Assembly (NCBI GenBank): GCA_937864065.1
Contig: CALMIC010000276.1
Span: forward strand, 1 to 41,226
DNA length: 41,226 nucleotides
DNA from: an uncultured Cellvibrionales bacterium
GTDB lineage: Bacteria; Pseudomonadota; Gammaproteobacteria; Pseudomonadales; UBA7239
Direction of reading: 5' to 3'
In this document: in pieces, positions 1 to 41,226 of the stretch
Layout of the letters: every line of letters starts with the position of its first letter
How positions within the stretch are numbered: the stretch's first letter is position 1
Program-made: the position numbers and the translations under genes
Notes under the pieces: generated by a model
What the model was told of the DNA's origin: nothing
Databases searched by the model: none
Seen by the model: only the letters and a program-made list of their open reading frames with translations

Positions 1-196
1 AACGGTAGAACTCTCTTTCCAGCTGGCCGCGCTGTACAGCAGGCATATCCCTGAAAACACGTTCAAGATTCTGCCTGACCGTCTTGCGGCGATAGCGCAC
101 GACACGAAACAGCAGGAATGCCAGCAGCCCTGACAATGCATACAGCACACGCTCAGGCAATCGCGCCAACAGGCCGAGCAATGGTAAAACCCACAT
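1..196 (-). CDS. Lipid A biosynthesis acyltransferase family (LpxL/HtrB-like), N-terminal 65 aa; runs off the window
   Basis: Not in the ORF track. Manual translation from ATG at 196 gives MWVLPLLGLLARLPERVLYALSGLLAFLLFRVVRYRRKTVRQNLERVFRDMPAVQRGQLEREFYR: a hydrophobic anchor plus the RYRRxxVRxNL...F...E..FYR pattern of this family. Starts 2 nt after the stop of the upstream gene. Confidence 0.75.
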   Translation of the reverse strand, partial: MWVLPLLGLLARLPERVLYALSGLLAFLLFRVVRYRRKTVRQNLERVFRDMPAVQRGQLEREFYR

Positions 197-198
197 GG

Positions 199-1083
199 TC
201 AATCCACGATTTCCCTGAAGCCGCGCTTGATGCCGCGCCCCAGATCCTGGAATCCTTCCTTGACCTGCTTGGCAGCCTTTTTCACCCGGTTTTCCTCTTT
301 CTGTACTGCTGCATTGTCACCATCATCACCAGATGCCGGGTCGCCACCTCTTGCCGCACGGGCATCGGCCTCGCGCCTCAGCTCTATAACGCCCTGCAAA
401 ATCGCCTGCCGTTGTATCTCGTCAACCAGTTTTCGACTGGCCTGATCGAGGATTTCCGCCGCTGTCATGCCATTTTCGTTGGCACCCATATTCGCAAACT
501 CAATCGCTGCAACAGAAAATCTCCTGGATTTTTGCGGATCTTCCAGGCTTTGGGCATTGATGGTGATGTCCTGCAGCAGCATGCGCCTGACGACAAACAA
601 TTGCCTTGTCATCTTGTCGCCCTCGCGCACATTGAGGCGGTCGCGCAATGACTCGCTAGCGGCAACAGACAATTGCTGGCGCAACAGGCGCAAGTTGCCT
701 CCGGCCGTATCAACGTCATATGACAGTTCAATATTGGCTGCCACAACTGCATCAAGCGCAAGCACTTCCGGCATCATCGTCGTGCCTGCCGGCTCGGGCA
801 TGAATGTAACGGGCAACTGGAGGTCCAGCCGACCGACCCGGGCAACAGGAAAGCCTGTGGCGGCATAATCACCAACCGGAAATAGATCAATACCGGAAAA
901 ACTGGCGTGCCTGTTTTCCCAGGCAATAGCCGAATCCCGCACAGTCATGGCAGAACCCACCATGGCAGCACCATGCACACGCAGCATGTCCGCGAGGAAA
1001 ACGGGCAGCCCACGCGTCACGCCAAACCATAGTATGCCCAGGGCAATCAGTGCCGCCAGCAGCAAACGGAACAAGAACTTCAT
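199..1083 (-). CDS. Hypothetical membrane-anchored protein, probably a short AsmA-like/DUF748-like protein
   Basis: 294 aa ORF with an N-terminal TM anchor, a beta-rich body (..IELSYD....GGNL..L) and a charged C-terminal helix; lies in an operon context. Family assignment is by pattern only. Confidence 0.55.
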   Translation of the reverse strand: MKFLFRLLLAALIALGILWFGVTRGLPVFLADMLRVHGAAMVGSAMTVRDSAIAWENRHASFSGIDLFPVGDYAATGFPVARVGRLDLQLPVTFMPEPAGTTMMPEVLALDAVVAANIELSYDVDTAGGNLRLLRQQLSVAASESLRDRLNVREGDKMTRQLFVVRRMLLQDITINAQSLEDPQKSRRFSVAAIEFANMGANENGMTAAEILDQASRKLVDEIQRQAILQGVIELRREADARAARGGDPASGDDGDNAAVQKEENRVKKAAKQVKEGFQDLGRGIKRGFREIVD

Positions 1084-1108
1084 AAAATGGCAGCCAGCCT
1101 GTTTGCTG

Positions 1109-1558
1109 TCAGCATTTTTTCACGCGGAATATCTGGTCGTGCTCAAGGGCAACGACCTTGACGCGGGAACCTGCAGGCATGTCCTCGTGAGCGGCAACTT
1201 CCCAGAAACTGTCATCGACGCGGATCTTGCCACGGCCATTTTCGATAGGATCACTGAGCGTGAATATCCGCCCGATGTACTGTGCACTGCGTTTGTTCAG
1301 CAAGGGCTCATCAACAACAGGCGGTCTCGCCTGATGATATTTCCACCAGAGGATGGCAGAAGCCACACTGGTGACCGAGAAAATCACCAGTTGCCACTGC
1401 CAGGCCAGTTCCGGCACCAGCAGTAACACCATCCCGGTAATACCGGCAGCAATACCGATCCATAACAGGTAGCCTCCTGTACCCGCCATTTCGGCCATCA
1501 GCAACACCAGTCCCAGTGCGAACCAGTGCCAGCTGGATATTTCAGCGAACCAGGACAT
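1109..1558 (-). CDS. nfeD: NfeD family membrane protein (YbbJ-like)
   Basis: Start moved to ATG 1558 (MSWFAEISSWHW). TM helices, then LNKRSAQYIGR and GRGKIRVDDSFW OB-fold motifs; immediately downstream of an SPFH gene. Confidence 0.9.
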   Translation of the reverse strand: MSWFAEISSWHWFALGLVLLMAEMAGTGGYLLWIGIAAGITGMVLLLVPELAWQWQLVIFSVTSVASAILWWKYHQARPPVVDEPLLNKRSAQYIGRIFTLSDPIENGRGKIRVDDSFWEVAAHEDMPAGSRVKVVALEHDQIFRVKKC

Positions 1559-1562
1559 CGGG

Positions 1563-2495
1563 TCAACCCCTTGTTTTTTCTGCCGGCGCCCGGACGCCTT
1601 TGAAGATCTCACTGATCCCGGCAACCGAGCCGATTACCTGCGACGCCTCCAGCGGCATCAGGATGACCTTGTTATTGTTGGCCGCCGCAAGCTTGCCAAG
1701 GGCATCAATGTATTTTTGTGCCACAAAGTAATTGACGGCCTGGATATCCCCCTTGGCAATAGCCTGCGACACCATATGGGTCGCCTTGGCTTCGGCTTCC
1801 GCTTCGCGCTCCCGCGCCTCTGCCTGCAGGAAGGCGGCCTGCCGCTCACCTTCAGCCTTGAGGATCTGGGCTTGCTTGAGGCCATCGGCCTCCAGGATCT
1901 CCGCCTGTTTCTTGCCTTCAGCCTCGAGTACGAGCGCCCGCTTTTCACGCTCGGCCTTCATCTGGTTGGCCATGGCGTCCACCAGGTCACGAGGTGGCGT
2001 TATATCCTTGATTTCAATACGGGTAACCTTGATCCCCCAGGGATTGGTAGCCTGGTCGACCGTGCGCAAAAGCCGCTCATTGATTTCGTCACGCCGCGAC
2101 AACATCTCGTCCAGCTCCATCGAGCCAAGCACCGTACGGATGTTGGTCATGGTCAGGTTGCGGATCGCGAGTTCTAGGTCCGCGATCTCATAAGAAGCCT
2201 TGGCGGCATTGATCACCTGGTAAAAACAGACTGCATCGATCTTGACCATGGCATTGTCAGCACTGATGACTTCCTGGGGCGGGATGTCCAGCACCTGCTC
2301 CATCATGATCACCCGCTGGCCTATGCGATCTATAAAGGGAATGATGAAATTGAGGCCCGGACTGAGCGTCAAGGTATAGCGCCCGAAGCGTTCGACGGTC
2401 CATTCATACCCCTGGGGTACAAAACGGATACCCTGCTTGACCAGATAGAGCGCAAAGGCACCCAGCAACCATGGCACCAATTGGGAAATTGTCAT
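1563..2495 (-). CDS. qmcA: SPFH/Band 7 (stomatin-like) protein QmcA
   Basis: [37 protein letters not shown] and [10 protein letters not shown] motifs; AGGAG RBS upstream. Confidence 0.95.
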
Positions 2496-2587
2496 CTGTA
2501 AGGCTCCTAATACAATCCAGACCGGTATTTGAGTCCGTCTGGAATACTAGCAGCTTTGGGGAGCCATGGCAGTTGCTGTCACGGGTG

Positions 2588-2616
2588 TTCCAAATTGAGC
2601 CCGCCTGGCATACAAT
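2588..2616 (+). promoter_or_regulatory. Putative sigma70 promoter of the rpsP operon
   Basis: TTCCAA-17 nt-TACAAT followed by a GC-rich discriminator (GCTCGCCC), as expected for ribosomal protein operons. Confidence 0.55.
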
Positions 2617-2695
2617 GCTCGCCCTTTCTGTCGCGCCCAGCGGGCGAGGCCAGGAGCACAGGCGTCTGGCGCCAGTTTTTTGAGAGTGAAAACAT

Positions 2696-2938
2696 ATGGT
2701 TACGATCCGTTTGTCACGCGGGGGCTCCAAGAAGCGCCCGTTCTACCACCTGGCAGTCACCGACTCGCGCAACGCGCGTGACGGCAGCTTCATCGAACAC
2801 GTGGGCTTTTTCAACCCGATCGCCCGCGGACAGGAAGAGCGCCTGCGCCTTGACCGCGAACGCATTGCATTCTGGGTCAGCCGCGGCGCCCAGCTGTCTG
2901 ACCGGGTAGCCCAGCTCGTGCGCGAAAAAGCAGCCTGA
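2696..2938 (+). CDS. rpsP: 30S ribosomal protein S16
   Basis: [17 protein letters not shown]...DSRNARDG...GFFNP; canonical operon order. Confidence 0.99.
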
Positions 2939-2958
2939 GTCCAGCTGCTGTCGCCGGC

Positions 2959-3504
2959 ATGGGTGTCCACAAAACTATTGCGGGCAAACTGGCCGGCGTT
3001 TACGGCATCAAGGGCTGGGTGAAAGTTCACTCGTATACAGAGCCTGCCGAAAACATTTTCCGTTACCAGCCATGGTATCTGGCTGATCGGGACGGCAATC
3101 TGACAGGGAATATCCTGGAAGTTGACGAATTTCGTGCCCATGGCAAAGGCCTGGTGGCGCATATAAAGGGTATTGACGATCGCGACGAAGCCGGCCTGTT
3201 GTGCCAGCGCCTGGTAGCGGTCGAGATGGATGCCCTGCCCCCGCTGCCCGAGGGAGAATACTACTGGCAGCAATTGGTGGGTATGGCTGTCTGGAGCCAG
3301 TTCGACCAGCACCGTGATAAGCCGGTCTTGTTGGGGCAAATCAGGGAGCTGATGGAAACCGGAGCCAACGATGTACTGTTGGTCGCCCCTTGTGAAGGCA
3401 GTATTGACCAGCGCGAAAGGCTGCTCCCTTATGTGGATGCCTGCGTACTGGGAGTGGATCTGGCTGCTGGCACGATGCTGGTGGACTGGGATCCGGAATT
3501 CTAG
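2959..3504 (+). CDS. rimM: Ribosome maturation factor RimM
   Basis: [35 protein letters not shown] and VDWDPEF motifs. Confidence 0.98.
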
Positions 3505-3512
3505 GCGAGGGC

Positions 3513-4253
3513 ATGCTGGTGAAACTGGGTGTAGTGACACTGTTTCCCGAGATGTTCAGCGCCGTGAAGGATTATGGTATCAGCAGCCGCGCTTTCGGGA
3601 GCGGGCTGGTGACACTGGAATGCTGGAACCCGCGGACATTCACGCAGGACCGGCATCAAACCGTGGACAGCCGCCCTTATGGCGGCGGCCCCGGAATGGT
3701 GATGATGGTAGAGCCATTGCGAGCTGCGCTGCAGGCTGCGCGCACATCCCTGCCTAAAGCCAGGGTGCTCTACCTCTCGCCGCAAGGCAAGCCATTCAAC
3801 CAGGCTGCCGCCTGTGAGATGGCGCAGCAGGAAGAACTGGTTCTGCTTTGCGGCCGCTATGAAGGCATCGACGAACGGCTGCTGCAGCTGGAAGTCGATG
3901 AGGAGTGGTCGATTGGCGACTACGTGCTGTCCGGCGGTGAATTGCCGGCCATGGTGCTGATCGATGCAGTGGTTCGGCTGCTGCCCGGCGCACTCGGGCA
4001 CGACCAGTCGGCCGCCCAGGACTCGTTCAGTAACGGGCTGCTCGACTGTCCCCACTATGCGAGGCCGGAGATTTATGAAGGCATGGCTGTCCCACCGGTT
4101 CTACTCAGTGGGCACCATGAGGCAATACGCCGCTGGCGCCTGCAGCAAGCACTGCTGCGCACCCGCCAGCGACGACCCGATTTACTGGCGGGTAGGGAAC
4201 TGGGCAAGGAAGAGGCCCGGTTACTGCAGCTGGCAGATCAACAGAAAAACTAG
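3513..4253 (+). CDS. trmD: tRNA (guanine37-N1)-methyltransferase TrmD
   Basis: [26 protein letters not shown] and [11 protein letters not shown] motifs. Confidence 0.99.
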
Positions 4254-4332
4254 CCCGCATCGCTTGCAGGCTGCCAGAAGAAGATTGACAATTTGCGCCC
4301 GCGTGAGCGGCCATATCCCCAGGAGCACTGAC

Positions 4333-4686
4333 ATGAGCAACAGCAAGATTATCGCCGCCATTGAGGCAGAACAGATGACCCGGGCTTTGCCCACGTTTGC
4401 CCAGGGCGACACAGTGGTCGTTAACGTCAAGGTCAAGGAAGGCAACCGCGAGCGCGTCCAGGCCTTTGAAGGCGTCGTCATCGCCAAGCGCAACCGCGGG
4501 CTGCACTCGGCCTTCACAGTGCGCAAGATTTCCCATGGCGTCGGCGTGGAGCGTACCTTCCAGAGCCACAGCCCACTGATTGCCAGCGTGGATGTGAAGC
4601 GCCGCGGTGATGTCCGCCAGGCCAAGCTCTACTACCTGCGCAACCTCAGCGGCAAGGCTGCCCGTATCAAGGAAAAGCTGAACTAA
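4333..4686 (+). CDS. rplS: 50S ribosomal protein L19
   Basis: True start is ATG 4333 after AGGAG (4321-4325). [21 protein letters not shown] and [14 protein letters not shown] motifs. Confidence 0.99.
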
Positions 4687-4692
4687 GGCCAC

Positions 4693-4720
4693 AAGGCGAC
4701 TCCGGTCGCCTTTTTTGTTT
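4693..4720 (+). terminator. Rho-independent terminator after rplS
   Basis: AAGGCGAC-TCCG-GTCGCCTT perfect stem running into a T-tract (TTTTTTGTTT at 4711-4720). Confidence 0.9.
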
Positions 4721-4729
4721 CCGGGCACC

Positions 4730-5632
4730 ATGCCAGCCAACGCCAGGGAATTTCCCCTTGTCCAGGCCTACCTTGAGAATGCCTGGCTGGAAAAGGGCCT
4801 GGGCAAACTGACCCTGGCGTCTTACGGCAGTGACCTGTCGCTGTTTGCCCGTTGGCTGGCACAAGATGGCCTATCGCTCGAGCAGGCCACCCGTATAGAA
4901 ATCCAGTCCTACCTGGCCCATTTGCTGGCCAGCGGCGGCAAGGCCAGCTCTACCGCACGCTTCCTGTCCTGCGCACGCGGCTTCTACCGCTTCCTCTTGC
5001 ACGAGAAGCTGGTCAGCCAAGATCCCACTCTCGATATTGATCGACCTCGCCTGGGCAGGCCGCTGCCGAAATTCCTCACCGAAAGCGAAGTGGAAAGACT
5101 GCTGGCGGCACCAGACCCGGAAAATCCCGTAGGCCTGCGTGATCGCGCGATGCTCGAACTCCTGTATGCCTGTGGCCTGCGTATTTCCGAACTCACCAGC
5201 CTGACTATCGGCACCCTGAACCTGCGCCAGGGCGTGGTTCGCGTGATGGGCAAGGGCAGCAAGGAACGCCTGATCCCGATGGGCGAAGAAGCCCTGGCAT
5301 GGCTGACCCGATACAACGCGGAGGCTCGCCCGGTTCTACTGGATTACCAGCCCGCTGAAATCCTCTTTCCCAGCACCCGCGGGCAGATGATGACACGCCA
5401 GACCTTCTGGCACCGGGTCAAGCTGTACGCAAAGCAGGCGGACATCCGCACACCGATCTCGCCCCACACCCTGCGCCATGCCTTTGCCACCCACCTGCTG
5501 AATCGCGGCGCGGATCTGCGTGTGGTGCAGTTACTGCTGGGGCACAGTGACTTGTCCACCACCCAGATTTATACTCATATTGCTAGGGCACGCATGCAGG
5601 CGCTGCATGCACAACACCATCCGCGCGGATAA
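4730..5632 (+). CDS. xerD: Site-specific tyrosine recombinase XerD
   Basis: WLEKGL N-terminus, RDRAMLELLYACGLRISEL, SPHTLRHAFATHLLNRGADLR and LLGHSDLSTTQIYTH motifs, ending HHPRG; conserved rplS-xerD-dsbC context. Confidence 0.97.
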   Translation: MPANAREFPLVQAYLENAWLEKGLGKLTLASYGSDLSLFARWLAQDGLSLEQATRIEIQSYLAHLLASGGKASSTARFLSCARGFYRFLLHEKLVSQDPTLDIDRPRLGRPLPKFLTESEVERLLAAPDPENPVGLRDRAMLELLYACGLRISELTSLTIGTLNLRQGVVRVMGKGSKERLIPMGEEALAWLTRYNAEARPVLLDYQPAEILFPSTRGQMMTRQTFWHRVKLYAKQADIRTPISPHTLRHAFATHLLNRGADLRVVQLLLGHSDLSTTQIYTHIARARMQALHAQHHPRG

Positions 5633-5709
5633 TTTCCGGGAACTTGTGCTGCCTCTCGCAGCCAAACACACCAGCGATACTCGCAGAACAAACATCAAAA
5701 GGTGAATCC

Positions 5710-6474
5710 ATGAAAAAATTGATTGCTGCACTGCTCTCCGCCAGCGCCCTGCTTGCCTCGATCTATGCACAAGCTGCGCCAGTAGATCCACAGCAGGCGG
5801 CCACCCTGCGTACGGCCCTGCAAAAAGCCAGACCCGGCCTCAGTGTCGGCGAGATCCGCGCCAGCAATGTCGCAGGATTGTTTGAGGTAGAGCTGGGCGG
5901 CAAGGACACTGTCTATATGTCAGCCGATGGCCAATACCTGATCAGCGGCACCATGTATCGTGTGGAGCAGAACCGTTTTGTGAATATTGCCGACGAACGC
6001 CTGCAACCACTGCGCGCGCAGAAGCTGGCCGCAGTCAAGAAAGAGGAGATGATCATTTTCTCACCCGCAGGCAAGGCAAAATCCTATGTCACTGTGTTTA
6101 CCGATGTTGATTGTGGCTTCTGCCGCAAGCTGCACAAGGAAATCCCGGAGCTCAACGCGATGGGCATTGAAGTGCGCTACCTCGCTTTCCCGCGCGCCGG
6201 CGTGCCTTCGCCCTCGGCCGATAAACTCTCCACCGCCTGGTGTGCCGATGACCCACGCGATGTGCTGACCAAACTGAAAAACAATGTCGCCGTCCCGACC
6301 AAAACCTGTGCGAACAGCCCGGTGGCTGCGCAGTACAAGCTTGGCAACGAGCTGGGCGTGAACGGCACACCGGCACTGTTCAAGCCGAACGGCGAATTGC
6401 TGCCAGGCTATATGCCTGCACGGGAACTGGCCGCTGCGCTGGGTGTTGCTCCTGAATCCGCTCCAGGCCAATAA
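5710..6474 (+). CDS. dsbC: Thiol:disulfide interchange protein DsbC
   Basis: Signal peptide from ATG 5710; FTDVDCGFCRKLH active site, YLAFPRAG, GVNGTPA. Confidence 0.95.
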   Translation: MKKLIAALLSASALLASIYAQAAPVDPQQAATLRTALQKARPGLSVGEIRASNVAGLFEVELGGKDTVYMSADGQYLISGTMYRVEQNRFVNIADERLQPLRAQKLAAVKKEEMIIFSPAGKAKSYVTVFTDVDCGFCRKLHKEIPELNAMGIEVRYLAFPRAGVPSPSADKLSTAWCADDPRDVLTKLKNNVAVPTKTCANSPVAAQYKLGNELGVNGTPALFKPNGELLPGYMPARELAAALGVAPESAPGQ

Positions 6475-6494
6475 ACAGGCAACTGGCAAGCAGC

Positions 6495-8006
6495 ATGAAA
6501 GCGCTGAAGTGGCTTGGCTTGGCACTCGCCGGCTTTTTGGCGCTACTCCTGCTCGTTTTAGCCATCGCGATTGCTCTCGTCAATCCTGATGACTACAAAC
6601 CCCGACTCGAAGAGACCGCTCGCCAGAATGGCGTCACCCTGAAAATCGGCGGATCGCTGCAATGGTCACTGTTGCCGCTCGGCTTTTCCACCTCAGACCT
6701 GTTGCTGCAGATGCCACAAGAGCCTGGCAAAGAGCTGCAACAGATCCGTATAGGCAAGATAGCTTTGTCACTGGGCATGCTGTCATTGTTGCGCGGCAAT
6801 CTGGATATCCAGGCCTTTGATATTGATGACCTGCGCTTTTTCACAGCAGAAACGCAGACTTTGCAATTCCGCGAAGCACGCCTGAAAGTCGATGATGCCA
6901 ACAACCGCGGTGAGCTGTTCCCGGTTGACCTGCGCATTGATGACACACGCGTCACAGGTTCACTCGCCATCAGCATGGTGAATCAGGCCCTGCAACTACA
7001 AGTTGACCTGCATGGCGACCAGATTGACCTTGATCGTTATGCTCCCGCCGAAACGGCCGACGCCAACAGTCCGCCTGACAGCAAACAGCCCGACGCGCCG
7101 GGAAAGAAAAAGGATAAAAAACAAAAAAAAGAAGAGCCGATAGCGTTTGCGAGCCTGTTGCAGGCCCAAGGCAGTTACCGGATCCGCTTCGACCGGATGG
7201 TCAGCAACCAGCTGCAACTGGCCAATGTCGTATTTGATGCCCGCGTTGAACCGGAACAGATCATCCTCAATGCATTTGATGCAGACTTGTACGAAGGCAA
7301 GATCAGCCACCGCGGCACCATTGCCATTCCACCGGGCAAGCAGCCTGTGCTCCAGCTTGAGATGCGCATCGAGAAAGTCCAGCTGTCACCAATGTTGGCC
7401 GACCTGACGCAAGAAACACCTAGCATAACCGCCGGCATCATCGATTTGCAGGCGAACGTACGAGGCAACGGCGCCACCGAACGCAAGATCATGCGCTCGC
7501 TGTCTGGCGTGGCGACACTCGATGTCAACAACCTGGTGATTCGCGACCTGAATATCGAGAAATCTGCCTGTGATGCGGCAGCGGCTGCACAAAAGAAGGA
7601 ATTGGCAGTCAGGCAGTGGCCACGCGATACCTTGCTGCACAACCTGCACGCACAAGGCGACATCATCAATGGCATAGTTTTTATCAAGCCCGTCACGGCG
7701 CGACTGGATACACTGGGCCTCAGCGGCAGCGGGCCAGTGAACCTGCTCAATGAAACACTGGACCTGAAGTTGGATCTTACCGTTCGCGAAGGCGCGCAGT
7801 CAGCCAACGACTGCGATGCCATCAGCCCCGCCGTGCGCGATGTCGCTTGGCCTTTGCGCTGCGAGGGCAGTTATCGCGGCGCGCTGGACGACTTGTGCGG
7901 CATTGACAAGTCGCGACTCGGCAAACTGATTGCACAGCTCGCCACCAAGAATATCAAGGAAGGTGGCGGCTCGCTGAAAGACACCCTGCGCGACCTGTTC
8001 AACTGA
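6495..8006 (+). CDS. asmA: AsmA family protein
   Basis: N-terminal TM plus [25 protein letters not shown] and FDADLYEG patterns; asmA-mutY-yggX synteny. Confidence 0.85.
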
Positions 8007-8010
8007 ACTG

Positions 8011-9066
8011 ATGGCCGCCCGCTTTTCCTTTTCCGCCGCCGTGCTGGCATGGTTTGATCGCGCCGGGCGCAAGCACCTGCCCTGGCAGCAGGACATCACG
8101 CCGTATCGCGTCTGGGTGTCGGAAATCATGCTGCAGCAGACGCAGGTCAGCACCGTGATTCCCTACTTCCAGCGTTTCATGGAACGCTTTCCCGATGTGC
8201 AGGCGCTCGCCGCTGCACCGGTGAATGATGTACTGGCGCTCTGGACCGGCCTTGGCTATTACTCGCGCGCCCGCAACCTGCATCGCACGGCCATCATCAT
8301 CTGCGAGCAATATGACGGCATTTTCCCAGCCGCAGTCGATACCCTTGCTTCCCTGCCAGGTATCGGCCGGTCTACTGCTGCGGCGATTGTTTCTATTGCC
8401 CACGGCACGCCGGCCGCGATCCTCGACGGCAACGTCAAGCGCGTGCTGGCGCGTTTCCACGCCGTGCCCGGCTGGCCCGGGGACAGCCCTGTCGCGAAGG
8501 CGTTATGGCAATACGCTGAACAGCACACACCCTCCCGGCGCGCTGCCGAATACACGCAAGCAATGATGGACCTGGGTGCGATAGTCTGCACTCGCAGCAA
8601 GCCCCGCTGCGACGCCTGTCCTCTGCAAGCGCACTGCCTTGCCCGGCAGCAAGACAGCATCGCGCAGTATCCTGGCAAGAAAACGCGCAAGGCGCTGCCG
8701 GTGCGCGCCGTGCAGATGCTGATGATCCGCAACCCGGCGGGTGAGCTGCTGTTGCAACAACGGCCGCCTGCCGGCTTGTGGGGCGGACTATGGTGCCTGC
8801 CGGAGATCCCGGCCGATGCCGACGCTGCCGCCGGCTGCCAGGCACTGTGCGGCCAACGGCCGCAACGGATTACCGTCTGGCCGGGCTGGCGCCACAGCTT
8901 CAGCCACTACCACCTCGAAATCACCCCGGTCTTGCTGCAACTGGCGCGCGCACCGCGCCGCATCGCCGAAGAAGGTTCACGCTGGGTGGCACCGGGCAGT
9001 GCCAGTGCACTGGGATTGCCAGCTCCGCTGGTACGCCTACTGGCGGAGCTGTCTGCAGGCGACTGA
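8011..9066 (+). CDS. mutY: A/G-specific adenine glycosylase MutY
   Basis: [25 protein letters not shown], HhH motif LPGIGRSTA, and the Fe-S motif [17 protein letters not shown]. Confidence 0.98.
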
Positions 9067-9121
9067 AGCTGCAACGTCACGTGCTAGAATCGCCCGCCAG
9101 CGAACCACACCGGATCTCCCC

Positions 9122-9394
9122 ATGTCACGCACCGTTTTCTGCCGCAAGTACCAGCGCGAAATGGAAGGCCTGGACAAGCCGCCTTTCCCGGGCCCGAAAG
9201 GCCAGGAACTGTTCGAGCACATCTCCAGGCAAGCCTGGCAGGAATGGATCGCCCACCAGACGATGCTGATCAATGAGAAGAAGCTCAACATGATGGACAT
9301 GACGGCCCGCACCTACCTGACCGAGCAGCGCGACCGTTTCCTCAGCGGCCAGAGCGTTGACCAGGCCGAGGGCTATGTGCCGCCGTCTCCCTGA
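9122..9394 (+). CDS. yggX: Fe(II)-trafficking / oxidative damage protection protein YggX
   Basis: [10 protein letters not shown]...PGPKG...[12 protein letters not shown]...EGYVPP; extended -10 TGcTAGAAT at 9082-9090. Confidence 0.96.
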
Positions 9395-9406
9395 GCAGGA
9401 TCCGGC

Positions 9407-9435
9407 TTGACTCCCCACCACCCAGCGGGTTTAAT
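9407..9435 (+). promoter_or_regulatory. sigma70 promoter of tRNA-Phe
   Basis: TTGACT-17 nt-TTTAAT followed by a GC-rich discriminator. Confidence 0.7.
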
Positions 9436-9453
9436 ACGCCTCCTTCCGAATAC

Positions 9454-9529
9454 GGCCAGATAGCTCAGTCGGTAGAGCAAGGGACTGAAAATCCCTGTGT
9501 CGACAGTTCGATTCTGTCTCTGGCCACCA
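9454..9529 (+). tRNA. tRNA-Phe (GAA)
   Basis: 76 nt cloverleaf: acceptor GGCCAGA/TCTGGCC, D arm GCTC..GAGC, anticodon arm AGGGA-CTGAAAA-TCCCT, T arm GACAG-TTCGATT-CTGTC, encoded CCA. Confidence 0.98.
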
Positions 9530-9602
9530 TTTTCCCGGCATTGTTTGCCAATATTGTTCGACGGGCGCTGTCGTTATACGATTAGGCCCTGATTAGGTTG
9601 AT

Positions 9603-9632
9603 CAGGCAGCGCGAGCTGCCTGTTTTCGTTTT
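9603..9632 (+). terminator. Rho-independent terminator between tRNA-Phe and argD
   Basis: CAGGCAGC-GCGA-GCTGCCTG 8-bp stem with a GNRA loop, followed by TTTTCGTTTT. Confidence 0.8.
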
Positions 9633-9662
9633 GGATCCCGCACTTTGCGGGACAGGTGACAG

Positions 9663-10835
9663 ATGATGTCAAACGCACTGATGAACACATATGGCACCCG
9701 CGCGCTGACCTTTGTGCGCGGCGAGGGCTCCTGGCTGTTTGATGCGGCGGGCAAACGCTACCTTGACGCCATCAGCGGCATTGCGGTCTGCGGCCTTGGC
9801 CATGCACACCCTGCCGTGGCTGCCACGCTGGCCCAACAGGCAGCCACGCTGGTGCACACCTCGAACCTGTACAACATCCCGCAGCAGGAAAAACTTGGTG
9901 AGACCCTGTGCCGGCTGTCTGGCATGGACAAGGTGTTCTTCGGCAATTCCGGCGCCGAGGCGAACGAGTGCGCAATCAAGCTGGCGCGGCTTTACGGCCA
10001 CCGGCGGGAAATCGAGAACCCCGTCATCATCGTGATGGAGAGTTCGTTCCACGGCCGGACACTGGCCACGCTGACGGCCACCGGCAACCGCAAGGTGCAG
10101 GCCGGCTTCGAGCCGCTGGTGCAGGGCTTCGTGCGGGCGCCGTACGGTGATGTCGATGCGGTCAGGACCATTGCTGCCAACAATGCCAACGTGGTGGCGA
10201 TCCTCGTCGAGCCGGTGCAGGGCGAGGGTGGCGTCAACATCCCGGCCGGCAATTACCTGGATGAACTGCGTGCGCTGTGTGACCAGCACCAGTGGCTGCT
10301 GATGCTGGATGAAGTGCAGACCGGCAACGGACGCACCGGCAAGTATTTCGCCTACCAGCACAATGGCATCCTGCCCGACGTAGTAACCACCGCCAAAGGA
10401 CTCGGCAACGGCTTCCCGATCGGCGCCTGCCTCGCCAAAGGCGCAGCCGCCGAGTTGTTCCAGCCGGGCAACCACGGCTCCACCTACGGCGGCAGCCCGC
10501 TCGCCTGTGCTACCGCGCAGACGGTTGTCGACACACTGGTGCAGGAAAAGCTCATCGACCGCGCTGCTGCGCTGGGAGAAAAACTGCTGGCTGATTTCCG
10601 CGCTGCGCTCGACGGTTGCGAACAGGTGGCCGCCATCCGGGGCAAGGGCCTGATGCTAGGCATCGAACTGAAAAAGGATTGTCCGGAGCTGGTGGCAAAA
10701 GCCGCCGACCAGGGCTTGCTGGTCAGCGTCACCGCCGGCAAGGTGATCCGCCTGCTGCCAGCGCTGGTGATGACCGACGACGAAGCTGCCCTGCTGGTCA
10801 GCACGCTCAGCGCACTGGTGCGCGAGCTGGCATGA
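9663..10835 (+). CDS. argD: Acetylornithine aminotransferase (class III PLP-dependent)
   Basis: [28 protein letters not shown] and TTAKGLGNG (PLP lysine) motifs; adjacent to argF. Confidence 0.93.
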
Positions 10836-10845
10836 GGCTGCCGCG

Positions 10846-11760
10846 ATGACCACGCGCCACTTCCTAACCCTGCTCGACTTTTCCCCGGCAGAATTGCGCG
10901 CCGTGATCGAGCGCTCGGTCGCGATGAAAGCCGACCACTATGCCGGCCGCGACGAGCAGGTCTTCCGCAACAAGGTGTTGGGGATGATTTTCGAGAAATC
11001 ATCCACGCGGACGCGGGTGTCCTTCGAAGCGGGCATGGCCCAGCTCGGCGGCCACGCGATGTTCCTCTCGCCGCGCGACACGCAACTAGGCCGCGGCGAG
11101 CCGGTGGAAGACTCCGCGCGAGTATTGTCGCGCATGGTCGACATCATCATGATCCGCACCTTCGCCCATGATGTCGTCGAGCGCTTCGCCGAGTATTCGC
11201 GGGTGCCGGTTATCAATGCACTGACCGATGATTTCCATCCGTGCCAGGTGCTCGCGGACATCCAGACCTATGTCGAGCAGCGCGGCGAGATCAGCGGCAA
11301 GACTGTGGCCTGGGTCGGCGACGGCAACAACATGTGCCAAACCTGGATCCATGCCGCAGCGCAGTTCGGCTTCCGGCTGCACATTGCCTGCCCACCGGGT
11401 TTCGAGCCAAACCATATCCTGTTGCAGCAGTATGGCCAGCATGTGACGTTGGGCCATGACATCCGCGCCGCCGTGCGCGACGCCGACCTCGTCACCACCG
11501 ACGTGTGGGCCTCGATGGGCCAGGAAGACGAACAGCGTGAACGCGCACAGCGTTTCCGCGGTTACCAGGTGAGCCCGGCGCTCATGGACCTGGCCAAACC
11601 CGATGCCCTGTTCATGCATTGCCTGCCCGCGCATCGCGGCGAGGAAGTCAGCGAAGACATGCTCGACGACCCGCGCTCGGTGGTGTGGGACGAAGCGGAA
11701 AACCGCCTGCATGTGCAGAAAGCGTTGATGGTGTTCCTGCTCGAGAACAGCAAGCGCTAG
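10846..11760 (+). CDS. argF: Ornithine carbamoyltransferase
   Basis: [25 protein letters not shown] and EAENRLH motifs. Confidence 0.98.
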
Positions 11761-12335
11761 CAGCAATCCATATCGCGCAGGATACCCGCGTCCTGCACGG
11801 GCACTTCCCGCAAGGCATCACTGTGCTCCACCAGGATACTGCGCGCACCGCTATCACCCCGCAACTGTTGTAGCCGCGGGAAAAACGCGCGGGCAAACAG
11901 CACCGGGTGCCCGCGCTGCCCGCCCTCTCCCAGCACTGGCAGCACAACGCTTCCCACCCGCCCGGCAGCCACGACTGAACTGGCTGTCGCAGCTTGCAGG
12001 TACGGCAAGTCCGCCAGCATCACCAGCACACCGTCACAGCCAGCCGGCAGGGTCGCCACTGCCCGCGCCAGGTTACTGCCCATGCCAAGTCCGGGCTGGT
12101 CTAGCAGCAGTGCCTGAACGCGACTGTCAGCCAGGAATGGTCCTAGCAAGGCGGGCAGCTGCCTGGCATCACTGTCGCGCAAGACAACATGCACTGCCGC
12201 CACACTGTCAATCACGGCAGCAATGGCACGTTGCAACATTGGTACACCATCCACCGGAAACAGTCGCTTGTCGCTGCCAAAGCGCACGCTGGCACCGGCA
12301 GCCAGCACCACAGCATCAACGCGCTTTAACGGCAT
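11757..12335 (-). CDS. mocA: Molybdenum cofactor cytidylyltransferase (MocA-like NTP transferase)
   Basis: [37 protein letters not shown] and D.D motifs; next to xdhC and a Mo-hydroxylase. Confidence 0.88.
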
Positions 12336-13297
12336 TTACCGGCACGCACGGCCGTGAGCTGCGCCATGACCGACACCGCAATTTCCATCGGCGTCTTGCT
12401 GCCGGTATCGAGGCCGATCGGCGCATGCAGCCGCAACAATTGCTGCTCCGTGACATCCAGCAACTGCAGTCGCTCGCGGCGTTTCTGTGAGGTGCGCAGC
12501 GAACCCATGGCGCCGATATAGAAGGCCCTGGTGTTGAACGCTTCCATCAGACCCATATCGTCGAGGCGCGGATCGTGGGTCAGCGCCAGGATCGCGCAGT
12601 GGCTGTCATCGGCATGTTCGCGCACGGCATCGTCCGGCAGCTGGGCGAGCAAGGTCACGTCTGGCACATCCCAGCGCTCACGTGCGTCGCGACGAGGATC
12701 ACAGACCATGACGTCATAGTCGAGCAACAAGCCCAGTTGCGCCACGGCACGCGATACCTCACTGACGCCGATGAGCAGCAGGCGGTATTGCGGCCCGAGA
12801 CAATGGCAGATCGCTGTGAGTTCACCGGCATGGTTCTCGCGCACTGCCAGCAGCGGCGTGTCGGCTGCCGCGTCGCCGAGCGCGAAATAGCCATCAGGAT
12901 AGTGGCGATCCCAGACGATACGCTGACGCCGGTCCAGTGCTTTCGCGATCGCTGCCACCGTATTGCGCGAGACGGGCAGCGGCTCGATTTTCTCGATAGC
13001 AATATCGAGGATGCCACCGCAAGGCAACTGCAGGCGCTCAGCCTCTTCCGCAGTGGCGCCGTACCGCAGCCGCGTCACCGGCGCCGTGAACTCGCCCGCC
13101 GCGATACGCGCGATCAGGTCATCCTCGACACAGCCACCCGACAGCGAGCCGGCAAATTCACCAGCATCGTTGCATACCAGCAACGAGCCACGCGGCCGTG
13201 GCGACGACCCCCAGGTCTGCAGTACCGTGCACAACCACACCGTGCGTGACTGTGCCAGCCACTGAACGAGCTGGTGAAAAATCTCGACGTCGCGCAC
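12326..13297 (-). CDS. xdhC: XdhC/CoxI family molybdoenzyme maturation factor
   Basis: TWGSSPRPRGS, GSLSGGCVE, LPCGG, LTHDPRLDD, YIGAMGS and PIGL..GSKTP.EIA motifs; GTG start. Confidence 0.95.
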   Translation of the reverse strand: MRDVEIFHQLVQWLAQSRTVWLCTVLQTWGSSPRPRGSLLVCNDAGEFAGSLSGGCVEDDLIARIAAGEFTAPVTRLRYGATAEEAERLQLPCGGILDIAIEKIEPLPVSRNTVAAIAKALDRRQRIVWDRHYPDGYFALGDAAADTPLLAVRENHAGELTAICHCLGPQYRLLLIGVSEVSRAVAQLGLLLDYDVMVCDPRRDARERWDVPDVTLLAQLPDDAVREHADDSHCAILALTHDPRLDDMGLMEAFNTRAFYIGAMGSLRTSQKRRERLQLLDVTEQQLLRLHAPIGLDTGSKTPMEIAVSVMAQLTAVRAGKCR

Positions 13298-13317
13298 CGG
13301 CGTTACCGCACCAGCAT

Positions 13318-15510
13318 TCAGAGTGCCAGCGGCAGGTCCCGCAACCGCTTGCCGGTGGCGACAAACAGCGCATTGGCCACTGCTGGCGCCACTGGCGGCA
13401 CGGCGACTTCACCGATGCCGCCCGGCTTGGCCGTGCCCGGCACAATATACGCCTCGATCGCCGGCGACTCGTTGATGCGCAATACCGGCAAGTCATGGAA
13501 GTTGCTCTGCGCACAGGCACCGTCACGGATCTCGACACCGTTGTTCAGCACGGCGGTGAGGCCGTAGATCGCCCCGCCCTCCATCTGCGCAATGACCTGG
13601 TCCGGGTTGATGACGAAGCCGCATTCGACCGCAATGACGAGGCGCGTGACGCGAAAGGTGTTCCCGGTGACCAGCACGTCAGCAACCATCGCCACCACCG
13701 ACCCAAACGATTCATGCACGGCAATCCCGCGCCCGAAACCGGCAATGCGTGGCTGCACGGCCCAGCGGGATTTTTCCACCGCCAGCTCCAGCGCAGCGAG
13801 ATGGCGCGGCTGGCCCTTCAGGTATTCGCGGCGGAACTCGACCGGATCTTTCTTCGCCGCGTGCGCGACTTCATCGATAAAACCTTCGACAGCAAACGCG
13901 GTGAATGAATGCGCCACCGAGCGCCAGAAGCCGGTCGGCACGCCGACATCATGGTGAACCAGACCAACCTTGCGGTTCGGGATCGCATAAGGAATTTTTG
14001 TGCCTTCCGCCATCGAGACATCGTACGGCGGGATGAAATCCACCACACCACGCCCCATGCCGCGCGCCAGCTTCTCCGGCAGCCAGGTCGGCAACATCGC
14101 GTGCATCAGGTCGACGCCAAAACCGGTCAGCACGCTGTTGCTGACAAAATTATGCTCCCAGCCGACCACGTTGCCGCTGTTGTCCAGTGCAGCGCGCAGC
14201 TTGTGTAGCGATGGCGGGCGGTAGTAGTCGTGCTGCATATCATCCTCGCGCGACCACATCAGCTTGACCGGCACACCTGGCTGCTGCACGGCGATTGCCG
14301 CTGCCTCACCGGCAAAGTCGACATAGCCGCGCCGACCGAACCCGCCGCCGAGGAACGTGCTCTCGACCGTGATGCGTTCCTGTCCAATGCCGGTGAAATG
14401 CGATGCGACCGCGCGCGCCATATCAGCGGTTTGCGTCGGCGCCCACAAGGTCAGCTGGCCATCAGCAAACAGCGCGGTACAGTTCTGCGGCTCCATCGGG
14501 CTGTGATGAAAAAAACCGGCCGAGTATTCCGCCTCGACTTGCTGTACAGGCGCGGCAAATGCCGCTGCCACATCACCTTCATCCAGCGCGGCAAACGGTT
14601 TCTCTGCCGTGTCGAGTGCGTTGCGCAGGCCCTGCATGATTGTCGCGTTGTCCAGGCCGGCCAGTGGCCCCTTGTCCCACTGCACGGCGAGCTGTGCGGC
14701 AGCCTTGCGCGCCGGCCAGTAACCGTCGGCGACAATGGCCACACCGCTGTGGATCGGGAACACTGCACGCACGCCCGGCAAGCCCGCGACGGAATCCTTG
14801 TCGAACGACTGCAGCTTGCCACCGAAATGCGGGCATCGCACGACGACGGCCACTTTCATACCCGGCTTGATCACATCGACACCGAATTGCGCCTCCCCCT
14901 TCACTTTTGCCGCACTGTCGAACCGCTTCAGCGACTGGCCGAGCCAGCGGAACTGTGCGGCGTCTTTCAGTGGCACATCCCCCGGCGCTTTCTGCTGGGC
15001 CGCTGCCGTGGCGAGCTCGCCATAGGACGCGCGCTGCTGGCCGTCAGGATGCAGCACGACGCCGTTGTCTGTCTTGCACGCAGCGGCATCGACACCCCAC
15101 TGCTGCGCTGCGGCGGCAACCAGCATGGCGCGCGCGGTAGCGCCGGCATAGCGCAATGGCTCCCAGCCCGTAGGTATCGCCGTGCTGCCACCGGTGATCT
15201 GCACGCCCATCGCCGGGTTCTTGAAGGCGGGATGCGCACCGGCGAATTCGATGGTCATGTTTGCCGGATCAAAATCCAGTTCCTCGCCGATGATCGCTGA
15301 CAGCGACGTCATGACGCCCTGCCCCATCTCGGCCTTGTCGAGCTGGAAAATCACCTCGCCCTGTGGCGTGACCTGCAACCAGGCATTCGGCTGGAAACTG
15401 CCGGCACGCGTGTGCGGGATCGGTGCTGCATCGCGCAGCGAGACGCCGAGCAGCAGGCCTCCACCGACCACACCGGAACCGACCAGGAACTTCCGTCGCG
15501 TCAGTTTCAT
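13318..15510 (-). CDS. iorB: Xanthine dehydrogenase family molybdopterin-binding subunit (IorB-type), Tat-exported
   Basis: Tat motif TRRKFL, EMGQG, QITGGS, GGGFGRR, WSREDD, FWRSV, AQMEGG and the catalytic GGIGE motif. Confidence 0.92.
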   Translation of the reverse strand: MKLTRRKFLVGSGVVGGGLLLGVSLRDAAPIPHTRAGSFQPNAWLQVTPQGEVIFQLDKAEMGQGVMTSLSAIIGEELDFDPANMTIEFAGAHPAFKNPAMGVQITGGSTAIPTGWEPLRYAGATARAMLVAAAAQQWGVDAAACKTDNGVVLHPDGQQRASYGELATAAAQQKAPGDVPLKDAAQFRWLGQSLKRFDSAAKVKGEAQFGVDVIKPGMKVAVVVRCPHFGGKLQSFDKDSVAGLPGVRAVFPIHSGVAIVADGYWPARKAAAQLAVQWDKGPLAGLDNATIMQGLRNALDTAEKPFAALDEGDVAAAFAAPVQQVEAEYSAGFFHHSPMEPQNCTALFADGQLTLWAPTQTADMARAVASHFTGIGQERITVESTFLGGGFGRRGYVDFAGEAAAIAVQQPGVPVKLMWSREDDMQHDYYRPPSLHKLRAALDNSGNVVGWEHNFVSNSVLTGFGVDLMHAMLPTWLPEKLARGMGRGVVDFIPPYDVSMAEGTKIPYAIPNRKVGLVHHDVGVPTGFWRSVAHSFTAFAVEGFIDEVAHAAKKDPVEFRREYLKGQPRHLAALELAVEKSRWAVQPRIAGFGRGIAVHESFGSVVAMVADVLVTGNTFRVTRLVIAVECGFVINPDQVIAQMEGGAIYGLTAVLNNGVEIRDGACAQSNFHDLPVLRINESPAIEAYIVPGTAKPGGIGEVAVPPVAPAVANALFVATGKRLRDLPLAL

Positions 15511-16013
15511 GCTTCACCTCCGTGACGGACTGCGGGGTCGAAAATGGCAACACCGCCTGCGCCCTGCTGCAACGTTTTTGCCGCCACCTTGATCGCCTTG
15601 ACGATGCGCGGGTAGGTGCCGCAACGGCAGATATTGCCGGTCATCGCATTGAGGATGTCGTCGTCAGTCGGATCCGGGTTCTGTGCCAGCAAGCCGACCG
15701 CCGTCATGATCTGGCCGGGCTGGCAATAACCGCACTGCGAGACGTTTTCATCGAGCCAGGCGCGCTGTACCACATGCTCGCCGCCCAGGCCTTCGATCGT
15801 GGTGACCTGCTGGCCGGCGATGCTCGCGACCGGCAGCACACAGCTGCGTGTCGGGCTGCCATTCACCAGCACGGTGCAGGCGCCACACAGGCCCTGGCCG
15901 CAGCCGAACTTGGTGCCGGTTTTCTGCAAGCCGTCGCGCAAGGCCCATAACAAGGGCGTATCCGCCTCGATATCCAGCGCCACCGGCTGGCCATTCAGGA
16001 CAAACTCGATCAT
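15507..16013 (-). CDS. iorA: (2Fe-2S)-binding small subunit (IorA-type)
   Basis: Start ATG 16013 after GGAG. GTKFGCGQGLCGACTV, QCGYCQPGQ and NICRCGTY motifs; overlaps iorB by 4 nt. Confidence 0.95.
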   Translation of the reverse strand: MIEFVLNGQPVALDIEADTPLLWALRDGLQKTGTKFGCGQGLCGACTVLVNGSPTRSCVLPVASIAGQQVTTIEGLGGEHVVQRAWLDENVSQCGYCQPGQIMTAVGLLAQNPDPTDDDILNAMTGNICRCGTYPRIVKAIKVAAKTLQQGAGGVAIFDPAVRHGGEA

Positions 16014-16014
16014 G

Positions 16015-18009
16015 TCAGTAACTCCACTCGAAACCGAGAAACAGGGAACGCGGCAGGCCGACGAAATAGCGCGGCTCGACCAGCGGGAAACTGGTGACAT
16101 CGGCCCGCTCGGCGTACTCGCGGTCCATGATATTCATCAGTCGGGCAAACACCATCCATTCCTTTGACAAGCGCAGGTTAGCGCGCAAGTTGAACAGGTC
16201 ATGGCCTTCGTAGGCAAAGGTGTCCTCCGGGTTCAGGTAATAATCACCCACATGCACCCACTCCAGCTCCACGCGCTTGCCGGTTCGCTGCCAACCGAGC
16301 TGCAGCGAACCGAAAGTGCGCGGGGCGGTATCCATGATGTTGCTGTCGACACTGTCGGAGCGGTCGAATACGTCGCTGTCATAGCGGTGTTCGGCATAGG
16401 TGGCGGTGATGCCGGCAAACCAGCCGGCCGACCAGTCCTGACGGGCGCTGACCTCGACACCGCGATGGCGGGTCTTCGCATCATCCGACAGCACATTGCT
16501 CGGGTTGCGGATGATGACATTGTCCTTGTGCATGTCGAACAGGACGATATTCCAGGCAGTCTTGTCGCCGGCTGCGTTCTTCTGGTTGCCGCGCCAGCCC
16601 ACCTCGCCGCCATCAGCCACCACTTCGCCGATATCGGCCACTTGCTGGTCGCCCTGCAGGCGATACAGCTCCCCCGTCTGCGGCGCACGGTTACCGGTAG
16701 CCGCGCTGGCGTACCACTCGTTGTCATATCTGTCCGTGTAAACGAGGCCGACACGCGGTGACAACAGGCTGAAACCATCTTCGCGGTCGGCCGGGCGCAT
16801 GAACTTGCCTGCCGGGCCGTCTGTCGTGCGGTTGTCATAATCGTAGAGCACGCGGTCGGCGCGCACGCCGAATTGCGCATCCAGGCGATCCGCCAGCTGC
16901 CAGGTGATTTCCTGCCAGATGGCGGCGCTGCGCATGCCGACCTCGTAATCGTAGTGGATGCCGCGCGGGGAGGATGGCGTGGACGGCGCCTCCTGCCATT
17001 CTTTCGTCCACGCATCAGCGAGCTCACCTTCGACACCGGCCTGCCAGCTGCCCCAGCTGAAATTGTCGCGCCGCACCAGCCACTGCACGCCACCGCTGTG
17101 GTGGCCGTTTTCCTCCAGCGCTTCCGGAAAGACAAAGTGCAGGCTGAAATCCATCGCACTGCGGCGGAAGTAGGGTTTCAGGCTGTAACGGTAGTCACCG
17201 GACTGCCAGTCCCACGACTGCACATAGCGCAGCGCATCGACATCGCGCCACGAATCCGGCTTGCTGTTGTTGCGCTGCCGCTCGTCATCGCGGTACGCAT
17301 CCTCGCCGATGAGATAGCCGGTGCTCTGCTGGTCGAGGTGTGCGACGGTCAGGTAATGCGTCAGTGCGACACCGGAGAATTCCTGGCGCCGTTTCCACGA
17401 GACTTTCTGCTGGTCGTAACCGCTGCTGTCGACATAGCCGCCATCGTGGGTGCCGGTCACGGCGAGATAACCGTTGGGGTCACCCTCCTGCCACATGGCA
17501 CGCGCATAATCGTAAGGCCCTCCCTCGATACGCAGTGAGTGACGCTCCTTCAGCGGCAGGCTCAGTACATTGATGACACCGTGCACGGCATTGGCACCGT
17601 AGAAGGCGCCACCCTGCACGCCGCGCAGGATTTCCATGCCACCGGATTGCTCGTTGTGGATCTCGACCATCTGGTTGACATTGCAGAAACCACTCGGCCG
17701 CACCGGCACCCCATCTTCCGCATACAGCAATTCGCCACAGGCGCCGGGACCGGTCCACACCGGCGAGCGCAGGGCCGTGAGGTGTTCCTGGCCGCCGCCG
17801 CGACTGACCCACATGCCCGGCGCGCGCACAGCCTGTTCGGCCGGGTGGGTGGCACCGGTGTCGCGCACTTCCTTTTCCTTCACCACCGCCACCTTGCCCG
17901 GCACATTCTGCGGGCTCGCAGCCTTGACCTGGATCGTTTCCAACACCGGCTCGGTCGCCAGGCAAAGACCCGGCAGCAGGGAAAAGACTACGTACGGCCA
18001 GTAGCGCAT
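16015..18009 (-). CDS. TonB-dependent receptor
   Basis: Signal peptide, TonB-box-like LETIQVKA, plug end EILRG...YGANAVHGVINV, C-terminal N..D.EYAER and terminal aromatic strand FLGFEWSY. Confidence 0.93.
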   Translation of the reverse strand: MRYWPYVVFSLLPGLCLATEPVLETIQVKAASPQNVPGKVAVVKEKEVRDTGATHPAEQAVRAPGMWVSRGGGQEHLTALRSPVWTGPGACGELLYAEDGVPVRPSGFCNVNQMVEIHNEQSGGMEILRGVQGGAFYGANAVHGVINVLSLPLKERHSLRIEGGPYDYARAMWQEGDPNGYLAVTGTHDGGYVDSSGYDQQKVSWKRRQEFSGVALTHYLTVAHLDQQSTGYLIGEDAYRDDERQRNNSKPDSWRDVDALRYVQSWDWQSGDYRYSLKPYFRRSAMDFSLHFVFPEALEENGHHSGGVQWLVRRDNFSWGSWQAGVEGELADAWTKEWQEAPSTPSSPRGIHYDYEVGMRSAAIWQEITWQLADRLDAQFGVRADRVLYDYDNRTTDGPAGKFMRPADREDGFSLLSPRVGLVYTDRYDNEWYASAATGNRAPQTGELYRLQGDQQVADIGEVVADGGEVGWRGNQKNAAGDKTAWNIVLFDMHKDNVIIRNPSNVLSDDAKTRHRGVEVSARQDWSAGWFAGITATYAEHRYDSDVFDRSDSVDSNIMDTAPRTFGSLQLGWQRTGKRVELEWVHVGDYYLNPEDTFAYEGHDLFNLRANLRLSKEWMVFARLMNIMDREYAERADVTSFPLVEPRYFVGLPRSLFLGFEWSY

Positions 18010-18029
18010 AAGCTGGCAGCTGCGTTGGG

Positions 18030-18536
18030 TCAGTCGAAATCGCCGAGGAAGCGACTCTTGTACTCGACCAGCTGGCCATTGGCGCGGGCCACGGTCTCCT
18101 CGTAAACGCGCTTGTAGCCGATGGCGGCGATGCGCCAGCCGTCCACCGTCTTCACGTAGCGCTCGTCATAGAACGCGGTGCCGGCAATGAGAAAGTGCTT
18201 GGCCGGATCGCGGCTCACCGTGTTGATGACGGCGTCGGTGAGGTACCAGATGCCGCGGGCTTCGGTCATCGCCTCATTGAAGGTGATCTCGGGATGATGC
18301 ACCTGGTGCTTGGTCACCACCCGCTTGTGGCTGAGGGAACCCGACAGGAAGGCCATGACCGCCTCGCGGCCGTTGTAACTGTGCTTGCCATCGGAGTAGG
18401 TACTCACCACATCCGGCGTGAACAAGGCTGCGACGGCATCCCACTCCTTCAGGTCGAGATGGCGCAGGTAGGCATACTTGAGCTGCTTGATGGCCTCGAT
18501 AGCCAGCAGCGTCGCGAATTGTTTATCGGCATTCAT
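18030..18536 (-). CDS. SnoaL-like / NTF2-fold protein (BaiE/LinA-like)
   Basis: IEAIKQLKYAYLRHLD.KEWD, HQVHHPEI, ARGIWYL and YDERY....DGWRI patterns. Confidence 0.85.
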   Translation of the reverse strand: MNADKQFATLLAIEAIKQLKYAYLRHLDLKEWDAVAALFTPDVVSTYSDGKHSYNGREAVMAFLSGSLSHKRVVTKHQVHHPEITFNEAMTEARGIWYLTDAVINTVSRDPAKHFLIAGTAFYDERYVKTVDGWRIAAIGYKRVYEETVARANGQLVEYKSRFLGDFD

Positions 18537-20059
18537 GGCACAGCCCCTTCTCTGGTTGTGCCCGCATCATACCCATCCCGCCGCGCTTCCGCCTTCAGCA
18601 CTTCGCGCAGGTTGGCACCCTCGTCCAGCCGGCGGTAGCTGATGTAGTACTTGTAGATATTGCTGACGTACTGCGTGGTCTCCCTGCCCAGCTTGCGCGC
18701 CGCCACGACCTCGACATGCTGGAACCAGCGGTTCGGGTCCAGCCCCTGCTGCTCCGCCAGCTCGCGCAAGCGCTGGATGCGCGCCGGCCCGGCGTTGTAG
18801 GCGGCAAACGCGAACAGGTGCCGGTCCAGCTCGCTGATGTCGCGACTGGTGAAGTAGCGATCGGTAAGGAAGCGCAGGTACTTGATGCCGGCGTGGATGT
18901 TGTTTTCCAGACGGTCGACCTGACGGATATTGATCGGGTCACCCGCAGCCGTCGATGGCAACACCTGCATGACACCGACCGCACCCGACGGGTTGCGCGC
19001 CGACTGCTCCAGCCCCGATTCCTGGTAGGCCTGTGCCATCACCAGCAGCCAGTTGAAACCGTACTGCGCCGCGTAGCGCTGGAACAGGCCAGCCATCTGG
19101 CCGAAGCGCGCCTGCTCGTCATTGCGCAATACATTTTTCACGGCACGCGGATTCCCGTAATAGCGCGCCACCACATCGTTGCCAACAGCGGTGCCGGCAC
19201 GGTGGTCGCGCATGAAGGCATTGACCGAGGTGAGCAGTTGCGGCGCCTCCTTCCGCACTGCCCAGGCAATGCGGTTGCCGGTCGCGACAGCGATATCCTC
19301 ATGCAGCTGCAGTGACGGATATACCTGCGCCCAGAGGCGGCCGACATGCAAGTCGATGATGGCCGTGTCATACACGCCCGCATCGAGCAGTTCCAACACA
19401 TCATCATCTTCCAGCTGCTCGTCCACTTCGGTGATGGCAACCGGCGCCAACCCCTTGTCCTCCAGCTGCTCGTTGAGGCGCTGCAAGCTACCGTAATAAC
19501 TGGATGAGCGGCGCACGGCCACCGCGCGGCCGGCGAGATCCTCGATGCGGGTGAGCGGTGGCGCATCGCGGCGCGTGATGACAACTTCACTCGCATTGTC
19601 GATAAATGGCTCGGAAAAATCCGCCAGTTCCAGCCGCCCGGGTGTGATGGTGAGGTTGGCAATCGCGATATCGCCACGGCCTTCTTCCAGCCACAACAAC
19701 AGGCGGTCACGCGTGGTCGGCACAAACACCAGTTGCAAGCGCCGGCCGCTGACAGCGAAATGCCGGTTCAGGAACGCTTCGTACTGCTTGCCGAGTTCCC
19801 AGGCCACGCCGCGCGTCTCGCCGCGGTCGAGAAAATAGTTGGTGCGATTGAATGCGACCAGCACGCGCAGCACGCCGCGCTGCGCAATGGCGTCGAGATC
19901 GCCGCGCCAGGGTTCGAGCGCATGGCGCACCAGCTCGTCATCGGGCGATTCGTCCTGCAACCAGGATTCCGGCTCAAGGGTGTTGTAGTGGTAAAGCAGG
20001 CCACTGCCCAGCAGGGTGAGCAGCAACAACAGGATGGCAACAACCAGCGGGCGCGACAT
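18533..20059 (-). CDS. mltF: MltF-like lytic transglycosylase (substrate-binding domain + SLT domain)
   Basis: Start ATG 20059 after AGGAGG. GDIAIANLTITPGR SBP motif; SLT motifs AYQES, GAVGVMQV and AAYNAGP. Confidence 0.88.
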   Translation of the reverse strand: MSRPLVVAILLLLLTLLGSGLLYHYNTLEPESWLQDESPDDELVRHALEPWRGDLDAIAQRGVLRVLVAFNRTNYFLDRGETRGVAWELGKQYEAFLNRHFAVSGRRLQLVFVPTTRDRLLLWLEEGRGDIAIANLTITPGRLELADFSEPFIDNASEVVITRRDAPPLTRIEDLAGRAVAVRRSSSYYGSLQRLNEQLEDKGLAPVAITEVDEQLEDDDVLELLDAGVYDTAIIDLHVGRLWAQVYPSLQLHEDIAVATGNRIAWAVRKEAPQLLTSVNAFMRDHRAGTAVGNDVVARYYGNPRAVKNVLRNDEQARFGQMAGLFQRYAAQYGFNWLLVMAQAYQESGLEQSARNPSGAVGVMQVLPSTAAGDPINIRQVDRLENNIHAGIKYLRFLTDRYFTSRDISELDRHLFAFAAYNAGPARIQRLRELAEQQGLDPNRWFQHVEVVAARKLGRETTQYVSNIYKYYISYRRLDEGANLREVLKAEARRDGYDAGTTREGAVP

Positions 20060-20078
20060 GGCAATCCTCCTGCGCCGC

Positions 20079-20087
20079 ATGGTAGCA
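20079..20087 (-). promoter_or_regulatory. Putative extended -10 promoter for the mltF-to-mocA operon
   Basis: Minus-strand TG-C-TACCAT about 20 nt upstream of the start codon, inside the 48-nt gap after piuC. Confidence 0.4.
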
Positions 20088-20107
20088 GAGGACTTGCCGG
20101 GTTGCGC

Positions 20108-20791
20108 TCAGCTGTCTGCCCACATGCGCAGCAGGTTGTGGTAGGTGTTGGTGAGGCGGATGCTGGTATCGCTGTCGCCCTGTTGCTGGCGCAGGTCCAT
20201 GATCGCCATGTCCAGCTCGAACAAGAGCCGGCGCTGGGCATTGTCGCGCACCATGCTCTCCAGCCACATGAACGAGGCGATGCGCGCGCCGCGCGTGACC
20301 GGTTCGACGCGATGGATACTCGAAGACGGATAGAGGATCAGGTCGCCGGCCGGCAACTTGACGCGCTGCTCACCGAAAGTGTCCTCGATGACCAGCTCGC
20401 CGCCGTCATATTCTCCCGGCGCCGACAGGAACAGGGTTGCCGACAGGTCCGAGCGCACGCGGTAGCCGGTGGCAACGTGCGTGCGCATCGCATTATCGGC
20501 ATGGCTGCCAAAAAAATTGCTGCTGCCGCTGTAGCAGTTGAACAGCGGCGGGAAGATCTTTTTCGGCAACGCCGCCGCGTAGAACAGCGCATGACGCAAC
20601 AGCGCATCGAGTACGATTTGCTGCAGGCGCTGTGCCACCGGTGACTGCTCCGGCAGCTGCCGGTTGTTCTTCACCTGCGCCGACTGGCTGCCGGCCGTGG
20701 CACTACCATCAACCCACTCGGCTGTAGCGAGCAGTTCGCGGCAATGCGCGACCTGCTCACTATCCAGCACACACGGCACCTGCAGCAGCAT
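20108..20791 (-). CDS. piuC: Fe(II)/2-oxoglutarate-dependent PKHD-type hydroxylase (PiuC/YbiX)
   Basis: [51 protein letters not shown] and YHNLLRMW motifs. Confidence 0.95.
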
Positions 20792-20803
20792 GGCATTCCT
20801 CCG

Positions 20804-23068
20804 TCAGAACTTGTAATCGACCTTGAGCTGCATCGTGCGCGGCGCACCCGGCAGCACATGGCCACTGTAGACGCTGTCGTAATACTCCTCGTCCAGCAGG
20901 TTGAACAGGCTGAGCTTCACGGCATAGCCCTTCTGGCTGTACTCGACCATCGCATCCCAGCGCGTGTATGAAGGCACAGCTGCCGTATTGGCCTGGTTGT
21001 TGTACCGTTCACCGACACCATCATAACCGAGGCCAGCGCGCCAGCCGCGACCGAAATCCCAGGTATTCCAGATGCTGAAGGTGTAGTGCGGTGTATTGAC
21101 CGGCTCATAACCCTCGTCCGACGTTTTGACACCAGACGCACTGGTATTCGAGTGCTCGTCGATCTCCGCTTCCATATACGCCGTCGCGGCATAGATTTCC
21201 CATTGCGGCAATGGCCGGCCGACAATTTCCAACTCCAGTGCATCGGTATGGCGCCGTCCGGACAGCACGGCGACATCCACTGCCAGGTCGGTGTTGCGCT
21301 CGTTGGTTTTCTCCGAACGCGACAGCGATGTGCGCAATGACAGGTCGCCATCGAGCAATTCCCATTTCGCTCCGATCTCGGTGTTCAGGCTTTTTTCCGG
21401 CGGCACATCGGAGGTGCGGTCGTCCAGCTGGTACAGCTCGGCTGAAGGGTTGAACGAACTGCCGCGCGAGACGTAGTAAGTGCTGTGTGCATCCGGTTGG
21501 TACAGCAGGCCCAGGCGCCAGCTGTTGACGATGTCCTTGCGCTGCAGGTCGCCGTCCGGCGCCGGACGCTGGTAATCATTTTCCGAATGGTCCCAGCGCG
21601 CACCGGTGAGCAGTTTCCACTGTTCATTGAGGCCAATCACATCCTGGAAGTAGAACGCATAACTGTCACCGGTGTAGTAGTTGTAGATGTCCTTGCCCTT
21701 GTACAGGTAACCATCCGGCAAAGCAGGATTGGTATCCGGGCTCCACCACGGTTCAGCATTCGGGTTGGCCACCCCGGCTGGCAGCGGATTGCTCCAGCGC
21801 CGCGCTTTTTCACGCAGGATCTCGTTGCCGAGCAATAACTGGTGCTCGAACGGACCGGTGCTGAACTGTGTGGTGAAATCGGTCTGGCTGGTGATGGTCT
21901 GCTCTTCACCACCGCGACCCTGGTGGCCACGGCGCACCGCCACGATATTGCTGTAGTCCACCGGGTCGGCCACCGATGCCGGTTGGTCAAGGATCAGGCG
22001 CGGCGCCACCGCCCACAGGTCGCGCTTGTAATCCGCTGCGCGCAGTTTTGTCGTCAACTCGGTGTCTTCGCTGAAACGGTGTGTGTAGGTGGCGGTGGTG
22101 ATGTCCGTGTCGTTGCGCTCGTAATCGATGGCGCTCATGCCGTAGTAGGTATCGCGGTCGACCTTCAGCGGCTCACCCTTGAATTCACCCAGCACATCAC
22201 TGCCATTGGCAGCCCGTGTGGCACCATCCGGATCCAGCAGCGGGATGCCCATGTCCGGGATATTGTCTTCCTGCAGGTGGAAATGCGACAGCGTCAGTTC
22301 ATTGTCAGTTCCGATACCGAAGCTGATCGACGGCGCCACACCCGAGCGCTCGCCATGCACCTCATCACGGAAGCTGTCGGTGTCGGTGTACATGCCGTTG
22401 ATGCGAATCGCGGTGGTTTCGCCAATCTGCTGGTTGATGTCAGCTGTGTAACGCTGGTAGCCGTAGCTGCCCTGTGTGGTGCTGACCGTGTTGCGGTCGG
22501 CCAGCAGCGGCTGCTTGCTGACCTGGTTGATCACGCCACCGGTCGAGCCGCGCCCGAACAGCATCGATGATGACCCGCGCAGCACATCGATCTGTTCCAG
22601 GTTGAAGGTTTCGCGATTGTACTGCGCCATGTCGCGCATGCCATCGAGGTAGAGATCGCCGACAGCCGAGTAACCACGAATGGTGATGTTGTCGCCGATG
22701 CGGCCGCCTTCGCCGGCATTGAAGGTAAGGCCAGCGACATTGCGCAGGGCCTCCTTGAAGGTATCGGCATTGCGATCCGCCATCAGCTTGTTGGTGATGA
22801 CCGTGACCGACTGCGGAATGTCCTTGGGTAGCTGGTCGATCTTGCCGACTTTCGTCTTGCCGCCTTGGTAGCTCACCTCGGCCGGCGTGCGGTCAGCCGT
22901 GTCGCGCACATGCACGGTTTCCAGTGTGCTGCTGTCGTCTTCTGCTGCTGAGGCCGGTTCGGCCGGCACTTGCTGCGCCTGCAGCAGCTGGCCGAAAGTC
23001 AGGCCACACAACATGGCACCGAGGGGGAGGATTTTGTGATCATTGAACTTGCGATTGACGGATTTCAT
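20804..23068 (-). CDS. TonB-dependent siderophore receptor, Fiu/PiuA-like
   Basis: Start placed at ATG 23068 after GGAG. TonB box LETVHV, DIPQSVTVI, ALRNVAGLTFNAGEGG, FNLEQIDVLRG.SSMLFGRGSTGGVINQVSK, terminal YKF; followed by piuC. Confidence 0.93.
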   Translation of the reverse strand: MKSVNRKFNDHKILPLGAMLCGLTFGQLLQAQQVPAEPASAAEDDSSTLETVHVRDTADRTPAEVSYQGGKTKVGKIDQLPKDIPQSVTVITNKLMADRNADTFKEALRNVAGLTFNAGEGGRIGDNITIRGYSAVGDLYLDGMRDMAQYNRETFNLEQIDVLRGSSSMLFGRGSTGGVINQVSKQPLLADRNTVSTTQGSYGYQRYTADINQQIGETTAIRINGMYTDTDSFRDEVHGERSGVAPSISFGIGTDNELTLSHFHLQEDNIPDMGIPLLDPDGATRAANGSDVLGEFKGEPLKVDRDTYYGMSAIDYERNDTDITTATYTHRFSEDTELTTKLRAADYKRDLWAVAPRLILDQPASVADPVDYSNIVAVRRGHQGRGGEEQTITSQTDFTTQFSTGPFEHQLLLGNEILREKARRWSNPLPAGVANPNAEPWWSPDTNPALPDGYLYKGKDIYNYYTGDSYAFYFQDVIGLNEQWKLLTGARWDHSENDYQRPAPDGDLQRKDIVNSWRLGLLYQPDAHSTYYVSRGSSFNPSAELYQLDDRTSDVPPEKSLNTEIGAKWELLDGDLSLRTSLSRSEKTNERNTDLAVDVAVLSGRRHTDALELEIVGRPLPQWEIYAATAYMEAEIDEHSNTSASGVKTSDEGYEPVNTPHYTFSIWNTWDFGRGWRAGLGYDGVGERYNNQANTAAVPSYTRWDAMVEYSQKGYAVKLSLFNLLDEEYYDSVYSGHVLPGAPRTMQLKVDYKF

Positions 23069-23084
23069 TGATGGCTCCAACCAT

Positions 23085-23116
23085 AAAAAAACGGGGTGTA
23101 TGGCTGGCTACTCCCG
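23085..23116 (-). terminator. Putative leader terminator (attenuator) in the 5' UTR of the PiuA-like receptor
   Basis: mRNA CGGG-A-GUA-(GCCAGCCA)-UAC-AC-CCCG followed by U7, ending 16 nt before the start codon. The stem is modest and has an internal loop. Confidence 0.55.
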
Positions 23117-23126
23117 GCATGGCGCG

Positions 23127-23142
23127 GGCTGGCTGGCTGGCT
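23127..23142 (-). repeat. (AGCC)4 tandem tetranucleotide box in the receptor leader
   Basis: Plus strand GGCTGGCTGGCTGGCT; a second (AGCC)2 copy lies at 23102-23109. Confidence 0.9.
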
Positions 23143-23151
23143 TTATTGGGC

Positions 23152-23170
23152 GACAATGATAACTATTATT
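23152..23170. promoter_or_regulatory. Fur box 1
   Basis: GACAATGATAACTATTATT, 15/19 match to GATAATGATAATCATTATC; overlaps the -10 (TATCAT, 23156-23161, minus strand) of a TTGAAA-16 nt-TATCAT promoter for the receptor. Confidence 0.85.
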
Positions 23171-23181
23171 ATTTAATTTTC

Positions 23182-23200
23182 AATAATGAGATTCATTATT
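23182..23200. promoter_or_regulatory. Fur box 2
   Basis: AATAATGAGATTCATTATT, 15/19 match to the consensus and a perfect 8-3-8 inverted repeat. Confidence 0.85.
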
Positions 23201-23201
23201 A

Positions 23202-23240
23202 TTTACAGGTGCGGGTTAGTTATATATGATAATCATTCAC
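23202..23240 (+). promoter_or_regulatory. sigma70 promoter of the Cys-rich orphan, overlapped by Fur box 3
   Basis: TTTACA (23202-23207)-17 nt-TATGAT (23225-23230); ATATATGATAATCATTCAC (23222-23240) matches the Fur consensus at 13/19 with an intact ATGATAATCATT core. Confidence 0.65.
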
Positions 23241-23269
23241 ATTTGAGATATCCCCACGAGGCCTTGTCC

Positions 23270-23815
23270 ATGCACACACCCGATACCCAGCCTTATCCCG
23301 TTGACACCACCGTCCATGAACTCGGCGCCAGCGAACGGCTGATGCTGATGACCTTGCGCCTGTGGGCCATGCCCCATCATAGCCCGCACAAGCAGTGCCC
23401 GGATTGGCGCACCGGTCTGTACCAGTGTGGCGCAGGCGATCAGGCATGTGTCGCGATGGACGCACTGATGAACATCCTGCTCTCCTACAGCGAGCGCCTG
23501 ATGGATGTTCGCTGCACCTGCAATACCCGCCTGGGAATCGATGAAGGCTGCTTCCTGCAAATGCTGGCAATGTTGCAGGACAATCGGCATCAGGCAGCGC
23601 AGGCCATTCTGGCCGACTGGGTGCCACTGCCGGTGCAGGGCATGGCCGTACTCTGCGCCATCCATCTGGCAGAAGCACTGCGCAGGGCAGAGGTACTGAT
23701 CCCACTGTTTTCGCGCCAGCCGGCGCAGGTGTTCCGGTTCGAGGAATTCCGGTTCAGGCGCCTGCAGCAGGCCGACGACGCTTGCGCGACCAGATCAGGA
23801 CACCGGTTGCACTGA
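23270..23815 (+). CDS. Hypothetical Cys/His-rich protein, probably Fur-regulated
   Basis: ATG 23270 with GAGG upstream; own promoter and Fur box; helical protein with the motif RCTCNTRLGIDEGCF. The ORF-track start at 23186 lies inside Fur box 2 and is unlikely. Confidence 0.7.
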   Translation: MHTPDTQPYPVDTTVHELGASERLMLMTLRLWAMPHHSPHKQCPDWRTGLYQCGAGDQACVAMDALMNILLSYSERLMDVRCTCNTRLGIDEGCFLQMLAMLQDNRHQAAQAILADWVPLPVQGMAVLCAIHLAEALRRAEVLIPLFSRQPAQVFRFEEFRFRRLQQADDACATRSGHRLH

Positions 23816-24929
23816 AACCGGCCACCGCCAATCCCAGCAGCGAAACGAGAATCCTGCCGGGCAGGCCGGCGATGCGCCCGGAATGCAGCGGGAACTGCGC
23901 CTGCAGGAAGATATCGCCGGCACTGCCCTGTCCTGGCACGGCATCCCCGAGTAAACGGCCATCCTGGCCATCAAGATAAAGCCACGGATGGCCGAGTCCC
24001 GCGCCATGCTCGTCGCCGGCCTCATGGAAACCGACCCCATACAGCCCGAACTCCACTGAATAGAACAGCGCACCGGGGGGCGCCGTCCAGCCCCGCTGCT
24101 GGGCTTCCACTTGCGCCAGCCTGACAGCCTCTTCGCGTGGAATGCGAGGCAAGATCGGGTTTTCTGTTGCGTTCGGCGTTCGCGAAGCAAACGGGCTGGG
24201 TGTGAGATCTGACACCAGCGCGACCAGAGGCCGCGTAACCCGCTGTTCCAGATTCATCGACACCGACGTCACTGCCAACATAAGCAACAGCAACCACAAC
24301 CACACGCCGCCGGAGCGGTGCAGATCAAAGATCACAACGTTGCGCCCCTTGTGCCAGCGGAACGCAAAGGATTTGCGCCAACTGCGACGACGTGGAAACG
24401 AGATCGACAGGGCGATGCCACTGTCGATGAGCCACACGATTGCCACAATGCCCATAAACAGCACGCCTAGCTCGATGCCAAAACCGTCAGGCATGTGCAG
24501 GCTGTAATGCAGCTTATAGAGAAATGGCAACAAGTTTTCGCGCGACAGGGAAACGGCTCCCCACTCACGCGAAGCCTGGACCGCACCGGTCACAGGATTC
24601 AATGCAAGCTGGTTGAAGCCCGTGTCGTACAGCATGCCTGTTGCAGGATTGACCATACGGTCGACAAACACCGTCAACGCATGGCCTTCCTCGTGGTGCA
24701 ACGGCAGGAAACTAATTTGCAGACGCGGATCCGTTGCTTCCAACTGGTTAGCCAGTGCCAGCGGCGACATGCGCTCACCGGGCGTCTCCGAATCGAACAG
24801 TTGCGGATTCAGCCATTCATCCAGCTCGTGATCCCACGAGATCACGGCACCGGTCAGCCCGGCAATAAAAAGAAACACGGCGGTAAACAATCCCAGCCAG
24901 CGATGCAACAACACCAAGACCTGACGCAT
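23754..24929 (-). CDS. PepSY-associated TM helix domain protein (iron-regulated membrane protein)
   Basis: LHRWLGL...AGLTGA, LYKLHYSLH, FDLHRSGG and PLHSG His-containing TM motifs; directly downstream of a siderophore receptor. Confidence 0.92.
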   Translation of the reverse strand: MRQVLVLLHRWLGLFTAVFLFIAGLTGAVISWDHELDEWLNPQLFDSETPGERMSPLALANQLEATDPRLQISFLPLHHEEGHALTVFVDRMVNPATGMLYDTGFNQLALNPVTGAVQASREWGAVSLSRENLLPFLYKLHYSLHMPDGFGIELGVLFMGIVAIVWLIDSGIALSISFPRRRSWRKSFAFRWHKGRNVVIFDLHRSGGVWLWLLLLMLAVTSVSMNLEQRVTRPLVALVSDLTPSPFASRTPNATENPILPRIPREEAVRLAQVEAQQRGWTAPPGALFYSVEFGLYGVGFHEAGDEHGAGLGHPWLYLDGQDGRLLGDAVPGQGSAGDIFLQAQFPLHSGRIAGLPGRILVSLLGLAVAGFSATGVLIWSRKRRRPAAGA

Positions 24930-24939
24930 ACAGCGCTGC

Positions 24940-27072
24940 TCAATATTTCCAGGTCAGTGACGCCATCACATTGCGCGGCTCACCATAATATGCCTGGCTC
25001 CAGTTGAGGCTGTTGAGATATTTCTCGTTGGTCAGGTTGTTCAGGTTCAGCGATACATTCAGGCTTTTTGTGATGTCATATGAGACAAACGCATCCACCA
25101 GCAGGTAACTGTCCTGCCCGTACAGATCATCCGGCCCCTTGACGGTATCTTGCCAATCGAAGCTCGCGCCTACTTTCACCACCTCCAGTTGCGGCAAACG
25201 ATAGCTGAACGCACTGCGCAACATGCGTTTCGGGATATAGGCACGGACGTCAGGGCCTGCGCCGGCATCATCGATATCGAGTTGCGTATAGCCGATAGTC
25301 GCTTCCAGCCCCGGCAACAGCTCACCCGCCAGCTCGGCTTCAAAACCCTGGCTGAAAAAATCATCCGCGGAATACACGGCCTCTGGCGCGCCACTCTCGT
25401 TCGCGACATAGGTATCCCATTCGGCCAGACCGAGATACTTCGCATCGAAAACCGCAAAACTGGCATTGAGGCGATCTTCAAACCAGGCCGCTTTTAGGCC
25501 GATTTCCTTGCTGTCACCCTCTGTGGGTGCCAAGCGTTGCAGATTCCTGTTGCGCTCACCTTGCGGCATGAAGGTCTCGGTGTAACTCGCATAGGCCGAC
25601 CAGGTATCGTTGATGTCGTAGACCAGACCGGCATACGGGATCACGCGGCCGGTTTCTTTCGCCGATTGCGGCACACCGTAGCTATCGCCATCACTTTGCC
25701 AGTTGACCACGCGCGCGCCGGCCATCAGCGCCAGCGGATCAGCAAGGCGGAAACGGCCGGCAAGATACGCGCCAGTTTCCTCGTCCGTGAAATCGGAACC
25801 ATCGCCCGGTGTGGCAAAATTCGGCCGCACAACGTTGCCTTTCCAGTGATTGAAATTGCCAATGGCGGGAAAGCCATAGCCTGGGTCCGTGAATTCATCC
25901 TGCTGCAAATCCGATTGTGCATGGCTCACTCCGGCTACCACCTCGTGTTCCTGGCCGCCCAAGGTGAATTTGCCGATGGTGTACAGATCAAACATATTCT
26001 GTTCTAGTGCAGTCTCGTAGCGGCCCGGCCAGCCGAACATGCCCTGCCCTGTCGACATATCGACAGCACCGAACTGGTAAAAAAGTTCAGATGTATCGTC
26101 ATTATTGACATGACGATAGACAGTCATGAGCTTCCAGTCTTCATTGAAATCATGCACCAGTTCGACAAACAGATTGTCCTCGGTGGTATCCCAGAACGAC
26201 CAGTCAGCCGATGTGCTCATCGATTCATCAAAATCCGTCTGCACACCGTTGCTGTACGTCATTGGCAACGCGCCCCACATCGGGCTGTTTGAGCGCGTGT
26301 CCTCGCGGCTCGCACCCAGCGTTAGCACCGTGTTGTCGGTCATTCTGAAATCGGTCACACCGTACAACACGGTCTTGTCCTGGCCGTAATTATCGAGGTA
26401 AGAACCCTTGGTCTGCTGCACCAGCACGGCGCGACCACCCCAACGGTCGGTGATCGCGCCTGACACATCGCCTTCCAGCCGGTAGTTATCCCACGATCCC
26501 ACTGAAGTCGTTGCAGAAACCTGGAAGGTATCGGTCGGCCGCTTGCGCACCATGTTGACCGTAGCCGATGGATTGCCAGCGCCGGACATCAGGCCCGATG
26601 CGCCACGCACCACTTCCACGCGATCATAGAGCGCCGTGTCGGCATTACCGTAATCGATCGTGTAAGTCAGTGGCACACCGAGCCTGTCCTGCTGGAAATT
26701 GGTGATCTCGAATCCGCGAGCGGTGTAGTACACACGATCCGTCTCGATCTGCTCCACCGTTACACCGGTGGTGCCTTCCAGTACATCGTTGATGCCGGTC
26801 AGCCGGAAATCATCCATGTGAGTACGCGTCACCACCGACACCGATTGCGGCGTCTCGCGCACGGACAGATCCATCTTCGTCGCGGTCTTCATTTCGCCGG
26901 TGGTGTACGACTGCGTCTGCTCAGTTGTTTCGCCAAGGCCGGTCGCAGTGACCGTCACGACCTCCAACTGACGGACTGCCGCATCATCGGCAGCCTGCGC
27001 TTGGACAGCGCAGATTGCCAACGCCAGTGCACTGGCAGGAAACAGGAAATTCTGGCGAAAAAAAACATTCAT
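24940..27072 (-). CDS. TonB-dependent siderophore receptor, FhuE/FpvA-like (no N-terminal signalling extension)
   Basis: Signal peptide, TonB box [61 protein letters not shown] and YGEPRN motifs, terminal WKY. Confidence 0.94.
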   Translation of the reverse strand: MNVFFRQNFLFPASALALAICAVQAQAADDAAVRQLEVVTVTATGLGETTEQTQSYTTGEMKTATKMDLSVRETPQSVSVVTRTHMDDFRLTGINDVLEGTTGVTVEQIETDRVYYTARGFEITNFQQDRLGVPLTYTIDYGNADTALYDRVEVVRGASGLMSGAGNPSATVNMVRKRPTDTFQVSATTSVGSWDNYRLEGDVSGAITDRWGGRAVLVQQTKGSYLDNYGQDKTVLYGVTDFRMTDNTVLTLGASREDTRSNSPMWGALPMTYSNGVQTDFDESMSTSADWSFWDTTEDNLFVELVHDFNEDWKLMTVYRHVNNDDTSELFYQFGAVDMSTGQGMFGWPGRYETALEQNMFDLYTIGKFTLGGQEHEVVAGVSHAQSDLQQDEFTDPGYGFPAIGNFNHWKGNVVRPNFATPGDGSDFTDEETGAYLAGRFRLADPLALMAGARVVNWQSDGDSYGVPQSAKETGRVIPYAGLVYDINDTWSAYASYTETFMPQGERNRNLQRLAPTEGDSKEIGLKAAWFEDRLNASFAVFDAKYLGLAEWDTYVANESGAPEAVYSADDFFSQGFEAELAGELLPGLEATIGYTQLDIDDAGAGPDVRAYIPKRMLRSAFSYRLPQLEVVKVGASFDWQDTVKGPDDLYGQDSYLLVDAFVSYDITKSLNVSLNLNNLTNEKYLNSLNWSQAYYGEPRNVMASLTWKY

Positions 27073-27085
27073 GGCGCAACACCTC

Positions 27086-27163
27086 GGCAGTCAGATCTTG
27101 TATGAAAGATGGCTGGCTGCCTGGCGCTGCAACAATGGCAGGGAAGCTAGGTGGCTTGCGGTT
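27086..27163 (-). promoter_or_regulatory. Structured 5' leader of the FhuE-like receptor containing the AGCCAGCCAU box
   Basis: Same 10-mer as in the other receptor leader (plus strand ATGGCTGGCT at 27109-27118 and 23100-23109). A 13-bp interrupted stem at 27086-27121 abuts the SD GAGG (27082-27085). Confidence 0.6.
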
Positions 27164-27204
27164 GTTCAAACATCCTTATCGGCTTGTCCTGCAAAGCAAT
27201 TAAA

Positions 27205-27363
27205 TTATTTAGTGAGAATCAGCTTGTTCTCGCGCGTGATGCGCAGCAGGTAGCGCTGGCCTGCGTGTTCGATACAGAGCGTGCGCGCCCCACGGAACAA
27301 CTGTTCCGAGGTCACACTGAGCATGGCATCGGCAGCCACAGGCGGCAGTTTGTCACTGGCCAT
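27205..27363 (-). CDS. hemP: Hemin uptake protein HemP/HmuP
   Basis: SEQLFRG.R...IEH.GQRY.LRITRENKLILTK signature; ATG 27363 overlaps the end of exbD. Confidence 0.93.
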   Translation of the reverse strand: MASDKLPPVAADAMLSVTSEQLFRGARTLCIEHAGQRYLLRITRENKLILTK

Positions 27364-27799
27364 CGGCAACTCCCGCAGCCTGCACGCCACCGCCGGGCAA
27401 CATGACAAAGCCCATCTTGCTGACTCCGGCCTGTTTCACTTCGGCCATCACCTGCGCCACGCGCTCGTAGCGCACATCCTTGTCCGCCATCAGGTGCAGT
27501 TCCGGCTGCGGCTGGCGCGCTGCAATCTCGGCCAGCCGCAACTGCAGGCTATCGTCAGCCATGCTTTCTGTGTTCCAGCTCAATCGCCCATCGGCGGCAA
27601 TGGCGAGGCTCACCACCTCCGGTTTCTGCTCCGTCACACTACCTGCCGCTTTCGGAAGGTTAACCGTAACCGATTGCGTGATCAGTGGCGCACAGACGAT
27701 GAAGATAATCAGCAACACCAGCATCACATCGACCAGCGGCGTCATGTTGATTTCCGCCATCGGCTGCGCATTACCCTGTTCAAAACTGCCGAAAGCCAT
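27353..27799 (-). CDS. exbD: Biopolymer transport protein ExbD
   Basis: AEINMTPLVDVMLVLLIIF and ADKDVRYERV motifs. Confidence 0.96.
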   Translation of the reverse strand: MAFGSFEQGNAQPMAEINMTPLVDVMLVLLIIFIVCAPLITQSVTVNLPKAAGSVTEQKPEVVSLAIAADGRLSWNTESMADDSLQLRLAEIAARQPQPELHLMADKDVRYERVAQVMAEVKQAGVSKMGFVMLPGGGVQAAGVADGQ

Positions 27800-28512
27800 C
27801 AGCGCTTCTCCACCGCTTTCAGCGCCGGCTGGGGCTGCGAGGAACCCAATGTGAAATACATCAGCAGGTCGTGCGCAAAGCCGTCCAGGTCGGCCACCAC
27901 CAGCCGCTGCACACGGTTGAACGCGTTGTAACCCAGCACGGCAGGAATGGCGACGAACAGCCCAATCGCCGTCATGATCAATGCCTCACCGACCGGGCCA
28001 GCCACCTTGTCCAGCGTAGCCTGGCCGGTCATGCCGATCGCCGCCAGTGCGTGGTAAATCCCCCACACCGTGCCGAACAGGCCCACGAACGGCGACACCG
28101 ACCCGATCGAGGCGAGGAACACCTGGCCGCGCTCGAGATCCGCCGAGGCGCGGTTGAGCGCCTGGCGCAAGGCGCGGGTGACGATTTCGGTGAGCGACAG
28201 CTGCGAATCGAGATGCGCCTGCATGCCGGAGCGGTGGCTCTGGTAGTGCTCCACGGCATTGCGGCCGTGTTCCACCAGCAGGCGAAATGGTAGCATTCGC
28301 GCCAGCTCTTGCAGGCCGGCGTCAAGATCCTGCGCCTGCCAGAAGCGGTCGAGCGCACCGCTGTTGCCATGCTGCCACCATGCCATCTGCACGCTTTTGG
28401 CGAGGATGATCGCCCAGCTCACCACCGACATCGCCAGCAGCAGGATCAGCACCGCGTGCGACACCGCATCACCCTGCTGCCAGAAAGTGACCAGATCCAG
28501 ATTGAATGTCAT
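27799..28512 (-). CDS. exbB: ExbB (MotA/TolQ/ExbB proton channel)
   Basis: Start ATG 28512 after GAGG. LASIGSVSPFVGLFGTVWGI and VGEALIMTAIGLFVAIPAV motifs. Confidence 0.96.
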   Translation of the reverse strand: MTFNLDLVTFWQQGDAVSHAVLILLLAMSVVSWAIILAKSVQMAWWQHGNSGALDRFWQAQDLDAGLQELARMLPFRLLVEHGRNAVEHYQSHRSGMQAHLDSQLSLTEIVTRALRQALNRASADLERGQVFLASIGSVSPFVGLFGTVWGIYHALAAIGMTGQATLDKVAGPVGEALIMTAIGLFVAIPAVLGYNAFNRVQRLVVADLDGFAHDLLMYFTLGSSQPQPALKAVEKR

Positions 28513-28528
28513 TGCCTGTTTACCTCGT

Positions 28529-29239
28529 TCATTCCTGCAGGCTGAACTGGATCGGTACTTCCACCCAGCTCGCCACCGCTGTCTCACCCTGCCGGGCGGG
28601 GACAAAACGCCATTCTGCCGCTGCCTTGCTGGCAGCCTCGTCCAGCCGCGCAAAGCCGGACGACTTCTTCACCTCGACGGCCAACGGCTTGCCGTCGGCC
28701 GACACCTGCACCCGCAACAGTACCTTGCCCTGTTCCCCGAGCCGGCGCGACAGTGGCGGGTAACCCGGCGCTGGGTTGTTCAGGTAAGCCGCGTCGTAGC
28801 GGGCTGCCGTGACCGGTGCCGGCGCCGGTGGTGCGGCAGACGGCGCTGCCGCACTGGCTGCCGGGGCTGGCGCTGCGGGCGCCTGCTCGACCTGGGGCTT
28901 CGTGACCGGCTTCGGCGGTTGCACCTTCTTCGGCGGTTTCTTCACCACCTTGTGCTGCTCGGCCATCTCATCAGGGCGCAAGGACTCAGGCTGCGGCGGC
29001 TCAGGTGGTGGCGGCACTGCCATCGCTGGTTGCTGCACCTGCTCACCGGCCGGCGGTGCAAGCGTCAGCAGATCCACCGTCACCGTTTGCTCTACCCCCA
29101 ACACCAGCGGCACGGGCGCGGGGCGAGACAGCCACCAGACCAGTGCGCCAGCATGCAGGCCAGCCGACAACAGCACTCCGACCAGCACAGCCAACTGGCT
29201 GCGGGTGGCGGGCGACCTGTCAACCGGAAAACCTTGCAA
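28529..29239 (-). CDS. tonB: Energy transducer TonB
   Basis: TTG start; TM segment with S..LH; Pro-rich spacer; C-terminal YLNNPAPGYP...GEQGKVLLRV...SSGFARLD...WRFVPA. Confidence 0.95.
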   Translation of the reverse strand: MQGFPVDRSPATRSQLAVLVGVLLSAGLHAGALVWWLSRPAPVPLVLGVEQTVTVDLLTLAPPAGEQVQQPAMAVPPPPEPPQPESLRPDEMAEQHKVVKKPPKKVQPPKPVTKPQVEQAPAAPAPAASAAAPSAAPPAPAPVTAARYDAAYLNNPAPGYPPLSRRLGEQGKVLLRVQVSADGKPLAVEVKKSSGFARLDEAASKAAAEWRFVPARQGETAVASWVEVPIQFSLQE

Positions 29240-29266
29240 AACAACTGAACCTCAATCAATAAGAAC

Positions 29267-29296
29267 GATAATAATTATCATTAGCGAAAAAATCAA
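29267..29296 (-). promoter_or_regulatory. Fur box and sigma70 promoter of the tonB-exbB-exbD-hemP operon
   Basis: GATAATAATTATCATTAGC (29267-29285) is a 16/19 match to the Fur consensus and overlaps a minus-strand TTGATT-17 nt-TATTAT promoter. Confidence 0.88.
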
Positions 29297-30231
29297 GCAT
29301 CCCACCACGCCGAGATGGCGGCGACACCAAATCCGCCATGCACCTTGACGGCGGCGAGGTCAGTATCCGACAGCCCGCCCAAGGCATACACCGGCACCGG
29401 GCAATGCTGCAACAGGGCATGCAGGTCGTCCCAGCCCAGCACCGGTTCGCCGGGGTGGCTGGCCGTCGGCAACACCGGCGACAGGGTCACATAGTCCACC
29501 CCGAGGCCCAAGGCATGGTCAATCTCCTGCCGGTTGTGGCAGGAAGCACCAAACAGCCGACCGTCCGACACCGGCCGTTCGCGGCATTGCAGCAATCGGC
29601 CGGAAGTGAGGTGCAAACCGTCGGCCGCGCCGAGCGCCTGGCCTGCCGGGGCATTCAACAGCAACAGCGCGCCATGGGCGGAGCATACAGGCTGCAAGGC
29701 GGCGGCACAGGCGACAAATTGTCGCTCCGCCAAGCCGTGCGCCCGCAGCAATACGCCGCCGATCGCGTGCACGGCCAGTGCCCGGCTGACCCGCTGCACA
29801 CAGTCATCCACCGAGGCAAAGTCCCCAGTGACCAGCAGGCGCTCCGGCAGGCGCAAGGCGGTAATGATCGCGCGGTTGGCTGCGGGGAAGTCGTAGCTGC
29901 CGAGTGCCGCAAGCGGCACCCAGCGCAGCGGCTGGCCCTCGCAGCCCTGCGGCGTGCCGGCAAACGCAGTGACGCGCCAGACGTCGAGCAACACCTGCTT
30001 GTCGGGATACTGGAAAGGGATCTGCAACAGGGGTTCGGCTGCCTGCACGTCAAGCGCGATCTCCTCACGGATCTCGCGCTGCAGGGCCTGCATGACGGTT
30101 TCACCGGCCTCGACCTTGCCGCCGGGAAACTCCCACAGGCCGCCCTGGTGCTGGTGCTCGGCACGGCGCGCGACCAGCACCTCGCCGCGGTCATTCTCGA
30201 TGACAGCAACGGCGACGTGGACGCGTTTCAT
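29293..30231 (-). CDS. mutT: 8-oxo-dGTP diphosphatase MutT fused to a thiamine-phosphate-synthase-like domain
   Basis: Nudix box WEFPGGKVEAGE....ALQREIREE; C-terminal ASCH, SPVLPTASHP and PVYALGG TIM-barrel motifs; secA-argJ-mutT order. Confidence 0.93.
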   Translation of the reverse strand: MKRVHVAVAVIENDRGEVLVARRAEHQHQGGLWEFPGGKVEAGETVMQALQREIREEIALDVQAAEPLLQIPFQYPDKQVLLDVWRVTAFAGTPQGCEGQPLRWVPLAALGSYDFPAANRAIITALRLPERLLVTGDFASVDDCVQRVSRALAVHAIGGVLLRAHGLAERQFVACAAALQPVCSAHGALLLLNAPAGQALGAADGLHLTSGRLLQCRERPVSDGRLFGASCHNRQEIDHALGLGVDYVTLSPVLPTASHPGEPVLGWDDLHALLQHCPVPVYALGGLSDTDLAAVKVHGGFGVAAISAWWDA

Positions 30232-30243
30232 GAGGCGGGGATG

Positions 30244-31458
30244 TCAGGTACGGTATTCAGCGTTGATGGTGACGTAGTCGTGCGAGAAATCGCAGGTCCA
30301 CACGGTCTCGCTCGCCTCACCGCGCGCCAGCTCGACGCGGATGGTGATCTCCTCCGGCGCCATCGCCTGCTGGCCCTGCGCCTCGGTATAGGCTGCGGCA
30401 CGGCCACCGCGTTCAACGATCTGCACGCCGTTAAGGAAGATGTCGATGCGCGATGTATCGAGTGCCGGGATACCGCTGCGGCCGATCGCCGCGAGCAGGC
30501 GACCCCAGTTCGGGTCGGAGGCGAACAGCGCGGTCTTGACCAGCGGGGATTCAGCAATCGCATAGGCAGCGCGCAGGCATTCATCGCTGTTGCCGCCACC
30601 ATGGATTTGCACGGTCACGAATTTGGTCGCACCTTCACCGTCGCGCACAATCGCCTGCGCCAGCTCAACGAACAGTTCGCGCACGGCTTGCGCAAATGCC
30701 GGCCAATGCGGCGAGGCCGGTGACAGCACACAGCCGGACTGGCCCGTAGCGGCCAGCATACAGGCATCGTTGGTCGATGTGTCGCCATCCACCGTGATGC
30801 GGTTGAACGACTGGTCAGCGACGAGACTGAGCAGATCCTGCAAATCACTTTGTGCGACCCGGGCATCGGTGGCGGCAAAGCCGAGCATCGTCGCCATGTT
30901 CGGCTTGATCATGCCGGCTCCCTTGCTGATGCCGGTGATCGTCACGGCCTTGCCGTCGATGAGCAGTTGCCGCGATGCACCTTTCGGACGCGTGTCGGTG
31001 GTCATGATGCCTTCGGCCGCCCGCAACCAGTGGTCGGCTGCGAGGTCGGCGATAGCTGCCGGCATGCCAGCAGTCAGGCGCTCCATCGGCAGCAATTCAC
31101 CGATGACGCCGGTCGAGAATGGCAGTACGGCACTGGCAGGTACGCTGGCCAGCTGCGCCAGCGACGCACAGCTCTGGCGCGCATCAACCATGCCCTGCTC
31201 GCCAGTGCCGGCATTGGCACAGCCGGTATTGACCAGCCAGTATCGGCAAGTCGCTGCAGCCAGGTGTTCGCGCGCAACATGCACCGGCGCAGCACAGAAC
31301 GCATTGGTGGTGAACACGGCGGCCACGCTGCTGCCTTCGGCCAGTTCGAAAACGACGAGGTCCTTGCGGTTGGCCTTGCGGATGCCGGCTTCAGCCACGC
31401 CGATACGCACGCCGGCAACCGGCAACAATGCGGAGGTAATGCCCTTGCCTACTGCCAT
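30244..31458 (-). CDS. argJ: Bifunctional glutamate N-acetyltransferase / amino-acid acetyltransferase ArgJ
   Basis: [26 protein letters not shown] (autocleavage site), [15 protein letters not shown] and DPNWGR motifs. Confidence 0.98.
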
Positions 31459-31470
31459 GACGTCAACGCC

Positions 31471-34185
<2,715 letters not shown>

Positions 34186-34227
34186 GGTCGCGTCACACTA
34201 CATAGGGGTCGCGGAATATCGCATAAT

Positions 34228-35952
34228 TCAATGTTCCACGCCACCGCAGAGCAGCTCTCCACGGCGCAGCAACACCAGCCCGGCAGGCTCTGCCGCCATG
34301 CGCGCCACGCCATAGGCGTTGTCGCTGTCTCGCAACAGGCCGCTGGCCCGCGGCAGCAGGCTGTGGCGCACCGGCTGCAGCAGGCCGCGCACGATGCCAT
34401 CGCCGTCGACGAGCAGCCCGGCATCCCAGCCTGGCTCCTGCACATCGGCCTGCCAGCGCCAGCCCACGACCTGCTGCGGGCTCCCCAGCGGCAACTGCCA
34501 GGCCTCTGTCCCTGCTATGGAGCGGACGTCGAGCAGGTCAGCGGCCCGCACCGGTTGCTGGCCCAGCAATGCCCAGTGGCAGGCAGGCAAGCCGGCCAGC
34601 GACGGCACCGGCTTGCCCAGGTAACTGACCGCGCCGTCGGCATAGATATTCAGCTGATGCTCGCGCAGGTAGTCGAGCATCGGGAACAGGTGCACCAGCT
34701 TGTTCTGCCAGTTCCAGTGCAGCGCGCGCTCCGCATCCTCCGCTACCGGCAGGTAGACGCGGTAGGCCAGCAAGGCGTTGTCGACCCGGGTGCGATACTC
34801 GGCCAGCCGCGCGCCCCAGTCGAGCTGCGACGGCAACGCCAGCAGCGGGAACAGCAGGAACAGCGCACACCAACGGCGGGCAGCAGCCGGCGCGGCGCGG
34901 CGGAACAGCAACAGCGCGACACCGAGCCAGGCCAGCAGGCCCCAGACCTGGAACCGGTCAACGGCCGGATCCAGCACACCTTCCACCCGCGTCAGTGCCA
35001 GCATCACACTGGTGCCATAGCCCGTCAGCACCAGCGCCACGGCAAGGGCATCGAGCCGGTCGGCCGGTGGCCGCTGCCGCAGGCGTTGCCACAGCAAACC
35101 GCTGGCGACGGCCGTCACCAGCAGGCCGAAGCCCGTCATCAACCCCTGCAAGGCCGCTTCCGGCAGCACCCGCCACGACCGCAGCAGGTGGTACAGCGGG
35201 CCGCCGGCCACCTCAAGCGGGAACTGCACGATATGCCAACCGTTGAACTGCAGGGTGGCCCCGACGGCACTGCCACCAGGCAGCAACAGGTACAGCAGCA
35301 GGAACAACAAGGCGCCGCCGGCAAAGGTGGCCATGAAAGGCGATGGCGCGCGCCACAGCCACAAGCTGAGCAGGCACACAGGCCAGACCAGGATGCCGTT
35401 GCCGAAACTGAACGTGGCCAGGCCGGCCAGCGCAAATGCCAATGCGGTGTCACGCACGCGATGCATAGGCTCATGCACGGCGCGATGCAACACCACTACC
35501 GCCAGCAGGCTGTTGACGATCGACAGGTAGTTGTTGATGCCGTTGAAACCCCAGCCCAGCAAGGCGATGTTGAGCAACCAGCACAACAACAGGATGACCC
35601 AGCCAACGAGCAGGGTGCGGGACTGTGACCGGGGCAGGCAGCTGCGCACCTGCGTGACAATGATGGCGATGAAAGCAAGGTTCAGCAGCCAGTCGACGGC
35701 GATGAGGAAATGGTTCTTCCCGCCGAAGTGGTGCAGATCAATGTCATACAACAGGAAGGCCAGCAGGTGGCGATGGCCCGACACGGTGGTGGTCGAGGTG
35801 CGCCAGAGTCCCTGCTCGACCAGCGCGTGCAGCATGTGCCACTGGTCGCGCGACAGCGGCGAGACATGGTGAAAGACAATGTAGTAGGCGGTGATCGCCA
35901 GGAACAGCGCACTGGCAAGCCACCAGCCGGCGATGGCGAAAGGGTGCCTCAT
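34228..35952 (-). CDS. Polytopic membrane protein, possibly GT-C fold glycosyltransferase-like
   Basis: Start ATG 35952 overlaps the upstream stop (ATGA). About 11-12 hydrophobic segments, first-loop motifs DQW and GHRH, ATFSFGNGILVWP, and a soluble C-terminal domain. Confidence 0.6.
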   Translation of the reverse strand: MRHPFAIAGWWLASALFLAITAYYIVFHHVSPLSRDQWHMLHALVEQGLWRTSTTTVSGHRHLLAFLLYDIDLHHFGGKNHFLIAVDWLLNLAFIAIIVTQVRSCLPRSQSRTLLVGWVILLLCWLLNIALLGWGFNGINNYLSIVNSLLAVVVLHRAVHEPMHRVRDTALAFALAGLATFSFGNGILVWPVCLLSLWLWRAPSPFMATFAGGALLFLLLYLLLPGGSAVGATLQFNGWHIVQFPLEVAGGPLYHLLRSWRVLPEAALQGLMTGFGLLVTAVASGLLWQRLRQRPPADRLDALAVALVLTGYGTSVMLALTRVEGVLDPAVDRFQVWGLLAWLGVALLLFRRAAPAAARRWCALFLLFPLLALPSQLDWGARLAEYRTRVDNALLAYRVYLPVAEDAERALHWNWQNKLVHLFPMLDYLREHQLNIYADGAVSYLGKPVPSLAGLPACHWALLGQQPVRAADLLDVRSIAGTEAWQLPLGSPQQVVGWRWQADVQEPGWDAGLLVDGDGIVRGLLQPVRHSLLPRASGLLRDSDNAYGVARMAAEPAGLVLLRRGELLCGGVEH

Positions 35953-36971
35953 TCGCGACTGAACCAGTTCAGTGACTTGCGCCAACTGCCGAGCAGCGCG
36001 TTTTCCGGGATGATGGCGACCATGTCGCGCAAGGCGTCGTCAAGATCCCCGCCCTGGACATGCAGTTGCGCCTTGGTTGCCGCGCTATCGATGAAAATCT
36101 CTCGGAACAGCAGCTCGGCCATACCGTTCAGCTCGATGCCGACCTGCTTGCCGAACAGTACCCCGACGAAATGCCCCAGCGCGGTGATATCGCGGAAGAC
36201 ACCGTCACTGACTGGCAGCACGCGGCAATCCTTGCGCCCCACAATGGGACACAGGCGCTGCATCAGTTGCACGTAGGTGAGGTTCTCATCGCCGACCGGC
36301 AGCGACACACTGTGCTGCGGATAACGCAAGGCACCGACCACAGCCTGCGCCAGCGCCTGCACCGACAGCATGCTGGCGCCGCCGCGGATGCACATCAGCG
36401 GCGTGCCGGCACGCACGTAGTTCACCAGCGCGGACCATTGCGACTCGCGGTGCGGTGCCGCACCGAACACCCATGGCACATGCAGGGTCACCAGCACGGT
36501 GTCGCTGTTGCTCACGGCAGCGTGTGAGACGCGATCCTGTTCGACCCGCGAACGGATGTACGGGTGCCGCTTGGCCAGGGCCAGCGCGGGCTCCTCACGG
36601 TCGAGCCAGGCAAAGATCGAGTTCAGCAGCACGGCACGGCGCACGCCCGCTTCGGCCGCTGCGGCAAACAACGCCGCACAAGGACTGACATTGGCCTCAT
36701 GGAAAAACGTGTCGGCATCGCCGCGCACCTCGCTGCGCTCGTCGGCACCGGCGGCAAACACCACGCCATCCACACCGCGCAACAGTCCGGCGTAATCAGC
36801 CGCTTGCAACTGGCCGACGTCACCGGCCAGCGCCTCGACGCCGTCCCCGAACAGTTCGCCAACGCCAGCTGTATCCCGGCATAGCACGGCGACATCGTCA
36901 CCCTGTGCCTGCAATGCCCGCACGATGTGATAGCCGATAAAACCGGTGCCGCCGATGACCAGTACGCGCAT
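35949..36971 (-). CDS. NAD-dependent epimerase/dehydratase family (extended/atypical SDR)
   Basis: GGTGFIG Rossmann motif, VVFAAG, EANV, YxxxR (YIRSR) and WVFG. Confidence 0.85.
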   Translation of the reverse strand: MRVLVIGGTGFIGYHIVRALQAQGDDVAVLCRDTAGVGELFGDGVEALAGDVGQLQAADYAGLLRGVDGVVFAAGADERSEVRGDADTFFHEANVSPCAALFAAAAEAGVRRAVLLNSIFAWLDREEPALALAKRHPYIRSRVEQDRVSHAAVSNSDTVLVTLHVPWVFGAAPHRESQWSALVNYVRAGTPLMCIRGGASMLSVQALAQAVVGALRYPQHSVSLPVGDENLTYVQLMQRLCPIVGRKDCRVLPVSDGVFRDITALGHFVGVLFGKQVGIELNGMAELLFREIFIDSAATKAQLHVQGGDLDDALRDMVAIIPENALLGSWRKSLNWFSRE

Positions 36972-37081
36972 GATTCGCCTGCCCCAATGATGGCGGCAGT
37001 ATAAGCGATGCCCCCGGTTGCACGGCCGGCAACGGCACGGAAGAATGGCAGCTTCACCGTCACCCCACCGGAAGCCCCCCT

Positions 37082-37876
37082 GTGATTTTCCTGCTCTACC
37101 TGCTGGTCGGCGTCATTGCCGGCGTCCTGGCCGGCCTGTTCGGCGTCGGTGGCGGCACCATCATCGTGCCGGCGCTGCTGCTGTGCTTCCAGTGGCAGGC
37201 CGTACCGGCCGGATTGCAGACCCACCTCGCCATCGGCACCTCGCTGGCGACAATCGTCATCACCTCCGTCAGCTCGACACTGGCGCACCACCGCGCCGGT
37301 GCCGTGCGCTGGCCCGTGGCACTCTGGCTCACACCCGGCATCGCCGCCGGCGTGTGGGCCGGCGCGTTTGTGGCTGCCGCGCTACCCGGGGAACAGCTGC
37401 AGCGGCTGTTCGGTCTGTTCGCCTGGCTGATCGCCATGCAGATGTGGTTTGGCTGGCAACCCGCCGGCCATAGCGAGGTACCGGGCAAGGGCGGCCTGAC
37501 GCTGGCCGGCGCGGTGATCGGCGGCGTGTCGGCGCTGTTCGGCATCGGTGGCGGCTCACTGACCGTGCCGTTCCTCAGCTGGTGCCGCGTGCGCATGCAG
37601 GAAGCCGTCGCCACTGCCGCGGCCTGCGGCTTTCCCATCGCGCTGGTCGGCGCACTGGGCTACGCCTACCAGGGCTGGTCACAGGCCGGGCTGCCACCGC
37701 ACTCGGCAGGGTTCGTCTACCTGCCGGCCCTGCTGGGCATCGCCATCACCAGCCTGCCCTGCGCACGCGTCGGGGCACGCCTGGCACACCGCTGGCCAGC
37801 GGCCACACTGAAAAAAGTCTTTGCCGGGTTCCTGCTGCTGATCGGCGCACTGCTGCTGGCGGGTATCGGGCATTGA
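37082..37876 (+). CDS. Sulfite exporter TauE/SafE (TSUP) family transporter
   Basis: Duplicated GLFGVGGG / ALFGIGGG motifs, AIGTSLA and about 8 TM helices; GTG start. Confidence 0.92.
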   Translation: MIFLLYLLVGVIAGVLAGLFGVGGGTIIVPALLLCFQWQAVPAGLQTHLAIGTSLATIVITSVSSTLAHHRAGAVRWPVALWLTPGIAAGVWAGAFVAAALPGEQLQRLFGLFAWLIAMQMWFGWQPAGHSEVPGKGGLTLAGAVIGGVSALFGIGGGSLTVPFLSWCRVRMQEAVATAAACGFPIALVGALGYAYQGWSQAGLPPHSAGFVYLPALLGIAITSLPCARVGARLAHRWPAATLKKVFAGFLLLIGALLLAGIGH

Positions 37877-37961
37877 CAGCAAGTCTTTGACTTTTGTCCT
37901 GTGCAGATGCGCTCTGAACAGCCACAATGGAATAACAATATCTACCAGGAGCACACCTGCC

Positions 37962-38357
37962 ATGACCGCATCAATCACCCGCAAGCCATACCTCGCCGCG
38001 GCAATAACGATCACCCTGGGGCTGGCGGGCTGCGCGTCTGATGTCAAACCGCAATATGTCTCGCCAGCGCAATACCAGTCCTTCAGCTGCGACCAGCTGC
38101 ACAGCGAGTATGACCGCATCACCCGCTACATCGAGGGCGGTGTCAGCACACCGTCGTCCACCAGTGTCGGCGTCGGTGTCGGCGGCGGTATCAGCAGTGG
38201 CGGCTGGGGCTTCGGGCCCAGTGTGTCGATCGGTGTCGGCCAGGCGCGCCGCGCCAGGCAGGCGGAACTGGCCCGTGTGCTAGGCGAACAGGAAGCTATT
38301 GCCATCGCGGCCGGGAACAAGGGCTGCCCGATCGCCGCTGCGCGCAAGCCGCGCTGA
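37962..38357 (+). CDS. Hypothetical lipoprotein
   Basis: ATG 37962 after AGGAG; lipobox LAGC; YVSP.QY...SCDQL..E motif, Gly-rich segment and C-terminal KGC. Confidence 0.8.
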   Translation: MTASITRKPYLAAAITITLGLAGCASDVKPQYVSPAQYQSFSCDQLHSEYDRITRYIEGGVSTPSSTSVGVGVGGGISSGGWGFGPSVSIGVGQARRARQAELARVLGEQEAIAIAAGNKGCPIAAARKPR

Positions 38358-38389
38358 ACCCGGCACATCAACAGACCGGGGTGCCCGCC

Positions 38390-39931
38390 ATGAAAAACGC
38401 CATTGCTATTGCCAGCTTATGCCTGTTGCCGGGCATCGTGCTCGGCAGCACTGCCAACCTGCGCAGTGACTTCAACGCCGACGGCCAGGCTGACCAGCTG
38501 TGGCACAACACTATCAACGGCAAGAGCCAGGTCTGGTTGTCAGGCAAGGCCGGCAAGAAGTTGCCAGTAGCGCCGATGGCTGACCTGGACTGGTTCGTCG
38601 CCGGTTATGGCGACTTCAACGGTGACAACACGGCCGACATCCTCTGGCGCAATATCAGCACGGGCGCAAACACGATCTGGTTGTCTGTCAACAGCGAAAC
38701 CCCGCAAGCCGTCACGACACTCGCCGGTGACAACTGGACGGTAGCAGGTATCGCTGATTTCAATGGCGATGGCAGTGACGACATCCTGTGGCACAACACG
38801 TCAAACAACAGCAGCGTGATCTGGCTCGCAGCAGACTCAGCCGCGACACAGTCCTTGGACGATATGCCATCCAGCGACTGGCATATCGTCGGCATTGGCG
38901 ACTACAACGGCGACGGCAAGGCCGACGTGCTGTGGCGCAACATGGCGAGTGGCGAGAACATCGTGTGGTATAGCGCGGACTCCGCCACGCCACTCACATT
39001 GTCCGCGCTCCCCGACCAGCACTGGCAAGTGGCGGCCAGTGCCGACTTCAATGGCGACGGCGCTGACGACATCCTCTGGTACAACAACGCCACTGGCGAA
39101 ACGGTGCTGTGGCCGTCAGCGAACCCGGCCAATGCCATCACCCTGACGACGCAAACGGACCTGGCCTGGGTCATTGCCAATGCCGCGGATTACGACGGCG
39201 ACAGCAAGGCCGACATCCTCTGGCGCAACCGGCAGAGCGGCAAGAACCTGCTGTGGTTGTCCGGTGACAGCAACACACCACTGAAACTGGCGGCGCGCTC
39301 TGCCAAAAAATGGGAAGCGAGCAGTGTGCAGAAAGTCCACCTGACCACCGCCGGCGAAATCACCTGTACCGTGAGCAAACCCTGCACACCGCAGTTGTGG
39401 CTGCACACCTGGGGTGGCTTGCCGCCCTACCATTACCAGCACGACACCTTCCGCAACGGCACCACACCCCCCGGCACCGTGATCGGTCTCGACGGGCACC
39501 TCGCCGGCACGCCGACACGCACGGGCAAATACACTTTCGGCCTCTGCGCGGTTGACCTCGGCGGCAACTTTGACTGCCAGCCAGTGCGGGTGATTGTGAA
39601 ACCGGTGCAGCTGGTGAAGATCCAGATCTATACCGACATCAAGCCGTACAACTCGATGCTCGTCACTTTCGACGACAAGGTGATCCGCGAAACCACCAGC
39701 ATAGGGGCAAACAGCACACAGGCGATACAATCGGTTGTTATCAGCACCACCGTTGGCGAGCACACGATGTGTTTCACGCCCACCGCCGACAACTATTACT
39801 GCGATACCTACTTCAACAACTGGCTGCCTTCGAAATACCACAGAGTCACACCATCGGACGTCTGCTACGGGCTCGACATCGCCTGGCAAACCGGCGTGAA
39901 GCAGTGCTGGCCTGTGACCGTGCAGCCGTAA
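38390..39931 (+). CDS. Secreted FG-GAP/VCBS-repeat beta-propeller protein with a putative Ig-like domain and a Cys-containing C-terminal domain
   Basis: Signal peptide; six D(F/Y)NGDGxxDILW repeats; GGLPPYHY...PPG......G.LAGTPT.TGKYTF...AVD resembles the putative Ig (He_PIG) pattern. Confidence 0.85.
   Translation: MKNAIAIASLCLLPGIVLGSTANLRSDFNADGQADQLWHNTINGKSQVWLSGKAGKKLPVAPMADLDWFVAGYGDFNGDNTADILWRNISTGANTIWLSVNSETPQAVTTLAGDNWTVAGIADFNGDGSDDILWHNTSNNSSVIWLAADSAATQSLDDMPSSDWHIVGIGDYNGDGKADVLWRNMASGENIVWYSADSATPLTLSALPDQHWQVAASADFNGDGADDILWYNNATGETVLWPSANPANAITLTTQTDLAWVIANAADYDGDSKADILWRNRQSGKNLLWLSGDSNTPLKLAARSAKKWEASSVQKVHLTTAGEITCTVSKPCTPQLWLHTWGGLPPYHYQHDTFRNGTTPPGTVIGLDGHLAGTPTRTGKYTFGLCAVDLGGNFDCQPVRVIVKPVQLVKIQIYTDIKPYNSMLVTFDDKVIRETTSIGANSTQAIQSVVISTTVGEHTMCFTPTADNYYCDTYFNNWLPSKYHRVTPSDVCYGLDIAWQTGVKQCWPVTVQP
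38468..39331 (+). repeat. Six intragenic tandem repeats with an exact 144-bp (48 aa) period
   Basis: The Asp codon of the DFNGDG-type motif falls at 38468, 38612, 38756, 38900, 39044 and 39188. Confidence 0.93.
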
Positions 39932-39943
39932 GCGGCGGAGCGT

Positions 39944-41226
39944 TTACTGCACACCGACCTGCAATTCGAGTTCGACGGTCTTGCCGCCGGCAACATTGTC
40001 CTCGCCGGCGATCTGGCGGCTTTCGCCGGTCAGCTTGAGCCCACGCGCTTTCGCATCGGCATGCAATTGCGCAAACGCGAGCGCGACACCGTCCGGTGAG
40101 CCCTGGTACTGGCGCACAGCGCACTTGAAGCCCTTGTCACGCACCAGCTGGTAACGGCCAGACGGCGGCGGGTTGCCGGTGACCGGGAAGCCGAAACGCA
40201 CGCGGATTTTTTCTGCGCCCTGCTCCAGCGGCTCCGGAAAGATGATGTGCATCGGGCCGCTGATCTTGCCGCCGTTCTTCACAATGGTGATGCCTAGCCT
40301 TGTTGCCAGGCCGACCATCTGGCTCGACATTTCGTCTGCCGTGAGCTTGTAGTCCCCCAGGTACAGCTGGCGGGATTCGGTGGTCTTGATCTCCAGCGCC
40401 GCCGACGGGTTGCCCTGGATATTCGCCAGTGCGGCCGTATCAAGCGCAGCGCTGGCCGGCGCCGACTCCACTGCCGCCGGCTGCGGCGATCCCGAATCTT
40501 CCGCCGGCACCGCAGCAGCGACCTCTTGTTCAGTTTCCGTTTCGGCTGCACCGGCATCCGCAGGCGCTGTGCTGCGCTGGCTGTCCGGCATCGCCGCCGC
40601 AAAGATCGAGCTGGTACCCGCAGAGGAGCACGGCCCGGCCACGCCGGCTTTCTCGCGCTCGGTGGCCGGCTCCGCTTTCATGAAAGCCAGCCATTGCGCG
40701 GCATCGCCGGCCCCGCCGACCAGCGTCGCATTGATGAAGGAGCGGCGCGCGAGTTCATTGTCGCCGAGCTTGAGCTGGCTGATGCCGAGCAGCAGGTTCG
40801 CGCGCGCCACCAGGCGATCGGGCAGGCCGGCCTCACAGGCATCCAGCACCAGCTGCTGCATCGGTTGCCACTGCTGCTTTTCCATCTGCAACTGCGCCAG
40901 GTGCAGCTGCAATTCGACATCGTTGCTGCCACTGGCAGCCTTGGCCAGTGCCGCTTCAGCTTTCTCGCGCTCACCCGCCTGCATCCACAGGCGGAACAGG
41001 CGGTCATTGATCTTGCTACCCGATTTCAGCCGGCCACTGGCAATGGCCTCTTCCAGCACCCGCGCACCACGGCCGGGAATATTGTTGACGGAATAGAGAT
41101 CGCTCAGCAGCAGGATGTCCTGTTCGCGGAACGGGATCCCCTTTTCCCAAGCCAGCGCCATCACATCCAGTGCCTGTGCATGCTTGCCGCCTTTCAGGTA
41201 CAGCGACACCCACTGCTGCCACAATT
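39944..41226 (-). CDS. Tetratricopeptide-repeat protein with a C-terminal GyrI-like domain; 5' end outside the window
   Basis: TPR-like helices (WQQWVSLYL..., A.LLLGISQL.LG..E.AR..F), an Ala/Glu/Pro linker, then a GyrI-like pattern (GPMHIIF...RFGFPV...CAVRQYQGSPDGV..AFAQL...GESRQ...ELQVGV). Confidence 0.7.
   Translation of the reverse strand, partial: LWQQWVSLYLKGGKHAQALDVMALAWEKGIPFREQDILLLSDLYSVNNIPGRGARVLEEAIASGRLKSGSKINDRLFRLWMQAGEREKAEAALAKAASGSNDVELQLHLAQLQMEKQQWQPMQQLVLDACEAGLPDRLVARANLLLGISQLKLGDNELARRSFINATLVGGAGDAAQWLAFMKAEPATEREKAGVAGPCSSAGTSSIFAAAMPDSQRSTAPADAGAAETETEQEVAAAVPAEDSGSPQPAAVESAPASAALDTAALANIQGNPSAALEIKTTESRQLYLGDYKLTADEMSSQMVGLATRLGITIVKNGGKISGPMHIIFPEPLEQGAEKIRVRFGFPVTGNPPPSGRYQLVRDKGFKCAVRQYQGSPDGVALAFAQLHADAKARGLKLTGESRQIAGEDNVAGGKTVELELQVGVQ

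Follow-up and report, generated by a model that had tools for sequence, protein, structure and literature searches.

We propose that both TonB-dependent receptor genes of interest in this window (the whole stretch of DNA analysed, 41,226 nucleotides long) carry the HmuP-responsive element (HPRE) in their leaders. In the mRNA sense the element consists of two AGCCAGCC(A) boxes in direct repeat, which lie 30-40 nt ahead of the start codon and enclose a small hairpin. We consider it likely that the element belongs to hemP and forms an RNA-level second layer of control under Fur. Judged by sequence match, the boxes are the published HPRE, and the window adds a new case of an established system, not a new type of switch. 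The genes and sites concerned are the following.

20108..20791, minus strand: PKHD/PiuC-type 2OG-Fe(II) hydroxylase, downstream of receptor 1 (PF18331, E 1.3e-19; PF13640, E 1.3e-12)
20804..23068, minus strand: receptor 1, Fiu/PiuA-like catecholate-type TonB-dependent receptor (TIGR01783, 269.5 bits, cut-off 223.5)
23100..23142, minus strand: proposed HPRE of leader 1 (box 1, (AGCC)x4, 23142..23127; hairpin CCCG/CGGG, 23128..23113; box 2, AGCCAGCCAU, 23109..23100)
23152..23240, both strands: predicted divergent promoter region with three Fur-box-like sites (23152-70, 23182-200 and 23222-40, with 15/19, 15/19 and 13/19 matches to the E. coli Fur consensus)
23754..24929, minus strand: PepSY-associated transmembrane protein, downstream of receptor 2 (PF03929, E 1.9e-57)
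24940..27072, minus strand: receptor 2, FauA/FhuE-like siderophore-type TonB-dependent receptor (TIGR01783, 278.5 bits, cut-off 223.5)
27109..27157, minus strand: proposed HPRE of leader 2 (box 1, AAGCCACC, 27157..27150; CUGC/GCAG, 27141..27127, nested in CCUG/CAGG, 27142..27120; box 2, AGCCAGCCAU, 27118..27109)
27205..27363, minus strand: hemP, 52 aa from the ATG at 27363 (PF10636, 67.2 bits, cut-off 25)
27353..27799, minus strand: exbD (PF02472, E 1.7e-32)
27799..28653, minus strand: exbB (PF01618, E 3.5e-33)
28529..29239, minus strand: tonB (PF03544 TonB_C, E 2.3e-20)
29267..29285, minus strand: Fur-box-like site upstream of tonB (17/19 matches to the same E. coli consensus)

An earlier sequence-only reading had pointed to AGCCAGCCAT ahead of both receptors, and its observations on position and layout were confirmed. 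On the minus strand the 10-mer occupies 23109..23100 in leader 1 and 27118..27109 in leader 2, leaving 31 nt to the start codon of receptor 1 (23068..23066) and 36 nt to that of receptor 2 (27072..27070). The window holds three exact copies against 0.20 expected, the third (40685-40694, plus strand) lying within a coding-like frame. In each leader a second AGCC box stands upstream, degenerate in leader 2, and RNAfold predicts a small hairpin between the boxes (CCCG/CGGG in leader 1, CCUG/CAGG or CUGC/GCAG in leader 2). Only receptors 1 and 2, out of the five Plug-domain receptor genes of the genome, have the boxes. Leader 1 scores 37.2 bits against model R1, of whose seed it is a member; leader 2, outside the seed alignment, gives the second-best match in the window (18.2 bits), which taken alone is weak (E 0.22 genome-wide, not significant), and it lines up colinearly with the HPRE that follows hemP in a genome of the same genus. 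One might regard the boxes as chance matches or as a neutral AGCC microsatellite without function, given the 342 copies of AGCCAGCC in this GC-rich genome and the long (AGCC)n tracts elsewhere in the order; AGCCAGCCAT itself occurs 22 times genome-wide, 17 of these in coding-like frames by a crude GC-phase test. That explanation is hardly credible in view of the shuffled windows, none of which (0/100) reached three copies, of the layout and distance shared by both leaders, and of the clustering at hemP loci, the hairpin statistics, the covariation and the co-occurrence at receptor 1 homologues reported below.

Whether the boxes equal the published HmuP-responsive elements had been raised as a possibility, and it is borne out by the match to sequences quoted in PMC9131926. 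In that paper (de Lima 2022), the HPRE of Chromobacterium violaceum chuR is CCCGCAAGCCAGCCGACAGCCAGCCAGCG, at -26 from the ATG, the Chromobacterium chuR element being quoted as CAAGCCAGCC...CAGCCAGCC, and the HPRE of the siderophore receptor gene vbuA is GCCAGCCAGACG..., at -49; deletion of chuP lowered the mRNA of both chuR and vbuA. The HPRE is described as a direct repeat in PMC9241770, and a direct repeat of the AGCCAGCC-type motif is present in both leaders, as (AGCC)x4 plus AGCCAGCCAU in the first and AAGCCACC plus AGCCAGCCAU in the second. As first described, the HPRE has a haem receptor downstream, and here both receptors are siderophore-type; a haem-receptor target is not required, because vbuA is itself a published case (PMC9131926). 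The element corresponds to no Rfam family: the covariance models of Rfam 15 returned only chance-level rows over the leaders at E <= 10, and over the elements of 10 other loci they gave no match at E <= 0.1.

The earlier description of the receptors as apparently non-haem agrees with the family models, since both pass the siderophore cut-off of TIGR01783 and fail the haem receptor families (76 bits for receptor 1 and 65 bits for receptor 2, cut-off 317). Receptor 1 reaches 334.7 bits with the Fiu model, below the cut-off of 686, and receptor 2 reaches 518.6 bits with FauA and 469.4 bits with FhuE, both under the equivalog cut-offs. A PiuC-type hydroxylase, as found downstream of receptor 1, is the usual partner of Fiu/PiuA receptors. 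Neither HemS nor a haem-type receptor was found in the 91%-complete genome. The gene hemP, the single match in the genome and a relative of the PDB entries 2JRA, 2LOJ and 4YNX, does lie upstream of leader 2, its end 132 nt from receptor 2. A TTG at 27408 is a possible alternative hemP start.

The Fur-box-like site at 29267..29285 is the likely operator of a tonB-exbB-exbD-hemP-receptor 2 operon. No promoter-like site was found in the interval from hemP to receptor 2, and hemP would come fourth, after tonB, exbB and exbD, in a Fur-controlled operon that reads through leader 2 into receptor 2. The region 23152..23240 is predicted to be a divergent iron-regulated promoter region, with promoters on the minus strand (-35 at 23183..23178, -10 ending at 23156) and on the plus strand (23202-23230). 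The boxes of leader 1 sit downstream of the predicted -10 hexamer of this Fur-overlapped promoter, at about +7 to +50 on the predicted transcript, and with transcription starts taken as predictions, a sense-orientation location in a 5'UTR or between cistrons holds for both leaders. We read the HPRE as an RNA element because the boxes of leader 1 lie downstream of the predicted promoter and those of leader 2 are internal to an operon and lack a promoter-like site of their own.

The boxes are associated with hemP well beyond this window. Box pairs occur within 3 kb of hemP (<=3 kb) in 41 of 80 hemP loci; 53 of the 57 box-pair clusters near hemP are on its strand, and their density is 0.71 per hemP locus compared with 0.11 per 6.1 kb in the source genome. 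At these loci the element always has the sense of the downstream gene. Among receptor 1 homologues (E <= 1e-90, one further locus at a contig end being left out), two boxes are found in 5/6 from hemP-positive genomes and in 0/8 from hemP-negative genomes, as expected if the motif near receptors co-occurs with hemP; in G158, which does have hemP, the receptor 1 homologue lacks the boxes. Two boxes were found in none of 29 other receptor 2 homologues, six of which are from hemP-positive genomes. Within the genus, leader-type elements are confined to hemP-positive genomes, and the matches in three hemP-negative genomes fall in long open frames; more widely, the strict two-box pattern is present in 77 of 258 hemP-negative genomes, with all four inspected matches (4/4) in long open frames. 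Farther afield, in Vogesella (locus L101), a Fiu-type receptor carries the HPRE. Adjacency, strand bias and co-occurrence support the boxes as a functional element tied to hemP. Another factor might instead read the boxes, for instance a ribonuclease, some protein other than HemP, or a small RNA under iron control whose seed is GGCUGGCU, with hemP a mere neighbour in an iron island; since within the genus the boxes belong to one accessory module together with hemP and the receptor 1 homologue, shared inheritance could explain their co-occurrence there. This is very improbable to us: box and hemP co-occur across different families of the order, including at receptor genes far from hemP, and the HPRE-bearing chuR and vbuA depend genetically on a HemP homologue according to PMC9131926.

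The hairpin between the boxes has been kept as well. Of 33 exact-box elements, 17 have a spacer whose minimum free energy beats that of its shuffles (p <= 0.05); among chance matches the figure is 1 of 27. When 27 elements were aligned with MAFFT, 65.1% of the cells were paired, compared with 47.3 +/- 3.1% after shuffling (0/500 as high), and the covariation score is 0.452 compared with 0.201 (0/500 shuffles), with slid controls giving <=53% pairing. These comparisons support a conserved box-to-box hairpin with covarying stems, some of whose pairs are G-U. The window's own spacer hairpins are weak, with 4-bp stems, and its box-to-box segments fold no more stably than shuffled sequence (z -0.29 and +0.33).

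The HemP protein itself, which has the conserved C-terminal KLILTK, passes its family model comfortably, and H33, Y38 and K47-K52 are invariant across 46 HemP sequences. Its structure model (pLDDT 84.9) matches 4YNX with Z 5.6 and rmsd 1.2 over 40 residues; searches with the monomer by Foldseek (PDB) and VIA-align (48,161 chains) gave clear matches only to 4YNX, 2JRA and 2LOJ, all of the HemP family, with no CsrA row. For the E. coli homologue YdiE the sequence-only reading had suggested a CsrA-like fold; these searches with the monomer listed none. DNA-level activation, in which HemP, alone or with Fur, would bind the double-stranded palindrome between the boxes and activate transcription, has been reported in Sato 2017 and Escamilla-Hernandez 2012, according to PMC9131926, PMC9241770 and PMC11442138; in the latter two, Burkholderia multivorans HemP and Bradyrhizobium HmuP are called transcriptional activators, and the B. 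multivorans binding region is an inverted repeat with CAGCC at its end. As DNA, the spacer hairpins of the present elements are palindromic too. We nevertheless think this explanation unlikely here, as leader 2 offers no promoter-like site for activation, the leader 1 boxes lie past the predicted -10 hexamer, the orientation is always that of the gene, the stems accept G-U pairs, which would be mismatched in a DNA duplex, no recognised DNA-binding fold is among the Foldseek and VIA-align matches of the HemP model, and ChuP, the HemP homologue, showed no DNA binding in EMSA (PMC9131926). RNA binding by HemP is a proposal for the family, and for this organism as well.

Two further folds are predicted downstream of the first box.

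23075..23107, minus strand: predicted hairpin B of leader 1 (CCAGCCAUA, 23107..23099, pairs with UAUGGUUGG, 23085..23077)
27070..27130, minus strand: predicted long hairpin of leader 2 (GCAGCGCC, GGCAG, CAG and AUCUU pair with AAGAU, CUG, CUGCC and GGUGUUGC)

The sequence-only reading had proposed an attenuation system in which an inhibitory hairpin B competes with the hairpin between the boxes (A). Spelled out as a transcription attenuator, A would be an anti-terminator and B a terminator or sequestrator, only one of the two could form at a time, and HemP would favour A. Leader 2 suits this best: its long hairpin uses the 3' arm of hairpin A together with box 2, and would bury box 2, the Shine-Dalgarno-like GAGGUG (27085..27080) and the AUG (RNAfold, 102 nt: MFE -33.9 kcal/mol, z -2.67, 1/200 shuffles as good). 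In leader 1, hairpin B appears in both the MFE and the centroid structure of RNAfold (whole-leader z -0.26), UAUGGUUGG overlaps the Shine-Dalgarno GGAG (23078..23075), a U7 tract follows box 2, and start-site accessibility is 0.384, compared with 0.443 for permuted boxes (percentile 0.025). Box 2 can also pair with GG(C/U)UGG beside the Shine-Dalgarno in two of three receptor 1 leaders of the genus (the window's and that of G010, not that of G005). Mutual exclusion of A and B is predicted in leader 2 only; in leader 1 both hairpins form together, so nothing switches. Transcription attenuation is not supported, no terminator-like sites having been found (0 in 22950-23400 and 0 in 26950-29000), and the U7 tract of leader 1 lies in the loop of hairpin B. 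Hairpin B, which is predicted to fold in both window leaders, is not general: over 52 elements the duplex energy of box 2 with downstream sequence is -8.81 compared with -8.20 shuffled, reaching p <= 0.05 in 2/52, and start-site accessibility falls below the permuted-box level in 25 of 40 elements, a weak trend. The folding predictions do not support masking and release of the ribosome-binding site as a general feature, and we hold the attenuator to be decidedly unlikely.

Amarelle, Koziol and Fabiano (2019, Biometals 32:273) reportedly linked the Ensifer meliloti shmR motifs to predicted RNA secondary structure and are said to have found the elements always upstream of haem-receptor genes. 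Like the elements described here, the shmR HPRE is a AGCCAGCC-type direct repeat that lies in a TonB-dependent receptor leader, its genome likewise encoding HmuP/HemP, and it goes with positive, post-transcriptional control (PMC9131926 and PMC9241770); it differs in having a haem receptor as its target, whereas both targets here are of the siderophore type, in a genome that yielded no haem receptor. PMC9131926 makes the ChuP system a close parallel: a HemP-family gene that precedes a receptor gene lacking its own promoter, with an HPRE between the two cistrons, follows the logic of leader 2, and a second HPRE on a distant catecholate-type siderophore receptor follows that of leader 1, both chuR and vbuA being Fur-repressed. 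In contrast, C. violaceum has a full chuPRSTUV haem-uptake operon, whereas here hemP follows tonB-exbB-exbD, and the chuR element as quoted has a short spacer and no hairpin, unlike those of the window. In B. multivorans a small HemP is needed for expression of the receptor operon hmuRSTUV, its target including an inverted repeat (Sato 2017, as related in citing papers); that HemP is reported there as a DNA-binding transcriptional activator, whereas the evidence here points to RNA. As a comparison of working mode and not of membership, the translational regulators of the CsrA/RsmE type offer a parallel, in that HemP, as a small dimer, would similarly bind two short single-stranded motifs flanking a leader stem near the ribosome-binding site; CsrA recognises GGA and usually represses, whereas HemP is an activator, and no CsrA structure was among the matches of the monomeric HemP model.

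Under the HPRE reading that we prefer, low iron would cause Fur to leave both promoters, as their Fur-box-like sites suggest, and HemP would be made and bind both RNA boxes, probably one per subunit of a HemP dimer, with the hairpin holding them side by side. Binding would raise the level or the translation of the receptor mRNA, by analogy with the action of ChuP on chuR and vbuA, and in this window the bound state may keep box 2 from pairing beside the ribosome-binding site, as the folds predict. The outcome would be a post-transcriptional second layer under Fur, acting here on two siderophore-type receptors. Action of a HemP-family protein on a non-haem siderophore receptor is already published for ChuP and vbuA (PMC9131926), hence that part is no discovery. 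The novelty is modest and lies in the setting: the two targets are of siderophore type in a genome that yielded neither a haem receptor nor HemS, hemP is part of a tonB-exbB-exbD operon, and Rfam lacks the element.

The AGCC box that a sequence-only reading had reported ahead of both TonB-dependent receptor genes is present, as are the upstream boxes and small hairpins it described in both 5' leaders. AGCCAGCCAT occurs at 23109..23100 in leader 1 and at 27118..27109 in leader 2, 31 and 36 nt ahead of the respective start codons, and the window holds three copies where 0.20 are expected, a number reached in 0 of 100 shuffles; the third copy falls within a coding-like frame. The genome (a 2.57-Mb assembly, 91% complete) contains 22 copies of this 10-mer, 17 of which lie in coding-like frames, and of its five Plug-domain receptor genes only receptors 1 and 2 carry the boxes. 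There is one copy of hemP in the genome. All genes at issue lie on the minus strand of the window.

Features of the window at issue
29267-29285, minus-strand operon: Fur-box-like site upstream of tonB, 17 of 19 matches to the E. coli consensus
29239..28529, minus strand: tonB, first of tonB, exbB, exbD and hemP
27363..27205, minus strand: hemP, after exbB and exbD
hemP to receptor 2, minus strand: leader 2, 132 nt
27072..24940, minus strand: receptor 2, followed by a PepSY_TM gene
23152-23240: AT-rich region with three Fur-box-like sites and two divergent promoter-like sites
23068..20804, minus strand: receptor 1, followed by a PiuC-type hydroxylase gene

A scan of the window found no promoter-like site from tonB to receptor 2. 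The region at 23152-23240, judged by its predicted promoters, would drive receptor 1 in one direction and a conserved hypothetical ORF in the other. Both receptors pass the cut-off of a siderophore-receptor subfamily and fail the haem-receptor cut-offs. The divergent ORF (181 aa, 23270-23815, plus strand) stands behind a Fur-box-like promoter and has no match in Pfam or NCBIfam; the ESM Atlas connects it with clusters of conserved hypothetical proteins from Pseudomonadota (feature score 0.94, structure TM ~0.7) and gives a weak lead to DUF6628. Elsewhere in this genome, a third receptor gene has a leader (contig C262, ~4890-5150, minus strand) that by eye resembles a cobalamin riboswitch.

We identify the boxes as the HmuP-responsive element (HPRE), because they match the HPRE that de Lima 2022 gives for chuR of C. 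violaceum, CCCGCAAGCCAGCCGACAGCCAGCCAGCG at -26 from the ATG (PMC9131926), and because HPRE is described as a direct repeat in PMC9241770. The equivalence that the sequence-only reading could not confirm is thus established by the published sequence. PMC9131926 also reports that a second C. violaceum HPRE precedes the viobactin receptor gene vbuA, so that an HPRE on a non-haem receptor is already published, and that full chuR and vbuA mRNA levels require ChuP, a HemP-family protein that binds haem and showed no DNA binding in EMSA. A HemP-binding repeat quoted for B. multivorans is absent from all 154 loci examined, and Rfam 15 has no family covering the element. Amarelle 2019 reportedly already tied the HPRE motifs to a predicted RNA structure. 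Our literature search found no report of HemP-RNA binding, of a covariation-supported HPRE hairpin or of an HPRE before non-receptor genes, parts of which Amarelle 2019 and Sato 2017 may cover.

The comparative evidence ties the element to hemP. Two CAGCCAGCC boxes stand in the leader directly after hemP in four relatives, of which three belong to the same genus and the fourth to the same order. When box pairs within 3 kb were counted at 80 hemP loci from public genomes, 41 loci had at least one, and 53 of the resulting 57 clusters lay on the hemP strand, a density of 0.71 per hemP locus, whereas this genome has 0.11 per 6.1 kb. An ORF matching the window's receptors (phmmer) follows 20 of these clusters, and an ORF that Pfam classes as a receptor follows two more. 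Of 301 sampled genomes of the order, 15 have a homologue of receptor 1 (E <= 1e-90), and in the 220 nt upstream of it two boxes occur in 5 of 6 hemP-positive but 0 of 8 hemP-negative genomes, one locus being cut by a contig end. The one-sided Fisher p of ~0.003 for this split overstates the support, since the genomes are related and not independent. In one hemP-positive genome the receptor 1 homologue lacks boxes. For receptor 2 the two-box element is found at 0 of 29 other homologue loci, 6 of them in hemP-positive genomes; the leader 2 element is therefore tied to the hemP operon, not to this family of receptors. Leader 2 is colinear with the hemP-downstream leader of the related genome G012, its AAGCCACC occupying the place of AGCCAGCC there, and we therefore read AAGCCACC as a decayed first box.

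Genome-wide, the strict two-box pattern is enriched but noisy, with matches in 27 of 43 hemP-positive and 77 of 258 hemP-negative genomes (hand count); among 30 loci with this pattern, 5 front a receptor or hemS gene. The four hemP-negative matches inspected, which take in those of three genomes of the same genus (G003, G007 and G009), all lie within long open frames. A covariance model of the box-hairpin-box element with leader 1 in its seed, R1, was searched against 151 genomes of the order and returned only 6 matches among the 41 candidates scored per genome; 3 of the 6 are AGCC-rich repeat tracts, and the search was not used for co-occurrence. Seven other R1 matches in this genome (contigs C236, C172, C126, C132, C119, C13 and C123) were inspected and rejected as elements, all being within long open frames. 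Intergenic (AGCC)n tracts of 9 to ~15 copies occur in other genomes of the order (locus L153 of G093, 1479-1530; locus L154 of G095, 1495-1530; contig C27 of G191, 22060-22119) and look like plain microsatellites that match the box pattern trivially.

Within the genus, receptor 1 homologues occur in hemP-positive genomes only (3 of 13), and the hemP-receptor 1 unit hence looks like an accessory island. In G005 and G010, of the same genus, the receptor 1 orthologue directly follows hemP, whereas in the window receptor 2, the PepSY_TM gene, the hypothetical ORF and a second Fur promoter separate the two.

The element has the consensus CAGCCAGCCA-[stem-loop]-(G)U-AGCCAGCCA, and the stem-loop between its boxes (hairpin A) is supported by folding and by covariation. 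The spacer has a more stable fold than its own shuffles (p <= 0.05) in 17 of the 33 hemP-linked elements whose two boxes are exact, with a median p of 0.028, as against 1 of 27 chance matches of the same pattern, with a median p of 0.49. The stem sequences are wholly different, for example CCAACACC/GGUGUUGG, CCGGG/CCCGG, CUAGC/GCUAG and CUGC/GCAG. In a MAFFT alignment of 27 elements, which was not structure-fitted and includes leader 1 of the window, a 5-bp helix has 65.1% paired cells compared with 47.3 +/- 3.1% in shuffles and a covariation score of 0.452 compared with 0.201, neither value being reached in 500 shuffles; both sides change at all five pairs, G-U pairs occur, and slid controls give at most 53%. 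Compensatory changes are also seen among close relatives, in seven leaders of which six are labelled Methylobacter and one Methylocucumis. The window's own leaders have hairpins of only 4 bp, and their box-to-box segments fold no better than shuffles.

A second structure, an inhibitory hairpin B downstream that would exclude hairpin A, had been proposed for both leaders. A downstream hairpin is indeed predicted in each. In leader 2 it is a long one that buries box 2, a Shine-Dalgarno-like GAGGUG and the AUG (z -2.67; 1 of 200 shuffles as good) and competes with hairpin A as proposed; in leader 1, the partner of box 2 (CCAGCCAUA) is UAUGGUUGG, abutting the Shine-Dalgarno GGAG, but this pairing coexists with hairpin A, and the whole leader has a z of -0.26. 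Nor is the inhibitory hairpin general: when box 2 was paired with downstream sequence in 52 elements, the mean duplex energy was -8.81 kcal/mol, against -8.20 in shuffles, and only 2 elements had p <= 0.05. Start-site accessibility is below the permuted-box level in 25 of 40 elements, and at or below 0.05 in 4 of 40. For leader 1 it is 0.384 versus 0.443 with permuted boxes (percentile 0.025); the effect recurs in the G010 orthologue and is absent from that of G005. For this genus it is thus reasonable to hypothesise that the ribosome-binding site is sequestered locally. The original proposal of transcription attenuation is unsupported, as no terminator-like site was found in either leader region.

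Clear box-hairpin-box leaders are also present in loci labelled Methylobacter and Methylocucumis, gammaproteobacterial methanotrophs (L111, L126, L130, L133, L136 and L145). Of these, L111, L126, L130 (at both of its elements), L133 and L136 keep a downstream UUUGGAUGG(C/U)(A/G), a potential pairing partner of box 2, and in L130, whose start codon is in view, it lies just ahead of that codon. Cultured carriers of the element include Methylotenera and Azospira strains. Short-spacer box pairs followed at once by 6-8 T occur at L072:3172-3210, L076:3138-3180, L091:810-850 and L131:3208-3245.

The relatives of HemP with solved structures, found by sequence, are 2JRA, 2LOJ and 4YNX, of which 2JRA is described as a domain-swapped dimer of two chains and 4YNX also has two chains. 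The AlphaFold model of HemP (46 sequences, pLDDT 84.9) matches family members only, with a Z of 5.6 for 4YNX and of 3.4 for 2JRA. CsrA, whose fold had been suggested for the E. coli homologue YdiE, is absent from these structural matches of the monomer; this detail of the sequence-only reading is unsupported, like its attenuator. H33, Y38 and a C-terminal KLILTK are invariant in the 46 sequences. The His and Tyr are possible haem ligands, and RNA may be contacted through the basic C-terminal strand.

Among nine HPRE-fronted receptors in other genomes, four pass haem-receptor cut-offs, two are Fiu-type siderophore receptors (one labelled Vogesella) and three pass no cut-off. HPRE-type box pairs also precede TonB, an Fe2+ transport protein (PF10634), an OprB porin, three DUF2325 proteins and HemS (L105:3113-3912, L117:3127-3740, L132:3135-4644, L088:3155-4529, L095:3198-4526, L098:2872-4655 and L015:1500-2601), which suggests a HemP regulon that is not confined to receptors. 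PMC9241770 gives HPRE as absent from Gammaproteobacteria; we find it, however, in sequences labelled Methylobacter, Sedimenticola, Thiodiazotropha and Ectothiorhodospiraceae. In this genome no receptor passes the haem cut-off (best 193 bits versus 317), and HemS was not found, though the assembly is 91% complete and may lack such genes. It is quite possible, though we would place it slightly short of an even chance, that HPRE is a structured box-hairpin-box RNA motif, as yet without an Rfam family, that defines a HemP regulon not about haem per se. Here HemP, encoded in the tonB-exbBD energy operon, would act on siderophore-type receptors only and may sense internal haem or iron status, and elsewhere the motif would front TonB, Fe2+ transport, OprB, DUF2325 and HemS genes.

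The model of HemP acting on an RNA leader as a layer under Fur was right in outline, but the system was already published. What the window contains is a further example of the published HPRE, together with some useful comparative additions. With the boxes identified there is no claim to a new switch, and the earlier idea now rests on published work. What the comparison adds is modest but of use. It shows the element following hemP from gene to gene, and its covariation-backed hairpin favours recognition of RNA by a family for which action on DNA or on RNA is disputed. HemP control appears to extend well past haem receptors: siderophore receptors come under it and, in other genomes, so do genes for TonB and Fe2+ uptake. 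A curated covariance model of the element would improve iron-regulon annotation in Beta- and Gammaproteobacteria.

What the first reader, a model, noticed from the sequence alone, without database searches (positions are those of the whole stretch)
23069..23150. Terminator/antiterminator pair in the leader of the PiuA-like receptor
The mRNA reads CCCAAUAA-(AGCC)4-CGCGCCAUGC-CGGG-AGU-AGCCAGCCA-UACAC-CCCG-U7-AUGGUUGGAGCCAUCAAUG. CGGG (23113-23116) can pair upstream with CCCG (23125-23128, antiterminator) or downstream with CCCG (23092-23095). The downstream pairing makes a hairpin with the conserved box in its loop, directly followed by U7. A terminator-like structure between a Fur-boxed promoter and the SD suggests transcription attenuation. 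The stems are short, so a bound protein would probably decide the outcome (inference).
Basis: partly seen in the sequence, partly recalled or inferred. Interest (0 to 1): 0.72.

Follow-up and report, generated by a model that had tools for sequence, protein, structure and literature searches.

The report
HemP-responsive leader hiding the ribosome site
The repeats before this iron-receptor gene match a known control element of the small protein HemP, and comparison across bacteria suggests that the element likely works by folding over the ribosome-binding site until HemP frees it, rather than by stopping transcription as first proposed.

Summary
All coordinates are exact. The AGCCAGCCA boxes match the published HmuP/HemP-responsive element (HPRE), and hemP lies 4 kb upstream. 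The proposed terminator is weak: 4 bp as written, 7 interrupted bp at best (-6.9 kcal/mol), populated 7% at the U-tract. It has no U-run in the three closest orthologous leaders. Its partner is kept, with changes, in two congeners. Across 24 lineage-thinned receptor leaders, box 2 pairs better with its own ribosome site than with others (p=0.0001); box 1 and coding controls do not. A held-out set of 10 points the same way without reaching significance (p=0.08). Two-box leaders travel with hemP (34 of 36 genomes, against 1 of 20). Best reading: Fur-gated transcription, then HemP binding both boxes to open the ribosome site (inferred; no binding or expression data). It is a new member of a known element, here before a Fiu/PiuA-type siderophore receptor. 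The scan has noted HPREs on other DNA several times. What this report adds is a comparative test of the mechanism.

The parts
23182..23200 (.). Fur-box-like site over/upstream of the -35
   Evidence: 15/19 to a recalled Fur consensus
23152..23170 (.). Fur-box-like site over the -10
   Evidence: 15/19 to a recalled Fur consensus
23156..23183 (-). predicted sigma-70 promoter (-35 23183-23178, -10 23161-23156); start site near 23149 inferred, not mapped
   Evidence: 10 of 12 matches
23127..23142 (-). (AGCC)4 run holding HPRE box 1 (23138-23130); two other strains carry one unit less
   Evidence: different sequence, same position in G005/G010
23101..23109 (-). HPRE box 2 (AGCCAGCCA); with 23100-23099 it is the 5' arm of the anti-RBS helix (23107-23099)
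23085..23091 (-). U7 run; six U lie in the loop of the anti-RBS helix, the last U pairs in it
23077..23085 (-). 3' arm of the 9-bp anti-RBS helix (-11.0 kcal/mol, populated 78-87%), covering the GG of the SD
23075..23078 (-). Shine-Dalgarno GGAG, 6 nt before the ATG
20804..23068 (-). TonB-dependent siderophore receptor, Fiu/PiuA-like (754 aa)
   Evidence: Pfam Plug + barrel; TIGR01783 above cut-off; best equivalog Fiu 334.7 bits, below its cut-off of 686
20108..20791 (-). PiuC/YbiX-type Fe2+-dependent dioxygenase, directly downstream
27205..27363 (-). hemP (52 aa), the only PF10636 gene found in the genome, at the end of tonB-exbB-exbD
   Evidence: predicted fold matches YdiE 4ynx, Z 5.6, rmsd 1.1 over 40 residues
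27073..27156 (-). second HPRE-type leader (boxes at 27156-27152 and 27118-27110) before the FhuE/FauA-like receptor; box 2 region also pairs towards its RBS (-15.5)

Best explanation
The leader is an HmuP/HemP-responsive element that likely controls translation: box 2 is predicted to pair with the bases running into the Shine-Dalgarno sequence, and HemP would free the ribosome site by binding the two boxes. Step 1 (inferred from the promoter and Fur-like boxes): low iron lifts Fur repression of both this promoter and the tonB-exbB-exbD-hemP unit. Step 2 (predicted fold): the inter-box hairpin forms first, then the 9-bp box 2/SD helix closes the ribosome site. The upstream repeats can stand in for box 2, so both sites must be covered. 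Step 3 (inferred): a HemP dimer grips box 1 and box 2 across the hairpin, the site opens by about 2.6-3.3 kcal/mol, and the receptor is made. Without HemP the untranslated message would be lost to Rho polarity or decay.
For: Box sequence and spacing match the published C. violaceum chuR HPRE (PMC9131926 passages). hemP lies in the same cluster and directly in front of the orthologous leader in G005 and G010. The anti-RBS helix dominates the fold (P 0.78-0.87). In the congeners the partner arm is kept as GGUUGG or GGCUGG, with duplexes of -12.2 and -16.3. Other lineages pair the 3' flank of box 2 with their own SD flank (L133, L139, L210, L286, L037). Cognate against non-cognate box 2 x RBS: -8.40 vs -7.03 kcal/mol, p=0.0001, n=24 protein-cluster representatives. 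Without this genome p=0.0003 (n=22). In 30 random choices of representatives p was at most 0.0033. Box 1 x RBS gave p=0.16 and box 2 x coding stretches p=0.92 and 0.49. Blocking the boxes lowers RBS opening cost by 3.4 kcal/mol against 1.07 for the same geometry on box-less leaders (19 of 24, p=0.0007). HPRE leaders are costlier to open than box-less ones (11.1 vs 8.3, p=0.011). Boxes lie on the sense strand (23 vs 4 of 78 leaders). hemP is in 34 of 36 genomes with a two-box leader and 1 of 20 without. ChuP did not shift DNA and its loss lowers chuR and vbuA mRNA (PMC9131926 passages).
Against: Everything is computed: there is no binding, expression or probing data. The held-out set of 10 hemP-adjacent leaders points the same way without significance (duplex p=0.077; opening 6 of 10, p=0.12). 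The fold is not universal: G016, the next-closest orthologue, has almost no box 2/RBS duplex (-3.7). In G005 the partner arm lies about 12 nt upstream of the SD, and blocking both boxes gains only 0.7 kcal/mol. In this window the predicted SD accessibility rises only from 0.32 to 0.38-0.52. Many family-f180 leaders have no SD. G396 and G557 carry perfect two-box leaders but no hemP was found. HemP/HmuP are described as DNA-binding activators in B. japonicum and B. multivorans, and HemP as a repressor in S. maltophilia (second-hand passages). The fold search did not list CsrA.
Confidence: 0.6

Rival explanations
1. HemP-controlled intrinsic attenuation at U7: CGGG switches between the upstream and the downstream CCCG, and the downstream pairing stops RNA polymerase at the U-run.
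For: Seven U directly follow a possible 7-bp interrupted hairpin (-6.9). With box 2 alone held unpaired the hairpin reaches 54%. In seven family-f180 genomes the two-box element sits directly before a U-run in the 3' UTR of hemP, and four terminators behind hemP begin with AGCCA, so boxes and termination do meet elsewhere.
Against: The hairpin is populated 7% in free RNA, so the default is read-through, the wrong sign for a positive regulator. It is 9-11% with both boxes bound. The scan finds no terminator. There is no U-run in G005, G010 or G016. U>=5 occurs in 7 of 49 HPRE leaders against 6 of 57 controls, and in 1 of 10 held-out leaders.
Confidence: 0.12
2. HemP bound to the boxes protects the RNA directly, by blocking Rho loading on the C-rich leader or by blocking a nuclease. 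The RBS pairing would be secondary.
For: Linkers after box 2 are C-rich (C-G skew 0.37 vs 0.17, p=0.019). Loss of chuP lowers mRNA levels (PMC9131926 passages). Many leaders show little RBS pairing. Boxes occur in hemP 3' UTRs, where no ribosome site follows.
Against: It does not explain why box 2 matches its own RBS but not other RBSs or coding stretches. The skew in the first 100 coding bases is not significant (p=0.09).
Confidence: 0.17
3. The boxes are DNA sites for HemP acting as a transcriptional co-activator with Fur or RNA polymerase.
For: HemP/HmuP are reported as direct transcriptional activators in B. japonicum and B. multivorans (second-hand passages). Direct repeats suit a dimer.
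Against: The boxes lie downstream of the predicted start, are strand-biased, and are spaced 0-50 nt apart with a hairpin between them. In G005 and G010 they sit in the short gap between hemP and the receptor. ChuP did not shift such DNA.
Confidence: 0.08
4. The element is a decayed relic or a simple microsatellite with no function in this strain.
For: The (AGCC)n run varies between strains. Such repeats are common in non-bacterial contigs of the metagenome scan.
Against: Both boxes and the AGU before box 2 are invariant in three congeners whose spacers have diverged. hemP is intact and a second such leader lies 4 kb away.
Confidence: 0.03

Closest known systems
HPRE (HmuP-responsive element) of Ensifer meliloti shmR (Amarelle et al. 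2019, PMID 30810877; not held, known here from citing passages) and of Chromobacterium violaceum chuR and vbuA (PMC9131926, passages read)
   Same: Same AGCCAGCC direct repeats shortly before the start codon of a TonB-dependent receptor, Fur-type promoter, hemP-family gene in the genome; vbuA is already a siderophore receptor.
   Different: The target is a Fiu/PiuA-PiuC unit, not a haem receptor. The host is likely Pseudomonadales (the congener's leader is identical to that of record L032, so titled), whereas PMC9241770 cites the element as absent from gammaproteobacteria. Box 1 is expanded to (AGCC)4. PMC9131926 names no ribosome-site or terminator mechanism (0 hits). From recall, the 2019 abstract mentions a predicted RNA structure, so an RBS fold may already be in print there.
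CsrA/RsmA-type control of translation by a small dimeric RNA-binding protein, and phage Mu Com activation of mom (both recalled)
   Same: A small protein that would bind two short motifs in a leader and remodel access to the ribosome site.
   Different: Different motif and family. The HemP model matched only YdiE, RPA2121 and the Salmonella homologue; CsrA was not listed. The likeness of YdiE to CsrA is recalled from its structure paper, which I did not see.
Protein-controlled attenuators (BglG/SacY RAT, TRAP, PyrR, ANTAR; recalled)
   Same: Two mutually exclusive stems share one strand, with a U-run before the gene.
   Different: Those have a strong, conserved terminator. Here it is weak, minor in the ensemble and absent from orthologues, and there is no Rfam match.

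Membership tests
HPRE (HmuP/HemP-responsive element) | Direct repeat of the AGCCAGCC type | tested here: met
   against the chuR sequence quoted in PMC9131926
HPRE (HmuP/HemP-responsive element) | Lies shortly upstream of a TonB-dependent receptor start codon, on the sense strand | tested here: met
   box 2 ends 32 nt before the ATG; receptor by Pfam/NCBIfam
HPRE (HmuP/HemP-responsive element) | Inside the transcribed 5' UTR | tested here: inconclusive
   downstream of a predicted promoter; start site not mapped
HPRE (HmuP/HemP-responsive element) | Genome encodes a HemP/HmuP protein | tested here: met
   PF10636 at 27208-27315, E 3.5e-18; co-occurrence 34 of 36 vs 1 of 20
HPRE (HmuP/HemP-responsive element) | Expression of the gene depends on HemP through the repeats | not testable with these tools
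   needs a hemP deletion or a reporter
Intrinsic terminator / attenuator | GC-rich stem of 5 or more continuous pairs with a 3-8 nt loop directly before the U-run | tested here: not met
   0 sites; 4 continuous pairs plus an interrupted 3
Intrinsic terminator / attenuator | Terminator dominant in one regulatory state | tested here: inconclusive
   7% free, 9-11% with both boxes held, 54% with box 2 alone held; equilibrium model only
Intrinsic terminator / attenuator | Hairpin and U-run conserved in orthologous leaders | tested here: not met
   no U>=5 run in L003, L004, L005; 7 of 49 overall
Intrinsic terminator / attenuator | RNA 3' ends at the U-run | not testable with these tools
   needs Term-seq or 3' RACE
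CsrA/Rsm-like RNA-binding regulator (for HemP) | CsrA fold | tested here: inconclusive
   53-residue monomer model matched only HemP-family structures
Rfam cis-regulatory families | Match at gathering score | tested here: not met
   only a tRNA in the window; four sub-threshold chance hits in 22900-23400

The most novel reading that the evidence does not exclude
HemP is a sequence-specific RNA-binding dimer that melts hairpins whose 5' arm is the AGCCA box. In front of genes this opens the ribosome site, and behind hemP itself, where the boxes sit on a terminator, it closes an autoregulatory loop. This leader wires both outputs into one threshold switch: one bound box favours the U7 terminator, while two bound boxes give read-through and an open ribosome site.
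Probability: 0.15. Interest if true: 0.72.

Novelty: new member of a known kind. Interest (0 to 1): 0.45.

Why it matters
How HemP/HmuP proteins act is disputed: DNA-binding co-activator in some papers, post-transcriptional in others. In the passages I could read no RNA mechanism is shown. This 85-nt leader offers one clean 9-bp helix over the SD, natural variants in congeners, and a family-wide signal that only the proximal box matches its own ribosome site. That makes the question testable with a handful of reporter mutants. It also extends HPRE control to Fiu/PiuA-type siderophore receptors and to a group where it was said to be absent. The element itself is known, and the scan has met it before.

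Tried and rejected
Rfam: no family at gathering score, four chance-level hits. Sequencing runs: no RNA holder listed, so expression and 3' ends could not be examined; four DNA runs were laid, two of which cover the leader. The metagenome pattern scan mostly returned simple-repeat contigs; 6 of the 22 downstream frames sent to Pfam from it were receptors. Fold searches for a CsrA likeness of HemP listed no CsrA; a weak or missing match excludes nothing. The TTG start at 23080 was rejected: it lies in the SD region, and ATG 23068 has a correctly spaced GGAG. A profile search for a divergent hemP in G396 and G557 found nothing (no positive control). Papers not held: PMID 30810877, PMC5541204, PMC3068671, PMC3370842. 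Paper searches listed no paper whose title or abstract start shows HemP binding RNA or an anti-RBS fold; most subscription journals are not searched. No supplements were opened; those of PMC9131926 might show HPRE alignments. In one search the 'both boxes bound' constraint wrongly covered two bases of the inter-box stem and gave a 90% terminator; one search corrects it. The same over-long constraint affects this window's row.

Full report
Observation. The gene behind it (23068-20804) is a TonB-dependent siderophore receptor closest to Fiu but below that equivalog's cut-off, followed by a PiuC/YbiX dioxygenase. A sigma-70-like promoter and two 15/19 Fur-like boxes (consensus recalled) precede the leader; the start site near 23149 is inferred. 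The AGCCAGCCA box is enriched in the window (5 against 0.75 expected).

What the boxes are. The genome's only hemP lies at 27363-27205, at the end of tonB-exbB-exbD. Its model matches YdiE (Z 5.6, rmsd 1.1, 40 residues). PMC9131926 (passages read) quotes the HmuP-responsive element before C. violaceum chuR with the same two AGCCAGCC copies. It reports that ChuP does not shift DNA and that its loss lowers chuR and vbuA mRNA. Two of 12 other genomes of the genus carry the orthologous receptor (74% and 68%). In both, the order is exbD-hemP-leader-receptor-piuC, and both boxes with the AGU before box 2 are invariant while the spacer has changed. In this window a second receptor, a PepSY gene and a divergent ORF lie between hemP and the receptor, and the second receptor has its own HPRE-type leader.

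How widespread the element is. The strict two-box pattern occurs in 44 of 401 genomes of the class against 2 for the reversed control (one of the 44, G343, is unpublished and was not used further). A slightly different pattern occurs in 27 of 401 across the phylum against 7. Of 45 class loci examined, 11 have a receptor Plug domain directly downstream and one a TonB; many others look like chance hits in coding sequence. I then chose 56 genomes: 36 with a two-box receptor leader and 20 whose best-matching receptor leader had none, leaving out about ten with single or short boxes. hemP was found in 34 of 36 and 1 of 20; within family f180, in 15 of 15 and 1 of 6. Kin are not independent, and 'none' refers to one leader per genome.

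Testing the terminator. Named structures score -4.4 (4 bp as written), -6.9 (best 7 bp), -7.8 (upstream stem) and -11.0 kcal/mol (box 2/SD helix). When polymerase reaches the U-run, the terminator is populated 7% and the upstream stem 87%. With both boxes held single-stranded the terminator reaches 9-11%; with box 2 alone, 54%. The default is thus read-through, which gives a positive regulator nothing to do. The leaders of G005, G010 and G016 have no run of five U. Across 49 HPRE receptor leaders 7 have one, against 6 of 57 box-less leaders, and the hairpins before them are loose. The upstream stem, by contrast, belongs to a recurring box-hairpin-box layout (12 of 20 spacers at p<=0.1, combined p 2e-8), although this window's own spacer is not significant (p=0.35).

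The helix that was missed. Once the RNA is a few bases longer, 23107-23099 pairs with 23085-23077 over nine pairs and buries the GG of the SD (P 0.78-0.87). If box 2 alone is blocked, the upstream repeats take its place, so only double occupancy lowers the opening cost, from 9.9 to 7.3, or to 6.6-6.8 if the inter-box stem is held. The partner arm reads GGCUGG over the SD in G010 (-16.3) and GGUUGG about 12 nt upstream of the SD in G005 (-12.2). It is absent in G016 (-3.7). Strains in runs X3 and X4 (two studies) have one AGCC unit less and both arms unchanged.

Family-wide test. Leaders were collected by rule: a receptor frame, two boxes of which one is long, and a start chosen by SD score. 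L301 and L305 were dropped by hand, four loci by the long-box rule, and duplicates were merged. That left 49 leaders in 24 protein clusters, with 57 box-less receptor leaders as controls. Box 2 with its flanks pairs better with its own RBS than with others (-8.40 vs -7.03, p=0.0001; p=0.0003 without this genome; at most 0.0033 over 30 random choices of representatives). Box 1 does not (p=0.16), nor does box 2 with coding or upstream stretches (p=0.92, 0.49, 0.14). Blocking the boxes opens the RBS by 3.4 kcal/mol against 1.07 for the same geometry on controls (19 of 24, p=0.0007). The effect is clearer with an SD (n=16, p=0.005) than without (n=8, p=0.10). Against this, ten further leaders picked by hemP adjacency and not used before gave the same direction without significance (p=0.077; 6 of 10, p=0.12), with three strong cases. 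So RBS occlusion is a selected feature of many HPRE leaders, including this one, but not of all. Start codons are predicted and clusters only thin out kinship.

Mechanism. Shown: the sequence elements, membership by motif and context, co-occurrence with hemP, loss of the terminator in orthologues, and specific complementarity of box 2 to its own RBS. Predicted: the folds. Inferred: Fur control, HemP binding RNA as a dimer (homologues 4ynx and 2jra have two chains; 2jra is titled domain-swapped), translational activation, and mRNA loss as its consequence. I give this 0.60, direct protection from Rho or nucleases 0.17, attenuation at U7 0.12, DNA-level action 0.08 and no function 0.03.

Relation to what is known. 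It is an HPRE, hence a new member of a known kind. PMC9241770 (passages) cites the element as absent from gammaproteobacteria. Here at least 13 of 41 hemP loci of this order carry two or more boxes directly behind hemP; the order is likely Pseudomonadales (title of L032, whose leader equals G010's). PMC11442138 (passages) and PMC10117765 (passages) add no mechanism. The defining paper was not held; from recall its abstract links HPRE changes to a predicted RNA structure, so the RBS fold may not be new. Earlier notes of this scan report HPREs in other genomes, one calling the RBS fold unproven. I had reached this reading before seeing them.

Verdict. Observation confirmed, interpretation partly supported: a HemP-operated leader, most likely a translational switch and not an attenuator. 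Interest 0.45.

Noticed in passing
L334, L335, L339, L340, L342, L347, L348 (first 170 nt behind hemP): In family f180, where no co-directional gene seems to follow hemP, its 3' UTR holds a conserved block: a short TCATCGTGGG motif, a hairpin, then box-hairpin-box directly before a U-run. This could be HemP autoregulation or a 3'-UTR decoy RNA. The 11-mer occurs 5-8 times per genome against 0-1 for the reversed control in five genomes.
   Followed up: partly
L066, L067, L071, L076 (behind hemP): The terminator hairpin after hemP begins with AGCCA in 4 of 5 cases called, against 6 of 441 terminator-like hairpins in the window's genome; the four come from two families.
   Followed up: partly
L104 (G396), L105 (G557): Perfect two-box receptor leaders in genomes 97-99% complete in which no hemP was found by Pfam or by my alignment: either an unassembled gene or another reader protein.
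   Followed up: partly
L195, L211, L147, L161, L090, L113: Two-box leaders also precede a ferritin-like gene, a P19-type Fe2+ transport protein, two DUF1559 pilin-like genes, a TonB and an OprB-family porin, so the regulon is wider than receptors.
   Followed up: no
L267, L292, L295, L300, L303, L307, L309: Many family-f180 HPRE leaders have no SD before the predicted ATG, yet in several box 2 pairs with the bases just before the start.
   Followed up: partly
window 23270-23815 (+): A 181-aa cysteine-rich protein without a Pfam family is read divergently from the same Fur-boxed gap; its Atlas neighbours are unnamed proteobacterial clusters, with a weak DUF6628 lead (12% of members). It was not found in the congeneric loci searched.
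   Followed up: partly
window 23127-23142: The (AGCC)n run has four units here and three in runs X3 and X4: a slippage-prone site inside a regulatory element.
   Followed up: partly
window 29261-29285: Strong tandem Fur-like boxes (16-17/19) before tonB-exbB-exbD-hemP; the hemP start codon overlaps the end of exbD.
   Followed up: no
window 38381-39931 (+): FG-GAP repeat protein; its weak TcdB_toxin_midN hit has no stretch that passes on its own and likely reflects the repeats.
   Followed up: no
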